A stretch of DNA of 64,000 bases, taken from the IMG/VR virus record IMGVR_UViG_3300047160_009070, positions 1-64,000 of that record; one strand, written 5' to 3'. The DNA comes from a virus. The notes beneath the pieces were generated by a model, which made no database searches, was not told the DNA's origin, and saw only the letters and a list, made by a program, of their open reading frames with translations. Of this stretch, positions 1-64,000 are shown piece by piece; position 1 is the stretch's first letter; each line of letters starts with the position of its first letter. A program made the translations under genes and the position numbers.

Positions 1-1051
1 CGAGCCGGATCTGCTGAGGGCACCGTAGCGAACGAGCGAGCCGAGTCTCCGGAGGGCACCGAAGAACATGAGCGAGCCGCGTCGCCGAAGGGCGCCGAAG
101 ATGGAGAGCGAGTCGTGCTGTTCGAGGGCGCCGCACTGTGCGAGCGAGCCGTTCTATGGGAGAGCGCCGTGGGTTGGGAGCGAGCCGAGTTTGACGAGAG
201 CACCGCGCAGGTTGAGCGAGCCGCCACGTACGAGAGCACCGTGGTTTGGGAGCGAGTCGAGTCGCGTGAGGGCATCGAACAACAGGAGCGAGCCGTGACA
301 TTGGAGAGTGCCGATGGAACTGAGCGAGCCGTCGGGTCGTGAGTGCACCGCAGTGATTGAGCGGGCCGTGCTGGCCGAGGGCGCCGAAGGATCAGAGCGG
401 GCCGTAGGGTAGGAGTGCGCCGAAACCGGGGAGCGAGCCGAAGATCTCGAGAGCACCGTGGCCTCGGAGCGAGCCGTCCGACCTGAGTGCACCGTACCTC
501 CCGAGCGAGCCGAGCCGATCGAGGGCATCGAGAGTGAAGAGCGAGCCGAGCAGATGGAGAGCACCGCCGGACTTGAGCGAGCCGTGTAGTGATAGAGCAC
601 CGGGCTGCTTGAGCGAGCCGTGGTAAGTAGAGCGCCGAAACGGGAGAGCGAGCCGTAGATGTGGAGAGCACTGTCCAGCATGAGCGAGCCGAACCAGTTG
701 TGTGTGCCGAGAGAAGGTAGCGAGCCGGCGACAACGAGAGCACCGAGGAACACGAGCGAGCCGCGAAGCTGGAGGGCACCGTCCAGCATGAGCGAGCCGT
801 CACGGCGGAGAGCGCCGTTATCAATGAGCGAGCCGAACGACATGAGAGCGCTGTACTGGGCGAGCGAGCCGCAGAGCCCGAGGGCGCCGAACTGGTAGAG
901 CGAGCCGTTGCAGCCGAGAGCACCGTGATTTACGAGTGTTGAGCCGCCTGGCGTAGAGCGCCGTGGTAGATCAGCGTCGAGTCGAAAAAAGTGAGAGCAC
1001 CGAGTAACCCGAGCGAGCCGCCCAGAGTGAGAGCACCGGAGCAAGTGAGCG
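1..1051 (+). repeat. Dual-repeat interspaced array with 36-nt period (TIGR-like guide RNA array); 5' end truncated by window edge
   Basis: GAGCGAGCCG and GAG(A/G/T)GC(A/G)CCG alternate strictly, separated by variable 8-nt spacers (9 nt if the variable first base of the repeat is counted). I count 58 spacers, i.e. 29 units. Occasional +/-1 nt units break codon phase, so it is not a coding repeat. Confidence 0.85.
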
Positions 1052-1082
1052 TCCTACCATCCCGCTAGGATGAACCGAACAG

Positions 1083-2225
1083 ATGAGCGACATCGAACTC
1101 ACAAACGAGCAGGCGGACGTCGTCGACGACATCCGCGACTGGTTCTGGCGGCTCCAACACCGGCGCGGCACCGACCAGTGCATCACCGTCGGCGGGCTCG
1201 CCGGCACCGGCAAAACGACGTTGGCGAACATGCTGCCGGAACGTCTCGAGATCGCCCGGCACAAGGTCGCCTATTGCGCCTACACCGGCAAGGCCGCCAG
1301 CCGGCTGAACGGCGGATCGACGATTCACCGTTTGATCTACAAGCCGCGTGAGCAGCATTGCGAGAAATGCCCGAAGTTCATCGACAAGGAGCTCGTCTGC
1401 CATGGGGACTGTGCGGACTGCACCACCCACTGGGACAGGATCGACCAGCTGTCCGGGCTTGACCTGGTGATCGTCGACGAGGCGAGCATGGTCGACTACC
1501 GCATCTTCGAGGACTTGACGTCGTTCGGTGTCCCGGTCGTGTGGATCGGCGACCACGGCCAGCTACCCCCGATCTGGGGGACGTTCAACCTGATGGCCGA
1601 CCCGCAGCTACGGTTGGAGACGATCCACCGCCAGCTCGCGGACTCGCCGATCCTGAAGCTCGCGATGCAGGCGCGGCGCAACGGCCGTGTCCCGTTCGGG
1701 TTTCACGGCCCGGGTGTCCTGAAACGCCACCGCAACGGGCATTACCCGCTGTTCGCCGACCTGCTGCTGTGCGGGCGCAACAACACGAGGGTGGCGTTGA
1801 ACGCCGCCGCCAGGGCGGAGCGCGGGTTCCCGGAGGACCGGCCGGTCGCCGGCGACCGTGTGGTGTGTCTGCGCAACAACCATGACCTCGGGGTGTACAA
1901 CGGGATCACAGCCCGCGTCACCGCCTGCACCGAGGACCCGGAGGACGTGGAGTGCTGGAAGCTTTCGGTTGAGCTGGACGGGCCCGAGCGCGAGCGCATC
2001 ACGGACATGGTGTGGAGAGGGCAGTTCGGCCAGCTGAAAACGCTTGCTGACGCCCCCCGCGGCGTTGGGCTGTGGGATTACGGGTATGCGTTGACGGTGC
2101 ATAAGGCGCAGGGTTCGGAGGCGGAGCGGGTGGTGCTGCTGGAGCAGCCGGTCACCGACCCGCGGCGTTGGCTGTATACGGGGATCACGCGAGCTCGCCG
2201 GTCGCTCGAGATCATCGCCCGCTGA
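1083..2225 (+). CDS. RecD/Dda-like SF1B DNA helicase
   Basis: Walker A GLAGTGKTT, AYTGKAA, TIHRLIY, IVDEASMV, IGDHGQLPP, IHRQ, YALTVHKAQGSE, LYTGITRA; Cys-rich insert CEKC...CADC. Confidence 0.93.
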   Translation: MSDIELTNEQADVVDDIRDWFWRLQHRRGTDQCITVGGLAGTGKTTLANMLPERLEIARHKVAYCAYTGKAASRLNGGSTIHRLIYKPREQHCEKCPKFIDKELVCHGDCADCTTHWDRIDQLSGLDLVIVDEASMVDYRIFEDLTSFGVPVVWIGDHGQLPPIWGTFNLMADPQLRLETIHRQLADSPILKLAMQARRNGRVPFGFHGPGVLKRHRNGHYPLFADLLLCGRNNTRVALNAAARAERGFPEDRPVAGDRVVCLRNNHDLGVYNGITARVTACTEDPEDVECWKLSVELDGPERERITDMVWRGQFGQLKTLADAPRGVGLWDYGYALTVHKAQGSEAERVVLLEQPVTDPRRWLYTGITRARRSLEIIAR

Positions 2226-2230
2226 CCGTC

Positions 2231-2256
2231 TTTCAGGTTACACGTGTAACCTGAAA
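2231..2256. promoter_or_regulatory. Perfect 26-bp palindrome with parS-like core
   Basis: TTTCAGGTTACAC|GTGTAACCTGAAA; core GTTACACGTGTAAC versus bacterial parS GTTTCACGTGAAAC; lies just upstream of two ParB-like genes. Confidence 0.7.
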
Positions 2257-2339
2257 ACTAACTGCCTCTATGTTCGTAGGATCAGTCGTTTGCTTGACAG
2301 CGGCTATAGGATGGCTGAAACCAACTACCGGGAGGCTAG

Positions 2340-3353
2340 ATGCCTACTATCAAGGATCGGGACCAAGTGCCCGACAACGCCAAGCCGGTCATCGATCTCG
2401 TCGAGCGCCTCGGCTTCAAATGGGAGTTCGACTATGAGTACGCGGTGCCGAACACCTCGCGGCGCGTCCAGATTCGCGAGGAGAAGCATCACGCTCCCAA
2501 AGGGCAGGTCAGCCGCTACAAGAACGCTCTCAAGCAGGGTGACAAGTTCGCGCCGATCGTGGTCTCGAAGGACGGTTTCATCGTCGATGGCAATACGCGC
2601 AGCCAAGCGTCGTCCGAACTCGGCTACCCGACGATCCAAGCGGTCATCCTCGACCGTCCGTGGGAGGGAACCGGCGCGGAACACCAGAAGGTGCAGCGAC
2701 GCATGAAAATGCTCGGAGCGGGCTTCAACGTTCGCAACGGCAAGGGCATCGACAACGAGGAAATCCGGCTTCTGATCGAGTTCGTCGGCGAAGGGTCCGG
2801 CTATGACGCAACCCGGATTGCAGCTCTGATCGGTGTGACCGCGACTACCGTCACGAACTTCTTCCATGAGAAGACTGCGCGTGAGCGTGCCGAGGAACTC
2901 GGCGTGCGTCTAAACGGTTCGCTTTCCGCCACCCAGCTTCGTGCGTTGGGCAAGGCCAAGGTCAACGACCGCCCGTGGAAGGCTGTCGCGGAACTCACGC
3001 AGAAATCGGGCATGAAGGCCGGCGAGATCGATGATCTCGTCAAGCGCTCGAAGGACGCCGGCGACGACCAGAAGGCACTTAGCCTGATCGAGCACGAGGA
3101 GGAAGTCCGGGCCGACCAAATCGCGGATTACACCGCCAGCGGCAAATCGATACCGCCGGCGGCTGCCCGGCTCAGGCAGAAGCTCGGGACGCTGTTGCAG
3201 ATGGATGCCGACTCCACGTCGATGGTCGAGCGGACCCCTGGCCACATGGAGGAGCATCTCGATGTGCTCCAGAGGTCGCTCGCCATACTTGAACGGGTGA
3301 TCGACGAGCAGCAGCAGGCGATCGACAAGCGCGACGCCGCGGTCGCGGCATGA
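2340..3353 (+). CDS. ParB/Srx N-terminal-domain protein with HTH-like region
   Basis: GDKFAPIVVSKDGFIVDGNTR (ParB-type GxxR arginine patch); ATRIAALIGVTATTV HTH-like; SD GGAGG. Confidence 0.75.
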   Translation: MPTIKDRDQVPDNAKPVIDLVERLGFKWEFDYEYAVPNTSRRVQIREEKHHAPKGQVSRYKNALKQGDKFAPIVVSKDGFIVDGNTRSQASSELGYPTIQAVILDRPWEGTGAEHQKVQRRMKMLGAGFNVRNGKGIDNEEIRLLIEFVGEGSGYDATRIAALIGVTATTVTNFFHEKTARERAEELGVRLNGSLSATQLRALGKAKVNDRPWKAVAELTQKSGMKAGEIDDLVKRSKDAGDDQKALSLIEHEEEVRADQIADYTASGKSIPPAAARLRQKLGTLLQMDADSTSMVERTPGHMEEHLDVLQRSLAILERVIDEQQQAIDKRDAAVAA

Positions 3354-4555
3354 GGCTGTACCCGGGTATGGAGCGCCTCGTCGGCGGCGCAACGGAGGAG
3401 GGCGGCGTAGAGCTGCCCTCCCTCTTCTTCGCGCTTCTGCAGGCGGCGCGCCAAGGACCGCTCGACTTGGACGGTGCGGTGAAAATCATCAAGCCGTCTC
3501 ACGCGAACCAGTTCTCGAGGATGCGCGAGCTCTACTCAGCCAACGGGGCAGATGGCGTGAAGACATGCGTCAGGGTTGTGCTCGGCCAGATGGAGCGACG
3601 CCGACTGCTCTCGCTCGAGGATGACCACTGGATCAGGGGCCCCCGGTTTGACGAGAACAAGCCGATGCTTGTCGTGCCCGGCATGAAGGTGACGCTCACG
3701 GGCGGCTCTGACCTGTCCAACCAGGTCGACCAGATCAGGATGGACTTCGCTCATCTCGCGCGCCTGCTGGAGCCGCACGCCGAAGGTCTTCGCCCGGTCG
3801 ACCGCGGCCATGTGGACGCGATCAAGAAAAGCGTCGAGGACTGGGGACTGCTGCCGGGCTCGCCGATCGTGCGTGACAAGAACGGCCGGATTCTCGCCGG
3901 CCGGCATCGCTTGAGGGCTGCTGAGGAGCTCGGGATCCAGTGGCCGGAGGCTGCGCCGGTCAATGCCGACGATGCTCAGGCGGTGAGGATCGCGATGGCC
4001 TCGAATGTGCAGCGCCCTTGGGGGCGCGCCGACTACAGCCGCCTTGAGAGCAAGGGTCTCGGTTCGACCCGGCAGGAAGCGGTTCGGCGCCTGATCGAGT
4101 TGGCTTTGCTGGAGAAGGCTAATCGCTCGAATCGCTCGATTGCGCGCTTGGTCGGTTGCCGTCACGAAACGGTGCAGCCGGTCCGGGAACGCCTTGAGGA
4201 AACTGGCGAAATTCGCCAGTTTGAGCCGGTGCTCGGCGGCAGGGGCAAGACCGAGCGGACTGAAAGAACCCGCGCTCTTAGGACAACGATCACCGAAGCC
4301 CAGAGAGCCGAGATCGAGAACCGGTTGGAGCAGGGCCAGTCCAAGGCACAGATCAAGAAGGACATGCTGGGGGGCAGCGGTCATTCCTCGTCCGCGATCG
4401 ACAAGATCGCTGCGCGCCGGGAGGGCAGACAGCAACCACCGTCGCCCGCCGTCGAGCCAGAAGTCGAAGTCAAGGTCGAAGTCGAGTCCGAAGTCAAAGA
4501 GCCGCACGCCTGCAGGGGTAAGTGCGAGGTCTGTGGCGAGTTGATCACCGCTTAG
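3350..4555 (+). CDS. ParB-like protein (ParB-N + HTH)
   Basis: HVDAIKKSVEDWGLL..PIVRDKNGRILAGRHRLRAAEELG, ASNVQR, SNRSIARLVGCRHETV; ATGA coupling to the upstream gene. Confidence 0.85.
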   Translation: MRLYPGMERLVGGATEEGGVELPSLFFALLQAARQGPLDLDGAVKIIKPSHANQFSRMRELYSANGADGVKTCVRVVLGQMERRRLLSLEDDHWIRGPRFDENKPMLVVPGMKVTLTGGSDLSNQVDQIRMDFAHLARLLEPHAEGLRPVDRGHVDAIKKSVEDWGLLPGSPIVRDKNGRILAGRHRLRAAEELGIQWPEAAPVNADDAQAVRIAMASNVQRPWGRADYSRLESKGLGSTRQEAVRRLIELALLEKANRSNRSIARLVGCRHETVQPVRERLEETGEIRQFEPVLGGRGKTERTERTRALRTTITEAQRAEIENRLEQGQSKAQIKKDMLGGSGHSSSAIDKIAARREGRQQPPSPAVEPEVEVKVEVESEVKEPHACRGKCEVCGELITA

Positions 4556-5023
4556 ATGACCGAGTTCGATGACGACATGACGCTGGGCGAAGCCCGCGAC
4601 CTGCTGCGAACGCTTGTCAAGAAAGGCCATCACTGCCCGCTCTGCACCCAGTACGCAAGGGTTTACAGACGCCCTCTGAACGCCGGCATCGCCCGGGCGC
4701 TGATCCTGATGTACCTCCGGGGCGGCACGGACTGGATTCACAAGCCAACGGTCCTCAACGGGATCGGTGCCGCGGCGCGCGACGAGAGCATCTCCCGCTA
4801 CTGGGGTTTGACCGAGGAGGAGATCGAGCGTCGCGAGGACGGTGGCCGTGCCGGCTGGTGGCGGATCACCGAGGACGGCGAACGCTGGGTTCGTAGACAG
4901 AGCACCGTCTCGAAGTACGCGCTGATCTACGACCAGCGCTGCTTGGGCTTCGACGGTCCGCAGGTCACGATCGTTGATGCGCTCGGCGACAGGTTCGACT
5001 GGCGTGAGTTGATGAACTCCTGA
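4556..5023 (+). CDS. Hypothetical phage protein with CxxC motif
   Basis: HCPLCTQ motif; abuts previous gene; coding-like GC3 bias. Confidence 0.7.
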   Translation: MTEFDDDMTLGEARDLLRTLVKKGHHCPLCTQYARVYRRPLNAGIARALILMYLRGGTDWIHKPTVLNGIGAAARDESISRYWGLTEEEIERREDGGRAGWWRITEDGERWVRRQSTVSKYALIYDQRCLGFDGPQVTIVDALGDRFDWRELMNS

Positions 5024-5059
5024 TGTAGCCGCTTAGCGGCCTATGATCCCCTCTCGAGC

Positions 5060-5332
5060 ATGGGCGTGTTCGACGAGATCATCGTTCTGGACGAGACGAG
5101 CAGCTTCACCGTCGCCACGATCGCCCGTCCAGGGGGACCGTTGGACGAGGGCCTGTTCGACGCGACCGGCACCTGGGTGCCGGATCCGGGAGCCCGCAAT
5201 CTCGAGGTCCCCGGCTTCGGGATAGACAAGAACGGCTTGCCGTACTACGACACCGAGCAGGTCACGCCCGGGGACGAGTCGCAGTTGTGGATCGATGCGG
5301 TCAACGACCTGATTTGGCTGGAGAAGTCCTGA
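5060..5332 (+). CDS. Small acidic hypothetical protein
   Basis: 90-aa ORF with coding-like codon usage, directly before the depolymerase gene. Confidence 0.6.
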   Translation: MGVFDEIIVLDETSSFTVATIARPGGPLDEGLFDATGTWVPDPGARNLEVPGFGIDKNGLPYYDTEQVTPGDESQLWIDAVNDLIWLEKS

Positions 5333-5333
5333 C

Positions 5334-7718
5334 TTGAGGGTCTATCTGAACCAGGGCGGAGGGGGAGGCGGGGGCACCACCACAGTCGGCGGGGCTCTCA
5401 CCGGCACCTATGGCCGCAGCAGCACCAGCGCCGTCCCTGTCCTGCGGTCGTTCGCGGACCCGATGGACTGGGGGGCGAAGGGCGACGGCATCAACGACGA
5501 CGGGCCGGCGTTCCGTGCCGCGGTCGCTGCGTTGAACTGGAACGGGAAGCTGTGGGTTCCCGCCGGGAACTTCCTCATGGGGTCCGCGTCGACGGTCGGT
5601 GGTGCGATCTACATGACCGACAACCAGGCGGGGATGTTCATCACCGGCCAGGGGGAGGGTGTCACCACCATCACCCTGACGTCGTCATGCCCGCGGTTCT
5701 GCGACTTTCAGAGGACCGCCGACTATCAGACGTTGCAGAACTTGACGATCATGGACATGACCGTCGACGCGAACAGCACCACAGGCGACGACCATGTGGT
5801 GTGCGGCACCCTGCAGTCCGGCTGGTGGTTGGGGCGCGTGAACGTCGACAACGTGAAGGTGTGGCGCGTCACGACCCTCAACGTGTTCTCGAGCAGCCTG
5901 CATTCGAGGATGAGCGTCGGGATCGGCTGTTCGCACATCTCGTCGAACGAGTCCACCCAGAACACGATCACGAACGTCGACATCGGGTGGTGCTCGTTCT
6001 ACGGCGGCCGGTTCGGCGCCACCGTTCAGGGTGCGGTGACGGGCGGCGCGTTCGGCGCGAACGTGTGGTGGGACAGCATCCGCATCCACGACCTCTTCCA
6101 CGACGTGCTGATCACCCCGACGTCCAACATCTCCGGCGCGACCGTCCAACTCGGACAGTCCGGGTGGGGTGGCGTCGGCTCGGTCTGGAACTGCGAAGGC
6201 CGGAACTCGCCGGACGTGACGATCGAGATCGACCAGTGCGTGTTCGTGCTGGTCCAGAAGTGCGTGGCGGTCAACGGCTGGTCGCTGCTGTTCCTGATGA
6301 GCTCCTACCACGACCCGCTGTACTCGAGCGGCGGCAGCTACGCGTCAAGCCAGACGGTGGTGTTCGAGGATTGCACGGTGACGGTCACGATCAACACCGG
6401 CGTCCAGAAGTTCGGGGCGTTCGAGAACACCGGCGCGAGCGGCGTGACGCACACCGCGCTCGGGACCGTGTTCTTCATCCGGCCGGTGTTCAACTGGTCC
6501 AAGGCGACGATCGACGCCGGCGCGTTCAGCAACGGCGCGATGTTCGGCATCAACGCCTCCGACCATCTCGGCTGCAACCTGGTGGCGTTCGTGATCGACG
6601 GGCTCCGCGCGGCCGTGAAGGGGTTCACGTACACGTCGGGGTCCGCCACCACCTTCTCGATGATGCATTTCCTGTTTCCGCTGACGCCGACCGGCGTGAC
6701 GCCGGTCCTGCGGATGCATGACAGCCGGATCGCGGTGTCCGGCACCCAGGGCGGCGCCGGCGGGCTGACGTTCCGCTATGTCGGGATCAACGGCACCGTC
6801 AACGTCGACATCGACGGGTTGACGTGCAATCACGCGATCTCCGGCCAGTCCGGCTATGCGTGGATGATCGACTTTGCGCAGGGCGGGCCGGTGAACACCA
6901 TCAACGGGTCGCAGGCGTTCCCGCGCGGCACCACCACCGTCAACTCGACCGCCGGCTTCCCGACGTCCGGCACCTTGTTCATCGGCGGCGTGACCGGCAG
7001 CGTCACCTACACCGGCCTTGGGGGCGGCGGCACCACTTTCACCGGCTGCACAGGCGGGACGGGGACCGCCGCGAACGGCGCGTTCGTGACGTTGACGTCC
7101 ACCAACAACGTCGTGAACACCAGCGTCACCGGCACCGTCAACAAGCTCCGCGCGATCGGTACATGGCCAGCCGGCGGCCTGTCGAACGGGCTGCATGTGT
7201 GGGACGGCCAGTTCGGGACCGGCGTCGGGGACGTGCCGTACCAGCTGCGGTTCAACGACGCCGACTTCCAGGCGTTCCCGTCCGACGGTCTGGTGCAGAA
7301 CTGGACGAGCGGCAGCGTCCCAGCCACCGTGAGCTGGTGGAACTACCTGGATGTCAACGGAGGGTCGCTCACGAACCCTTGGGGGACCGGCACCGGGGGA
7401 AGCGGCCAGAGCGCCCCTGTGTCCAAGGCGGTCGACTATGCGATGTCGCCGACCGACTCGGTCGTGAAGGTGACGGTCTCCGGCAAGACGATCACTTTGC
7501 CGTCCGGCGTGTCCGCCGGCCAGCGGGTGTTCTCGTGGGCGGTCGTGAACGCCTCCAACGGCGGCACCAGTGTGATCCCTCCCGGCAGCCAGGTCATCAA
7601 CAACTGGTCGGGAGGCGGGCAGTACACGTCCAGCATCCCGCTCACGATCGCGGCTGGCGCCCAGGCCGTGGTGTTCATGATCGATCCGGACAACACCGCC
7701 AACTTCATGATCATCTAG
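5334..7718 (+). CDS. Pectate-lyase-like beta-helix protein (tailspike/depolymerase)
   Basis: DWGAKGDGINDDGPAFRAAV...LWVPAGNF...ITGQGEGVT, typical start of Pectate_lyase_3 beta-helices; Gly/Thr/Asn-rich; TTG start. Confidence 0.8.
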   Translation: MRVYLNQGGGGGGGTTTVGGALTGTYGRSSTSAVPVLRSFADPMDWGAKGDGINDDGPAFRAAVAALNWNGKLWVPAGNFLMGSASTVGGAIYMTDNQAGMFITGQGEGVTTITLTSSCPRFCDFQRTADYQTLQNLTIMDMTVDANSTTGDDHVVCGTLQSGWWLGRVNVDNVKVWRVTTLNVFSSSLHSRMSVGIGCSHISSNESTQNTITNVDIGWCSFYGGRFGATVQGAVTGGAFGANVWWDSIRIHDLFHDVLITPTSNISGATVQLGQSGWGGVGSVWNCEGRNSPDVTIEIDQCVFVLVQKCVAVNGWSLLFLMSSYHDPLYSSGGSYASSQTVVFEDCTVTVTINTGVQKFGAFENTGASGVTHTALGTVFFIRPVFNWSKATIDAGAFSNGAMFGINASDHLGCNLVAFVIDGLRAAVKGFTYTSGSATTFSMMHFLFPLTPTGVTPVLRMHDSRIAVSGTQGGAGGLTFRYVGINGTVNVDIDGLTCNHAISGQSGYAWMIDFAQGGPVNTINGSQAFPRGTTTVNSTAGFPTSGTLFIGGVTGSVTYTGLGGGGTTFTGCTGGTGTAANGAFVTLTSTNNVVNTSVTGTVNKLRAIGTWPAGGLSNGLHVWDGQFGTGVGDVPYQLRFNDADFQAFPSDGLVQNWTSGSVPATVSWWNYLDVNGGSLTNPWGTGTGGSGQSAPVSKAVDYAMSPTDSVVKVTVSGKTITLPSGVSAGQRVFSWAVVNASNGGTSVIPPGSQVINNWSGGGQYTSSIPLTIAAGAQAVVFMIDPDNTANFMII

Positions 7719-9686
7719 GTGCTGCGCAGGCCGGACCATCACGGGCTGCCGAGGGAACCCTCGAAGCTGCAGACGGTGTCGGGGGTGGTGGCTGCGATGG
7801 CGGTATCGCTCGCCGCGTTCATCTGGATCCTCACCCAGCCGGCCAAGCCGACGATCGAGCCGACATGGCCTCCGCAGAGCTCGTCGCCCGTCAACATTTC
7901 GGCGCCGACCATCTTCGGCACGTACGCCGTCGGGCAACTGATGTTCAGCAGGCTCGGTGACTGGACCCAGGACCCCCGCTACTTCACCGTCCAGTGGCAG
8001 CAGTGCAACGCTGCCGGGGCGAGTTGCGCGGACATCGGCGGCGCTACCAACCGCAGCTATACGTTGCAGAACGCCGACAGCGGCAACACGGTGCGCGTCG
8101 GGATAACCGCGCACAACGGGTTCGGCAGCACCCTGCAGTACAGCGCTGTGACGCCGGTGATCTCCGGCGGCACCCAGAACCTCACCCCGTCCGCGTCCGG
8201 CTCCAGCCAGGCGACGAACAGCGTGTCGACACCGTCGTTCGTGAACGGCAAGTGCGGCACCGGCGGCTGCACCGTCAACACCGGCGCGATCTTTCATGTC
8301 AACGCCGCAGACTCGAGCTCAGCGCCCTACGGCGGGGTTTGCTACCCGGTCGGGTCGTGCACCTCTTCGCCGGCGACGATCTCGATGCAGATCGTGGTCG
8401 CCCGCCCCGGCAACCTGTGCGGAGGCAGCTCGCCTCCGGCCGGCTGCTCCGGCGCCGCCGGGTCCGCCACCAACCCGCGCCCGCCTGTGGTGATCACATG
8501 GGGGCAGACGGTGTCCGGCTACAACGACATGTACAACGCGGCAGCGAACCCGATCGCCGGCCTCGGACCGTTCATCGTCGTCGAGATCAACAACACGTTC
8601 AACCCGGGCGGCAACCAGCTGCCGCGCTTCCCGACCGTCCAGTGGCAGACGTGGTGCTATCTCACCGGGGCGTGCACGAACAACGCCGGCCAGAGCTTCG
8701 CGTGCGGCACCACCGCCCAGGACCTGTGCGACCCGATCCCGACGGTGCTGGCGGTCCTGTCCGCGATGAACTGCCCCTACACCGGCTCCGGCATCTGCCA
8801 GGGCTACAACACCAACGAGGTGTTCATGCTCGGAACGTCGGCGTCAGCGATCGCGACCGAGGACGTGGCCTGCGACACCCGCACCTCGGCGAGCTTCGCC
8901 GGCGTCGCGATCGTCGCGGACAAGTTCCTGCCGCCGTCGCGCATCAACCAGTCAGCAGCCGCCCAGTGGGACACCGGCTTCCCGCTTGGGCCTCCCTACG
9001 GCGTCCAGACCGCCCACATGAACGTGCAGCCGCCGAACTGCCCCGAGCTCTACCACCCCAACTCGACGTACTGTGTGCAGGACTGCATCACCACCAGCCC
9101 GAACACCAACATGTCGTGGATCTTCCTGTACGGCACCCAGGACACCCAGAACGGCGGCTGCACCCCGTCGGCGGGGAACTGTGGTGGCACCACATGGTCG
9201 TGCATGCCGCAGTCCGACGCGAACGACTGCGCCGGGAACGGAGCGTGGCAGAGCACCGCGCCGGACATCTGGTACGGCGGGATCATCAACGACGCATCCC
9301 AGTTCGTGGCGCCCGCGCTCGGGTGTAGCAGCACACCCACGAACACCTACAGCGAGGGTTTGGCGAACGAGCTTGACGTCCGGATCTACCACACCGGCTG
9401 CACCAACCCGAATGTCGCCGTCGAACTGGTTCGTGGCCACTGCTCCACCAACTGCGGGGCGAACGGCGTGTCTCACCAGCCGAACACTTGGCCGTGCGGC
9501 CCCGGGAGTTCCACGCCCGCGCAGGGGTTCCAGTATCTGTCCACACCCACCATCAGCGCGCCTGTCCCGTACTGCACCGGCGGGACGGGCCAAACCCCGA
9601 TCCATGACGACACCAACCCGCCGAACGGGTCGGGGCTTCAGCAGATCGCTGAAGCTTGGACGTTCTGGACCACGTATTTCCCGTGA
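7719..9686 (+). CDS. Membrane-anchored/secreted Ig-like domain + alpha/beta-hydrolase (PHB depolymerase/LpqC-like esterase)
   Basis: N-terminal TM; PVNISAPTI...QWQQCNAAGASCADIGGATNRSYTL Ig-like repeat; VFMLGTSAS nucleophile elbow, FAGVAIVA, LYGTQD, SHQPNTWP, AWTFW. Confidence 0.65.
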   Translation: MLRRPDHHGLPREPSKLQTVSGVVAAMAVSLAAFIWILTQPAKPTIEPTWPPQSSSPVNISAPTIFGTYAVGQLMFSRLGDWTQDPRYFTVQWQQCNAAGASCADIGGATNRSYTLQNADSGNTVRVGITAHNGFGSTLQYSAVTPVISGGTQNLTPSASGSSQATNSVSTPSFVNGKCGTGGCTVNTGAIFHVNAADSSSAPYGGVCYPVGSCTSSPATISMQIVVARPGNLCGGSSPPAGCSGAAGSATNPRPPVVITWGQTVSGYNDMYNAAANPIAGLGPFIVVEINNTFNPGGNQLPRFPTVQWQTWCYLTGACTNNAGQSFACGTTAQDLCDPIPTVLAVLSAMNCPYTGSGICQGYNTNEVFMLGTSASAIATEDVACDTRTSASFAGVAIVADKFLPPSRINQSAAAQWDTGFPLGPPYGVQTAHMNVQPPNCPELYHPNSTYCVQDCITTSPNTNMSWIFLYGTQDTQNGGCTPSAGNCGGTTWSCMPQSDANDCAGNGAWQSTAPDIWYGGIINDASQFVAPALGCSSTPTNTYSEGLANELDVRIYHTGCTNPNVAVELVRGHCSTNCGANGVSHQPNTWPCGPGSSTPAQGFQYLSTPTISAPVPYCTGGTGQTPIHDDTNPPNGSGLQQIAEAWTFWTTYFP

Positions 9687-10315
9687 GCCGGTCTGCCCGC
9701 AGAGCCGAGCAGCGTGCCGCTCACAGGCGCAAGGTGGAGCGCTACGACAGCCAGTACCCCACCAGGGCGAGGGCGGTGCTGGCGTACATCGACGATCATC
9801 TGAACTCGACGCCGGGGAGCGTGCCGCGACGCACCCGGGTGGAGGAGATGCGTTTGCGTGCACGGTCGTTCGAGTCCAAGAGAGGCGGGCGCGGCCATCC
9901 CGGGAACGTCAACCCGCAGGACCGCAAACGGGCGCTCAGCAACATTTCGCCGGCCGAGCAGCAGCGCCGGGCGCGCTGGACGAACGCGTGGATGAGCAAA
10001 GAGCTCGACGGGGTGTCCGTCGGCAGCCTCCGCCTAGCCGCTGAACAGGAGGCGCCGGTGCTGCTCGAGGTGCTGACCGTCGACGGCGTGAACGTCACAC
10101 CCCGCCATTCCCGCTACCCGGAGTTGTTCGCGAAAACGGTCGACTATCTGGTGGGTGTGTGGGGCGAGGTGATGCGCTCGTTCCCGTTCGAGCCCGCCTG
10201 GGGCGACCGTCCGCTGCCGTCGTTTGAGGAGTGGGAGCAGATGGGCAAACCCGGTCAGGACGGCTCGTACCCGCCGCTGTCGCCGGTGTCGTCTACGGGA
10301 TCGTCGGGCACGTAG
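9683..10315 (+). CDS. Hypothetical protein
   Basis: GTGA-coupled start at 9683; ~210 aa. Confidence 0.55.
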   Translation: MSRSARRAEQRAAHRRKVERYDSQYPTRARAVLAYIDDHLNSTPGSVPRRTRVEEMRLRARSFESKRGGRGHPGNVNPQDRKRALSNISPAEQQRRARWTNAWMSKELDGVSVGSLRLAAEQEAPVLLEVLTVDGVNVTPRHSRYPELFAKTVDYLVGVWGEVMRSFPFEPAWGDRPLPSFEEWEQMGKPGQDGSYPPLSPVSSTGSSGT

Positions 10316-10482
10316 GTTTCGTCTGTTTCCCGCTGGTGGGTGAGATGCGAACGCTGGTGGCTGAGGCCGCGGGCGCGCCCACGACTCGCGTGTGTGGCGT
10401 GCACCGCGAACGCGATCTGAAACCGGTTCTTGCGGGCCTTCCCTCTCCGTCTGCGTGTCATGCCCGAAGAGTAGTGTCCGGA

Positions 10483-10555
10483 TGCGGCGTAGAGCAAACG
10501 GTAGCTCGCTGGCCCCATAAGCCGGAGGTTGCGGGTTCGAGTCCCGTCGCCGCCA
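10483..10555 (+). tRNA. tRNA-Met(CAT), initiator-like, no encoded CCA
   Basis: TGCGGCG/CGCCGCC acceptor with 1:72 mismatch, GAGC/GCTC D stem (A11-U24), CTGGC-CC CAT AA-GCCGG anticodon arm (CAT 10516-10518), GCGGG TTCGAGT CCCGT T arm. Confidence 0.92.
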
Positions 10556-10556
10556 T

Positions 10557-10727
10557 GTGTCGATCGCCAAACAACGGCCACCGCATCTGCGTCCCGCCAG
10601 CTCGCCGGACCGCTCTTGCCACACATGCCGCTCGGTGAACCGCACAACCGGCTTCTGCGTCCGGTTTCAGTGGAAGGTGCAGCGCAACGAGGTGTGCGAC
10701 AAGTGGACGCCGCGCACCCTCAGCTAG
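10557..10727 (+). CDS. Small Cys4 protein with HiPIP-like pattern (not in ORF track)
   Basis: MSIAKQRPPHLRPASSPDRSCHTCRSVNRTTGFCVRFQWKVQRNEVCDKWTPRTLS; CxxC-x9-C-x12-CxxW. Confidence 0.6.
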   Translation: MSIAKQRPPHLRPASSPDRSCHTCRSVNRTTGFCVRFQWKVQRNEVCDKWTPRTLS

Positions 10728-10900
10728 CGGCGTTTCGGCTGTCCCTCCACCTGCGGCAGCTGCCTTTTCGGTCGTGTCGGGAACATCTTGCCGGGACGCG
10801 AACGCCCCTGCCGGCTGGGTGCGACACGTTTCGCCGCCACCCTCTTCTTGCGCCTCGGCTGGCCTTCCGGCATCAGCGGACGCTGCGGGTTGATAGCCAT
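10724..10900 (-). CDS. Small basic protein, leaderless
   Basis: MAINPQRPLMPEGQPRRKKRVAAKR...; -10 TACCGT 7 nt before ATG on the minus strand. Confidence 0.5.
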   Translation of the reverse strand: MAINPQRPLMPEGQPRRKKRVAAKRVAPSRQGRSRPGKMFPTRPKRQLPQVEGQPKRR

Positions 10901-10923
10901 GCACAGAACGGTAGCCTTACGCC
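10901..10923. promoter_or_regulatory. Bidirectional leaderless promoter
   Basis: TAGCCT (+, 10912-10917) and TACCGT (-, 10913-10908) overlap at TA; divergent ATGs at 10924 and 10900. Confidence 0.6.
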
Positions 10924-11124
10924 ATGGCCTCGCGCAAGCAGATGATGCCTCGCCCCGGCTCTGTGACTTTCGCACGCGGACGGCGGAGGAAGGAACTGGA
11001 TGTGGACGAGAACACGCACGTCCGCTCGCGAGGCCATACCCGTGCTGCGCCGAGCACTGCGACAGGCGGCATGTCGGGCGCCAAGGTCGGCCTGGTGTGG
11101 CGCCCCGTCAAACGCGACCCGTAA
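10924..11124 (+). CDS. Small basic protein, leaderless
   Basis: MASRKQMMPRPGSV...; TAGCCT-N6-ATG, no SD. Confidence 0.55.
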   Translation: MASRKQMMPRPGSVTFARGRRRKELDVDENTHVRSRGHTRAAPSTATGGMSGAKVGLVWRPVKRDP

Positions 11125-11224
11125 AGGGAGGGCGGCCGGCGAGGGTGTGCGCAGGCCGCCCCACAGGCCGGAGAGGGTCTGCTGCGTCTCACACAGCGCC
11201 GGCCCTGCGCGTTAGTCTAAGGCC

Positions 11225-11443
11225 ATGGAGGTCGAGTACATCGACGGTGTCGGCCTTGTCCATTGGCGCCTGATGGAGTACCAGCCGGGGGATGCGTGTC
11301 TCGAGGTGATCCCGCAGGAGTCCCGGTGGGAGATCAACAACGAGGCGCCGGTGCTCCGCATCCCGCTTGAGCATGCCGACCATGACGTCGAGGTCGCGAA
11401 GGGTATGGTGCTCGAGGGGTTGCAGCAGATGGCTGGTGTCTAG
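11225..11443 (+). CDS. Small acidic hypothetical protein, leaderless
   Basis: TAGTCT(11213-11218)-N6-ATG. Confidence 0.6.
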   Translation: MEVEYIDGVGLVHWRLMEYQPGDACLEVIPQESRWEINNEAPVLRIPLEHADHDVEVAKGMVLEGLQQMAGV

Positions 11444-12122
11444 CGAGCTCCTGACCGTCTGGCGCCAAGGTGCGTTCAAGGTGCCGGAGGGGCAGGCCGG
11501 TCCGTGGCGGGTGGTCCGGTCGTTCATCACTCCTCGGCAGGCCGCCGAGAACCAGAGGCAGGCGGAGGCGTTCGGGGGTCCTGTCCGCTATTCGCCGGCG
11601 GGGTTCTACACCGCACTCGTCCGTGACGGCGATGTGTGGATGGCGGACACCCCCGACGAGATGCTCGACCATCTCGAATGCTTCGAGCAGGCGAAGGCCC
11701 GCGGCGGCAGGGTGCTGATTCATGGCCTGGGTCTCGGTTTGATCGCCAGGGCTGTGCTGTCGCTCGAGAACGTCACCCACGTCGACGTTGTCGAGGTGGA
11801 CTATGACGTGATCAAACTCGTTCGCCCCGCGTTCATCAACCATGTGCAGAACGGGCGCATGTCGATTCGCCACGGCGACTGTTTCAGCAACCGGTGGCTG
11901 CCGGAGGACCGCTGGACGGTGGTGTGGCACGACATCTGGCAGGGGATGGTGGAGGAGAACCTACCGGAGATGGACCGTTTGCACCGCTTGTTCGCCGACC
12001 GCTGCGACTGGCAGGGAAGCTGGGGCGAACAGTGGATTCTGGAGCAGCGTTCCCGCCGGATCCGCTACGGCAACGAGTTGGGCGTCGAGCAACCACCCGT
12101 CGCCGTCTACAGGCCGGACTAG
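11436..12122 (+). CDS. Class I SAM-dependent methyltransferase/spermidine-synthase-like protein
   Basis: GRVLIHGLGLG motif I, VDVVEVDYDVIKLV, IRHGDCF, VVWHDIW; GTG start at 11436 overlaps the upstream gene. Confidence 0.8.
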   Translation: MSSELLTVWRQGAFKVPEGQAGPWRVVRSFITPRQAAENQRQAEAFGGPVRYSPAGFYTALVRDGDVWMADTPDEMLDHLECFEQAKARGGRVLIHGLGLGLIARAVLSLENVTHVDVVEVDYDVIKLVRPAFINHVQNGRMSIRHGDCFSNRWLPEDRWTVVWHDIWQGMVEENLPEMDRLHRLFADRCDWQGSWGEQWILEQRSRRIRYGNELGVEQPPVAVYRPD

Positions 12123-12132
12123 ACTTCCCGGC

Positions 12133-12330
12133 ATGGCCAACGGAATCCCACGTATCGCAAACAGCCGCTTCCCGAAGGCGGCACGACGCAGCGCCCGTCT
12201 GATCGTCATCAACCGTTCGACGTCATCCACCCCACGACAGTCCGGCCGTAACGCCGGCAGCGTCGGGTTCGGTCACTGGGCGCCGGCGAACCGTGGTCGT
12301 GCCGTCCGCGCTGGCCGCTGGCGCTGGTAG
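12133..12330 (+). CDS. Small Arg-rich protein, leaderless
   Basis: MANGIPRIANSRFPKAARRS...GRWRW; TAGACT(12120-12125)-N7-ATG. Confidence 0.55.
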   Translation: MANGIPRIANSRFPKAARRSARLIVINRSTSSTPRQSGRNAGSVGFGHWAPANRGRAVRAGRWRW

Positions 12331-12340
12331 GCTTCGCCGC

Positions 12341-12787
12341 ATGGCTAAAGCACGACGTCTCCAGGTGATGCCCAGGGGCGGCACGGTTCGTTTCAACCAG
12401 CGGCCGAACGCCAGCTTCCCGTCACCGAAGCCGATGGCCTCCACGGGTTTCTCTGGTAGGCAGTTCAGCCGTGGAGGATCTGGTATGGCAAACCGCTCCG
12501 GCGGAAGCAGGGGAAGCAAGCAGTTCAACCCTCGTCCCAGCAACGGCTTCCGTCAGCCGATGCCGACGAACAGCTCGCCGGTGATGGCCGGTGCGCGTTT
12601 CAGTCGGGGAGGGCGGGGTGCCGCTCCTGCCCGCAGCCACGCCCGCGCGTTCTCGAAGGCGCCGGGCTACGGTTCGTTCGCCAACCCGGCGCCGCGTGGG
12701 GGAAGGACCAAGGCGCCGTTCCGGTGGTCTCGAGGCTCTGTCTCGATCACCCCGGATCATGTCGCGGCGAAGCGCCACACGGGCTGA
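12341..12787 (+). CDS. RGG-rich basic disordered protein, leaderless
   Basis: MAKARRLQVMPRGG...FSRGG...FSRGGRG...PRGGR; extended -10 TGgTAGGCT-N7-ATG. Confidence 0.6.
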   Translation: MAKARRLQVMPRGGTVRFNQRPNASFPSPKPMASTGFSGRQFSRGGSGMANRSGGSRGSKQFNPRPSNGFRQPMPTNSSPVMAGARFSRGGRGAAPARSHARAFSKAPGYGSFANPAPRGGRTKAPFRWSRGSVSITPDHVAAKRHTG

Positions 12788-12941
12788 CCGCCGGCCGAGA
12801 GCTCGCCGGGGTTTCCCTCGAGCTCCCGGCCACGCGGCCAAATCCCAGCCGACTCCGAGGGGTGCTGGCGCCAAACGGATCTATCGCCGCTGGCGGTCCG
12901 GGTTTCAGCGTCCCGGCGGTTTCGGGGGCCCCGGGCTGTAG
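12759..12941 (+). CDS. Small Arg/Gly-rich protein
   Basis: MSRRSATRADRRPRARRGFPR...GGFGGPGL; overlaps end of the previous gene. Confidence 0.4.
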   Translation: MSRRSATRADRRPRARRGFPRAPGHAAKSQPTPRGAGAKRIYRRWRSGFQRPGGFGGPGL

Positions 12942-12944
12942 GCG

Positions 12945-13124
12945 ATGAGTGACTGGACCTACCCGTACGAGGCTCCCGTTCGGGAACCGCAGGCCGCTGG
13001 TAAATGCGAATGCGGCGGCGAGTGCTCCGCGAACCTTGTGTCACGGGCCGGGCAATTCAGCTACGAGCGGCTCACTGAAGCGCAAATTCAGGTGCTCATC
13101 CGCGACAGCACGGACTACCGATGA
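12945..13124 (+). CDS. Small hypothetical protein with CECGGEC motif (not in ORF track)
   Basis: MSDWTYPYEAPVREPQAAGKCECGGECSANL...; fills the gap between neighbours. Confidence 0.45.
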   Translation: MSDWTYPYEAPVREPQAAGKCECGGECSANLVSRAGQFSYERLTEAQIQVLIRDSTDYR

Positions 13125-13157
13125 AAGTGGTTACGGTCGTCTAGACAGGAGGGGGTG

Positions 13158-13391
13158 ATGGCACGATTGACCAGCAAGCGTAGGAAGAAGCTCCCGAAAA
13201 GCTCGTTCGGGATGCCTGGCTCGCGGAAATACCCTATGCATGACAGGGCGCATGCCGCGAACGCGAAGGCCCGCGCCACCCAGCAGTACCGCAAGGGCCG
13301 GATCAGCAAGTCGACGATGCAGCGCATTCACGCGAAAGCGAATCGCAAGCTCGGCAAGACGACCACGAAGCGCAAACGCAAGAAGCGCTGA
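13158..13391 (+). CDS. Small basic protein, DUF6582-like
   Basis: LTSKRRKKLPKSSFGMPGSRKYPMHDRAHAANAKAR motif; SD AGGAGG. Confidence 0.75.
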   Translation: MARLTSKRRKKLPKSSFGMPGSRKYPMHDRAHAANAKARATQQYRKGRISKSTMQRIHAKANRKLGKTTTKRKRKKR

Positions 13392-13406
13392 CAGCAAGAC
13401 CGTATC

Positions 13407-13691
13407 GTGGCGCGCCAAACGGTCTCGCAGCTGAAGGCCGAGTTGGCGAGACAGACCGAGTTCATCGAGCAGCAGGCGGAGGAACGCGACGAGTTGATGC
13501 GCCAACTCGAGATCGCCCAGGAGCGCTGCATCACGTTCGGCAGGGCTCTCACCGACATCGCCCGCGGCTCCCGCTGGAGCCTGTCGCATCCCGACACCGC
13601 CAGGCGTGCGCTGGAGCGCGGGAAGGGCACCCCGCCGCTCGTCGTCCCCCAACCCGGGACCGACGGTCCGGAGGTCCCCGCCGAGGTGTGA
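13407..13691 (+). CDS. Hypothetical coiled-coil protein
   Basis: 94-aa ORF, coupled to the next gene. Confidence 0.55.
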   Translation: MARQTVSQLKAELARQTEFIEQQAEERDELMRQLEIAQERCITFGRALTDIARGSRWSLSHPDTARRALERGKGTPPLVVPQPGTDGPEVPAEV

Positions 13692-14074
13692 TGGCGTTCT
13701 TCTGGATCACACAACGGGAGTGGGAGCGGGCGACCGCCAAGATCGAACAGTTGGAGGAGCGGACGGTCGCGAACACCAAACTGCTTGAGAGGCACGCTGA
13801 CGCGATCGACAAGATTCATGAGGCGCGCTCCAAACCGTTCAAAACGCTCGGCTACATGCTGAAGGTCGCGGTCCCGGCGCTCGCGGCGGTGCTGCTGGTG
13901 CTGGTGACGGCGGACAGCGTGTTCCACTGGACGATCCCGCAGTCAACGAAGATCGTGCGGATCTCGACGGTGAAGCACCAGACGATCACCGTGCAGATCC
14001 CGGTGACGGCGCACCACCGGGCGAACCAGCGGCAACGCAACCGGCGCCAACGCCAACGCCAGCGTCAGCGCTGA
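13688..14074 (+). CDS. Membrane protein with coiled coil and (RQ)n tail
   Basis: TM VAVPALAAVLLVLVTA; C-terminus RQRNRRQRQRQRQR. Confidence 0.6.
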   Translation: MMAFFWITQREWERATAKIEQLEERTVANTKLLERHADAIDKIHEARSKPFKTLGYMLKVAVPALAAVLLVLVTADSVFHWTIPQSTKIVRISTVKHQTITVQIPVTAHHRANQRQRNRRQRQRQRQR

Positions 14075-14201
14075 ACCGGACCACTTTCCCTCGGGGTGTG
14101 GTTTTGGTCCGGTTCGGTTCGCAACTTTGCGTCCGTTCTCTCCGCAAAGTTGCGTCCGTTCGCGGTCTGGAGTCCCCCTCCGTTTCTGTGCGGCTGGAGA
14201 G

Positions 14202-14230
14202 TTGCCCAACCCACGGCAACGCCGTATACT
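14202..14230 (+). promoter_or_regulatory. Sigma70/HrdB-type promoter
   Basis: TTGCCC-N17-TATACT; ATG 6 nt downstream (14237). Confidence 0.65.
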
Positions 14231-14364
14231 GTTGGTATGGTGGTGCCGGTGGGTCAAAGCGTGGTTTTTTTCTTGGCATTGTCCACGGTCAAGGTCGGCC
14301 CAGCAGCACACCACAGCTGACCTGCCCACCGGACCGCCAACTGTTCTTTTGAGGAGGTGATGCC

Positions 14365-15137
14365 ATGGCCGATCGGACCCTCATCGCATGGACCGACCAC
14401 ACCTTCAACCCTTGGATGGGTTGTTTCAAAGTGTCTCAGGGCTGTACTTGACCCACTGCTACGCGGAGACGATGACCAGCGGGCGGATGGGTCTTGACGT
14501 GTTCGGCCATGACACCTCTAAGCGTCAGCGTACGTCTGAGCGGACGTGGAAGAACCCGTTGCGCTGGAACCGCGAAGCCCAGGCGAACAACGTTCCGGCC
14601 AGGACGTTCTGCGCAAGCTTGGCGGACGTGTTCGAGGACGCCCCGGGACCGAACGCTTGGCGCAAAGAGTTGTGGGAGCTGGTGGACGAGTGCCGCTGGC
14701 TGGACTGGCAGATCCTGACCAAGCGCCCGGAGAACATCGCCCGGATGCTCCCGGACGATTGGGGTGACGGCTGGCGCCATGTGTGGCTGGGCACGTCGAT
14801 CGAGGACAACCGGGTTGCGGAGCGCTCGACGATCCTGACGCAGGTGCCGGCGTTCGTGCATTTCGTCAGCTACGAGCCGGCGATCGGTCCCGGCGACGAG
14901 ATCCCGCTTGAGGGTGTCGACTGGTTGATCTGCGGCGGCGAGTCCGGCCCGGGGTTCCGCAAGATGGATTTGGGCTGGGCGATCGACATGTGGGTTCGTT
15001 GCCGCGACGTCGGCGTCCCGTTCTTCTTCAAGCAGGATTCGGGGTATCGCACCGAGATGGGCATTGACGCTTTGGGTGTGGTGGTGCGCGAGTACCCGGT
15101 GTCGTGGGAGCGCCGGGCTGTGCTCGGCCTGTTCTGA
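14365..15137 (+). CDS. DUF5131 (phage Gp37/Gp68, radical-SAM-like) protein interrupted by a 5-nt stop-containing insert
   Basis: SD GAGGAGG; MADRTLIAWTDHTFNPWMGCFKVSQGCT, then TGA, continuing in another frame as HCYAE...FCASLADVF...WQILTKRPEN...VSYEP...WLICGGESG...FFFKQ. Confidence 0.85.
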
Positions 15138-15727
15138 TGCTGGTGCTATCTGTCGGCCCTGCGGCGGGGCCCCGTCCGGAGGTCACGCCGTTCGAGCTTG
15201 TCTATGTGACTCCGGAGGACGACTACGACTACAGCCGCTGGTTCTCCCGGATGTGGCGCGAGGGTTGCGGCTTCATCAACCTCGAGCCGGACGTCCTCCC
15301 GTGGTATGACGCGCTCGCTCCGCTGTGGTGGTGTCCGCATCCGGTGTGCAACTACGCGTACGGTGTTCCCGGCGGGCAGATGGTCGCGGCGCTGGGGTGC
15401 ATCAAGTTCTCCAAGCAGTTCATCGAGGGCAACCTTGAGTTGTGGCGGAGTTGGGACGGCGCGCACTGGACAGCTCTTGACGGGCGCGTCGATACCGCGC
15501 TCGCGTCGGTGGGTGTGACACCGCACCGCCATGAACCGCCTCTGTTCCACGCCCGCTCCGCCGGGCACGCCTGCCCGTATCTCCGGACGCAGTGCTGGGC
15601 GGCCGGTCGCTGCGTCCCGGGCGAACGCGGCGCCGACGTGGGGTGGGACGAGAATTTCCATCTTCCGTGCGAGATGGTTCAGGTATCGGCCGCGCAGCAG
15701 GCCGATGGCCGGATGGGAACCGGCTGA
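15137..15727 (+). CDS. Glycosyltransferase-like (GT-A fold) protein
   Basis: FINLEPDVLP (DxD-like) and ALGCIKFS motifs. Confidence 0.5.
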   Translation: MLVLSVGPAAGPRPEVTPFELVYVTPEDDYDYSRWFSRMWREGCGFINLEPDVLPWYDALAPLWWCPHPVCNYAYGVPGGQMVAALGCIKFSKQFIEGNLELWRSWDGAHWTALDGRVDTALASVGVTPHRHEPPLFHARSAGHACPYLRTQCWAAGRCVPGERGADVGWDENFHLPCEMVQVSAAQQADGRMGTG

Positions 15728-15822
15728 AGCGGGTGGCGGGAAGGACCGGCGGTATGGCTGCGCTCTCCGCCGGTGAACCGCCACCCGCTGCTTTAGTCTT
15801 GCGTTCGACAAGGAGGAATCGG

Positions 15823-16371
15823 ATGCAGATGCAAGTACCGAAGCTGACCGGCCCGATGGTGAAACTCGTCCGCACCGGCGAGGGGGTGCTGGTGTTCGGG
15901 GCGAACGCGGCGATCATCGTCGCGACCGCGATCACCCAGAACCTGTCGCCGGTGAACGGCGTGAAGTACGCCGTCATCCTGAACTCGGTGACGGTCATCT
16001 CACGCTCGATCTTGAAGGCTGTGAGCGCCACCCAAGGGTTGACGGGCGTCACGCCGGAGCAGTTCAACCCGCAGGCGCTCCCGGATCTGCAGACTCTGGT
16101 TGACGCTGTCTCCAAACAGGTGAGGGATGACCTGGCGGGCGCGAGCGCCGGGACGGTCGCCGGCCAGGCCGCCGAGGACATCCCGGATCTTGAGCAACTC
16201 GTCGCGGACGCCGAGCATTTTGACGAGGTGCCGCCCGCAACGCCGGAACCTCGGACGGAGGCGGAGGTCACACAGGCTCTCCAGGACGAGGCCCAGGTGG
16301 ATCTGACCGCCAAGCCCGAGTCGGCGGTCACACCCGACCCGCCGGCCGAGCCGACCCCCGCGGGCAGCTGA
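15823..16371 (+). CDS. Holin-like membrane protein with acidic tail
   Basis: SD AAGGAGG; two hydrophobic segments; directly upstream of lysozyme. Confidence 0.55.
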   Translation: MQMQVPKLTGPMVKLVRTGEGVLVFGANAAIIVATAITQNLSPVNGVKYAVILNSVTVISRSILKAVSATQGLTGVTPEQFNPQALPDLQTLVDAVSKQVRDDLAGASAGTVAGQAAEDIPDLEQLVADAEHFDEVPPATPEPRTEAEVTQALQDEAQVDLTAKPESAVTPDPPAEPTPAGS

Positions 16372-17117
16372 TGGACATCGACAGCGCCGGGCTTCATTTG
16401 ATCGAGGAGTTCGAGGGCTACTCCTACCACGCCTACTGGGATCCGTACGGTCGTGTGTGGACGGTCGGCTACGGCGAGACGAGCGGTGTCGGTCCCGGCA
16501 GCACCATGACGCGCGAGCAGGCGGAGGCCGATCTGAAGGGACGCGTCGTCCGCGAGTACGAGCCGGCGATCAAGGCGCTGGGTGTGCCGTTGAACCAGAA
16601 CCAGTTCAACGCGCTGTGCTCGTTCGTGTGGAACCTCGGCCCCGGGTCGATGCAATGGGACATCGGGCAGCTGCTGCGCCGCCGCGAGTATGGGGCGGCC
16701 GCCAACGCGATGCTCGAGTATTGCCGCGCCGGCGGTGTGGTGCTGCAGGGTTTGGTGAACCGCCGGATGGCTGAGCGCCGGCTGTTCCTCACCCCGGCAG
16801 GTCCGCCGCCTCCGCCCCCGGACCCGTACCGGGTTTATCCGCGTGGGCGCATTCCCGGTCTCGGGATCGACGAGCATGCGACGGTGGCGATGACCCACCG
16901 GCTGTTGAAGGAGCCGAGGCGCTACCGCCGGCTGTTGAAGGGGTTGATGTACATGCGGTTGCGCGAGCTCCGTGACCGGTGCTTCCGGCTGGCGAAGTAT
17001 CTGCCGCCGTCCTACCAGCAGCTGAGTCCGCATCCGGCGTGGACGGACGGACGTCATCTCGGGCGCCGCTGGCATGGTTTGAACGGGTTGATGAAGGAGA
17101 TCGAGAAGATCCGCTAG
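16371..17117 (+). CDS. Endolysin, GH24 (phage lysozyme)
   Basis: LIEEFEGYSYHAYWDPYGRVWTVGYGET, NQNQFNALCSFVWNLG, GLVNRRMAERRLF; Pro linker and basic C-domain. Confidence 0.92.
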   Translation: MDIDSAGLHLIEEFEGYSYHAYWDPYGRVWTVGYGETSGVGPGSTMTREQAEADLKGRVVREYEPAIKALGVPLNQNQFNALCSFVWNLGPGSMQWDIGQLLRRREYGAAANAMLEYCRAGGVVLQGLVNRRMAERRLFLTPAGPPPPPPDPYRVYPRGRIPGLGIDEHATVAMTHRLLKEPRRYRRLLKGLMYMRLRELRDRCFRLAKYLPPSYQQLSPHPAWTDGRHLGRRWHGLNGLMKEIEKIR

Positions 17118-17842
17118 TGCCGGGCGGTCAGCGTGCTGTCGGCTGGGGACGCGACCGTTCCCAGCACATCGGCTATCACCGCAAGTATCTGCTGCGCAAA
17201 CGGCTGCTGCGGTGGGCTTCGGACGGTGCCGCCTATGTGCCGTTCATCGGTGACGGCGACCTCGCAGCCGACCTGTACGACCAGCGTCTGATCCTGGGTG
17301 TCGACGAGGACCCGGAGCGTGTCGATGTCGCACAGCAGCGCCTGACCGGCGACATTCGTGTCGGTGACGCCGACGGCTGGCTGTTCACCGAGCACCGCAA
17401 GCCGCCGGTGGCGATCGCCGACTTCGACGCCTGGGCGAACCCTTACAGGTCGATGATCGCGTTTTGGGAGCACGCGCCGAAAGCCGACCGGCTGCTGCTG
17501 TTCTTCACCGACGGGATGAAGATCCCGTTGATGGCGGACGGCCTGTTCATACATCCGGACGGCACTAGGGAGAAGCTGCTGACGACCGTCGAGCGCCAGC
17601 GGGCGTTCTACTTCTATTTCAGCCGAACGGTGTGGCCGTGGTTCGAGGACACGATCCGGCCTTACACGGTGCTTGACAGGATTCGCTATCTGCAGGGCCA
17701 GCTGCTGTACTTCGGCGCAGCGATCGAGAGGAGCAGCGGTGGCCAGAGGAAAGCTCGCGAACTTCAAGGGCAAGCAGGCCGGCAAGTTCAAGAAGGGCGG
17801 CGGGCGCAAAAGAAAGCCGGCCGCGAAAGCCAAGCCGCGTAA
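17117..17842 (+). CDS. Hypothetical, methyltransferase-like Rossmann fold
   Basis: YVPFIGDG, ILGVDED, IADFDAWANPY, FFTDG. Confidence 0.5.
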   Translation: MPGGQRAVGWGRDRSQHIGYHRKYLLRKRLLRWASDGAAYVPFIGDGDLAADLYDQRLILGVDEDPERVDVAQQRLTGDIRVGDADGWLFTEHRKPPVAIADFDAWANPYRSMIAFWEHAPKADRLLLFFTDGMKIPLMADGLFIHPDGTREKLLTTVERQRAFYFYFSRTVWPWFEDTIRPYTVLDRIRYLQGQLLYFGAAIERSSGGQRKARELQGQAGRQVQEGRRAQKKAGRESQAA

Positions 17843-17912
17843 GCGCGCGAACGCCGCCCAGCTCAGGTTGCTGCGCAGGCACGCCAGATACCCGTTCGGC
17901 GGGGGACCGTAG
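17739..17912 (+). CDS. Small Lys/Arg-rich protein
   Basis: SD GAGGAG + GTG; ARGKLANFKGKQAGKFKKGGGRKRKPAAKAKPRKR. Confidence 0.55.
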   Translation: MARGKLANFKGKQAGKFKKGGGRKRKPAAKAKPRKRANAAQLRLLRRHARYPFGGGP

Positions 17913-17932
17913 GGCGAGTACTCTTCACGGCG

Positions 17933-18349
17933 ATGGCGCCACGCAAGAAGGCCCCGCCGGCGTTCCGTTTCCCGCCCGTCAAACAGGCCGAGTTCCTCGG
18001 GCATCTCCGCGCCGGGATGCGCCGCGGCGCTGCGGCGGACACGTTGAAGCTCGAGCGTTTGAAGGTCCGCGAGTTCATCGCGGCGCACCCCGAGTTTCTT
18101 GTGCTGGTCGAGGACGCAGAGCTTGACGCGAACGAGCATGTGGAGGAGGCGCTGTACCAGGCGGCGATCTCCGGATCGGTGCCGGCCGCCAAGACGTGGC
18201 TGGAGTTGAAGGGCGTCCAGTTCCCGGAGCATCGCGGCCGTCCCGCGAACCCGTTGCCGGAGATCCCGCCGGACCCGTTCGCCGATCTCGGGAACGTGGA
18301 AGCGCTCGACCCGCGTAGGCGCCGCAAGCAGATGGAGGACCAGCAGTGA
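17933..18349 (+). CDS. terS: Terminase small subunit
   Basis: KQAEFLGHLRAG HTH-like, VEEALYQAAISGSVPAAKTWL; upstream of TerL. Confidence 0.75.
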   Translation: MAPRKKAPPAFRFPPVKQAEFLGHLRAGMRRGAAADTLKLERLKVREFIAAHPEFLVLVEDAELDANEHVEEALYQAAISGSVPAAKTWLELKGVQFPEHRGRPANPLPEIPPDPFADLGNVEALDPRRRRKQMEDQQ

Positions 18350-18351
18350 CT

Positions 18352-18369
18352 GGTCTCAGCGCTGAGACC
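18352..18369. repeat. 18-bp palindrome GGTCTCAGCGCTGAGACC (copy 1)
   Basis: Perfect palindrome; further copies at 32326 and 62050. Confidence 0.8.
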
Positions 18370-18374
18370 GGCTG

Positions 18375-19913
18375 ATGGCCGAGCTTGAGCCGTTCTCCGT
18401 CCCGCACTTTCTGGCGTTCGCGCAGCGGCTGGTGCTGGACACGTTCGAGACGTGGGATGTCGAGGATTTCCAGGTCGACATGTTCGAGCCGATCCTGCGC
18501 GGCATCCGCGAAACATGGAACGTGATCCCGGAGGGGAACACCAAGACGACGTCGTCGGCCGGCTTCGGCCTGTATCACTGCCAGTACACGAAGGCGCCGT
18601 GGGTGCCGATCGTCGCCAGCTCGCGCGACCAGGCGGAGATCCTCGCCCAGCAGGCGTACGGGATCATTCGCATGACCCCCGGGCTCGAGTACAACCAGCG
18701 CACCCACACCGGCTACTTCCGGATCTACGAGGGGTACAGGCAGATCAAGAACATGCGCACCGGCGGACGCGGGATCAAGGTGTACGCCGCCGATGTCGGC
18801 ACGTCCGACGGCGGCATCCCGACGCTGGTGCTGTGCGACGAGGGGCACCGCTGGCCGGACCTCAGCCCGTACCGGTTGTGGAAGGGGAAGCTCGGCAAAC
18901 GCCAGGGACAGATCGCGATGACGTCAACCGCCGGCGAGCCGGGCGGGGATTTCGAGGAGCAGCGCGACAAGATCCGAGAGGCCGCCACGTCACGCGCGCT
19001 GAACGGCTGCCACGGCTTTTACGAGGGCCCGAACATCGTGATGAACGAGTGGATGGTGCAGAAGGCCGAGCATGTGACCGACATGGTGAGGGTGAAGGAG
19101 GCCAACCCTTTTTCCGGGATCTCGGTCGCGTCGCTGACTGAGGAGTACAACTCGCCGACGACCGACCTCGGCGACTTCACGCGCCTGAAGTGCAACCGGC
19201 CGGCGCGCAGCATCTCGTCCGCTATCACCGAGGGCGACTGGTCGAAGGCGCTTCACCCGAATCTGCGGGAGATCCCGGACGGCGAGCATGTGAGCGTCGG
19301 GATGGACGTGGCGTGGAAGAAGGACACGTTCGCGATCGTGCCGTGCTGGCAGTTCCTCCCGGTCGAGTTCGAGCGCCTGTCCGACGAGGTGCGGGCGATG
19401 CTGGAGGAGGTGGAGATGCACACCAGGGCGTGGCGTCTTCTCGGCACCCCGCGCATCCTGACGCCCCCGAGGGACGGCTCGACGATGCATCCGGACAAGG
19501 TGAAGATCGCGTTCGAGGAGTTGCATGCCCGCAACCCGGTGGATGTGGTGGTGATCGACATGCAGCGGGCTGAGGACATCGCGGCGTGGATCGAGGACGA
19601 GTTCGACATCGGGGTGCTGGACCGCACCCAGAGCAACGCCCTGGCGGTCGAGGACTTCGACGCGTTCATGAAGGGCCTGCGGTCCAACACGCTGTGGCAT
19701 ACAGGCGACCGGGGGTTGCGTAAGCATGTGATGAATGCGATCTCGAGACGGCTGCCGTCCGACAAGTACCGGTTCGACCGTCCGTCGCAGTCGCGAGCTC
19801 GCCGCAAACAGGAGGTTCGTGTGATCGACGCGCTGACAGCAGCGGCGATGGTCAACCAATACTTTGACGGCCTTGAGCCGGAGAACGCCGAACCCTTGGT
19901 GTCATGGCGGTAG
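18375..19913 (+). CDS. terL: Terminase large subunit
   Basis: Walker A-like IPEGNTKTT, ASSRDQA, Walker B LVLCDEGH, TSTAG, ANP, nuclease VGMDVAWKKD and IDALTAAAM. Confidence 0.93.
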   Translation: MAELEPFSVPHFLAFAQRLVLDTFETWDVEDFQVDMFEPILRGIRETWNVIPEGNTKTTSSAGFGLYHCQYTKAPWVPIVASSRDQAEILAQQAYGIIRMTPGLEYNQRTHTGYFRIYEGYRQIKNMRTGGRGIKVYAADVGTSDGGIPTLVLCDEGHRWPDLSPYRLWKGKLGKRQGQIAMTSTAGEPGGDFEEQRDKIREAATSRALNGCHGFYEGPNIVMNEWMVQKAEHVTDMVRVKEANPFSGISVASLTEEYNSPTTDLGDFTRLKCNRPARSISSAITEGDWSKALHPNLREIPDGEHVSVGMDVAWKKDTFAIVPCWQFLPVEFERLSDEVRAMLEEVEMHTRAWRLLGTPRILTPPRDGSTMHPDKVKIAFEELHARNPVDVVVIDMQRAEDIAAWIEDEFDIGVLDRTQSNALAVEDFDAFMKGLRSNTLWHTGDRGLRKHVMNAISRRLPSDKYRFDRPSQSRARRKQEVRVIDALTAAAMVNQYFDGLEPENAEPLVSWR

Positions 19914-20110
19914 TCGAACAGGAGCGCCAGGCGCCGCGCCTGCCGCTCGGCCGGCTGGTGCTGTCCGCGACGCTGGTGCTGATCGGCGCGCTGATGATTC
20001 TTGTCACGGTCGGGTTTCTGTTCTGGCCGGCGGACATCATCATCGTCGGTGCTGTGCTGGTGTTGATCGGCGCGTTCTTCGTGCAGCTCGCGGAACCTCC
20101 GAGGCAGTGA
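19904..20110 (+). CDS. Small two-TM membrane protein
   Basis: Hydrophobic 68-aa ORF between terL and portal. Confidence 0.65.
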   Translation: MAVVEQERQAPRLPLGRLVLSATLVLIGALMILVTVGFLFWPADIIIVGAVLVLIGAFFVQLAEPPRQ

Positions 20111-20115
20111 GCTAA

Positions 20116-21690
20116 GTGGCAAATCTCGTCACCTGGGCAAGGAGGGGCGGCCGCCAGGCGGAGCGTGCGGGACCGAACCCGTGGCCGTCGATAACTCTTG
20201 ACCAGCTGCCCTATTGGTTTGGGCAGTTCGGCTACCAAGGGCTCGGTTACGGGCCCACGATGATCCAGACGATCCAGCAGAACCGCGAGTACATCGCGGC
20301 GGATTTCATGGGGTTCATCAACGGGGCGTTCAAGACGAACGGAGCCATCTTCGCGTGCATGCTGTGCCGAGCTCTGCTGTTCTCGGAGGCCCGGTTCATT
20401 TTTCAGCGGATGAACAACGGGCGCCCCGGGCTGCTGTTCGGGACACGCGACCTCGAGTTGCTGGAGAACCCGTGGCCGAACGCCACCACCGGCGACCTGT
20501 TGACGAAGGCGATCATCGACGTCGACCTGTCCGGCAACTACTACGCCGCGAAGGTCGCCCGCCTCGACCGCAAGGGCATGAAGATCGCCCGTCTGCGCCC
20601 GGACTGGGTGACGATCATCAAGGGCACCACCGAGGACTCCGATCTCTCCCAGACATGGGATCCGTCGGCCGAGCTCCTCGGCTACATCTACACGCCGGGT
20701 GGTCCCGGCTCGCCGATCCCGCCGAAGATCTTCCTGCCGGACGAAATTTGCCATGTCGCGCCGATCCCCGACCCGATCGCCACCTACCGCGGCATGAGTT
20801 GGGTGCAGCCGATCCTGATCGAGGTGCTCGGGGACAGGGCGATGGCGACCCACAAAGTTATGTACTTTGAAAACGGCGCAACTCCGAACATGGTGGTGTC
20901 GATGGACACCGGCAAGATGGACCGCAAGACGTTCCAGGAGTGGGTGGACGCGTTCGAGGCGGAGCACGCCGGGTCTTTGAACGCCTATAAAACACTCTAC
21001 TTGGGGCAAGGGGCGACCGCTACGGTCGTCGGCACCAACCTCCGCGATCTGGACTATTCGATGGTGGTCGGCCAGACCGAGCTCAGGATCGCGGCTGCCG
21101 CCGGCATACCGCCGATGCTGCTCGGGTTCGACAAGGGTTTGCAGGCGTCGACGCTCGCGAACTATTCCCAGGCTCGCCGTTGGTGCGCGGACCGGACGAT
21201 GCGTCCGCTGTGGCGCAACTTCGTCGGGTCGATGGCTACCCTGGTGCCGCCGCCGCCGGGTGCGCGGCTGTGGTACGACGACCGTGACATCCCGTTCCTG
21301 AAGGACGACGAGTCCGACATGGCGAACGTGATGCTCACCAAAGCCACCGCGATGCGTCTGTTGACGGACGCCGGCTTCGACCCGGATTCGATCGTGGCGG
21401 CGATCGAGAACAACGACTTCACGAAGCTCACCCACTCCGGCCTGTACTCGGTGCAGCTGCGCCCACCCGGCTCGGAGCAGCAGATGCCCGCGAACGCAGC
21501 AGGCATAGGGAATGGCAACGGGAATGGCAACGGTGCCGCACCTCCGCCGGCGATCGGTGGACCGGAGGGTGTGGTCGCCTCATCGACGATCACTGACAGT
21601 TCCGTTGCGGCGCGGCGTACAATGCTCGCCAACGTCCACAACGTGGAACAACTCGCGAAAGCGCTCATAGCGGCTAGGGCGGGCGACTGA
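20116..21690 (+). CDS. Portal protein (HK97 family)
   Basis: LLENPWPN, LSGNYY, RLRPDWV, YRGMSW, YFENGATP, IAAAAGIPP. Confidence 0.93.
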   Translation: MANLVTWARRGGRQAERAGPNPWPSITLDQLPYWFGQFGYQGLGYGPTMIQTIQQNREYIAADFMGFINGAFKTNGAIFACMLCRALLFSEARFIFQRMNNGRPGLLFGTRDLELLENPWPNATTGDLLTKAIIDVDLSGNYYAAKVARLDRKGMKIARLRPDWVTIIKGTTEDSDLSQTWDPSAELLGYIYTPGGPGSPIPPKIFLPDEICHVAPIPDPIATYRGMSWVQPILIEVLGDRAMATHKVMYFENGATPNMVVSMDTGKMDRKTFQEWVDAFEAEHAGSLNAYKTLYLGQGATATVVGTNLRDLDYSMVVGQTELRIAAAAGIPPMLLGFDKGLQASTLANYSQARRWCADRTMRPLWRNFVGSMATLVPPPPGARLWYDDRDIPFLKDDESDMANVMLTKATAMRLLTDAGFDPDSIVAAIENNDFTKLTHSGLYSVQLRPPGSEQQMPANAAGIGNGNGNGNGAAPPPAIGGPEGVVASSTITDSSVAARRTMLANVHNVEQLAKALIAARAGD

Positions 21691-21711
21691 TGAACAACGC
21701 GAGGAGTTTTC

Positions 21712-22659
21712 ATGGCTGTCGCCGACGAGGCTCGCACCGATACGCCGCCCGAACTCGAAGAGCTGGCCCGTGAATTCGGCGTAGTCCCCGGTGTTCCCCG
21801 CCATGGGGAGACCGCGATGCGCTGGGACGCCGGCGCAAGCCTGGGGGTGCGCGAGAAGGACGAGCGTCTCGGTCCGGGCTATCTGGGTGTCCTGAACGGG
21901 CATTTCTGTGTGTTCAACCGCTGGACCGAGATCGACAGCTTCTTCGAGGGACGGTTCATGGAGCAGATCGCCCCGGGCGCGTGCAAGAAGACGTTCGAGG
22001 AGAACCGGCGCGGGATGCGCTGCATGCTGCAGCACGGCCGCGACCCGCAGTTCGGGATGAAGCCGCTCGGCCCGATCCGCGAGCTTGAGGAGGACGACAT
22101 CGGCGGTCGCTACGAGGTGGGTTTGCTGGATACCGCCCTGAACCGCGACCTGCTGCCGGCGTTGAAGGAGGAGTTGTACGGCGCCTCGTTCCGCTTCCAG
22201 GTCCTTCGCGAGGAGGTGGTGAACGAGCCACCCCGGTCCGAGCACAACCCGGAGGGGATCGAGGAGCGCACGATCACAGAGATGCGTGTCCGCGAGTTCG
22301 GCCCGGTGACGTTCCCCGCCTACGAGGACGCCACAGCCGGCGTACGGTCGATCAACGACTGGTGGCTGGATCTCGACCTCGAGATTTTCTCTCGCGGGCA
22401 TCCGGATGCTTTTCCGGAGCGCCTCGCCGAGTTGCTGGCAAGTCTTCGCTCACAGGGCCGCCCGTCGCTGGCGGCTGCTGCCGAGCTTAGGGAGGATGGG
22501 AAGGAGAAGGAGGCGTCCGCTGAGGCGCCAACCCAGGACGCACCCTCGCCAAGGGCGCCGGACGCAGGCCGCAGAAGCCTGCGCACCACCCACTTGTCGG
22601 GCGCCGCGCACAACACACTACGTACGACACAGGAGGATCCGCCTTGGAAACTCAGCTGA
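21712..22659 (+). CDS. HK97-family prohead protease
   Basis: FMEQIAPGACKKT, MLQHG, GASFRF, EFGPVTFPAYEDAT. Confidence 0.92.
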   Translation: MAVADEARTDTPPELEELAREFGVVPGVPRHGETAMRWDAGASLGVREKDERLGPGYLGVLNGHFCVFNRWTEIDSFFEGRFMEQIAPGACKKTFEENRRGMRCMLQHGRDPQFGMKPLGPIRELEEDDIGGRYEVGLLDTALNRDLLPALKEELYGASFRFQVLREEVVNEPPRSEHNPEGIEERTITEMRVREFGPVTFPAYEDATAGVRSINDWWLDLDLEIFSRGHPDAFPERLAELLASLRSQGRPSLAAAAELREDGKEKEASAEAPTQDAPSPRAPDAGRRSLRTTHLSGAAHNTLRTTQEDPPWKLS

Positions 22660-24221
22660 TAGCTGTCACCAAAGACGGCGTCCAACTCTCGGACGGTCGT
22701 GTGCTGCCCCGGATCGCTGGGGGGGCGCCGATGACCATCGAGGAGTTGGATGTCCGCAACGACGAGATCCGCACCCGCCTACGGCAGATCGATGAGGACG
22801 GCAAGGGCCGTGTCCTGATCGAGGACGAGCTTGCCGAGTGGAACCGGATCTCCGACGAACTCGAAACGAACGAGCGCGCGATCAAGCAGATGCAGCAGCG
22901 CAAGGACTGGCTGTCGACGATCGACGACGAGAAGGACCGCCGGGAGCAGGGCGTGCATTTCGGCGTTCCGCCCGCAAGCTCGCAGACCGCCCGCGAGGAC
23001 ATCTGGGATCTCACCACGATCCGGTCGAACTTCGGTGATCCGAACGACATGATCCATGAGGCGAAGGATCGTGCCGCCCGGGCGATCGACACGTTCGTGT
23101 TCCCGCACCCCGAGATCCAGCGCGGCAAGATGATCTCCCAAGAGGACGTCAAGCAGCATCTGGTTCGCTTGATGGAGACGGTGCAGGAGGAGCAGCCCGG
23201 CGACTTCGCCCGGTACATCCTCAAGTACGGCTCGCCGCTGTACAAGCGGGCGTTCGGCAAGTCGGTGATGGGCGCGACGCTCACCAGCGACGAAACCCGC
23301 GCGCTGGCTCTGTCACCAGGATCGGCCGGCGGGTTCGCGGTGCCGATCACGCTGGACCCGACACTGATCCCAACGTCGAACGGTGTGGTCAACCCGATGC
23401 GCAGGATCGCGCGTATCGAAACGATCATCGGCCTCGAGTACCGTGGCCTGACCGCCGGCGCCGTCGTCGCGTCGTACGCCCCGGAGGGAACCGAGGCGTC
23501 TGACAACACGCCGGTTCTCGCCCAGCCCGACCTGTATGTGGAGAGGGCGCAAGCCTTCGTCCCGTACTCGATCGAAATCGGGATGGACTGGAACGGGCTG
23601 CAGGCCGGGATGGCGAAGCTCATCCAGGACGCCAAGGACGTGCTGGAGGGCCTCAAGTTCACGCTCGGTTCAGGCCACGGCTCCAACGAGCCGCAGGGCT
23701 TGATCACCGGCGCGACGTCGACTGTCGCGACCGGTACGTCGAGCGCGTTCGCGATCGCCGACCTGTACGCACTCGAGCAGGCGCTGCCTCCGCGTTTCCG
23801 CCCGCTCGGCCAGTGGTTCGCGAACCGCGCGATCTACAACCAGGTCCGCCAGTTCACGACCCAGGCGACACCGCTTGCCGCTCTGTGGCAGACGGTCGTG
23901 AACCCGAACGTCGGTCCGCTGGGTATCGGGCTGGACAACATGCCGTTCGAGGAGGGCGGCAACATCGGCCAGAAGCTGCTGGGCTACGGTGCGAACGAGG
24001 TGTCCGACATGGTGTCGGTCCTCACGCACGGCTCAAGCATCTTGGCGATCGGGGATCCGAACTACTACATCATCATCGACCGTATCGGCATGACGATCGA
24101 GTTGATTCCCCACCTGTTCGGGTCCAACCGGCGTCCGACCGGCCAGCGCGGCCTGTACGCCTACTGGCGCAACACAGGCGCTGTCGTGGATCCGAACGCT
24201 TGGAGGATCTTGGTCACCTGA
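22644..24221 (+). CDS. Major capsid protein (HK97 fold, with delta domain)
   Basis: SD AGGAGG + TTG; coiled-coil N-domain; GGFAVP, GSGHGSNEPQGLIT, GDPNYYIIIDRIGM, PTGQRGLYAYWR. Confidence 0.93.
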   Translation: METQLIAVTKDGVQLSDGRVLPRIAGGAPMTIEELDVRNDEIRTRLRQIDEDGKGRVLIEDELAEWNRISDELETNERAIKQMQQRKDWLSTIDDEKDRREQGVHFGVPPASSQTAREDIWDLTTIRSNFGDPNDMIHEAKDRAARAIDTFVFPHPEIQRGKMISQEDVKQHLVRLMETVQEEQPGDFARYILKYGSPLYKRAFGKSVMGATLTSDETRALALSPGSAGGFAVPITLDPTLIPTSNGVVNPMRRIARIETIIGLEYRGLTAGAVVASYAPEGTEASDNTPVLAQPDLYVERAQAFVPYSIEIGMDWNGLQAGMAKLIQDAKDVLEGLKFTLGSGHGSNEPQGLITGATSTVATGTSSAFAIADLYALEQALPPRFRPLGQWFANRAIYNQVRQFTTQATPLAALWQTVVNPNVGPLGIGLDNMPFEEGGNIGQKLLGYGANEVSDMVSVLTHGSSILAIGDPNYYIIIDRIGMTIELIPHLFGSNRRPTGQRGLYAYWRNTGAVVDPNAWRILVT

Positions 24222-24229
24222 GTACGGTT

Positions 24230-24299
24230 GCACCTGCGGCTCATGGGAGCCGGGCCGGGTTCGCACCGGTCAGAGGCGGTTCGATTCCGCTCAGGTGCA
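24230..24299 (+). ncRNA. tRNA-like cloverleaf (nominal anticodon TCG) downstream of capsid gene
   Basis: GCACCTG/CAGGTGC acceptor + A; GCTC-ATGG-GAGC D arm; GCCGG-GTTCGCA-CCGGT anticodon arm; GGCGG-TTCGATT-CCGCT T arm. Confidence 0.7.
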
Positions 24300-24320
24300 T
24301 TTCAAACCAAGGAGGACGCA

Positions 24321-24590
24321 GTGTCAGGAGTTTTGGAGAGCCGCTACAACCCGAGCCAGATCCTGGAGGCGACGGAGAGCTTCGCGACCGACGATTTCGG
24401 CGAGCGGATCACGGTGCACCAGGGCATCACGCGGGTGACCGCCGACCACGAGTTGGCGAAGCGCTTCCCCCAGTATTTCCGCCCGGTGGAGGAGGGGTTG
24501 ACGTACCCGCCGGTCGAGGCGGCGACCGCCAACCCTGGTGAGATCCGGGCGAGGCCGTCACGGGCGTCGAAGGGCAAGGAGGAGGACTGA
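24321..24590 (+). CDS. Hypothetical head-region protein
   Basis: SD AAGGAGG + GTG; VEAATANPGE motif. Confidence 0.7.
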   Translation: MSGVLESRYNPSQILEATESFATDDFGERITVHQGITRVTADHELAKRFPQYFRPVEEGLTYPPVEAATANPGEIRARPSRASKGKEED

Positions 24591-24952
24591 TGGAAGCAAG
24601 CGAGCTGACCACCCCGGAGCCGCCGGCCCCTCCCGCCCGGGTAGGGCCTCCGGAGCCGGAGCCAACAGAACAGGAGACAGAGATGGCAGAGTCGACAGAG
24701 ACAGCCGGCGCGGTCGACGAGTGGGCGGCCGCCACAGCCGCCGAGGCCGCCCGGGTTGCTGCTGAGGAGGCAACGAACGATCACGTCAACGCGGTGCGCG
24801 CCGAGATGCGCGCGGCGTACAACGACTCGGATGCCGGTGTCGCCGCCGCACAGCACCGGGAGGCGGCAAGGATCATGTCGCTGCCGACCCCTCACGCGCT
24901 CGACGAGATCGGCTCTGTCGTCGGCGACCCGACGTTGGGTCCCGCGAGCTGA
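24590..24952 (+). CDS. Acidic Pro/Ala-rich hypothetical protein
   Basis: TGATG coupling; SD GGAGG. Confidence 0.6.
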   Translation: MEASELTTPEPPAPPARVGPPEPEPTEQETEMAESTETAGAVDEWAAATAAEAARVAAEEATNDHVNAVRAEMRAAYNDSDAGVAAAQHREAARIMSLPTPHALDEIGSVVGDPTLGPAS

Positions 24953-24966
24953 CGGAGCCTCTGGCC

Positions 24967-25629
24967 GTGACGAGCATCGACGAGACGACAGAACGGCTCC
25001 TGGAGCAGGGAGCCGTTCTTCTCGTTCCCGACGGACCCGCCAGGCTGTCGGAGTACGGGAAGCGCTGGATCGAGGAGACATGGACGGCGATCGACAGGTT
25101 CGCCGGGGTGCTCCGCGACGTGTTCCGCCTCGCCGAATATGAGCGGGGGTACTGGGACCGGATCGAGGATCTGCTGAGACGCGAGGGCGTGCCGGTGGCG
25201 ATCACGTCCGGCGTCAGCCAGTACGGGATGGCGAAGCTGATCGATCACATCGACGGCAAGACGTCATTCACGATGCCCTCAACGGTCGCGCTCGCGCTCG
25301 CCACGGCCGCTCCGTCGTCCACCACCACCGGGGCGACGTTGACGGAGGCTGCCTACACCGGCTACGGCCGGCAGACGATCGCGGGCGCCGGGTTCAACGC
25401 CGCGACCGCGGCGACACCGTCGGTGTCCACCAACAACGGCGCGATCACGTTCGGTAACTGCACGGCGGGGAGCTCGACGCTGCTGGGTTTCATGGTCGCC
25501 GACTCGGCGTCCACCGGCGCCGGCAACAGCCTGTGGTACGGCACGCTTACGTCAACCACCATCTCGACGACCCAGACACCGCCGACGGTCGCGAACGCGG
25601 CGATGTCGCTATCCATGACCGGGACATAG
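24967..25629 (+). CDS. Putative virion structural/fibre-associated protein
   Basis: C-half EAAYTGYGRQTI...STNNGAITF...ADSASTGAGNSLWYGTL typical of phage structural proteins. Confidence 0.65.
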   Translation: MTSIDETTERLLEQGAVLLVPDGPARLSEYGKRWIEETWTAIDRFAGVLRDVFRLAEYERGYWDRIEDLLRREGVPVAITSGVSQYGMAKLIDHIDGKTSFTMPSTVALALATAAPSSTTTGATLTEAAYTGYGRQTIAGAGFNAATAATPSVSTNNGAITFGNCTAGSSTLLGFMVADSASTGAGNSLWYGTLTSTTISTTQTPPTVANAAMSLSMTGT

Positions 25630-25630
25630 C

Positions 25631-26002
25631 ATGAGCGAACTGACACCGGACGTCCCGCCGACCGAGGCTCCTCCGCCCGCACCGGAGGGTGACGAGCTTG
25701 ATCCTCGTCAGGTGCCGGGCTACGAGCCGAAGTTCCCGCGCCTGTCCACCACCAGACGCGTTCTCGGCCATGTCACCGACGAGGTGGACCAGTCCGCGCT
25801 CGGTCCCCGGAACACGCTGACCGCGCTCGCCTACGCGCTGTGGCGTGACGACAACACCCCGGAGATCGGCGGAGAGCTCTCAGACGCGACGGTGGCCACC
25901 AAGGAGCATCTGGACCAACTCGTCGGAGCTGGCTTGGTGGAGGATCGTGGCGACGGCTCCTACGGAGTCACGGACGCCGGCTGGGTCGAGCTTCACAACT
26001 AG
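25631..26002 (+). CDS. Hypothetical protein, winged-helix-like C-terminus
   Basis: HLDQLVGAGLVEDRGDGSYGVTDAG. Confidence 0.6.
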   Translation: MSELTPDVPPTEAPPPAPEGDELDPRQVPGYEPKFPRLSTTRRVLGHVTDEVDQSALGPRNTLTALAYALWRDDNTPEIGGELSDATVATKEHLDQLVGAGLVEDRGDGSYGVTDAGWVELHN

Positions 26003-26014
26003 GGGGTCGTCGCT

Positions 26015-26359
26015 GTGTCGATGACTGTCGTCGGGTCGGGTACGCAGACCGCGATCATCGGCAGCGAGCACACGCTGCAGGACACGTCGGCGATCGGTAT
26101 CTACACGTTCGAGGTGGATACCGTCAACATGGCGGCGCTCGACATCCTCGAGCTTCGGGTGTACAAGATGGTGCTGACGTCCGGCACCCGCCGTGTCTGC
26201 TATCTGGAGAGGTTCACGGACGCGCAGCCGACGGACGATCTGATCAAGGTGTCGGTGCCGATCTCGACGGCGCTGACCGACTCCGGCGCGCTGAGGTTCA
26301 CGCTGAAACAGATCGCCGGCACGGGGCGCGCCTATCCGTGGTCGGTCAACAGCTTTTAG
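26015..26359 (+). CDS. Putative structural protein
   Basis: Beta-rich 114-aa ORF in the structural operon. Confidence 0.6.
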   Translation: MSMTVVGSGTQTAIIGSEHTLQDTSAIGIYTFEVDTVNMAALDILELRVYKMVLTSGTRRVCYLERFTDAQPTDDLIKVSVPISTALTDSGALRFTLKQIAGTGRAYPWSVNSF

Positions 26360-26362
26360 CCG

Positions 26363-26914
26363 GTGGATTTCGCGAAGGCGCCCATCGACCCCTATGGGGG
26401 CTTCGGCTGTCTGTCGTCGGTGGGTCCCGGCTCGCCGCTGCAGGAGATGTACTTGGCGGCTGTCGCGACCACGACGCTGGCGGGCGCGTGGCCGTCCGCG
26501 AACGAGGCGCTGTTCTACCCGGTGCTGGTCCGCGAGCCGGTGTCGGTGTACGGGTTCGGGTGGAGCAACGGCGCGTCGGTCAGCGGGAATGTGGACGCCG
26601 GGATCTACGACACGCACGGGACGCGTCTCGCGAGCCTCGGTTCGACGGCGATGTCCGGCACCTCGGCGCTGCAGTCCGCGGCGCTCGGCGGGCCGCAGGC
26701 GATCGACCCGGGGTTGTACTACCTCGGGATGGCGGCGGACAACACGACGGCGACGTTCATGCGGGTCAGCACCGTCCACCTCGAGTATCTCCGCGCGTCC
26801 GGTGTCCAGAAGATGGCGTCGGCGTTCGCGCTCCCGTCAACGGCGACGTATGCGGCGATGGACCAGGGGTACACGCCGCTGGTGTTCGCCTACATCGAGA
26901 GCTCGACGTTCTGA
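26363..26914 (+). CDS. Putative structural protein, paralog 1 of 3
   Basis: AWPSANEALFYPV...NGASVSGNVDAGIYD. Confidence 0.7.
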   Translation: MDFAKAPIDPYGGFGCLSSVGPGSPLQEMYLAAVATTTLAGAWPSANEALFYPVLVREPVSVYGFGWSNGASVSGNVDAGIYDTHGTRLASLGSTAMSGTSALQSAALGGPQAIDPGLYYLGMAADNTTATFMRVSTVHLEYLRASGVQKMASAFALPSTATYAAMDQGYTPLVFAYIESSTF

Positions 26915-27468
26915 TGGAACTGTCCCGCCACATGGTCGCCCCGTTCAGCCCGTTCGGCTGCATGTCAACGGCCGGGGAGGGCGGCCTGTCCGCCCAGGAC
27001 ACGTTCGCGGTGAACGCGTCAACGTGGGCTGACATTGCGTGGCCGTCCGCGAACCTTGCGTTCTACTGCCCGGTGCTGCTGGAGGACATCGTGACGGTGT
27101 ACGCGATCGGCTGGCAGAACGGCAACGCGGTGTCCGGCAACGCCGACGCCGGGATCTACGACACGAACGGGACACGGTTGCTGAGCGCCGGGTCGACAGC
27201 CCAGTCGGGCACGTCCGCGCCGCAGGTCGTGACGCTCGGCACCCCGGTGGTCCTGAACCCCGGGCTTTATTACATGGCGGCGGTGCTGGACAACACGACC
27301 GGCCACATCGTTCGCTGCCAGTCGGGGGGCGCGGTGTTGCAGCGTGTCAGCGGCGTGCAGCAGCAGGCGTCCGCGCTGCCGCTGCCGTCTACCGCCACGT
27401 TCGCGGCCGGCGGCACGAACGCCCAGACGGCGCTGATCATGGCCGCGATCGAAAGCGCGACGTTCTGA
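26914..27468 (+). CDS. Putative structural protein, paralog 2 of 3
   Basis: AWPSANLAFYCPV...NGNAVSGNADAGIYD; TGATG coupling. Confidence 0.7.
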   Translation: MELSRHMVAPFSPFGCMSTAGEGGLSAQDTFAVNASTWADIAWPSANLAFYCPVLLEDIVTVYAIGWQNGNAVSGNADAGIYDTNGTRLLSAGSTAQSGTSAPQVVTLGTPVVLNPGLYYMAAVLDNTTGHIVRCQSGGAVLQRVSGVQQQASALPLPSTATFAAGGTNAQTALIMAAIESATF

Positions 27469-28007
27469 TGGACTATCCGCGCGACGCAGCGGTCCCGACG
27501 CACATTCACAGCTTCATGCGGTTCTGCAACATCCTGGCCGCCAAGAACATCGGCAATATCGGGGTGCCCGCGTCCGGCGCCTGGGGGACGGCGAACACCG
27601 CGATCTACATTCCGGTTCGCATCCCGTGGCCGTATGTGGTGCGCCGCATGTTCTGGGTGAACGGGTCAGCCGCCGGCGGGAACTGCGACATCGGCCTGTA
27701 TTCGATCGGCGGCGGCAAGATCTACACGGCAGGGTCGACCGCCGGGTCCGGCAACACCGCCCCCCAGTATGTGACGCCCGGCACCGAGATCCTGCTGTCC
27801 CCCGGCGTGTATTTCATCGCGTTCGCGGCCGACAACACAACCGCGAACCGTCTCACCCTGTCCGCTTTGACAGCTGCGAGCGGACGCCCCGTCGGCTACT
27901 ACCAGCAGGCGTCGGCGTTCGCGCTGCCGAGCCCCGCGTCGTTCGCCGCGTACAACGCCGTCGGGATCCCGTTGGTGGGGATCACCAACTCAAGCTCGGG
28001 GTTCTAG
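27468..28007 (+). CDS. Putative structural protein, paralog 3 of 3
   Basis: AWGTANTAIYIPV...NGSAAGGNCDIGLYS; TGATG coupling. Confidence 0.7.
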   Translation: MDYPRDAAVPTHIHSFMRFCNILAAKNIGNIGVPASGAWGTANTAIYIPVRIPWPYVVRRMFWVNGSAAGGNCDIGLYSIGGGKIYTAGSTAGSGNTAPQYVTPGTEILLSPGVYFIAFAADNTTANRLTLSALTAASGRPVGYYQQASAFALPSPASFAAYNAVGIPLVGITNSSSGF

Positions 28008-28010
28008 CCG

Positions 28011-28796
28011 GTGGCCGGACCGACCATCCGGCACGCCGAGGTCCTGGCGCCGGCGGCAGGTCCGGACCTGACGCCGTCGGCGACGGACACCACGTCCGCG
28101 ACGTCGTCGCTGACCGCCGCGACGCTGCTGTCGCCGTCGGCGACGGACACCACGTCGGCGACCGCGGCCACAACCGCCGCGACGCTGCTCACACCGTCCG
28201 CTGCGGGTGTGTCAGCGGCAACGATGTCGGTCAGCGCCGGGGCGTCCCTGACGCCGTCCGCCTCGGCGACCACGTCAGCGACCGCGGCCACAACCGCAGC
28301 CTCGCTGGTCACACCGTCCGCGACGGACACGACCGCCGCGAGCATGACGGTGCTGACGGGGGTGACGATCATCCCGTCGGCGGCTGGCGCGTCGAGCGCC
28401 ACCATCTCCGCGATCGTGGTGGGGATGCGGCTGTCGCCGTCGGCGACGGCCACGACGTCGGCGACGCTGCCGGGCTTGATGCCTGTCCTCGGCCCGATCG
28501 CGGCCGGGGCGTCCGCCGCCACCGCTGGCCTGAAACCGTATCTGGCGGGCAGCGCCAGCAGTGTCACAACTGCGCTGGTGACGATCTTCGCGCCGGTGAT
28601 CCACCTGCCGGACATTGTGTTCTGCACCGAGGCGTTCGTGATCCGTCCCGAACTGTTCTCCCCGCTCGCGGCCACCCCGACGACCCGCTCGCCGCTCGGC
28701 TCGCCTCACGTCCCGGCGGTCCCGGCGTCCCCCCGGCAGGCTGCGCCGGTCGGACAGTCGACGAACACGGCACTGCTCGCACCGACTGTCTGCTGA
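28011..28796 (+). CDS. Thr/Ser/Ala-rich repeat protein (20-aa period)
   Basis: Repeats L(T/S)PSATDTTSATAATTAAT; 60-nt DNA repeats at 28071-28460. Confidence 0.7.
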   Translation: MAGPTIRHAEVLAPAAGPDLTPSATDTTSATSSLTAATLLSPSATDTTSATAATTAATLLTPSAAGVSAATMSVSAGASLTPSASATTSATAATTAASLVTPSATDTTAASMTVLTGVTIIPSAAGASSATISAIVVGMRLSPSATATTSATLPGLMPVLGPIAAGASAATAGLKPYLAGSASSVTTALVTIFAPVIHLPDIVFCTEAFVIRPELFSPLAATPTTRSPLGSPHVPAVPASPRQAAPVGQSTNTALLAPTVC

Positions 28797-28830
28797 CCGT
28801 GATCGTTTCTAAACTCATCTAGGAGGCGCG

Positions 28831-29385
28831 ATGTCCATCTCGACCCCAACCCCGACATGGAAGCGGTTTGACACCTATCCGCCTCTGATCGGCGCGCTGC
28901 AGTCCGCCGGCCTGTTCGTCGATCTGACGTCGGCGACCGCGATCAAGGCGATCTTGAAGGGCACGACGGCGCTGGTGACGGGGTCGTGCACCAAGCTGAC
29001 GGTGGCGACACCCACCGGCACTTTGACGCTCGGCTCTGCGTCGATCACCGCCGTGTCGGCTCTCACGAACATCGTGGTCGGGTCCTCGATCCAGGGTGCC
29101 GGTGTTCCGCAGGGAGCCCGGGTCGGTTCGATCAATTCGGTCACGAACGTGATCACGATGGTCGACGTCAACAACAACCCGATCGGCGCGACCGCAGCCG
29201 GCACCGGGGTGACGTTGACGATCAACGTCGGCACCGTGTCCTACACCTGGGGCGGCTCGGATCTGTCGGTAGCGGACACCTACCAGCAGGAGTTCGAGGT
29301 GACGTGGACCGGCGGCGCGATCGAAACGTTCCCGAACGACTCGTACAACACGATCATCGTCAAGCCGGATCTCGAAAACGCCTGA
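28831..29385 (+). CDS. BppU-N-like structural protein
   Basis: KRFDTYPPL..VDLTSAT...GTVSYTW...YQQEFEVTW..IETFPNDSY. Confidence 0.7.
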   Translation: MSISTPTPTWKRFDTYPPLIGALQSAGLFVDLTSATAIKAILKGTTALVTGSCTKLTVATPTGTLTLGSASITAVSALTNIVVGSSIQGAGVPQGARVGSINSVTNVITMVDVNNNPIGATAAGTGVTLTINVGTVSYTWGGSDLSVADTYQQEFEVTWTGGAIETFPNDSYNTIIVKPDLENA

Positions 29386-29419
29386 CTATGATAATGTCTA
29401 AGCCGGACCTCGAGAACGC

Positions 29420-29836
29420 GTGATGGCGATCAGGTTCCTGAAGGAAGCCAGGACCGACACTTGGCGTCTGCTGACCGAGGAGGAACGCGCCGAGATGGTT
29501 CCGGCGGCGGTGGTCGAGAGGCCCCGGTTCGTGTCGCTGGCACTGCGGCAGGACATCGAGGCGCCCAGGATCGGTGAGACGGTGCGCCTGTCGATGACGG
29601 TGGTGGACCTCGAGCAGCTCGAGGGCCCGTCGCTGCGCGGGCGCGCGAAGGCGGACGTCGAACTGGTCGCGTCGCTGTCGGACTCGCTCGGGATCACCCA
29701 TCAGGCGGACGTGGTCCGTGACAACCAGGGCTCCTACCACGCCGACTTTGCGGTGGAGCGCGCCGGCCGGCATGTGTGGGGTGTCTCTACCGTCGGCGCG
29801 AACGCCCAGCTCGCGTTCCACGCAAGGCCCGCCTGA
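29420..29836 (+). CDS. Hypothetical structural protein
   Basis: Ig-like C-half GSYHADFAVERAGRHVW; coupled on both sides. Confidence 0.6.
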   Translation: MMAIRFLKEARTDTWRLLTEEERAEMVPAAVVERPRFVSLALRQDIEAPRIGETVRLSMTVVDLEQLEGPSLRGRAKADVELVASLSDSLGITHQADVVRDNQGSYHADFAVERAGRHVWGVSTVGANAQLAFHARPA

Positions 29837-30678
29837 TGGACCGTCTGCAGCAGGGACAGTCCGGCACCCTGAACGCCTACTGGGAGCGCAACGGTGTCGC
29901 CTGGGACCCGGGGACGGTGCAGGTGTCGGTGTCCAGCCAGGCGACCGGGACGGTGATCGCGTCCGGTCTCGCGACCGGGACCGGCAACTCGGGCAGAACG
30001 TTCGTGCTCGCCCCGTCGAACACGGCGGGCCTTGACTATCTGACGATCACGTGGACGTCGCTGTCCGACAGTTCGGTGCTGACGACGTATGCGGAGATCG
30101 TCGGCGACTTTCATTTCACGGTCGCGTTCGCCCGCACCCGCACCCCGCTCGGCGACACCGCGACCTACTCCACCCAGCAGGTTCTGGACTACCGGACGTT
30201 GGCGGAGATGGCGATCGAGGACATCTGCGGCGTGTCGTTCGTTCCCCGCTACCGCTACGACATCGCCCGGATCGTGAGTTGGGGGATGCTCGAGCTTCCG
30301 CGGCGCAGGATCCGCAGCGTGCTGAACATCTACACGCAGGCGGACAGCCCGTCGCCGGTCGCGATCCCGTCTTTGGCGGGTTTGCGGATCGAGAACGGCG
30401 GTCTGATCTTCATGCCCGCCATGTTCAACTGGTGGTCAACCCCGATCTATGTGAGCTACGTGTCCGGCTACGACTTCGTGCCGCCCCGCGTCGCCAGGGC
30501 GTCGCTCGAGCTGTGTCGCCGCTGGCTGGTGGAGTCGCCGTGGGATGAGCGCACCACCGGGTTCCGCACCAGGGACGGCGGGCAGATGACGATCCTGACG
30601 GCGAACCACACGGACGCGTTCGACATTCCCGAGGTGGTCGCGGTCGCCGACGCGTACGGCACCCCGGCGGTGATGTAG
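29836..30678 (+). CDS. Head-tail adaptor/connector protein
   Basis: AEMAIEDICGVSFVPR, YVSGYDFVPPRVARASL, IPEVVAV. Confidence 0.75.
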   Translation: MDRLQQGQSGTLNAYWERNGVAWDPGTVQVSVSSQATGTVIASGLATGTGNSGRTFVLAPSNTAGLDYLTITWTSLSDSSVLTTYAEIVGDFHFTVAFARTRTPLGDTATYSTQQVLDYRTLAEMAIEDICGVSFVPRYRYDIARIVSWGMLELPRRRIRSVLNIYTQADSPSPVAIPSLAGLRIENGGLIFMPAMFNWWSTPIYVSYVSGYDFVPPRVARASLELCRRWLVESPWDERTTGFRTRDGGQMTILTANHTDAFDIPEVVAVADAYGTPAVM

Positions 30679-30707
30679 CCATTTATCTTTTAGGCCATAA
30701 CGCGAAC

Positions 30708-31052
30708 ATGACGATGATCCAGATGCCGGCCACCCCGGCGGACCCACAGAAGGGCGTTCCGGGGACGGGACCGCTGATCCGCTGGCAGGGTTCGGTGCAG
30801 GCGTACATCGATGAGGACATCGCCGACGTGATCAAGGGGCACCAGCGGATGCAGGTGTCCCAGACGATCGTTGACCTGCCCGCGAACGTGCCGATCTGGC
30901 CCAACGAGGAGGATCTGATCACGATCGTGCGTGTCGGTGTCGTCGCCCGCTACGCGCCCGCCGGCCCGCAGACCGAGCAGCTGCTGGTCCGCAAGACGGA
31001 CGGCGGTCTGCTGATGCTCGGCAAGCTGCGGCTGATGGTCGTCAGGAGCTAG
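30708..31052 (+). CDS. Putative head-closure protein (start uncertain)
   Basis: Position after adaptor; RWQGSVQAYI; frame is open upstream through an AT-rich patch. Confidence 0.6.
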   Translation: MTMIQMPATPADPQKGVPGTGPLIRWQGSVQAYIDEDIADVIKGHQRMQVSQTIVDLPANVPIWPNEEDLITIVRVGVVARYAPAGPQTEQLLVRKTDGGLLMLGKLRLMVVRS

Positions 31053-31054
31053 CG

Positions 31055-31765
31055 GTGGCGCTCTTCCAGCGAGCTCGCTACGAGAGGGGCGCGGACGGCT
31101 ACTGGGAGATGGACTGGCGGGGCGACGAGGTGATCGCCGACGTGACGGCCGCCACGATCGTCGCGATGGACGTGGTGATGGAGGTCGGTGTGGACATGGC
31201 GAAGGCGAACCACCAGGCGTACCCGCCGCCGTCGTTCAACACCGGCGAGGACCGGTTCCATGACCGGACCGGCCAGACGGTGAACGCGATCAAGGTGCTC
31301 ACCCCCGCCCACAATGTGGGGACCGACGAGCGCCCGCATGTGTTCGGCGACTGGGGTATCGAGGACGGGCCCGCCTACCAGGACCCGGACATCTGGCGCG
31401 AGTCCCGCGGGTTCATCAACCCGCAGGTGGGTGAGCAGCAGCATTTCGCTTCGGGCGACGAGCTGTCGATCGTGGACCGGGCGATGCTGATGGAGTTCGG
31501 CGCTCCCGGCCATTACATCCCCGCCCGCGCCGGCCGTGCAGAGAGGGCAGCACCGATCGCTGCGCGCCCGTTCATCTACCCGGCGTGGGACGCGAGCAAG
31601 CGTCTGCTACCGGCGGCGATCGCCGCCGCGTTGCGCGGCGAGTCGATCGGCGAGGCGCTGTCCAGGGAGGCGAGGATCAGTTCGGCGAACATCGCGTTCG
31701 GGAAGGTCGGCCGTGCCGCCGGCCGGTTCGTCAGCCTCGGCGGCCTGGGCAGGCGCGGCAGATGA
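31055..31765 (+). CDS. Neck/tail-completion protein (HK97 gp10-like)
   Basis: DRTGQTVNAI, MEFG, AARPFIYPAWD. Confidence 0.7.
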   Translation: MALFQRARYERGADGYWEMDWRGDEVIADVTAATIVAMDVVMEVGVDMAKANHQAYPPPSFNTGEDRFHDRTGQTVNAIKVLTPAHNVGTDERPHVFGDWGIEDGPAYQDPDIWRESRGFINPQVGEQQHFASGDELSIVDRAMLMEFGAPGHYIPARAGRAERAAPIAARPFIYPAWDASKRLLPAAIAAALRGESIGEALSREARISSANIAFGKVGRAAGRFVSLGGLGRRGR

Positions 31766-32190
31766 GTGCGGTCAGACCGAACCCGGTCTTGGCGGTCGCG
31801 GCGCTGCTGGAGGCCGACACGCTGGTGCAGGGGCTGTGCGGCGCCAACGTGTTCGACCATGAGCTCCCGGTCGCCGAGGACGTGCTGATGCCGACGAAGG
31901 CGATCGTGGTGATCCCGCACGGAGGCCCGGCGGGGTTCGCGACCCTGACGGTGTACGAGGCGAGGCTGGCGTTGTGGTGCTACGGCGAAACCCAGAACCT
32001 CGCCTACCAGGTGTTCGATGCGGCGTACATGGCGTTGAAGAACAGCGCCCCGTCCGTCTGGGCTGCGACATACATTTACAACGTGATGCTGGCCGGCGGT
32101 CCGACACCGAGCCGCGATCCTGTGCTCCAGTGGCCGTACAACATCTCGACGTTTCTGATAAAGACCTCGGATGTGGAGGGAGCGGTGTAG
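31762..32190 (+). CDS. Tail terminator-like protein
   Basis: Position; LWCYGET, GGPTPSRDP. Confidence 0.7.
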   Translation: MSAVRPNPVLAVAALLEADTLVQGLCGANVFDHELPVAEDVLMPTKAIVVIPHGGPAGFATLTVYEARLALWCYGETQNLAYQVFDAAYMALKNSAPSVWAATYIYNVMLAGGPTPSRDPVLQWPYNISTFLIKTSDVEGAV

Positions 32191-32442
32191 ATGGCCGTGA
32201 AGCACTATCGCTTTGAGGCGGACAACCGCCGGCTTGAGATCGCGGGGGTGACGCTTGAGCCGGGTGACGAGATCGATCTCGAGGAAACGCTCGCGGCGCA
32301 GTTCCCCGGGCTCGTCGAAACAGCCGGTCTCAGCGCTGAGACCACCGTGATCACCCCCGACCAGCCGGCGGGCTGGCCACCACAGCCGCAGACAGGCACA
32401 GCGCCCGTCCAGAATGTCGGGTACGGCGGAGCCTCCGAATGA
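32191..32442 (+). CDS. Small hypothetical protein
   Basis: 83 aa; contains palindrome copy 2. Confidence 0.6.
   Translation: MAVKHYRFEADNRRLEIAGVTLEPGDEIDLEETLAAQFPGLVETAGLSAETTVITPDQPAGWPPQPQTGTAPVQNVGYGGASE
32326..32343. repeat. 18-bp palindrome GGTCTCAGCGCTGAGACC (copy 2)
   Basis: Identical to 18352-18369. Confidence 0.8.
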
Positions 32443-33248
32443 TCCGCGAGGGGTTGCGCCAGGACACCCTGCTCGGGTTCGCGGAGAACGGCGCCGTCGC
32501 CACCTGTTTCATGCAGTCGGTGTTCGAGGCCGCGACCGAGGACTCGCTGCGCGGCGAGAAGCGACGGTGGGGCGACTGGTTCTTCGGGAACGGCCCGTAC
32601 ATCGTCGATAACCGCGCACGGATCGCCCGCTACTTCCTTGAGTGCACCGACAAGCAGTGGCTGTGGATGCTCGACAACGACATCAAGTTCCCCGCCGACT
32701 CGCTGTACCGGCTGCTGGACGCCGCCGAGGAGTTCGACTACAAGGTGATCGGCGCCGCCTACTGGAACCAGTATCCCGGCACCCACTGCTATCTGTCGTG
32801 GCTGGTGTTCACGACCGACAAGCTGCACGCCGTTCCCGAGCTCCCGGAGGACCGCTCGGTGCCGTGCGAGGTGTCGTCGGTCGGGATGGGATGCACGCTG
32901 ATTCACCGTGATGTGCTGCAGGACGTGGCGAACCGCCACCCGAACGATCCGTGGGACACGTTCGGCCAGGACATCCTGGTGCAGTTCGCTGACGGGGAGC
33001 AGCCGGCGTTCGTGATGGCACGCAGCCCCGAGGACTTCGACGAGGACATGCTGCTGAAACGGCCGATCGCCCGTATCGACCGGTGCGGCGAGGACGTCAC
33101 GTTCTGTTTGCGCGCCCGCCGGGAGGGACACCAGATCTGGGGTTTGCCGTCGCTTGAGGTCGAGCATTTCAAGCCGCACTTCATGAACCACGGCGACGGC
33201 GCGCCGTCGATCCGGGTGGTTGAGCCTGATCTGGCGGAGGCGGTGTAA
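32439..33248 (+). CDS. Glycosyltransferase family 2-like protein
   Basis: WLWMLDNDIKF (DxD), VGMGCTLIHRDVL, GEDVTFCLRAR. Confidence 0.85.
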   Translation: MIREGLRQDTLLGFAENGAVATCFMQSVFEAATEDSLRGEKRRWGDWFFGNGPYIVDNRARIARYFLECTDKQWLWMLDNDIKFPADSLYRLLDAAEEFDYKVIGAAYWNQYPGTHCYLSWLVFTTDKLHAVPELPEDRSVPCEVSSVGMGCTLIHRDVLQDVANRHPNDPWDTFGQDILVQFADGEQPAFVMARSPEDFDEDMLLKRPIARIDRCGEDVTFCLRARREGHQIWGLPSLEVEHFKPHFMNHGDGAPSIRVVEPDLAEAV

Positions 33249-33345
33249 ACACTGCCGCTGGACTGGCCATTAGACTGTGCGAAGTTTGGCGTGGGCATCG
33301 CTGATGCCGGAGCCCCATTTCTGAACGTCAGGAGGCTCCTAGCCC

Positions 33346-33954
33346 ATGCAACCGTATGAAGTGATCTGCTTCCCATACGTGGCGTACGTCGCTCCGGTTG
33401 GGAGCTCTTTCCCTCCAGTCAGCGCAAGCTTCGGCTCCGGTGGGTTCTCCGGCCCGCAGAACACTCCGCCGGCGCCTTGGACGACGCTTGGTTCGTCCGG
33501 CAACAAGTCCTACATCGACACGGGCGTGACGGTGTCGCATCCGCAGACGATCGGCACGTTCGTCCCGGGCGGCTCGACCGCTATCCGCAAGGCGTGGCGC
33601 CAGACGGAGGAGCTGACGTGCGCGTTCTCGCTCGCCGATCTGTCCCCGGCGCAGTATGCGTTCACGTTGAACAACGCGACGGTCACGACCGTCGCGCAGT
33701 CGACGTCGTCCGGCGACGAGCATTTCGAGGTGTACCGCGGTGTGCTGGTCAACTCGTTCGCGCTGCTGGTCCGTGGCGTCAGTCCGTTCCAGGAGGCGTA
33801 CGCAGCCCAGTACGAGATCCCGGCCGCCTACAACGCCGGCAACGCCGCCCCCGTGTTCTCCAAGCAGGGTCCGGCGGTACTCGCCGTCGAGTGGCATGCG
33901 TACGAGTTGACGATCGGCCAGCTCGCGACGTTCAGGGCGCAGCAGACTCCGTAG
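33346..33954 (+). CDS. Major tail (tube) protein
   Basis: AYVAPVGSSFP, WTTLG..G..SY...GVTVSH; upstream of chaperones and tape measure. Confidence 0.8.
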   Translation: MQPYEVICFPYVAYVAPVGSSFPPVSASFGSGGFSGPQNTPPAPWTTLGSSGNKSYIDTGVTVSHPQTIGTFVPGGSTAIRKAWRQTEELTCAFSLADLSPAQYAFTLNNATVTTVAQSTSSGDEHFEVYRGVLVNSFALLVRGVSPFQEAYAAQYEIPAAYNAGNAAPVFSKQGPAVLAVEWHAYELTIGQLATFRAQQTP

Positions 33955-33957
33955 CGG

Positions 33958-34299
33958 ATGGCGGTTGACGTCGTTCAGGAGGAGTGGCATCCGAGCCACA
34001 TCACGGCCAGGACGGCGCAGGCGATTTCTGACGACATTCGCCGCCAGGTAGACGCCGATCCTGAGCTTGCCGCGCTTGAGGCGCAGCGCTGCTACCGCGA
34101 GTTCAGGGAGCAGCGGTATGAGGCCCGGCGGCACCAGCGCCGGGCTCGTCGTGCGATATTCCGCGCCAAAACGTTCCAGCGCGACCTTGAGGCGCTCGGG
34201 ATCACCGTGATCTTCGAGCTGGGCCCCCGGGAGCGCGCCCGTCAACTCAACGCCACAGAAGGAGGCGACAGTGACAACCAGGCAGCGCAAGCCACCTAG
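33958..34299 (+). CDS. Hypothetical protein
   Basis: 113-aa ORF in the tail operon. Confidence 0.5.
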   Translation: MAVDVVQEEWHPSHITARTAQAISDDIRRQVDADPELAALEAQRCYREFREQRYEARRHQRRARRAIFRAKTFQRDLEALGITVIFELGPRERARQLNATEGGDSDNQAAQAT

Positions 34300-34828
34300 C
34301 GAACAGACGCCGGCTGCGAACGGCGCGGTGCCGGAGGAGGACTCCAGCAAGGTTCTCGATCTGATCAGCCTCACCCCGAGCCGCAAGCTCGTGAGGCTGC
34401 CGACGAAGGACCATCCGGAGGGGGAGACGTTCGAGTTGCGGCTCGTCGACGATTTCGGGATCGAGATGCAGCAGAAGCTGCTCGCATGGAGCCGGCAGTT
34501 CACCAATCTCATGTCGTCGGAGGAGGAGCTTGACGACGACCAGGCGGCACGGATGCGGTTTCTTCTGGAGAGCCTGTTCGAGCAGGTGCTCGGCCCGTCG
34601 CCGGACATGACGAAAACCGAGTTCGCGGACGCGAGGCGGGGTATGGACGACGCGGTTCGCCACCGGGTGGTTCAGGCTTTTTCGTGGGCGCCGGTGCTGG
34701 CGCGAAACGAGTTGCAGACCGAGTTGATCAAGCGGCTGGTGGACAGGAAGTATCTGAAGCAGGAGCAGGTGGACGAGGTGATGGACGAGCTCAGGCTGGA
34801 GTTGACGAGGTCGACTTCGGGGAGTTGA
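34271..34828 (+). CDS. Tail assembly chaperone (gpG-like)
   Basis: SD AAGGAGG; position before tape measure. Confidence 0.7.
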   Translation: MTTRQRKPPSEQTPAANGAVPEEDSSKVLDLISLTPSRKLVRLPTKDHPEGETFELRLVDDFGIEMQQKLLAWSRQFTNLMSSEEELDDDQAARMRFLLESLFEQVLGPSPDMTKTEFADARRGMDDAVRHRVVQAFSWAPVLARNELQTELIKRLVDRKYLKQEQVDEVMDELRLELTRSTSGS

Positions 34829-35187
34829 TCCCCAGGCTGCATGAGCTCTACGGGCCGGCTGATCCTGTGTACGGGTCTTGGTGGGATGTGCCCGCCAAGA
34901 AGTTCTGGGCGTACGTGCGGATGATGCCGGTGCTGCGCGCCCGCGCGTCGATCTCGAGGATCAACGAGATGTCGTTGGCGTTCGGGTCGATGCAGAAGGA
35001 GACCGCCAACTCGTTCATGCTGCAGCTGAGGACGGCGGCGACTTTGGACAGCGGCGACAGCGGCCCGAGGGTGTACCGGCCGCGGTCGCCTGCCGAGATG
35101 GCCGGTCTGGCTGGTGCGGGTACGGCGGTGGTGATGGAACAGGGCCCGAGGACACGCTCCTCCGCAACCCCGGTCGGTACGCCGTGA
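34825..35187 (+). CDS. Tail assembly chaperone C-part (gpT-like), in -1 frame
   Basis: -1 frame open across TCG GGG AGT TGA; LIPRLHELYG...WWDVP; either a -1 slip or a TTG start. Confidence 0.6.
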   Translation: MIPRLHELYGPADPVYGSWWDVPAKKFWAYVRMMPVLRARASISRINEMSLAFGSMQKETANSFMLQLRTAATLDSGDSGPRVYRPRSPAEMAGLAGAGTAVVMEQGPRTRSSATPVGTP

Positions 35188-35329
35188 GACGCCGTGTAAC
35201 GCGTTCTGAGCGGCCGGACCGTGTACCGGCCCTTGGCCATGCACACACCCCGCGGGGCGTGACAGGCGCCTGCAGGCGCTGCGAGACGCAGCAAATTGAC
35301 AGGTCGAGGAAAGGAGGTCCGGTACTCTC

Positions 35330-38300
35330 ATGACAGAGTACCTTTGACCTCGGCGATGCCGTCCTCGAGTTCGACGGGGACATCGAGCCGCTCGCGAGGA
35401 AGGTCCAGGAAGCCCACCAGATGGTCAAGACCGGCCTGGACGGAATGGGCCGTGAGATCCAGGGCTTCACCGCACTGGCGATCCGTTCGGGGCAGGAGCT
35501 CGAGCTTGCGTACATCCAGCCGCTGAAGCGAGGCTTCGACGAGCTTTCGCTCGCCGTGTTCGCCTACCACGAGCGTCTGACCGGGGTGATAGGCGTCACG
35601 CACGAGGCTGCGGGCGCGATGCTGCAGCTGGGTGCCGCGTCGTCGCAGATGGCGGAGCAGACCGTCCGTGCGCTCGCCGACGTGCGGGGTGCTGTGGAGA
35701 GCACGGCGCTGCTGATCATCGCGGCTGCCCGCAGCGAGGTTGACGCGATCAACGAGGTGACGGCCGCGTATCTGCGCCAGGCGGCGGCTGCTCGTCTCGC
35801 GGGGGGCAGTGCCGGGGTGACGCTCGCGGCGGGTGCGCTTCCGCTTCCGTCGTTGCGGGCGGGGGTTGCGCCGGCTGCTCTCGGCCCCGCCCCGGGGCAG
35901 CCGCTCGCCGGCAACTACCGGATTTGGGGTTCGCGTGGTGACGCCGCCCCCGGCTCGATGGTGAACCCGGTTGTGGTCGCGATCGAGTCCGGCCAGTACG
36001 CCGGTCTCGGCGCACGCGCCGCGGCGCTCGGGTTCACGGCGGGCGCCCAGCCGTCCGGGTCGATCCTCGATCCGGTCACCGCCCAGGCTTTGCGTGACAT
36101 CGCGCAACGCCAGATCGCTGCGGCGCCGGCGTTGACGCCGGGGGAGATCATCACTGCCGCCAGGGCGCTGCCGCAGGAGGACCTGCGCCGGCTGGTGGGA
36201 ATCCTGGACCGCCCGATCGCCGGCGGCGCCGGTCCACCGATCGACTGGCGGCCGGACCCGACGTTCCGGCGTGCCGTCCAGTCGGTTTTGGCGGGCGGTC
36301 CGTTCGCCGAGCCGAACGTGTCGGTGTCGGGTTTGCAGCGGTCGCTGCAACTGCAGTACACGCAGGCGCTCCAACTCCAGAGACAGCTTCAGCAGGTGGG
36401 TCTGATCGAGTTGCGGTCCGGCGGCGGGTTCCGGGTTGTTCAGCCGAAGGTGCAGGAGTACCAGCGCCTGATGTTCGGCGCGACCGGTCCTGCGTTCCCG
36501 GGCGCCAGCTATGGCCGTGCGCCGACGGGCGAGATGGCCGGGATACCGCAGCCGGCCGAGCGACTCGACATTTTCGGGGCGCTCGCCGAGCAGCAGGCTG
36601 CACAGGAGGCGCAGATCGCACAGCAGCAGGCTGATCTCGCGAGACAGGAGGCGCAACTCGGCCGGCAGATGTCGCTGTTCGAGGGGATGGCCCGCCGCGG
36701 CGGGATCTGGCCCGGTGTCGTGGCCGCGATGGGTCCCGAGCCGCTCGGGCCGTACGGGCCCGTAGGCCGGTTCGCGTACCGGCCTTTGGGGGTTCCGGGT
36801 GAAGCCGAGACCGGGTATGAGGCTCTGAGGGCGGGTGCGACCGGTGCGACTGCCCGCCCGACGTGGATGGGCGGGACGGTCCTGCCGCCTGAGCCGACGG
36901 TCAAGATCGACGCTGCGCAACTCGCGGCGCTTGAGGCTGCTCTGAAGGAGGGCCGGATCAGCCAGACGCAGTTCGATGCGCTGTCCTCCGCGCTCGCGCT
37001 CGGCGGCACCCCCGGTGCCCCCGGCGGGGGAGGCGGAGGCGGAGGGGTTCCCCCGGTGGCTGTCGGTCCACCCGGTGGCGGAGGCGGCGGAGGCGGCCGT
37101 GCCTTGTGGCCTTTGGCGCTGGCTGCTCTGTGGGGACGCCCGACTCTCGGCGCACGAATCCCGTTCACTCCGTTCTCGCTGCCGATGGCCGGGTTCGGAA
37201 GCCTCGGCTCGCTCGCCGGTCTCGGCCCGGAGCATTGGCTGATGACCGCTTTGGGGATCGGCGGGTTCGCTGCCGCCGGCGCCGCCGGCGCGGGTGCGAT
37301 AGCGCTCGGTTCGGCTGGCACGCTCGCGGCCGGTGCCGGCTCGAACGCGGCTGTGATGTCGTCGACGATCAAGGACACCCAGACGCTGTCGCAGGCGATG
37401 ACTGCGGTGCAGACGGCGCAGCAGAACGTGGCGCAGTCCCAGGCCGCGTATGCGGCGGCGGTTCACCAGTTCGGGCGCAACTCGACGCAGGCGACAGCCG
37501 CCGCGAGCCAGCTGACGGGCGCCACCAACACGCTGACGACCGCCCAGCAGAACTACAACAGCACCGTCAGCCAACTCGGAGGCCCGCGCGCCCCGGGTGT
37601 GCAGGCGGAGATCCAGTTGGCGAAACAGACACAGGCGCTCAACAAGTTCTGGGACCAGCAGACGCAGATGGCCCGGGTCGCCGCGGTGCACGTGCTCGAG
37701 CAGGTGGTGCAGCTGGGTCACGACTACGTGCCGCTGGTGGCGCAGGCGGCGCAGCAGAACCTGACGATCATCAACCAGGACATCAAACCGTTGTTCTCAT
37801 GGCTCGAGGGTCCGCAGGGAAGAGGCATCTTCCTGCAACTCGAGGACCAGTTCAAAAGGACTCTGCCGACCGCGATCGACGCGTTCTCCAAGGCGATCGA
37901 GGTTGTGCTGCGGGTCACGCAGGTCGCGTCCCAGTACAGCGGCACGTTCGTCTCCTGGCTCGACAAGTTGGTGAACCGCTTCAACAGCATGTCGAACGTC
38001 CAGTTCGCGAACACGATCCGGCGGCTCGTCGGCGACTTCCGGGACTGGGAGAGGTTCGCGAAGGCGATCGCCACCGACCTGTATCTGCTGTTCAGCCAGG
38101 ACGTCGGCACCGGCAAGTCGATCATCACCACGCTCACCACCATGCTCGAGCATCTCGGCAAGTGGGAGAGCTCAGTGAAGGGGCGCGAGGAGATCCGCAC
38201 GATCTTCGACGTGCATCTGCACGAGGTGCAGGCGCTGCTCGGGATCATGCCGAAGCTGTTCGGCGTGTTCGGCCAGCTCTACATGACGTTGGCGCCGCCG

Positions 38301-41300
38301 CTCACCCAACTGATGACGCTGATCTTGGATGTGGTGAAGGCGCTCGAGCAGATACCCGGTGGTGCGTGGGTGCTCGGTTTGGGGTTGCTGTTCAGCAGGC
38401 TCGGTATTCTCGGCGGTGTCCTCAGAGGTCTCGGACGGGCGCTCGGGATCCTCGGTGCCGGTGAGGCCGTCGCAGCAGCCGGTGGTGTGGCAGCCGGGGG
38501 GGCGGGTGTTGCGGGTGTCGGTGCTGCTGGCGTTGCCGGTGCTGCCGCAGGCGGTGGCCTGCTGGCGAGGATGGCACCGACCGCGATCGCGACACGGTTG
38601 CTGGGAGGGCTGTCCAGGCGTCTCGGGATGGGTGAGGCAAGCGCGCTGCTCGGCTCCGCTGTTCCGGCGCTCGCCGGCACGATCGCGGCGGGTGGTGGTC
38701 TGCTTGCTGGTGACTTCGTCCAGCACCTGTTCGGTCTGCGCGGCGGGACTGGGACGACGGTCGCCGGCGGTGTGGTGGGAGGTTTGCTCGGTGGACTGGC
38801 CTTCGGCCCGTGGGGAGCGGCGATCGGCGCCGGTATCACCTCGGCGCTCCTTCCGACACTCACGCACCTGTTCGATCCTAGCCGTCCGACTCCTCGCCTT
38901 CCGAGGGGCACGGTGGAACGTCCGGTTCTGCCCGGCATGGACACACGGTTCGCTGCGGTGCTGCAGCGGGGACCGGGTGCTCTGAGGGAGTTCATCACGC
39001 AGCCGCGTGAGGTTGTTGGACCGGGAGGCAGAGCGACAATGCTGCCCGGCCAGAGCCTCGCCGATGTTGCTGCGACCAAGGAGGCGGGGGCGGCGCTGGA
39101 CCAGTGGGTGAAGTCCGCCACTAATTCGGCGAACGTTGCCCAGATGAACGTCGGCCAGTTGAAGGCGATGCGCCGCGAGGGGCAGGCGCTACGGGAGATC
39201 TTCCCTGACGCTGCCCCGATCATCAACAAGGCGCTCGGGGATATTCACAGCGGCATCATCGGCGCGATGGTGCCGATGCAGAAGCTCTGGGGCACCGTCA
39301 TCAACCGCTGGCAGGACGACACCTCCAAGGGTCTCGGTTCGATGGTCGACATCTTCAACAGCAACATGCGGCTGATCGACACCAGCGCCGGCCAGGGGTC
39401 GACGCACGCACGCCAGGTAATGCGCGCGAACCTGCAGAAGATGGTGGACGACGTCACCGCCGGGATGGCCGCCGGAACGATCTCGACGAAGGCCGGGATG
39501 GACGCGATCAACAAGGCGATCGCCGAGGGCTCCAAGGCCGGCGCGATCGGGTGGGAGATGGCGACCCACGACCAGTTCACGACGCTGATGGCGTTGCACG
39601 ACGCCCACAAGATCAAGGTGTCGACATACATGCGGGACCTTGGCGGCATATACCGGACCGGGTTCTCGAACATCAAGCAGGACACCGAGAACCAGTCGAA
39701 GGCGATGCACGACTATCTCGACGCGCAGGAGCACAAGGGGCTGCTCACCCACCACGCGGCGATGCAGGCTTGGCACACCTACCAGCTGCAGGCCAACCAG
39801 CAGGAACAGGCCGACATGTCGCACTTCTCCGGCAACATCATCAATGCGCTCGCGAAGGCCGGTGCCGCGTCCGGCGGTGCCGTCGAAGCGATCCTGAAAC
39901 CCCTGCTGCAGGCGCTGAAGGCGCTGGGGGTGTCGTCGTCGAGCGTCAGCCAGGTCGAGGCGGCGATCAAGGACGCCCCCAAGTTCGCCGGCACCTTCCT
40001 GAACGAGGTGACGCAGGGACTGCCGATCGGGATCGGCCCGCAGGCAGCCGGTTCCACACCCGGCGGCGCGATCGGCACCACCACCGGTCACGGCCAGCAC
40101 GGTCTGATGATCCAGTTCGGGCAGCCCGGCCAGCGTGGCCAGGACACCATCCACGCGAACTTCGGCGGCCAGCCGGTGATGGTCGCTCCCGGCGAGGTGG
40201 GGATGGTGCTCACCGGCCAGCAGCAGAACTTCCTGAACACCCGTCTCGCCGACGTCGGTGGCCTCCCCGGCATGTTCTCCACCGTCAATCAGCCGCACGC
40301 GCAGGGTTGGGGCTGGGGTGAGGGATACCAGCGCGGAGGGATGATGCTGTCCTACAGCCAACTCGAGGGGCTGTGGATCAGAGCCGGCGGTCCGCCTGCG
40401 CTCGCGTCGACGATGGCGTCGATAGCGATGGCCGAGTCGGGTGGCCGCACCAACGCGTACAACCCGTCCGGCGCGTCCGGTCTGTGGCAGATCTTGGGGT
40501 TGCCGTTCCCCGGCAACCCGTTCGACCCGATGACGAACGCCAGGATGGCTGTCACAAAGTTCCGCACCCAGGGGCTCGGCGCCTGGGTGACGTACACGTC
40601 CGGCGCCTACAGGAGCTATCTGCACGGCGGGGTGCCTCCGTCGATGACCGCGTTCCCGCACATCCCGGTTCCCCACATCACCGGCACCGGGGCGCTCGCC
40701 GACATCGTCCGCGGCGGCGCGACGATGCTCACCCACGACGCGAACGCGTTCCTTGCACGCCAGGTCGGCCGGATGGCCGGTCGCGCTGGCGCGGGTGTCC
40801 CGTTCACCCACGGGATGCTGACGTTCCCGCTGCCGGCTGGGACGTGGCGCGGCGAGAGCCTCGACATGGGGTGGGACATCGCCGCCGCAGGCCACACACC
40901 CCTGTACGCGGTGGGTGCCGGCACGATCGTCGGCCACGGGATCCCCGGGTTCGGCCCGTGGGCGCCGATCCTCCAACTCGCATCCGGCGCCCGCGTCTAC
41001 TACGGCCACGCCGGTCCCGGCCACGAGCTCCCGGTCGGCACCCATGTCAGAGCCGGCCAGATCCTGGGTGAGGTGGGAGCCGGGATCGTGGGTGTGTCCA
41101 CCGGACCGCATCTCGAGATCGGCTGGTATCCGCCGGGGAGTGCGTCGGGTGCGTCGATGAAGTCGGCGCTCGGGTTCCAGCATGGCGGCATGGTGTTCGC
41201 CCAGCGGGGCCACTTCCCCGGTCAGCATGCACCGGTTGGCCAGACGTTCGCCGGCCAGACAGTCACCGGCCACACCCGGTCGGGGACCGCCGTCTCCGGT

Positions 41301-43031
41301 TCGGGCGCGAGCCGCCTGTACTACTACCAGGGGACCGGCTGGATCACCGGAGCCCAGCTGCAGAACATCTACAACCGCCGTTACGGCCACCATCCCGCTC
41401 CCGGCTCCCCCGGCGCTGTGCATACTGCACCTGTCGTTCATCATCGCCCCGATCCGCTGCTGACGGACATCGTGGATTTCTACGACCAGGCGGGCTTGAT
41501 GGGGCAGGACAGCCCGCGGGGTGTGGGTGTGACGGTCCCCCCGGAGATCAACCTGCTCGGGAGGATCACCGAGCGGATCACCGGCCTTCGCGCCCAGGGC
41601 CTCCCGTTGGGAGGTCCGGTCAGCCTGCTGACGGGTTTGGGGAGGGTGTCGGGCGGAGGGTTCGACGCGATCCAGGCTGCGCTGAACCGGGCGATGTCAA
41701 GAATGACCGCAAGCCAGGCGTACGACCTCGCGCTGGACTACGGCCGTGCGCTGGGACGCCACCCCGCCGCACCCCGGCTGGCTGCGGAGCGCGAGCTCCG
41801 TCTTGACGAGCGTTCGCTGAGCCGTCTGACCGGCGAGATGCACAGGATCAGCGCGGAGCGCAGAAGCGAGCGTGCTCTGATGATGAAGGAGCACGGCAAC
41901 CAGCGAGCTCGTACCGGCCAGCATCTGCGCAAGCTGCGGGACGAGGCGCACAGGGACCATGTGGACGCACAGAAGATCCGTACCGACATCGCCCACGACA
42001 TGCACACCGTCGCCGCCGGGCGTCCCGCCGAGGTTCTCACCACCATCCTCACCCATGCGCTGACCGGCATCTCGAACGTGTTCACCCACCAGCAGGACCA
42101 GGCGAGCACGCTCAGCTCGTTCACCAGCGCGATCGGGAGCGTGCTGCCGAGAACGCCGCTCGCTCAACTCGGCCTGTACGGAACGCCGGGGCGCCGGGCG
42201 CTGGCACGAATGGGCCTCACCCCGCGTGACGCTCGCCTGCTCGAGGGCGGCACCGCGTACGGCGCCCAGATGGTGCAGTACGACATCTTCAGCGACCAAC
42301 TCGCCCAATACCAGCATGACCGGGCGCGTCTCGGCGAGCTGTACCGGCAGGCTTTGAAGACCCACAACAAGAAGCTGCAGAACTCGATCCTCGACGAGAT
42401 CAACACGGTCGACACCGCGATCGCCTCCACCGAAGGGGACCGCCAGACCGCCCTGTTCAACGCGATCCAGGCGAAGGCCGGCCAGATCGGCCTGCCCGCC
42501 CAAAGGATCGCCGACCAAATCACGGGGCTGCAGGCGATCCAGGGACTCGCGCCGGGAGCGAACATCGCCGGTCTGCTCGGCGGCGCGAACATCGTCCAAA
42601 CCCTCGGGCTGGGCGGCGCGCAGCCCGGCACCGGCCTGTCGTATTTCCAGAACCTCGCGTCCGCGCAGGGCGGGACGCTCACCGCCAGCCAGATCGCGGC
42701 CGCCACCGCCGGCGTGAACTCGATGAACGACATCCTCCGCAGCGAGATGGCGCCGCTCCAGAAAGAACTCCAGTATTACGAGCACGAGCTTCCTTCCCTG
42801 TCCGGCACACAGCGCGACACGGTGATCAGCGCGATGAACGGTTTGGCGCAGCAGATCTTCGGGTTGCAGGGCTCGATCGACACGAACACCACGTCGCTGA
42901 ACCAACTCACGGGCGCCACGAACGCGAACACCAGCGCCACCGGCCAGATGACCGGCACCGTCGCCTACGCCTACCAGGGCCAGAACTGGCTGGCGTCGGT
43001 GACCGGTCCGAACGTCACACAGGGAATCTGA
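35330..43031 (+). CDS. Tape measure protein with SLT-like and M23 peptidase domains; +1 frameshift at codon 5
   Basis: SD AAGGAGG, ATG ACA GAG TAC CTT TGA C, then +1 frame DLGDAVLEFDGD joins the 2536-aa ORF; IAMAESGG..ASGLWQI (SLT); DMGWDIA..YYGH..STGPHLE (M23). Confidence 0.9.
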
Positions 43032-43036
43032 AGTGA

Positions 43037-46000
43037 ATGACCGTCATCGTCTCGCCGACACCCCTCGGTCCCCCAGCCCCGCCCAGTGGCTGGAACGTCG
43101 TGTTCGCGGACGGGTTCGACCAGGCGTCCGGGCTGTGGACCGGACCGTCCGGCGGGTGGGGCCCGAGCCGCAACAACAACGCCGGCAACGGGATCTACCA
43201 GGCTCCGTTCAACACCAACGAGGTGGAGGCGTGGACACAGGACTCGGTGACCGTCGGTCCCGGCGGCCTGATCCTGACAGCCACCTACATCGGTTCGACG
43301 ACAGCCACGATCGACGGCAGCAGCCGCACGTTCCGCTACAAGTCCGGGTGTGTCACCACACAGCCGTTGCTGCCGTCCGGTGGCCAGACCGGGTTCAACA
43401 TCAACGGGTTCACGTTCCAGGTCCGCCCCGGGTTGACGTGGTGCCACGAAATCGTCTGCACGCTCCCCACCTATTTCGGCGCCGACCCGGCGTTCTGGTC
43501 GCAGGGACCCGGCACCGGCCAGATCGAGAACGACCATCCGGAGTGGACGTTCTACGCCGCCGACCACACCTCCACGGCGCTGGAGCAGGCGCTGATCGAC
43601 TGGAGCTCGCCCGGTCCGCCGCAGGTCGGCTACGAGTCGTTCAACGTCGCCCAGATGACCGACGGGGTTCAGCACACATGGACGACGGTGATGGACGGCA
43701 CCGCCCGGCAAACCAGGCTGTACATCGACGGGCACCTGTTCTCCACGTTCAACTGGCTGTCGAGCTTCGCCGGTTCGACACCCTCCTACATCGGCTCCAA
43801 CTATTTCATCTCGCATGCGCTGCGTGACGCCTACACCGGCCAGTACCCGTCGTTCACCGACACGCGAAACTTCACGGTCCGCTCGGTGGTGTGCTACGCC
43901 CCCACGTCGCAGGGCACAACAGGCACCGTCGGCGGTGGTGTCGCCCCCGGAACGCTCGTCGGCTCGCCACCCCCTCCGCCCCCACCACCACCCCCGCCTC
44001 CTCCCCCGCTGCCGCCGCCGAGCGGCACCGGCAATCCGTCGCTCTCAGGCCACTTGACCTCAGCCACCCCCGTTCTCCAGATCGGCCGGCTTGCGCTCGG
44101 CCCACCGACGATGCCGATCACCGAAAGTGTCGGGGATCCCGTCGGCCAGGTCGGCGCGACGATCGTCGGCGCCCCGCGTGTGCCGTTGCAGATCACGCTC
44201 GACATCAACACGATCCTGAGCGGCTCCTCCACCGTCGCGCACGCCCAGATGGTCCGCCGGCAGATGCGCTCGATGCTCGGCAACACCCCACTGAAGCAGC
44301 AGTGCTTCCTGTATGTGGTGTACACCGACGATCCGGAGCAGAACGGCTGGATCATCCCGCAGCCCACTTCGTTCACCAGCCCGGACGGGACGGCATGGAA
44401 GGCGGTGGCGCTGTGGGAGACACCGTCCGCCACCTGGTATCTCGCCGGCCGCAAACGCTCGATGCTCGAGGCACGGTCGATATGGATGAAGGACCTGCGG
44501 ACCGGCAACTACGAGCGTGACGTGCTCGGCTGGATCGTCTCGCAGGACTTCAACGCGCTCCCGGCGCTGCAGATCGTCGCGATGCCGAACGGCTCCATGT
44601 CGATCTCCAACTCGGTCAGCGACGCACGGCTCCCGTCCACCAACATGCCGGCAGGACGCGACGGCGGCATCGCCCAGCAGGTCCTCGGCGCGGTCGACCT
44701 CGACTTCCTGTGCTATGAGCGTTCGGAGGACACGCTGAACCTGTCCGACGTGGTGGTGTACGACCGGCGTGGCGTGATCTCCGGCTCGTTCTACCGGTCG
44801 GTGATCGTGAACGACGCGCCGAGCCTCTGGTACCGGATGGACGAAACGTCCGGCTCGACGATGGTCGACACGATGGGGAACGCGAACGGCACCTACAACG
44901 GTACGTCCACGCCGAACCTGTGCCCGTACCCGCTGACGCACAACTCGGGGGACGTGTCCGGCTGGTCAAGCGGCGCGGTCGCGGCGGTGATGGTGTCCGG
45001 CGCCACCCTGTCGTGGGTCACCTCGCCGCTGCCGCAGTTCGGTGCCCCGGCCGACGCGAGCCTCGGCGGCGAGATGCAGATCACCACCACAGCGGCAGCC
45101 AGCGAGGGAGCGAGCCTGCTTCTCGGGGGCACGTTCCTGATCAACGTCCCGTACCGCATCGACGTGTATGTGCGAGGAAACTCGGGTGGCGAGACCGTTC
45201 AGGCGGGTGTCGGCGACCCCGCCGGCGACTACGTGTTCACCAGCGCAGCGACTCTCACGAACACGGGGTGGACGAGGATCGGCATCAACTGGACACCGTC
45301 CGCGAACCGAACCAACGTCCACATCTTCGTGCGGACCACCGCCGCGTCCGCGATGACGTTCTTCCTGAACGCCGTGCAACTCACCCAAACCCCGTCCGGC
45401 GTCCAACCCTATTCCGACGTGCAGAGCTACATGCTCGGGCAGTCAGGAGCCCTTGCGGCATCCGGCGACACCGACGCTGCCGTCCTGTTCGACGGCTACA
45501 CCGGCAACGCGACGGTGCCGTTCAATCCGGCGTTCGCGACCCCGCAGTTCAGCTTCGAGTTGTGGATCAACCCGGAGGTCACCACCAGCGCCACCAACCA
45601 GTCGGTGGTGTTCACCGAGGTCACCAGCGGTGGCCGGTCCGGCGGCTACGGGCTCAGCATCCTTCCCGGCGGAACTCTCAGGATCACGATCTTCCATCCG
45701 GACGGGACGAGCCTGACGTTCAGCGGCAGTTCACTGGCGACCGACGTGTGGTCGCATGTTGTCGTCACCTACGACGGGGCGATCGTCTGGATGTACGTGA
45801 ACGGGGTTCTGGGACCGAGAGTCTCGTTCACCAACTACGGGCCCCCGTTCGGGACGCTGACGCTCGCGGCGAACGGTCCCGGCGCTGTCGGCCTGTTGAA
45901 CGCCGACATCGACGAGGTCGCGTTCTACAACTATGCGCTGACCGCAGCCCAGATCGCCGAGCACTACAACGCGGGCACCGGCATGGACGCCGGCGTGGTT

Positions 46001-47350
46001 CCCACCTCGATCAGCGGCTGGGAGGAGGTGTACGGCGTCGACTATCCGTGGAACTGGCTGACGACCGGGCAACCCACCGACGCTCCTGTTGTCGAGAACG
46101 GTCTGGTCAGGGTCCGCTACGACCACATCGTCGGTCTCCCCGGCTTCCGCGTCGACGTGTGGAACGGCTCGAGCTATGTGGAGCAGGGCAAGATGTGCGT
46201 GTACCGGCTGGGGGACAGCGGCGGCTACTGCGACACCTGGGTCGGCGCCGAGATGGTGGAGTACACCCCGGACCGTGCCGTGATCCTGTGCGTGGTCCAG
46301 AACAGCGGCGATGACTACAGCCGCGAACGGATCTATGTGACGGTGCAGCGCGGAGAGTTCGGCGCCACGTTCGAAGCCTACGCGGCGCTGCTGTCCAGCC
46401 AGCTACCCGCCGACGTGATCCTCGTGTGGCAGTCAGCCCCCGCCCCCGGGCCGGCTGCGGACGTGAACGACAGCGTCATCAAGATCGACGGCCAGGGGTC
46501 CGGTAGCTGGACTCCCAGCCCGCCGGCGGCGAACCAGGTGTCCCCGTTCCCGACCGTGATCGCGTCGACCGCCGGCACCGGCGCCGGCGCCGGCAACTCG
46601 GGTGTGTTCGGCGGTCTGGTGGCGCTCGGGAACCTGCACTTCATCACCTCCGAGAACTGGGTGACGCTGCTGCGCTACTCGGCGAACTACCATCTCCTCA
46701 CCCCGTACCAACTCACGTTCGTGGTGCTGTCCGAACCGAACGTGTTCTTCCAGTACCAGGGCAGCCGCAGCGACGCGTACGGCGTGTCCTCCAACGAGTA
46801 CATGGTCCGTTCGATCAACGGCGCCGGCTATGTGCAGGCCCAAACATGGTTCGGCCCGACGACCCCGTCCCAAACATTGGAGGGCGAATCGATGAACCTC
46901 GGGTCCGGTGTCACGACCACCTCGTCGGAGTCGACCGCGAGCGGAGGCAGCTCGGCGCAGAGCTCCAGCACCACCCCCAACCATCTGATGCTCACCGCCG
47001 CGAACTGGCCGGACAGCTTCCTCGGCACCTACCGGATACTCGCCCGCGTCAGAACGTCGGCGTCCACCCTGAACATCCGTGCGCTGACGGGAGCGACGAC
47101 AGGCTCGATCGTCCAGTGCACCCAGACCGGGTACACGTGGATTGATCTCGGCGAGATCGAAGCGAACAACACCACCCTGCAGATCGAGGCGTGGGCGACC
47201 GCCGCCGCCACGTTCCATGTAGACCGTCTCGAGGCGGTGCTGGTGGAGGACCGCCTCCGTTCCGGCGCGATCTACCAAGGAGCTCGTGACAGCGCCCAAG
47301 CGGCGCTGATGGACTCGAGGACCGTTGGCGCTCTGGCAATGAGGGGTTAG
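43037..47350 (+). CDS. Minor tail protein with GH16-like, carbohydrate-binding and LamG domains
   Basis: WNVVFADGFD, ENDHPE (ExDxxE), poly-Pro linker, WYRMDETSG, FELWINP, WSHVVVTYDG, IDEVAFYNYAL. Confidence 0.8.
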   Translation: MTVIVSPTPLGPPAPPSGWNVVFADGFDQASGLWTGPSGGWGPSRNNNAGNGIYQAPFNTNEVEAWTQDSVTVGPGGLILTATYIGSTTATIDGSSRTFRYKSGCVTTQPLLPSGGQTGFNINGFTFQVRPGLTWCHEIVCTLPTYFGADPAFWSQGPGTGQIENDHPEWTFYAADHTSTALEQALIDWSSPGPPQVGYESFNVAQMTDGVQHTWTTVMDGTARQTRLYIDGHLFSTFNWLSSFAGSTPSYIGSNYFISHALRDAYTGQYPSFTDTRNFTVRSVVCYAPTSQGTTGTVGGGVAPGTLVGSPPPPPPPPPPPPPPLPPPSGTGNPSLSGHLTSATPVLQIGRLALGPPTMPITESVGDPVGQVGATIVGAPRVPLQITLDINTILSGSSTVAHAQMVRRQMRSMLGNTPLKQQCFLYVVYTDDPEQNGWIIPQPTSFTSPDGTAWKAVALWETPSATWYLAGRKRSMLEARSIWMKDLRTGNYERDVLGWIVSQDFNALPALQIVAMPNGSMSISNSVSDARLPSTNMPAGRDGGIAQQVLGAVDLDFLCYERSEDTLNLSDVVVYDRRGVISGSFYRSVIVNDAPSLWYRMDETSGSTMVDTMGNANGTYNGTSTPNLCPYPLTHNSGDVSGWSSGAVAAVMVSGATLSWVTSPLPQFGAPADASLGGEMQITTTAAASEGASLLLGGTFLINVPYRIDVYVRGNSGGETVQAGVGDPAGDYVFTSAATLTNTGWTRIGINWTPSANRTNVHIFVRTTAASAMTFFLNAVQLTQTPSGVQPYSDVQSYMLGQSGALAASGDTDAAVLFDGYTGNATVPFNPAFATPQFSFELWINPEVTTSATNQSVVFTEVTSGGRSGGYGLSILPGGTLRITIFHPDGTSLTFSGSSLATDVWSHVVVTYDGAIVWMYVNGVLGPRVSFTNYGPPFGTLTLAANGPGAVGLLNADIDEVAFYNYALTAAQIAEHYNAGTGMDAGVVPTSISGWEEVYGVDYPWNWLTTGQPTDAPVVENGLVRVRYDHIVGLPGFRVDVWNGSSYVEQGKMCVYRLGDSGGYCDTWVGAEMVEYTPDRAVILCVVQNSGDDYSRERIYVTVQRGEFGATFEAYAALLSSQLPADVILVWQSAPAPGPAADVNDSVIKIDGQGSGSWTPSPPAANQVSPFPTVIASTAGTGAGAGNSGVFGGLVALGNLHFITSENWVTLLRYSANYHLLTPYQLTFVVLSEPNVFFQYQGSRSDAYGVSSNEYMVRSINGAGYVQAQTWFGPTTPSQTLEGESMNLGSGVTTTSSESTASGGSSAQSSSTTPNHLMLTAANWPDSFLGTYRILARVRTSASTLNIRALTGATTGSIVQCTQTGYTWIDLGEIEANNTTLQIEAWATAAATFHVDRLEAVLVEDRLRSGAIYQGARDSAQAALMDSRTVGALAMRG

Positions 47351-47362
47351 GTGCGCGGCTAG

Positions 47363-50300
47363 ATGCCGATCGCCCATCCGATAGTCGCCGGCGGCACCCG
47401 CGGCTACCGGCTCCGCCATGTGGGACCGAAGCTGCAGGTATGGCCGGCGCCCGCCGCCGCGGTTCCGACGTACGCGGTGCTGAACCAGCCGGACATGATC
47501 TCGCGCCCGCTGCCGTCGGCGCTCGCCCCCGGCGCCCCCGACTACCAGCAGGGACAGTGGTCAGGGCGCCTGCAGGACTCGGGCGACGGCCAGGTGACGT
47601 TCCCGAACTCGGTGTCGTCGGACGGCGTTCCGTGGCGCGACCGGTTCGACACGTTCGGGCACAACCAGTGGTTCGAGATCTACAACGACGCCGAGTTGGA
47701 GCAGGTGTTCTGCCTGATCAACCCGACGAAGTCCCAGAGCCAGATCATGATCTCGGGGGGCGACGGGTTCCTGCTGCTGAAGAAGGCGTTCGAACGGGAT
47801 CTTGTGGTGGTGCAGGCACCCAGGGACGTGATCGAGCGCGCCACACAGGTGTGGCAGACGCTGATCTCCGACAACTTCATTCCCGGCCTGCCTATCTCGA
47901 CAGGGTTGTGGTCGGTCAGCGCCACCGGGGCGGGGAGCGTGGACCAGAACGGTCCGCTGACGCTCCACAACGGCCTGTCCGTCGGTTCGGCGACCGTCCA
48001 GTCGAAGGTGCTTTACCCAACGCCGACGTCCGCCTGGCGCGCGGTCGCGAACGCGTCCACGATCGACATGGCGCCGACGACCGGCAGCCCCGGCACTTCT
48101 GTCGTGTCGGGAGCTGCGAGCACCGGTGTCGACAACCCGACGTACGGCACCGACCCGTGGACGAACCCGGGGGGCATCACCGGCGGATCGCCTGCCACTT
48201 GGAATTCAGCGAGCAGCGGCGACACCAGCCACTATCTGGCGTGCAGCAACTTCCACTTCGCTCTGCCGACCGGGTCGACCGTCGTCGGGATCGTCGCCTC
48301 GTTCCGGCGTGACGGCCAGACCGTCCGTGGGTTCGGGGTGCAGGACTCGTCGATCAAGCTGATCGTCGGCGGGTTCATCGTCGGCATCGACCATGCCCAG
48401 ACCTCCGTCACATGGGACCCTCTCGGGTTTCCGACGTTCGCGACCTACGGCTCCCCGACCGACACTTGGGGGCAGTCGCTCACCGAAACGGACGTGAACG
48501 CCTCGAACTTCGGGCTGGCGATCGCCGCGTTCGACAACGGCGGCGATTTTGCCGAGGTGTACGGCCCGGTGGAGATCACCCTCTACTACACCACCGCGTC
48601 GACGGTCAGCACCGTGTTCACGCTCAGCCAGACGGAAAGCACCGGCGACGCCTATTCGGTTGCGGTCCAACAGTTCGCGACCTCGGCGGTCGCGGTGTTC
48701 AACGCCGGTAGCAACGTGTCGCTTAAGAAACCGATCCCGACCGCCGCCGCCTATGCGCTGCTGCTCGAGTCCGACGGCGAATGGGTCAGCGCCTACGTCA
48801 ACGGGCAGTTCATCGACGGGTGCCGCCGGATCAACCCGTACACCACAGCCCTGCTGATGGCCGTGTCGCTGAACTCGGCTGCCGTCAGCGTCGTCAGCGA
48901 CATCGTGATCACCGGCATGTTCTGCGACGCGCTGCAGCCGTTCCTGATGCGCGGCGCCGACAAAGGCGACTTTGTGCTGCCGGGCTCGGCGTTGACATAC
49001 CCGACCGGCGGTCTGCACGCCCGCTACTTCCGCAACGCCGACCTGTCGAACTATTCGGGCAACCCAGCTTTGGGGCTGCTGCTGAACCATCCGTCCAGGA
49101 CACAGGCGCTCGGGGCGTCCGGGCTCGGCGAATACCAGAACCAGCAGGACGCGAACATCGATCACGCGAACACGTCGATGGTGAACTGGGCCCCCGCCGG
49201 CGCCCCTGTCGACTCGAGCGGCTACCAGGTGTGGTTCTCGGTGGTGTGGTTCGGGGCGATCTGGCTGCCGCTGGCGTCACAGTCCGGGACGTTCACGTTC
49301 ACGTTCACAGCCGACGACGGCGTTCGTGTGTGGATCGGAGCGACCCGGTTCGGCGATCAGATCATCGACTCGTGGGTGGAGCAGGCCGTGACCCCCTACA
49401 CCGCGTCGATCGACTGCGGCACCGGGAACATCACCCGAGGGTTCACGCCTCCTGCTGGTGCAGCAACGTCGCTGGCAGGCGGCGACGGGGCAGCCCGCGA
49501 CGGTTGGTATCCGATCAAGATCGAGTACTTCCAGGGCGCTAGCTCTGCGGCGGCTCAGTTCCATTTCACGCCGCCGACCGCATACAAAGACCCGGGCGGC
49601 ACCAACTTCACCGCAGGCGCCGACACCGCCGTCCCGAAGACGTCGCTGTCGCCGCTCGGTTGTGTGGACCAGCGCTACCAGGGACAGTCGCACTACGACC
49701 TCGCGAAGAACACCGCCGACCAGTTCGGCTACCAGATCGCGCTGGAACCCAAACGCCTCGAGTCCGGCCTGTTCCCGGGTGTGCTCGCACCCCGCATCCA
49801 TGTGGGGCACGACACCGACATCATCCTCGTGCCGGACGACGCGTGGCGCAACGACCCGATGCTGAACTACTCGAGCCAGGAGGACGCGTCTGATCTCGCA
49901 GCGAGCCTGTTCGGGAACGGCGCGAGCTTTCAGAACACCGCGTCAGGCCAGCTGCAGGCTTTGGTGTTCGACCCGCCCACCCAGATGACATCCCTGTTCG
50001 ACGTGCAGGGCTGGCAGGACGCATCTGATGTGAGCTTCGCGTCGCTGCTGAACGCTCTGCTGAACAGCATGCTCGGTCTGCGGATCACTCCGTGGCAGGT
50101 GGTGTCCGCCGACCCGGTAGGGCGTCCCAGAGAGTCGTTCACATGGCCGTTGCCGAGCCTGCTGTCGGCGATGCGCTGGCGCCCTGGTGACGGGGTGCGT
50201 CTGCGAGCTCGCGACATCAGTGTGTGGGACACCAGCCCACGCCAGGCGCTGGTGGTGCAGCGCAACTTCACTCCGCAGGGAGTGACCGGCACCACCGTCG

Positions 50301-50728
50301 GCTGGGCGAACCGCCCGCGAGGCCATCTCCACGCGCAGCGCCAGATGTTCTACAGCCTCAGCCGGCTGGGACGCGCCTACCAGCGCCAGCGCGTGTCGCT
50401 GTCCGGCACCCACGTCACCGTCGCCGGCCTCTCCGGCCCCGACATCCTGAACCGCTCGGCGTTGGCGCTGCTGCCCGGCGACCAGATCATCGGTGTATGG
50501 CTGCGGGTGACCGACAACAGCGCGTTCAGCTTGTTCCATGTGTATGTGAACGGGAGCGACAGGACAACCCAGCTGGGAGGCCCGTGGACCAGCGTTCCGC
50601 TGGTGCTCGATCTCACCGGCATCGCGGCGCTCGAGATCGGCGGTGCGAACACGATGTACGTTCAACTCAACAACACCGGCAGCGCCAGCGACTTCAAGTA
50701 CCAGCTGATCGCCGACGTGCAGAGGTAG
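47363..50728 (+). CDS. Minor tail/baseplate hub protein with PA14 domain
   Basis: GLHARYF, FSVVWFG, TFTADDGVRVWIG, GWYPIKIEYFQG. Confidence 0.75.
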   Translation: MPIAHPIVAGGTRGYRLRHVGPKLQVWPAPAAAVPTYAVLNQPDMISRPLPSALAPGAPDYQQGQWSGRLQDSGDGQVTFPNSVSSDGVPWRDRFDTFGHNQWFEIYNDAELEQVFCLINPTKSQSQIMISGGDGFLLLKKAFERDLVVVQAPRDVIERATQVWQTLISDNFIPGLPISTGLWSVSATGAGSVDQNGPLTLHNGLSVGSATVQSKVLYPTPTSAWRAVANASTIDMAPTTGSPGTSVVSGAASTGVDNPTYGTDPWTNPGGITGGSPATWNSASSGDTSHYLACSNFHFALPTGSTVVGIVASFRRDGQTVRGFGVQDSSIKLIVGGFIVGIDHAQTSVTWDPLGFPTFATYGSPTDTWGQSLTETDVNASNFGLAIAAFDNGGDFAEVYGPVEITLYYTTASTVSTVFTLSQTESTGDAYSVAVQQFATSAVAVFNAGSNVSLKKPIPTAAAYALLLESDGEWVSAYVNGQFIDGCRRINPYTTALLMAVSLNSAAVSVVSDIVITGMFCDALQPFLMRGADKGDFVLPGSALTYPTGGLHARYFRNADLSNYSGNPALGLLLNHPSRTQALGASGLGEYQNQQDANIDHANTSMVNWAPAGAPVDSSGYQVWFSVVWFGAIWLPLASQSGTFTFTFTADDGVRVWIGATRFGDQIIDSWVEQAVTPYTASIDCGTGNITRGFTPPAGAATSLAGGDGAARDGWYPIKIEYFQGASSAAAQFHFTPPTAYKDPGGTNFTAGADTAVPKTSLSPLGCVDQRYQGQSHYDLAKNTADQFGYQIALEPKRLESGLFPGVLAPRIHVGHDTDIILVPDDAWRNDPMLNYSSQEDASDLAASLFGNGASFQNTASGQLQALVFDPPTQMTSLFDVQGWQDASDVSFASLLNALLNSMLGLRITPWQVVSADPVGRPRESFTWPLPSLLSAMRWRPGDGVRLRARDISVWDTSPRQALVVQRNFTPQGVTGTTVGWANRPRGHLHAQRQMFYSLSRLGRAYQRQRVSLSGTHVTVAGLSGPDILNRSALALLPGDQIIGVWLRVTDNSAFSLFHVYVNGSDRTTQLGGPWTSVPLVLDLTGIAALEIGGANTMYVQLNNTGSASDFKYQLIADVQR

Positions 50729-50731
50729 CCG

Positions 50732-51958
50732 ATGTCGTGGACATGCCAATGGTTGACGTGCCCCCGCTACGAGATCGCGCAGGCGATCGCCAATAACCAG
50801 CCGCTGGCGCCGCTGATCGTGATGCGCCACGGCACTGCCTACTGCAGCGAGTGCGGGGCGGTCGTCACGATCCCGCACTCCAGCGCACAGTCCGTCACGC
50901 CGGTCCGGAACACCACGATCACCAACGACGGGCGCTGGAACGCGTACGGGGGGATCTGTGTGGGCACCGGCGGCAAGCTGATCGCGGTGTGCCGCGACGG
51001 GTTCGACTATGCCTCCAACGACGGGCACATCGCGGTGATGACCTCGGCCGACGGGGGTGTCACATGGAGCGGCAAGACGTTGCTCGCGCCTCCCGGCGGC
51101 GGAGCTCAGGGCTGGTATCACTACTGCTCGGTGATGCAAACCCGGACCGGGCGGCTGGTGATCACCTGCTCACCCCGGTTCTCCGGCGGCGCGATCAACG
51201 GGATCAACGTCATCACGTCCGACGACAACGGCGTCACTTGGTCGGGGCCGAACCTGATCTTCCCGTTCGGCGGCTCGCCGCCGGGGTCCGGGACCGTCAG
51301 CATCAACAACAGCGCCTGTGTGCAGCGCGACAACGGCGACCTGCTGATGCCGATCTACGGTCTCGGCGGCAGCGATGTGAGCCAGCGTCCGGGGGTGATC
51401 ATCTCCCCCGACGACGGCAACAGCTGGAGCACCCCCTCCTACATGGGTGCCGCGAACAGCGGCTACGCCTGCTACTCGATCGTGGAGACAGCCAGCGGGG
51501 GTCTGCTGGCGTTCATCGACGACGGCGCCGGCCACATCCGGATGTCCACCTCCGACGACGGTCTCACTTGGACCAACCCGGGCAGCGCGATCCCGTCCGG
51601 CGCCCCGATCTCGATCGACTCGACGTACCGGTTCAACGTCGGCTACGTCGAGGACCTCGACGGTCTGGTGCTGGTGTACAGCAACGCGTCGGCGCTCACC
51701 AGCTACCGGCTCTCCGCCGACGACGGCGCCACATGGTCAAACGAGGTGGTGCTCGCGACCGGCTACATCGCCAACCAGTTCTCGGCCGCCTGCCAGTACG
51801 GGGTGAGCCAAGTGCTCGTCGCCGACTCCCGCCAGTCAGGCAGCCAGCCGGTCGACTTCCACTTCACGCTGATGCAGGTCGTCGGGTCGCCGGGTGTCGC
51901 CGCCGATCTGCTGCCCCTCGCAACGCTCGACAACCGGCCTACCCCAGGCCCACCATAA
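50732..51958 (+). CDS. Asp-box (BNR) beta-propeller, sialidase-like
   Basis: Five Asp boxes: SADGGVTW, SDDNGVTW, SPDDGNSW, SDDGLTW, SADDGATW. Confidence 0.8.
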   Translation: MSWTCQWLTCPRYEIAQAIANNQPLAPLIVMRHGTAYCSECGAVVTIPHSSAQSVTPVRNTTITNDGRWNAYGGICVGTGGKLIAVCRDGFDYASNDGHIAVMTSADGGVTWSGKTLLAPPGGGAQGWYHYCSVMQTRTGRLVITCSPRFSGGAINGINVITSDDNGVTWSGPNLIFPFGGSPPGSGTVSINNSACVQRDNGDLLMPIYGLGGSDVSQRPGVIISPDDGNSWSTPSYMGAANSGYACYSIVETASGGLLAFIDDGAGHIRMSTSDDGLTWTNPGSAIPSGAPISIDSTYRFNVGYVEDLDGLVLVYSNASALTSYRLSADDGATWSNEVVLATGYIANQFSAACQYGVSQVLVADSRQSGSQPVDFHFTLMQVVGSPGVAADLLPLATLDNRPTPGPP

Positions 51959-51966
51959 GGAGAACG

Positions 51967-52893
51967 ATGGCACTCAAGCACGGCAAGAAACCGGCGACAT
52001 ACGACCGGCGTGACATCCAGTACAGCGATGCTCGCCCCGACAGCTTGACGATCACCGTCCCACCGAGCTTCGGCCGCGGCCGGGACTTCGCCGACGGTCC
52101 CGCGCCCGCCGGCTGGGGAATGAACGGCAACGGCCCGACCGACGACAACTCGATGCCGGCCGAGTGGACGGCGGCGTTGCAGGGCGCCGGGTGCTGCACG
52201 ATCGCCGACCCGTCGCATGTGGAGCGGATGAACGCCAAGGACTCGGGGCGTCCTGCCGTGTCGGTGTCCGGCAAGACGACGATAGACCAGTACATAGCGC
52301 TGAGCGCTCAGGACGGCGCGGCCTATGACCCGGTGTCAGGCAACAACGACAACGGGCTCGAGATCCGCCATGTCCTGAACTACCGCCAGAACCCGGGGTT
52401 CGCGGACGACGCCGGCAACCTCTACAAGATCGGCACCTACATGGGGATCGAGATCGCCAACTCGCAGCATCTCCGCGAGGCGGTGTGGCTGTTCCCGGGC
52501 GTGTCGATAGGGATCACCGTCACCCAGTCGATGATGGACCAGATCGACTCCGGCAAGATGTGGTCGGTCGTCCCGGGGATGATGGACAGCCAGCTCGGCG
52601 GCCATGACGTGCCGCTGGTCGGGCATCCGTGGGGCGGTCTGTGGACGGTGATCACCTGGGGGCAGCGCCAGGTGATGAGCTACAACCTGCTGTCGAAGGT
52701 GTGCGACGAGGCGTGGGCGTACATCGACCCGGAGCGCTACAGCACCGTGACCGGCGAGACATACAACGGCTGGAGGGACGCGGACCTCGAGAAGTTCATT
52801 GTGATGGCCGCCCAGCAGAAAGCCGCAGCGCCAGCCGGAGGCGGCGGCAAGATCACGGGGGCGCGCAAGCGCGTGACGCAAGTTGGGTACTAG
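51967..52893 (+). CDS. Papain-fold cysteine peptidase-like protein (candidate second lysin)
   Basis: GCCTIA (Cys), GGHDVPLVG (His), ITWG; followed by a holin-like gene. Confidence 0.7.
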   Translation: MALKHGKKPATYDRRDIQYSDARPDSLTITVPPSFGRGRDFADGPAPAGWGMNGNGPTDDNSMPAEWTAALQGAGCCTIADPSHVERMNAKDSGRPAVSVSGKTTIDQYIALSAQDGAAYDPVSGNNDNGLEIRHVLNYRQNPGFADDAGNLYKIGTYMGIEIANSQHLREAVWLFPGVSIGITVTQSMMDQIDSGKMWSVVPGMMDSQLGGHDVPLVGHPWGGLWTVITWGQRQVMSYNLLSKVCDEAWAYIDPERYSTVTGETYNGWRDADLEKFIVMAAQQKAAAPAGGGGKITGARKRVTQVGY

Positions 52894-53263
52894 CATCAGC
52901 ATCCCGGCGCCGGCGGTCGTGGTACTCGGGGTCCTCGCCGGCGCGCTGCAGTACCTGAACCAGGCGACGTTCACGTTCGGCCCGCCGTGGAGGGACGTGA
53001 TCACGTTCGGCCTGTACGTGGTCGCGATCATCGGTGTGTCGCCGCTGTCGCACCAAACGTTCCGCAACGCGCTGCATCTCCCGCCGGGCCTCGCGACGCT
53101 GGTGACGGTGATCGCGACGGTGCTGGCCGCAGCGATCCTCACGTTCCACGGCCTGTCGCCGCAGGCGAAGGGTGGCCTCGAGGGGGTGCTCGCGTTCCTG
53201 GCGTTCATCGGCTTCGGTGCCGCCCCCGTCCCAGCGCCCGCCGCGGCCGTGCTGACCAAGTAA
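52883..53263 (+). CDS. Holin-like multi-TM protein
   Basis: Four hydrophobic segments; last gene of the late operon. Confidence 0.65.
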   Translation: MGTSISIPAPAVVVLGVLAGALQYLNQATFTFGPPWRDVITFGLYVVAIIGVSPLSHQTFRNALHLPPGLATLVTVIATVLAAAILTFHGLSPQAKGGLEGVLAFLAFIGFGAAPVPAPAAAVLTK

Positions 53264-53384
53264 AACTGCATATCCGAGTATTGGGGTAGCCTTTAGGGCG
53301 AATCCGTCAGATTCGCCACCAGCGGAAGCTCGCCATCGTCTCTCACCCGGACCGGCGAGCTTCCGTCTTTCCGGGGTGCCACAG

Positions 53385-53413
53385 TTGCAACCCGACCGGC
53401 TTTCTGTCATACT
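53385..53413 (+). promoter_or_regulatory. Sigma70-type promoter with extended -10
   Basis: TTGCAA-N17-CATACT with TG at 53405-53406; ATG at 53420. Confidence 0.65.
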
Positions 53414-53461
53414 CCCGGTATGGACTTAGGAGTCAGCTAGCTCTCGAAAGGAGGGTGATCT

Positions 53462-54682
53462 ATGGCAGGATTGGACGAGCCTGTCAGAGCTTCGAGCGTC
53501 GAGATCAAACCGGTCATCTGGCTGTGGCGCGAAAGGGTGCCGCGCAAGATGATCACGATCTTCGGCGGACGGCGCGACCAAGGGAAGGGTTTGGGTTGCG
53601 TCCACATCGCCGCCGAGGTGTCGAACAGCACCTATGTCGGCAAGGACGGCAAGGAACGCCCCGGCTATGTGATCTACTCGGCTGCCGAGGACGCGCACGA
53701 GGAGATGACCGCGCCGCGCCTGAAAGCGGCGGGGGCGAACCTGGACAACATCGACCTGTGGCGCTTCCGGCTCCCGAAGGACCATGAGAAGCTCGCGAAG
53801 CTGCTGCTGCAGATCGACCAGCCGCGAGAGGTAGACCTGGTGGTCATGGACCCGATCGCCAGCCACCTGTCCGGCAACATTTCGCGTCATTCCGACAACA
53901 TCCGGACGGTGACGGAACCGTTGACGCGGCTGCTGGAAGCGACCGGGACGGCGTGCATCGTCGTCGAGCATGTGCTGAAGAAGGTGCCTTCGTCCGGCCA
54001 CCCGATCGACGCGATCGGCGGGGGAAGCTCCGGTCTGATCGCCGCCGCGAGGATGGCGTTCCTGCTCGGCATCGACCCGAAGGACGACGAGCGCAGGTTT
54101 TTGTGCTGCGTGAAGCACAACGTCCGCGACAAGCCGATGGAGATCGCGTTCGAGATGGACCTGGTTGACGTTCCCCCGGCGGGCGACATGCCCGCGTTGA
54201 TGTTCGACGAGGAGTGCACGTTCAACCCGATGAAGTTCCTTGTGATCACGCACGGCAACCGTGTCGGGCGTCCCCCGGACAAGCGCGCAGCCGCCTGCGA
54301 GTGGCTGGCGAACTATCTGTGGGAGGCGTACTACAAGGGTCTGCCCGCGCTCGCGAACGAACCGGCGATCCCGCCCGGTCCGGTGCTCGCCGCACGCGCG
54401 TACGAGGACGGCAAGCAACTCCAGATCTCCACCAAGACGCTGAAGCGCGCGTCGCAGGACATGGAGATCGTGAAGGACCCGCCGACCGGCGCGGGAACGA
54501 AGTGGTCGCTGCCGGACGAACTGAAGCAGCTGCTGGACGAGGCGAACGGAATCGTGAAGGGCGAGCCGATCTCGGAGCAGAACGCTCCGGGTGACGCGAC
54601 CAAGAGCCTCGAGGACGAGTTGGCGGCGATGATCGACGAGAAGAAGAAAGCGAAGAAGAAAGGCAAGAGCGATGGATCTTGA
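53462..54682 (+). CDS. AAA_25/RepA-like RecA-family helicase
   Basis: IWLWRERVP..ITIFGGRRDQGKG, YSAAED, PRLKAAGANLD, LVVMDP, VEHVLK, GSSGLIAAAR, KHN. Confidence 0.85.
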   Translation: MAGLDEPVRASSVEIKPVIWLWRERVPRKMITIFGGRRDQGKGLGCVHIAAEVSNSTYVGKDGKERPGYVIYSAAEDAHEEMTAPRLKAAGANLDNIDLWRFRLPKDHEKLAKLLLQIDQPREVDLVVMDPIASHLSGNISRHSDNIRTVTEPLTRLLEATGTACIVVEHVLKKVPSSGHPIDAIGGGSSGLIAAARMAFLLGIDPKDDERRFLCCVKHNVRDKPMEIAFEMDLVDVPPAGDMPALMFDEECTFNPMKFLVITHGNRVGRPPDKRAAACEWLANYLWEAYYKGLPALANEPAIPPGPVLAARAYEDGKQLQISTKTLKRASQDMEIVKDPPTGAGTKWSLPDELKQLLDEANGIVKGEPISEQNAPGDATKSLEDELAAMIDEKKKAKKKGKSDGS

Positions 54683-55274
54683 GAACCTGCCGTTCAAGCC
54701 GATCGCGGCGCCTGACGACACGTTCCGTGTCCCCGACCTCGCCGAGGTGGTGAAGGGCTGGCGGTGCTGGTCGCTGGAGAGCAAGACGCTGCGCTACGGC
54801 CTGAAGCCGAAGCTGTACTCGGTCGCCGGGACATCCGGATATTTCTGGGTCCCCCGGCGCGAGTCGGTCGCCGAATGCAACCGTGTCGACAAGCAGCATC
54901 CGTCGAGCGACGTTCCGCACGACGAGGCCAGCCACCTCTGCGGGTTCTATTCGGCCAAGACGTACAAGCATTTGAAGACAATGCCGTACTGGAAGTACAA
55001 CGAGGAGGTGGACGGCTACTTCAAGATCGTGGGTGTCGTCGCGAACTGGGGCAAGGTGATCGAATGCAGCCTCGGATGGCGCGCCCAGAAGGCGTACCCG
55101 AACACGCTGTTCATCCCGTACGAAGCGTGGCGGCTCGCAAGACCGCTCGCGGAGACGTACGGGGTGCCGGTGTATCTGAAGAACTTCCTGCAGGCGTACG
55201 GAAAGGAACGCCTGGGGGAGACGGACGACGACGTCGCCGTGGTGGCGGCGGGCAACACGAAAGGAGCCTCATGA
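54672..55274 (+). CDS. Conserved hypothetical phage protein
   Basis: GWRCW, HLCGFYS, WGKVIE..GWRAQKAYP. Confidence 0.7.
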   Translation: MDLENLPFKPIAAPDDTFRVPDLAEVVKGWRCWSLESKTLRYGLKPKLYSVAGTSGYFWVPRRESVAECNRVDKQHPSSDVPHDEASHLCGFYSAKTYKHLKTMPYWKYNEEVDGYFKIVGVVANWGKVIECSLGWRAQKAYPNTLFIPYEAWRLARPLAETYGVPVYLKNFLQAYGKERLGETDDDVAVVAAGNTKGAS

Positions 55275-55780
55275 CGGACCAAGAAGTGAAGAAGGTGCTT
55301 GCGAACATGCTGATCAACTTCAAGGCGATCGGCTGGACGCAGGGAACGTTCCAGAACAGCGACGGCGAGGTGTGCCTCGTCGAGAGCTTCAACACCACAC
55401 AGCGGAACGCCGGCGTTGACGCACGCGGATTCGCGGGTGAGGGCGCGATGCAGATCGCGAACGTGCTCGGGTTTCCGTCGCCGTCGGCGGCAGCGGCGTG
55501 GAACGACACGCCGGGCCGGACCGAGGACGAGATCAAGGACCTTATCCGCGCCGCGATCCGCGGGGAGATCACTCCCGTCGAGCCCGCCGACGATGTTGAC
55601 GTCTATGACGGCGAGCCGTACGACATGGAGATCGGCAAGAAGCAGCGGACGATCATCGTCGAGCCGACCACGATCCCGGTGCCGCAGCCTGAGCGTGCAC
55701 CCGCACCCGCCCGCGAGCCGGTCAGACGCCGGGAGCAGGCACCGGAGCGCGAGCCGGAGAGGGTGCCGGAGCACGCATGA
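55271..55780 (+). CDS. DUF6197-like protein with Pro/Glu-rich tail
   Basis: GWTQG, GEVCLV, AAWNDTPGRTEDEI; SD AAGGAG. Confidence 0.7.
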   Translation: MTDQEVKKVLANMLINFKAIGWTQGTFQNSDGEVCLVESFNTTQRNAGVDARGFAGEGAMQIANVLGFPSPSAAAAWNDTPGRTEDEIKDLIRAAIRGEITPVEPADDVDVYDGEPYDMEIGKKQRTIIVEPTTIPVPQPERAPAPAREPVRRREQAPEREPERVPEHA

Positions 55781-56139
55781 CCGAGGACGTTCTCCAGCAG
55801 GAGCAGCCGGACGACCAGCCCGCCAAGGCGGAGGTCGATGGCTCTATCTGGACTCGTGACAGGGCGGCCGACATTCTTGCTCGGCCGCTCCATCCGAGCA
55901 CGCTCGTAGGGTCTTGGTGCAGTGTCTGGGCGGACGGCCAGATCCTCGAGCTTGGCTTGGTGGTCGGCGAACCCGATCCGGGGCGCCGGTATCTCGTCCA
56001 GTTCTACGACGGCGGCTCGGTTGAGCAGATGACCCCGACCCACCAAGAGCATTTCAGGGTCGACGACATGGACGACTGGCATTTCTACGACACGCAGGAG
56101 GAGATGGTGGCGGCGTGGTTCAAGCACGGGCTGCAGTGA
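55777..56139 (+). CDS. Hypothetical protein
   Basis: ATGA-coupled; YLVQFYD, WHFYDT. Confidence 0.65.
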   Translation: MTEDVLQQEQPDDQPAKAEVDGSIWTRDRAADILARPLHPSTLVGSWCSVWADGQILELGLVVGEPDPGRRYLVQFYDGGSVEQMTPTHQEHFRVDDMDDWHFYDTQEEMVAAWFKHGLQ

Positions 56140-56279
56140 CGCGCAGGCTGCGCGGCATGGTTGAGCGGTTCGCGCTGTGGCTTCTCGAGAACGAGTTGGA
56201 GAACCGTTTCGGTTCGCCGGAGCAGCGCCGCGAGGCGGCCGAGACGTTCGCCAGGGCCTACCCGAACTGGCCGTCATGA
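56136..56279 (+). CDS. Small hypothetical protein (47 aa)
   Basis: GTGA/ATGA coupling on both sides. Confidence 0.5.
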   Translation: MTRRLRGMVERFALWLLENELENRFGSPEQRREAAETFARAYPNWPS

Positions 56280-56497
56280 CGGAACGCACCGGCGTGATCG
56301 TGCATTGCCTGACCCGTGAGGCGTGGATCGCGATCGCGGAGGGGGCGATCGTCAACGATCTGCCGCTCAAGCCGGCGGAGGTGGAGAGAATGAAAGCGGC
56401 GCTGGGAGGGTTGACGGCGGAGGAGCGAGCTCGTCTTGAGGAGGCGAGACGGGAGCGCGCCAAGACGCGCAACGGTAACGGGAGGAGGGCGGCATGA
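56276..56497 (+). CDS. Small hypothetical protein
   Basis: ATG 56276, coupled on both sides. Confidence 0.55.
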   Translation: MTERTGVIVHCLTREAWIAIAEGAIVNDLPLKPAEVERMKAALGGLTAEERARLEEARRERAKTRNGNGRRAA

Positions 56498-57777
56498 GCG
56501 TGACCGGTCTGACGTTGACGCCGAAGGTGAACGAGCTGCTTGCCGGCTTCACGGTGCAGGGGTTCGGGCAGGTGACGGTGCAATGGAAGGAGCAGTCGGA
56601 TCCGTCGCCTTGGGCGAACGTCCCGGTTGTGATGTTGCCCGGTGGCCAAGGCGCGAGGACGTACGCGATCACCGGCCTGAACGGCGGGGTGCCGTACACG
56701 GTGCATGTCGACTCGCCGCCGCACGGCCGCTACTCAAGGACAGCGACCGGCGTCCCGCTCGCCGCACCCCCACCGCCGCCTCCGCCTCCCCCCCCGTCGG
56801 TGTTCACCGTCCCGGCGCAACCGGGTGGTGTCACCCCGGCCGCCGGGCTGAGGGTGGTCTGCGCCGACGCGTTCAACCCCGCCTACCCGCTGTGCCCGCA
56901 GCTGTGGCTCCCGAACCGCGCGCCGTATCTGGGCGCCTACCCGGCGGGCAACGCCAGCGGGTTCAATCTGAACGAGGTGGAGGTGCTGCACCCGTCCAGG
57001 GTTGCGGTCAACCCGGCGGGCGGCGTGGACCTCGAGGCGGTGTACAACTCCGCCGGCTGGAGCTCGCCGCTGTACAACAAGACGGTGAACTGGCAGGCGG
57101 GCTGTCTCGTCACCCGCCCGCGGTCCTACCCGTCCGGGACTTCGCCGGCGTTCTCCGGCGCCCCGCCCGGCTACACCGGGTTCGGGTTCAGGTTCCCGAC
57201 CGGCGCCAGGGACATGCTGGTGCTGCGCCTGGTGTGCACGCTGCCGCCGTACCCCGGCGAGGACTGCGGCTACTGGACGTGGGAGCAGGACACGGTCGGC
57301 GAGTGCGAACAGGACTTCTGCGAGTGGTGGAACCATGGTTCCAACAACGGCCAGGGCGTCAACTGCTGGTTCGGTGACGACAAGGGCGCCAACCGGTTCT
57401 CGAACCCGGACTGCTACCACTACGTCACTGCGACCGGCGGACCGCAGCACGACGCGACCGAGCACGAGTGGACCCATGTATTCGACGGCTCGAGGTGCTG
57501 GTGTTTGCTGGACCAGCAGCCGTTCATGGTCAGCGACTCGTCCGGCACCCAGCACACTACGTCTGTTCCCTACCCGCCGCCGGGACCGAACGGCACCCCC
57601 ACCAGGCTGTGGCAGTCGATCATCCTGTCCCACGCCCTGCGGAACGTCGGCTCGGGTGCGGTGCCCGACCCGGCGAACAGCCCGTCCGTCTGGCACATCA
57701 AGTCGTTCGCCGCGTACGCGACACCGGGTGTGCAGACAGCCGGCGGTGTGGTCGCCCCCGGAACGGCGGTGGTGTGA
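56494..57777 (+). CDS. FN3-like + Pro linker + GH16-like protein
   Basis: YAITGLNGGVPYTV (FN3), poly-Pro, EQDFCE (ExDxxE), HEWT; paralogous to the N-terminus of 43037. Confidence 0.7.
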   Translation: MSVTGLTLTPKVNELLAGFTVQGFGQVTVQWKEQSDPSPWANVPVVMLPGGQGARTYAITGLNGGVPYTVHVDSPPHGRYSRTATGVPLAAPPPPPPPPPPSVFTVPAQPGGVTPAAGLRVVCADAFNPAYPLCPQLWLPNRAPYLGAYPAGNASGFNLNEVEVLHPSRVAVNPAGGVDLEAVYNSAGWSSPLYNKTVNWQAGCLVTRPRSYPSGTSPAFSGAPPGYTGFGFRFPTGARDMLVLRLVCTLPPYPGEDCGYWTWEQDTVGECEQDFCEWWNHGSNNGQGVNCWFGDDKGANRFSNPDCYHYVTATGGPQHDATEHEWTHVFDGSRCWCLLDQQPFMVSDSSGTQHTTSVPYPPPGPNGTPTRLWQSIILSHALRNVGSGAVPDPANSPSVWHIKSFAAYATPGVQTAGGVVAPGTAVV

Positions 57778-58088
57778 TGGGACATCACCAGCCGGTGTTC
57801 GACGGGCCGGTGCCGCTCGCGGTGATCGCACCCGCCACACGCCGCGAGTTGGACAGCCGCGCCAAACAGCGGTTCGGCCTGACGCTCGAGGGGATGTACG
57901 CCACCTGGGCGTACTGGTGCCGGCGCGCCGGGACGTTCAGGGCGCTGCCGTGGTGGCAGCGCCGGAGGGTGCGCACGGCGATCAGGGAAGCGGACCGCAA
58001 AGCCGAACTGAACCTTGAGCGCATACGCGCCCTATGGAATCCGTCGGTCGATGTGGTAGAAGTTGCCGACCGAACAGGAGATCCATGA
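57777..58088 (+). CDS. Hypothetical protein
   Basis: TGATG-coupled ORF. Confidence 0.55.
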   Translation: MGHHQPVFDGPVPLAVIAPATRRELDSRAKQRFGLTLEGMYATWAYWCRRAGTFRALPWWQRRRVRTAIREADRKAELNLERIRALWNPSVDVVEVADRTGDP

Positions 58089-58324
58089 CCGAGACGATTC
58101 CGATCAACGCCCCACGCCGCCGGCGCCGCGGCCCCGAGTTGATGGGCGCCAGGGAGGTAGCGGACTGCCTCGGCGTGAAGGTGTCCAACCTGCAGTTCAT
58201 CAAGGACCTGCCGCAGCCGTTGCAGGAGCTCACGTGCGGGCGTGTCTGGCTCGCCGCCGAGATCCGCAAGTTCGCGGAGGTTTACGAGGCGAGGCGCGAA
58301 GCCCGCCAGACGAAGGCTGCGTAA
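58085..58324 (+). CDS. AlpA/excisionase-like HTH protein
   Basis: LMGAREVADCLGV...LPQP...GRVWLAAEI; SD AGGAG. Confidence 0.75.
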   Translation: MTETIPINAPRRRRRGPELMGAREVADCLGVKVSNLQFIKDLPQPLQELTCGRVWLAAEIRKFAEVYEARREARQTKAA

Positions 58325-58452
58325 AGCAGCCGGTTCCTCGACCAAGGAGGTAGCACCACACGACCATTAGCGGCGCGGCCGAAGTAAGCGAGTAGGCCAA
58401 CGTGCGAGCGCCGAGCTGGGCAGTGACCTAATACCGTTCAGGAGGTTCCTTC

Positions 58453-59034
58453 ATGAAGTACCTCGTCCGGCCAGCCGTTGTGCTGGCCGTTGCTGTTCCC
58501 GGGCTGGCGGGGAGCGCGCACGCCCGGGTGTTCCCGGTCGCGCACGCGTCGTCCCGGCTGCTGGCGTCGGCGCCTGCCTGCGACAGGCTGTACAGCGTCG
58601 CGATGGCGAAACGCGCGATCGACGTCACCTACCGCCGGGGGGAGCGCCGCCACGACGTTGACCATTTGCGCCGGTTCATCCGCTGCCAGCGCAACCCCGG
58701 CCATTCGCAGTCCTATTTGAGGGGAGAGTGGGCGCGGCAACGCGCCAGATGGAGGGAGAGAACAGCACCGCCGCCGGCTCAGGTTGCGAGCTCGACGCCG
58801 GCGAGCGGGCTGGCTGTCTGCATCATCCACGCCGAGTCGGGCGGGAATTCGCAGGCCGTCAATGGACAATACGAGGGAATCGCCCAGTGGTCACCCAGTA
58901 GCTGGGCTGGCGGCGGCGGGTTGCGGTTCGCCTCGACGCCGCTGGGGGCCAGTTACAGCGAGCAGGTGATCGTCCTGAACGAGATGCTCGCCAACGGGCA
59001 GGCGTCCCAGTGGACGTGCTGCGATCCGTGCTAG
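58453..59034 (+). CDS. Secreted Rpf-like transglycosylase
   Basis: Signal peptide (..AHA); CIIHAESGGN..NGQYEGIAQW...ASYSEQ...GQASQW. Confidence 0.85.
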   Translation: MKYLVRPAVVLAVAVPGLAGSAHARVFPVAHASSRLLASAPACDRLYSVAMAKRAIDVTYRRGERRHDVDHLRRFIRCQRNPGHSQSYLRGEWARQRARWRERTAPPPAQVASSTPASGLAVCIIHAESGGNSQAVNGQYEGIAQWSPSSWAGGGGLRFASTPLGASYSEQVIVLNEMLANGQASQWTCCDPC

Positions 59035-59055
59035 AAGCTAGAAGCTAGAACTTAG

Positions 59056-59091
59056 ACGGCCGGGTGGTCATGCGATCGCCCGGCCGTTTTT
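59056..59091 (+). terminator. Intrinsic terminator
   Basis: ACGGCCGGGTG...CGCCCGGCCGT followed by a T run. Confidence 0.8.
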
Positions 59092-59244
59092 GTCGCTAGC
59101 TGCGGCAAAACCCTCGACGGCTGGCCGTCATAGCGTCACAATGCGCCGATCGTTACAGTGGGCGTCCGGTGAGCGTGGTAGCTTCGTATGGGTGAGAGAC
59201 GAGCAGGCCGATCACGGCTGTGGGCTGGACGTCCCGGGTGCGGC

Positions 59245-60384
59245 GTGACCAGGCAGCTGTCGTTCACCGAGATCCAGACCGCTTTGACGTGCGAGGGACG
59301 CCACGCGTTCCAGTACACCGGCCGTCTGACCGGCGGCGAGACTCTGAAGCGTAAGCAGATCGCCGTGGAGCTTTCCAACGGCCGCGCCTGGGGTGCTGCT
59401 GTGGCTGCGTGGCACGGCTTCCCTGCCGACACGAGCCTGCTGGACGCCTACCGGCCCGTACTCGCCAAGCAAGCCGCCCACGAGGCGCTGCTGGCGTCCT
59501 ACAGGCATGATGTGGAGGAGCAGCTCGCCGCCGGCGTGTGGGTTCCGGTGGAGGCACAGGTGGACCGCCAGACTTGGCTGGCGGAGATCCTCGACCATTA
59601 CATGGCGACCGGCGTCCCGCTCGAGAATCTCACCAGGATCGAGGGTGGGTTCGATATGCCGCTGCCGTCCCGGACAGGCAAACGTGTGTCGACGGTGTAC
59701 CGGTTCACCGGGTTTCTTGACGGCTGGACGGTCCCGGCCGGCGGTGGGCATGCGCTGGTGGAGTTCAAGTTTCGCTCCCGTCTCACCCCGCCGGACCAGG
59801 TGCAGCTGTCCCGGCAGGTCCGCTGGTATGCGCTGGCGTTGCAGCGCGAGACGGGTGTGCCGGTGATCGGCGCGGTCCTGGATGAGCGTTTGGCGGAGCC
59901 GCCGAAGCCTCCGCGTGTGGTGCAGGCGAAACGCAAGGGGGAGGGTGTGGACGGCTGGACGGTCAGTCACGCCAAGGACCAGCTCACCACCCCCGAGCTT
60001 TATCTCGAGGCGTGCGGGTTGTTCGACGCCGAGCCGGAGCCCGACACACTCGATGCTCTGCGGACTCGTTTGTGGCAGCAGCGCCACCCGATTCTGTTCC
60101 GCCCGTCCGAGTTGGCTGAGGCGGAGCGCGAGTTGGTGTCGGCGGCGAAACTGATCCGCGATCTCGATTCGGGCGCCCGCTACCCGGTGCGTAACGCCCA
60201 GACGCAGCTGTGCCGCCGCTGCCGCTATCTCGAGGCATGTCCGAACCCGGACGACCAGTTTTATCTCGACACGCTCTACGAGCGCACTGTGCCGAAGAGG
60301 CTGCGTGCTCGAGAGGAGGAGAGCACCGGCGGGGGAACTCTGGCCCCTGGACCCCCCGCCGGCCTCTTCGCGGAGGCAGCATGA
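59245..60384 (+). CDS. PD-(D/E)xK exonuclease (RecE/Cas4-like); may start at 59188
   Basis: LSFTEIQTALTC, GRAWG, FTGFLDG..LVEFK, QVRWYA, CRRCRYLEAC. Confidence 0.85.
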   Translation: MTRQLSFTEIQTALTCEGRHAFQYTGRLTGGETLKRKQIAVELSNGRAWGAAVAAWHGFPADTSLLDAYRPVLAKQAAHEALLASYRHDVEEQLAAGVWVPVEAQVDRQTWLAEILDHYMATGVPLENLTRIEGGFDMPLPSRTGKRVSTVYRFTGFLDGWTVPAGGGHALVEFKFRSRLTPPDQVQLSRQVRWYALALQRETGVPVIGAVLDERLAEPPKPPRVVQAKRKGEGVDGWTVSHAKDQLTTPELYLEACGLFDAEPEPDTLDALRTRLWQQRHPILFRPSELAEAERELVSAAKLIRDLDSGARYPVRNAQTQLCRRCRYLEACPNPDDQFYLDTLYERTVPKRLRAREEESTGGGTLAPGPPAGLFAEAA

Positions 60385-60812
60385 TGGCCTACAACGACGT
60401 GAACTTCACTTGCTGTGTGTGCGGGATCGCGATCACGATGCCGGAGGGCCTGTATCAGCAGCGGGTGACGGATCACGGCGAGTTCTATTGCGTGAACGGC
60501 CACCGGCAGCGTTTCACCCAGAAGGACAAGAAGGAGCAGGAGATCGCCCGTTTGCGCGAAGAGGTGCGAGCCAGGGACTCGCTGATCGAGACTTTCCGTA
60601 GCGAGGCGAACGAATTGTGGGATGAGCGCGAGGGTTTGATCGCTTTGCTGCGCGAATGCCCGCTCTGTGATTGGCGCTCCAGCAAGCGCATCCCCCGGGG
60701 TGGTGTTCGTGCCGGCGTTGAGCGTGTCCACCAGCAGTTGGTCGACCATTTGGCGCACGACCACGGGCTGCCGGTGCCGCAGGAGCAGCGTCTTCTGGAG
60801 GCGGGGGCGTGA
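60381..60812 (+). CDS. Zn-binding coiled-coil hypothetical protein
   Basis: CCVCG, FYCVNGH, CPLC, HLAHDH. Confidence 0.7.
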   Translation: MMAYNDVNFTCCVCGIAITMPEGLYQQRVTDHGEFYCVNGHRQRFTQKDKKEQEIARLREEVRARDSLIETFRSEANELWDEREGLIALLRECPLCDWRSSKRIPRGGVRAGVERVHQQLVDHLAHDHGLPVPQEQRLLEAGA

Positions 60813-61276
60813 GCTCCACCCGCCATGGCGTGTCCGGCAAGTGGGACGGCCTCATCGAGGAGCGCGACCGGCTGAAGGACCAGGTGCAGGGCCTGAGCGA
60901 TCATGTCGAGCGTCTGGTGGAGGAGTGCGACAGGCTGCTGGACGCCAAGGAGCTTCAGCTGCACGAGCTACGCGACCTGCTTCGGGACCAGCCGAACGAG
61001 GCTTGGGCGACTGTTTCGGGGACGGTGGAGGTCGCTCAGCGTCGTGTGGAGGAGGCCGAGGCCCGCGCCGACATCCGGCCTGACAGCGACGAGCAGGAGG
61101 CGCTCGACGCTTTGCAGAGCTACATGGCGGTGGTGGTGCACCGCTGGAAGCTCCGCGCCAACCAGGGCGAGTTGCTCGCCGCTGTTCACACTCTGCAGGG
61201 CGCTGTCCAGCAGCACCTGCTTCACCGGATCGCCCCGAACAATTGGGCTAGCTGGTGGCAGGAAAGTTCACCATGA
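60809..61276 (+). CDS. Coiled-coil hypothetical protein
   Basis: GTGA-coupled ORF. Confidence 0.6.
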   Translation: MSSTRHGVSGKWDGLIEERDRLKDQVQGLSDHVERLVEECDRLLDAKELQLHELRDLLRDQPNEAWATVSGTVEVAQRRVEEAEARADIRPDSDEQEALDALQSYMAVVVHRWKLRANQGELLAAVHTLQGAVQQHLLHRIAPNNWASWWQESSP

Positions 61277-61310
61277 GCGATCCGTTGAGGCGGAGAAGGG
61301 ACGGAATCTG

Positions 61311-62112
61311 ATGCGATTCGTGGACCGACCGGGGCCTGCTAGACCGAACATTCTGATCTACGGGCCCCCGTAAGGAACCAAAGGTGGGTAAGACGGCGGG
61401 TGCGTGCTCGTCGGGTTTGGGAACGATCCTGTTCAACCTCGATCTCCCGAACGCGACCCGTTATGCCCGTTCCAAGAAACGCGATCCGGACGGCAGGGTG
61501 ATGGAGGTCGAGTTGCCGCCGTTCGAGGAACGCAAACTCCCGGTCTTCGATCTGATGGGCGAGATCTCCCGGTCGGTCGCCGATCCGCGCCAGGAGGTGG
61601 CGGAGGTGGTGGTCACCGACCCGATGGGCGAGCTTTACCGGCGTCTGCTGGAGGAGGTGTCGAACCGGTCGATCCATCCGACGTTCGATCACCGGCTGTG
61701 GGTGACCACCCAGATCGAGCGTTACTGCCGGTTCCTGTGCGAGCTGCCGACCATTTCGGCGATCTTCGTGTGCCACGAGCTTCCGGTGAAGGACGAGTCG
61801 ACCGAGTCGTTCGAGCGGTTGCCGTTCACCGGCACCACCAACATCAATCTCGGCGCCAAGTTGATGTCGATGGTGGATGTGATCGCCTACGCCGGCGTGT
61901 CGGTGCAGGAGAACGGCGCGAAGGAGTACGGTGCCCAGTTGATCATCGACCAAGGGCGCCGCGGCGGGGACCGGTTCGATTGTCTGGGGGACTATCGCCC
62001 GCTGGATTTGAAGGACTGGTTCGCGGCGATCGCTGGGGCGGAGGTTGCCGATCTCAGCGCTGAGACCAGTAGCGAGGAGCCTGCCGGGAAGCCGGTGGCG
62101 GAGGCGGCGTGA
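61311..62112 (+). CDS. AAA_24/Sak4-like ATPase interrupted by a 10-nt stop-containing insert in Walker A
   Basis: MRFVDRPGPARPNILIYGPP-TAA...KVGKT; VVVTDPMGELY, IFVCHE, MVDVIAY; flanked by exonuclease and SSB-like genes. Confidence 0.85.
62050..62067. repeat. 18-bp palindrome copy 3 (17/18 match)
   Basis: GATCTCAGCGCTGAGACC. Confidence 0.7.
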
Positions 62113-62420
62113 CGACCACCGAGACATACAGCACCATCCACCGGGCGTTGACGGACACCGCGCTGCTGCACGGCCTGACGCGAACGGAGATGCGGGTGGT
62201 GGTCGCGCTCGCGGACCGTGGCGGCAGGTCCCGTACCGACGAGATCACCGCCGACTTGTGTTTGGGCAGCGGGTCCGCTGTCCGGCGTGCGATCGCCGAG
62301 CTCCGCAGACGCGGCCAGGTCGCGCCCGCCCGCACCGAGCTGAAGCTGTCCGCCGCCGGCCGGACGGCTCACCGGGCGTTCGTCCGGTCGTTGAAGGGAG
62401 CGCGTCATGGCGTTGTCTGA
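62109..62420 (+). CDS. MarR-like winged-HTH protein
   Basis: GLTRTEMRVVVAL...SAVRRAIAELRRRGQV...LSAAGR. Confidence 0.7.
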   Translation: MTTTETYSTIHRALTDTALLHGLTRTEMRVVVALADRGGRSRTDEITADLCLGSGSAVRRAIAELRRRGQVAPARTELKLSAAGRTAHRAFVRSLKGARHGVV

Positions 62421-62562
62421 GAGCGGTCTGCGTGCCGGCGGCGTGATCGTCGGCCACATCTACACCGACCGTGGCCGCAAGTTCACGGTTAAGCCCAAGA
62501 CGGTGAGGGCGTACCGCGCCTCGAGCCGCCGCTGGAGCCCGCCGAAGGGACGCAGACGGTGA
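62407..62562 (+). CDS. Small basic hypothetical protein (51 aa)
   Basis: MALSESGLRAGGVIVGHIYTDRGRKFTVKPK...; SD GGAG; coupled to the next gene. Confidence 0.45.
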   Translation: MALSESGLRAGGVIVGHIYTDRGRKFTVKPKTVRAYRASSRRWSPPKGRRR

Positions 62563-62765
62563 GTGTGCTGATCGGCATCCAGATCGATGTGAGCGACACG
62601 ATGATCGGCCAGGCGCTGGTGCGTGTCTCGAACCAGGAGACGGTGCAGCAGATCGGCCCTCTGGTCGATCCCGGCCTGGTGACGAGCGCGATCGAGCGGC
62701 TTGTCGAGGACGTCAGGTCTCGCGCCACGGAGCAGGCGGAGCAGTGCTTCCGGCGCATCCCATAA
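62559..62765 (+). CDS. Small hypothetical protein
   Basis: GTGA-coupled 68-aa ORF. Confidence 0.5.
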   Translation: MSVLIGIQIDVSDTMIGQALVRVSNQETVQQIGPLVDPGLVTSAIERLVEDVRSRATEQAEQCFRRIP

Positions 62766-62788
62766 CTATCTAGGAAAGGAACTGTCTG

Positions 62789-63289
62789 ATGTCAGCGTTT
62801 GATTACGGGACCGCCGAGTCCTGGGATACGTCCACCGAGACTCTGTTGCCGGTCGGCAACTTTGTGGCGGAGATCGTGATGGCCGAGCCCGGTCACACGA
62901 AGGGCAGCATGGGCCGTGAAGCGAAGCCGCAACTCGAGATCAAGGTCCAGAACGACCGGGGTTCCCGGAAGGACTGGATTGTGATCACCCCGAACACGCA
63001 GGGCAAGGTGGTGCAGGTGTTCGATGCGTCCGGGACGGAGCGTCCGAAGCAGGGCGAGTTCGATCCGTCGACGGGCGAGTTGACGGAGGAGGCGTGCGCC
63101 CGGTTGCGCGGCAAGAAGGTGGGTGTGGTGATCCGCGACGAGCAGTCGTTGAAGGATCCGACGCGCATGGAGCCTCGCATCCAGGGCTATGTGCAGCCTG
63201 ACCGGATCACGGAGGACGTGCCGATCGACACCGCCGGACTGCCTCCCGCGAACGGGCCGCAGTCCGCCGATTCGAAGATTCCCTTCTAG
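62789..63289 (+). CDS. DUF669-like single-stranded DNA-binding protein
   Basis: LLPVGNFVAEI N-motif; C-terminal IPF; SD AAAGGA. Confidence 0.75.
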   Translation: MSAFDYGTAESWDTSTETLLPVGNFVAEIVMAEPGHTKGSMGREAKPQLEIKVQNDRGSRKDWIVITPNTQGKVVQVFDASGTERPKQGEFDPSTGELTEEACARLRGKKVGVVIRDEQSLKDPTRMEPRIQGYVQPDRITEDVPIDTAGLPPANGPQSADSKIPF

Positions 63290-63291
63290 CG

Positions 63292-64000
63292 ATGGCGGTC
63301 GTGTCGCAGGCCCGCGAGCTCTCCCCCGAGGAGCAGCAGGAACGAGCGGCGTACTGCTTTGCCCTGAACGAGCAGATCAAGCAGGCGCTGTTCCTCGGCC
63401 GTCAGGCGCTGTGGGAGCTTGCTAAGGGGTTGTACGAGTTCCATCGCCAGAACGGCTGGTCGGCGCTGGATTACGAGTCGATGAACGAGTGGCTCGCGGA
63501 CCCGGAGATCAGCATTTCCCGCGCCCAGTTCACCCGGATCGTCCGGCGCTACGAGAGCTTTGTGGTGCGCAAGGCGCTGCCGGTTTCCCGCGATGAGCTT
63601 CCGGAGGAGAAGGCGAACGATCCTGGGACGGTGGTGCTGTCCGAACTCGATCCTTCCAAGCTCGATGTGGTGGTGGGCGCGATCGATTCGGGGAGGGTGA
63701 CGACGGAGGACGCGCTGGGTGATGTGCAGGCGCTCGGCTGGCGCGATCTCCGCGAGAAGTACTGGGGGTCGAAGGAGGAGAAGCCGCCGGTTGAGCCGGA
63801 GCCCGAGCCTGTCCTGGCTGCGGGAGGGAAGGAGATGGCGGTGGCTGCTGCGATGGTGGATTCGTGGCTGTCGCTGGGCGGCGATCGCCGTAAGGCGCAG
63901 CGCCATTTCGCGAAGCTCGTTCGTTTGCACCCGTTCTTCACCGCGTTGGCGGAGGTGCAGGCTTGTCTTGCGGGCGAGGAGGGCGCTCCGGTCCGGGCGG
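63292..64000 (+). CDS. Hypothetical phage protein (runs off window end)
   Basis: MAVVSQAREL...WELAKGLYEF...WSALDYESMNEWLADPEI; open to 64000. Confidence 0.65.
   Translation, partial: MAVVSQARELSPEEQQERAAYCFALNEQIKQALFLGRQALWELAKGLYEFHRQNGWSALDYESMNEWLADPEISISRAQFTRIVRRYESFVVRKALPVSRDELPEEKANDPGTVVLSELDPSKLDVVVGAIDSGRVTTEDALGDVQALGWRDLREKYWGSKEEKPPVEPEPEPVLAAGGKEMAVAAAMVDSWLSLGGDRRKAQRHFAKLVRLHPFFTALAEVQACLAGEEGAPVRA

Follow-up and report, generated by a model that had tools for sequence, protein, structure and literature searches.

A candidate stop-led 10-nt translational hop within the Walker A motif of a phage Sak4-like ATPase gene

Programmed translational bypassing is, to our knowledge, rare even by textbook standards, the known cases being T4 gene 60, the 'byps' of yeast mitochondria and the candidate in phage phiHau3. 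The large terminase gene of phiHau3, a Streptomyces phage, contains two frame-breaking 10-nt blocks, each headed by a UUA codon (PMC10732093), and the gaps are credited in that paper to Smith et al. 2013. With UAA in place of the UUA of the first block, ribosomes in E. coli bypassed it, as mass spectrometry showed by detecting the junction peptide; the insertion of a +1-frame stop into the gap did not lower recoding (PMC10732093). In the phiHau3 record as read here, the first gap has GGC, 7 nt and GGT, followed by AAG, and the second has TCT, 7 nt and TCC, followed by ACG. Hops over a stop codon were also made in synthetic E. coli constructs, which are described in PMC5009743, with reference to Weiss et al. 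1987, as engineered and inefficient. No natural in-frame stop-hop is known, the utilization of bypassing has been called scarce, and short-range equivalents of gene 60, although presumed for a long time, have hardly been found (PMC5009743). Bypass of the kind considered here is very rare in the published literature.

The gene described in this study lies on a linear 95,319-nt viral contig of IMG/VR (66% GC, estimated 82% complete), the first 64 kb of which, the whole stretch of DNA analysed, are referred to as the window. It starts at ATG 61311 and runs for 20 codons to CCG at 61368-70, where TAA (61371-73) follows; coding then goes on in the +1 frame as far as 62112. The best explanation of this arrangement is one gene for a Sak4-like (AAA_24) recombination ATPase, whose Walker A motif is split by a real 10-nt coding gap. 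The following features were located.

61292..61301, plus strand: purine-rich, Shine-Dalgarno-like stretch (GGAGAAGGGA), 9 nt 5′ of ATG 61311; read directly, with a putative function.
61311..61370, plus strand: N-terminal ATPase piece of 20 codons, covering strand β1 and the leading half of Walker A, with ..YGPP as its last residues; it aligns with the N-termini of homologues.
61365..61369, plus strand: run of five C, a possible place for a -2 or +1 slip of tRNA-Pro, the route of one rival explanation.
61368..61370, plus strand: proposed take-off codon CCG, the second Pro of GPP, placed by the sequence and the alignment of homologues.
61371..61377, plus strand: 7-nt non-coding gap TAAGGAA, missing in all homologues.
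61371-73, within the gap, plus strand: TAA, which would occupy the A site at take-off.
61372-76, within the gap, plus strand: Shine-Dalgarno-like AAGGA.
61378..61380, plus strand: proposed landing codon CCA; this Pro codon is rare in the phage.
61381..62112, plus strand: resumed coding from AAG, with KVGKT of Walker A and the ATPase body (243 codons and the stop); PHROG 124, Sak4-like.
61384..61386, plus strand: GTG, a possible internal start in another rival reading, 7 nt after AAGGA; under the hop it would be the Val of KVGKT.

The 10-nt interruption inside Walker A, reported in the original prediction, was confirmed by direct reading: positions 61362-61395 read exactly GGG CCC CCG TAA GGA ACC AAA GGT GGG TAA GAC G. 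The downstream +1 frame is open only from 61357 (251 aa open; 242 aa from GTG 61384 to the stop at 62110-12), and the change of frame must therefore fall within 61357-61373. Upstream of 61311 the frame of the N-terminal piece has the GC pattern of non-coding DNA and the overlapping ORF at 60809-61276 looks coding, which identifies ATG 61311 as the start. The resumed piece has a GC3 of 0.86 and matches PHROG 124, 'Sak4-like ssDNA annealing protein' (E = 3.4e-8). On its own it gave no Pfam match at E up to 0.01, and in a protein search 76 of its 78 non-self homologues carried PF13479 (AAA_24). The Walker A signature GxxxxGK[ST] would be present only in the predicted product of the hop (GPPKVGKT); none of the products of standard decoding has it. 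The deposited product begins 11 residues into the 242-aa C-terminal piece, which corresponds to codon 32 of the joined protein and is past Walker A. Gene callers truncate interrupted genes of this kind, and the proteins are thereby systematically mis-annotated.

Deletion of 10 nt restores GPPKVGKT, and because CC flanks both ends, five equivalent registers achieve the same. The nearest relatives (62-64% identity) read ..NIL[LM]YGPxKxGKTAGAC.. within one frame, and the loops of the closest homologues, GPPKSGKT, GPNKVGKT and GPEKAGKT, are without indel. When CCG, ending at 61370, was joined to AAG at 61381, the resulting 263-aa protein aligned to 75 homologues without a gap. The alignment of homologues that had been suggested as a check thus bore out the 10-nt deletion, and an indel in the P-loop was found in 0 of about 230 family members having an N-terminus. 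A family HMM was built from 179 full-length relatives, and each candidate product was scored with it. The hop product obtained 315.7 bits, the products of a -2 or +1 slip 305.6-307.5 bits, which is 8-10 bits lower, and the product initiated at GTG 61384 obtained 283.0 bits. The N-terminal piece of 20 codons contributes 33 bits to this score, and by the family profile its match to the family exceeds chance. Homology also fixes the position of the landing codon, for which the chance of a match in the first two bases is about 1 in 16. The bare pattern of a codon, a stop and a synonymous codon within 16 nt is common by chance, with about 140 occurrences in the 95-kb genome, so this grammar counts only together with homology.

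The best other database match of the ATPase has 64% identity, and no close relative of the phage was present in the databases searched. No DNA or protein match was obtained among cultured phages and no match among GTDB genomes, and the family profile matched none of the solved structures. A pattern scan of IMG/VR for YGPP..K.GKT with an insert returned 15 matches, of which 0 belonged to the ATPase family.

Among the 22 family members compared at the DNA level, one (L036) was interrupted at the same codon. This 9.2-kb soil metagenome contig reads TAT GGG CCC CCG, then 13 nt, then CCG AAA ACA GGC AAG. The interruption falls 57 nt into the ATPase gene, and a shift of +16 from CCG to CCG restores YGPPKTGKT. 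The 90%-identity protein cluster of L036 comprises 21 members from JGI, ENA and Logan data. Among the 15 members listed, two (P0111 and P0112) are uninterrupted and their sequence is exactly the predicted YGPPKTGKT product, seven contain a +1-frame reading of the insert (MG[P/L]RGQANP, then KTGKT), and six are called from a later ATG, the interruption being deduced from this N-terminal truncation. The Pro/Leu difference in the +1 reading stems from CCC versus CCT, a change that leaves the 0-frame protein unaltered and interrupts the C run; slippage by +1 can therefore neither explain this cluster nor be the general route, and the allele still permits re-pairing from CCG to CCG. The A-site codon at the supposed take-off of L036 is AGG, which at 13 per 1000 is not rare there, and the parallel thus fits a slow-codon rule less well; the rare-codon idea was for this reason discarded for L036. 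Between L036 and L041 there are 5 differences in 711 nt (~99% identity), which is too few for a selection test. Local duplication was considered as the origin of the insert and rejected, since the similarity of the insert to its flanks was at chance level (p 0.6 in this phage and 0.09 in L036).

A search of 1.8 billion representatives yielded three further clusters (P0131/P0257, P0143 and P0087) with +1-frame N-termini of the form ..NVLLYGPP and a short insert. Judged from these protein N-termini, the three clusters would be interrupted at the same site. In P0131/P0257, represented by two contigs, 16 of the 16 determinable letters fit, with 13 nt before the Pro codon; in P0143 and P0087 the insert is 7 nt, and a Ser codon instead of a Pro codon would precede the resume codon. 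The second Pro codon was read from DNA as CCG in this phage and in L036, and was back-inferred as NCG, which is compatible with CCG, for P0131, P0143 and P0087. Scans of IMG/VR with P0082, P0111, P0054, P0131 and P0143 gave no match. N-termini that resemble the +1 read-through of ..YGPP plus insert, or that start just past Walker A, were seen in P0131/P0257, P0143, P0087, P0054, P0082 and P0081; P0054, for example, starts MRL and goes on with KSGKT. These six N-terminally odd proteins or groups probably mark further interrupted alleles truncated by gene callers. The gap, its place relative to the homologues, the matched codons and the recurrence in relatives are all observations made on the sequences as deposited.

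A nuclease gene directly precedes the ATPase gene in most relatives, and in this phage a PD-(D/E)XK nuclease is encoded upstream of the ATPase at 59188-60384. In L036 an HNH_3 endonuclease gene (652-1428, E = 3.3e-10) is located between the nuclease and the ATPase, and its stop overlaps the ATPase start. L004 has an HNH-like gene (1998-2495) between the same two genes, yet its ATPase is uninterrupted. In the phage studied here, the two ORFs between nuclease and ATPase showed no nuclease signal, and neither an HNH or HNH_3 domain nor a homing endonuclease was found in the 95-kb record. A selfish-nuclease link like that of gene 60 is accordingly plausible for L036 and is not seen in this phage. 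Downstream of the ATPase, the protein encoded at 62789-63289 had no Pfam match of its own; it is 36% identical to the product of L036 2288-2977, a protein with a short match to DUF669 (E = 7e-5), and both proteins end in an SSB-like ..IPF/..LPF tail. With its acidic, SSB-like ..IPF tail, the 62789-63289 protein is a likely partner of the Sak4-like ATPase. With the nuclease upstream and the SSB-like protein downstream, the ATPase forms a phage recombination module. Between the upstream gene and the ATPase, a mini-ORF of 12 codons (61273-61311) forms a bridge. The ATG of this mini-ORF shares bases with the stop of the upstream gene (ATGA at 61273-76), and its own TGA does so with ATG 61311 (TGATG); through this chain, translation of the ATPase could be coupled to that of the preceding gene. 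The ORF at 60378-60809 has weak homologues in Mycobacterium prophages and Gordonia phages.

Two other genes of the phage are broken in a similar manner. The DUF5131 gene is broken at codon 28, where ACT TGA (14446-51) is followed by an ACC (14451-53) that overlaps the stop, giving a shift of +5. The break separates the cysteines of the protein, and its C-terminal piece matches PF07505 (E = 3e-50). The tape measure gene carries CTT TGA C at codon 5 of an ORF of 2565 codons, with CTC 7 nt on. All three breaks of the phage lie within the first 28 codons and begin with a stop, and in each case a single tRNA could read the codons on either side. Three long ORFs (2565, 1437 and 1121 codons) are intact, and the assembly is therefore not prone to indels. 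On the minus strand at 34848-35327, directly upstream of the interrupted tape measure start, there is an open frame of 159 codons with coding-like GC3 (0.82). A pattern of the same geometry, codon, 7 nt and codon (GGT TAG CTTC GGT), occurs beyond the window at genome position 86080-86092 and has an open frame of 270 codons downstream; as this frame has an ATG with a Shine-Dalgarno sequence at 86051, the pattern is likely a chance match.

Across the ten long ORFs of the phage (8036 codons), CCA occurs at 2.1 per 1000 codons versus 44 per 1000 for CCG, and TTA is absent (0/8036). Zero TTA together with a very rare CCA is typical of phages of high-GC actinobacteria. The take-off codon CCG and the landing codon CCA both encode Pro and are identical in their first two bases, and the landing codon lies directly 5′ of the resume codon. 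For re-pairing from CCG to CCA, either a single tRNA-Pro (UGG) would have to read the two codons or the P site would have to accept a wobble mismatch. UAA follows directly after the take-off CCG and thus places a stop in the A site; when a stop follows proline, its decoding is particularly slow and recoding is favoured (PMC3082878). No stimulatory mRNA structure beyond shuffled controls was detected at the site (z -0.72 for 91 nt and +0.47 for 45 nt), and likewise none was detected at the five comparison sites, which were L036, the two other gaps of the phage and both phiHau3 gaps. AAGGA ends 1 nt before the landing codon and 7 nt before GTG 61384. The original prediction gave this element two possible roles. 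As an aid to landing it is too close to the landing codon for contact between Shine-Dalgarno and anti-Shine-Dalgarno sequences with that codon in the P site, and this role is not supported; the spacing of 7 nt does fit initiation at GTG 61384.

With moderate confidence we favour a naturally occurring hop of 10 nt within Walker A, led by a stop and of the phiHau3 type, by which the whole ATPase would be made. A ribosome starting at ATG 61311 would pause at CCG 61368-70, where its peptidyl-tRNA-Pro (...Gly-Pro-Pro) is paired, with UAA occupying the A site; after Pro, release is slow. In a share of the ribosomes the tRNA would leave CCG and the mRNA would slide by 10 nt, upon which the tRNA would re-pair at CCA 61378-80. 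Decoding would then restart at AAG 61381 and yield ...YGPPKVGKT... in a protein of 263 aa in total, and the other ribosomes would terminate and release a peptide of 20 residues. The bypass from CCG to CCA had been put forward in the original prediction, and it is the sole reading that gives the invariant P-loop length of the family; its phiHau3-like geometry and its recurrence in relatives speak for it as well. The hop itself, its efficiency and its purpose are what we infer from the sequences. The purpose could be the throttling of expression, or the gap could be a tolerated insert brought by a selfish element, as in the L036 relatives. A wider and rather doubtful extension would be that the Pro-Pro codons of Walker A in this family are a hot spot for gaps of 7, 10 and 16 nt, led by a stop or a slow codon, that survive by hops from Pro to Pro, and that the phage uses the trick three times, in the recombination ATPase, DUF5131 and tape measure genes, as a stop-gated control reading the termination or tRNA state of the host.

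A shorter move than 10 nt would be made if the tRNA-Pro slipped during the pause at Pro and stop, either by -2, from CCG to CCC at 61366-68, or by +1 on the C run, leaving three to four extra residues (RKEP or KEP) in the P-loop. Five consecutive C precede the stop, and in E. coli pheL, frameshifting of up to 15% occurs where a site of the CCC type precedes a stop (PMC3082878). The insert of 3-4 residues required by both the +1 and the -2 products was, however, seen in none of the 75 homologues, and the lower profile scores of these products are given above. A +1 move from CCG would moreover re-pair on CGU, a poor match, and several of the inferred relatives, like the CCT alleles of the L036 cluster, lack the C run. 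Such a slip is in our judgement very unlikely, and we agree with the original prediction that the +1 slip breaks the loop by making it over-long. We give about as little credence to the alternative that two products are made, by termination at TAA and then a restart or fresh start at GTG 61384 by way of AAGGA, which would give an N-truncated protein with a possibly changed function. The distance of 7 nt from AAGGA to this GTG is ideal, and the start chosen by the gene caller is even later (P0001). The protein would, on the other hand, begin M-G-K-T, without the first glycine and the lysine of the loop and without strand β1. A RecA-like core that lacks β1 and the loop start is unlikely to bind ATP, as is generally known of P-loop folds, and ATP binding by this product would thus be unlikely. 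Its profile score is 33 bits lower, there is no start codon at the matching place in L036, and a conserved N-terminal piece with its own start would be purposeless.

The remaining alternatives concern the DNA and the gene as a whole. A real 10-nt insertion that inactivates a dispensable recombination gene would leave no full-length ATPase, and the matching Pro codons would then be due to chance or be a by-product of the insertion. Sak4-type genes are accessory in many phages, and the short flanking repeats could stem from the way in which the insert arose. Collateral damage from a selfish element is conceivable, given the HNH gene beside the interrupted L036 gene, and the ~99% identity of the interrupted L036 alleles has left no time for further decay and gives no power to see selection. 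Against this, random inactivation should scatter over the 260 codons of the gene, whereas the breaks recur at the same codon in at least two lineages read from DNA and three inferred ones, among about 250 sampled proteins. The start codon, the Shine-Dalgarno stretch, the N-terminal piece and the 243 downstream codons are all intact; the L036 cluster, among the 15 members listed, includes seven with the insert and six N-truncated ones, from several data sources; and two other genes of the phage, including the essential tape measure gene, are similarly broken within the first 28 codons. We consider inactivation unlikely. That the 10 nt are an error of assembly or sequencing and not part of the phage DNA is extremely unlikely: the insert is known from a single metagenomic contig, but a non-repetitive insert of 10 nt would be an unusual sequencing error, the long ORFs continue for >15 kb without indels, and other phages, assembled independently, carry a similar insert at this codon.

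Compared with the described systems, the candidate hop resembles T4 gene 60 and MobA (PMC5009743; bioRxiv 10.1101/2022.08.31.505936) in that the interrupted gene of L036 is immediately preceded by a gene for an HNH endonuclease; it differs in that no homing endonuclease was found in the 95 kb of this phage. The bypass of gene 60 covers 50 nt versus 10 nt here, the take-off hairpin was not detected at this site, and the 20 residues made at take-off are too few for a nascent-peptide signal about 25-30 residues back. The +1 frameshift at CUU UGA C of prfB (RF2) shares with the ATPase site a stop in the A site as the pause, but here a move into the +1 frame would put CGU in the P site, which does not allow re-pairing from CCG, and no Shine-Dalgarno sequence lies ~3 nt upstream. 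A closer likeness to prfB is found in the tape measure gene of the same phage, which carries CTT TGA C. As in the synthetic stop-hops, a peptidyl-tRNA would cross a stop to a matching codon a few bases downstream; the site described here differs in being part of a wild gene and in changing the frame. If true, a natural 10-nt hop, led by a stop, would take place midway through a catalytic motif of the ATPase and recur at the same codon in independent wild lineages, and the gene would offer a compact and easily cloned test case for take-off at Pro-Pro-stop, for scanning distance and for the distinction between a regulatory gap and the scar of a selfish element.

The phiHau3 terminase gaps differ from the present one in several respects. 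The gap of the ATPase gene is headed by a true stop, UAA, and not by the rare Leu codon UUA, so a link to the host bldA tRNA is not expected. The site lies in the Walker A motif of a Sak4-like ATPase, take-off is from Pro-Pro, a Shine-Dalgarno-like element is included in the gap, and there is no sequence homology between the two. The likeness is one of arrangement: in both cases a take-off codon is followed by 7 nt with a slow first triplet and by a synonymous landing codon, giving a shift of exactly 10 nt. In this phage, as at the first gap of phiHau3, the resume codon is AAG, and the two phages share a high GC content and the avoidance of TTA. The engineered UAA version of the phiHau3 gap is the natural arrangement in this phage.
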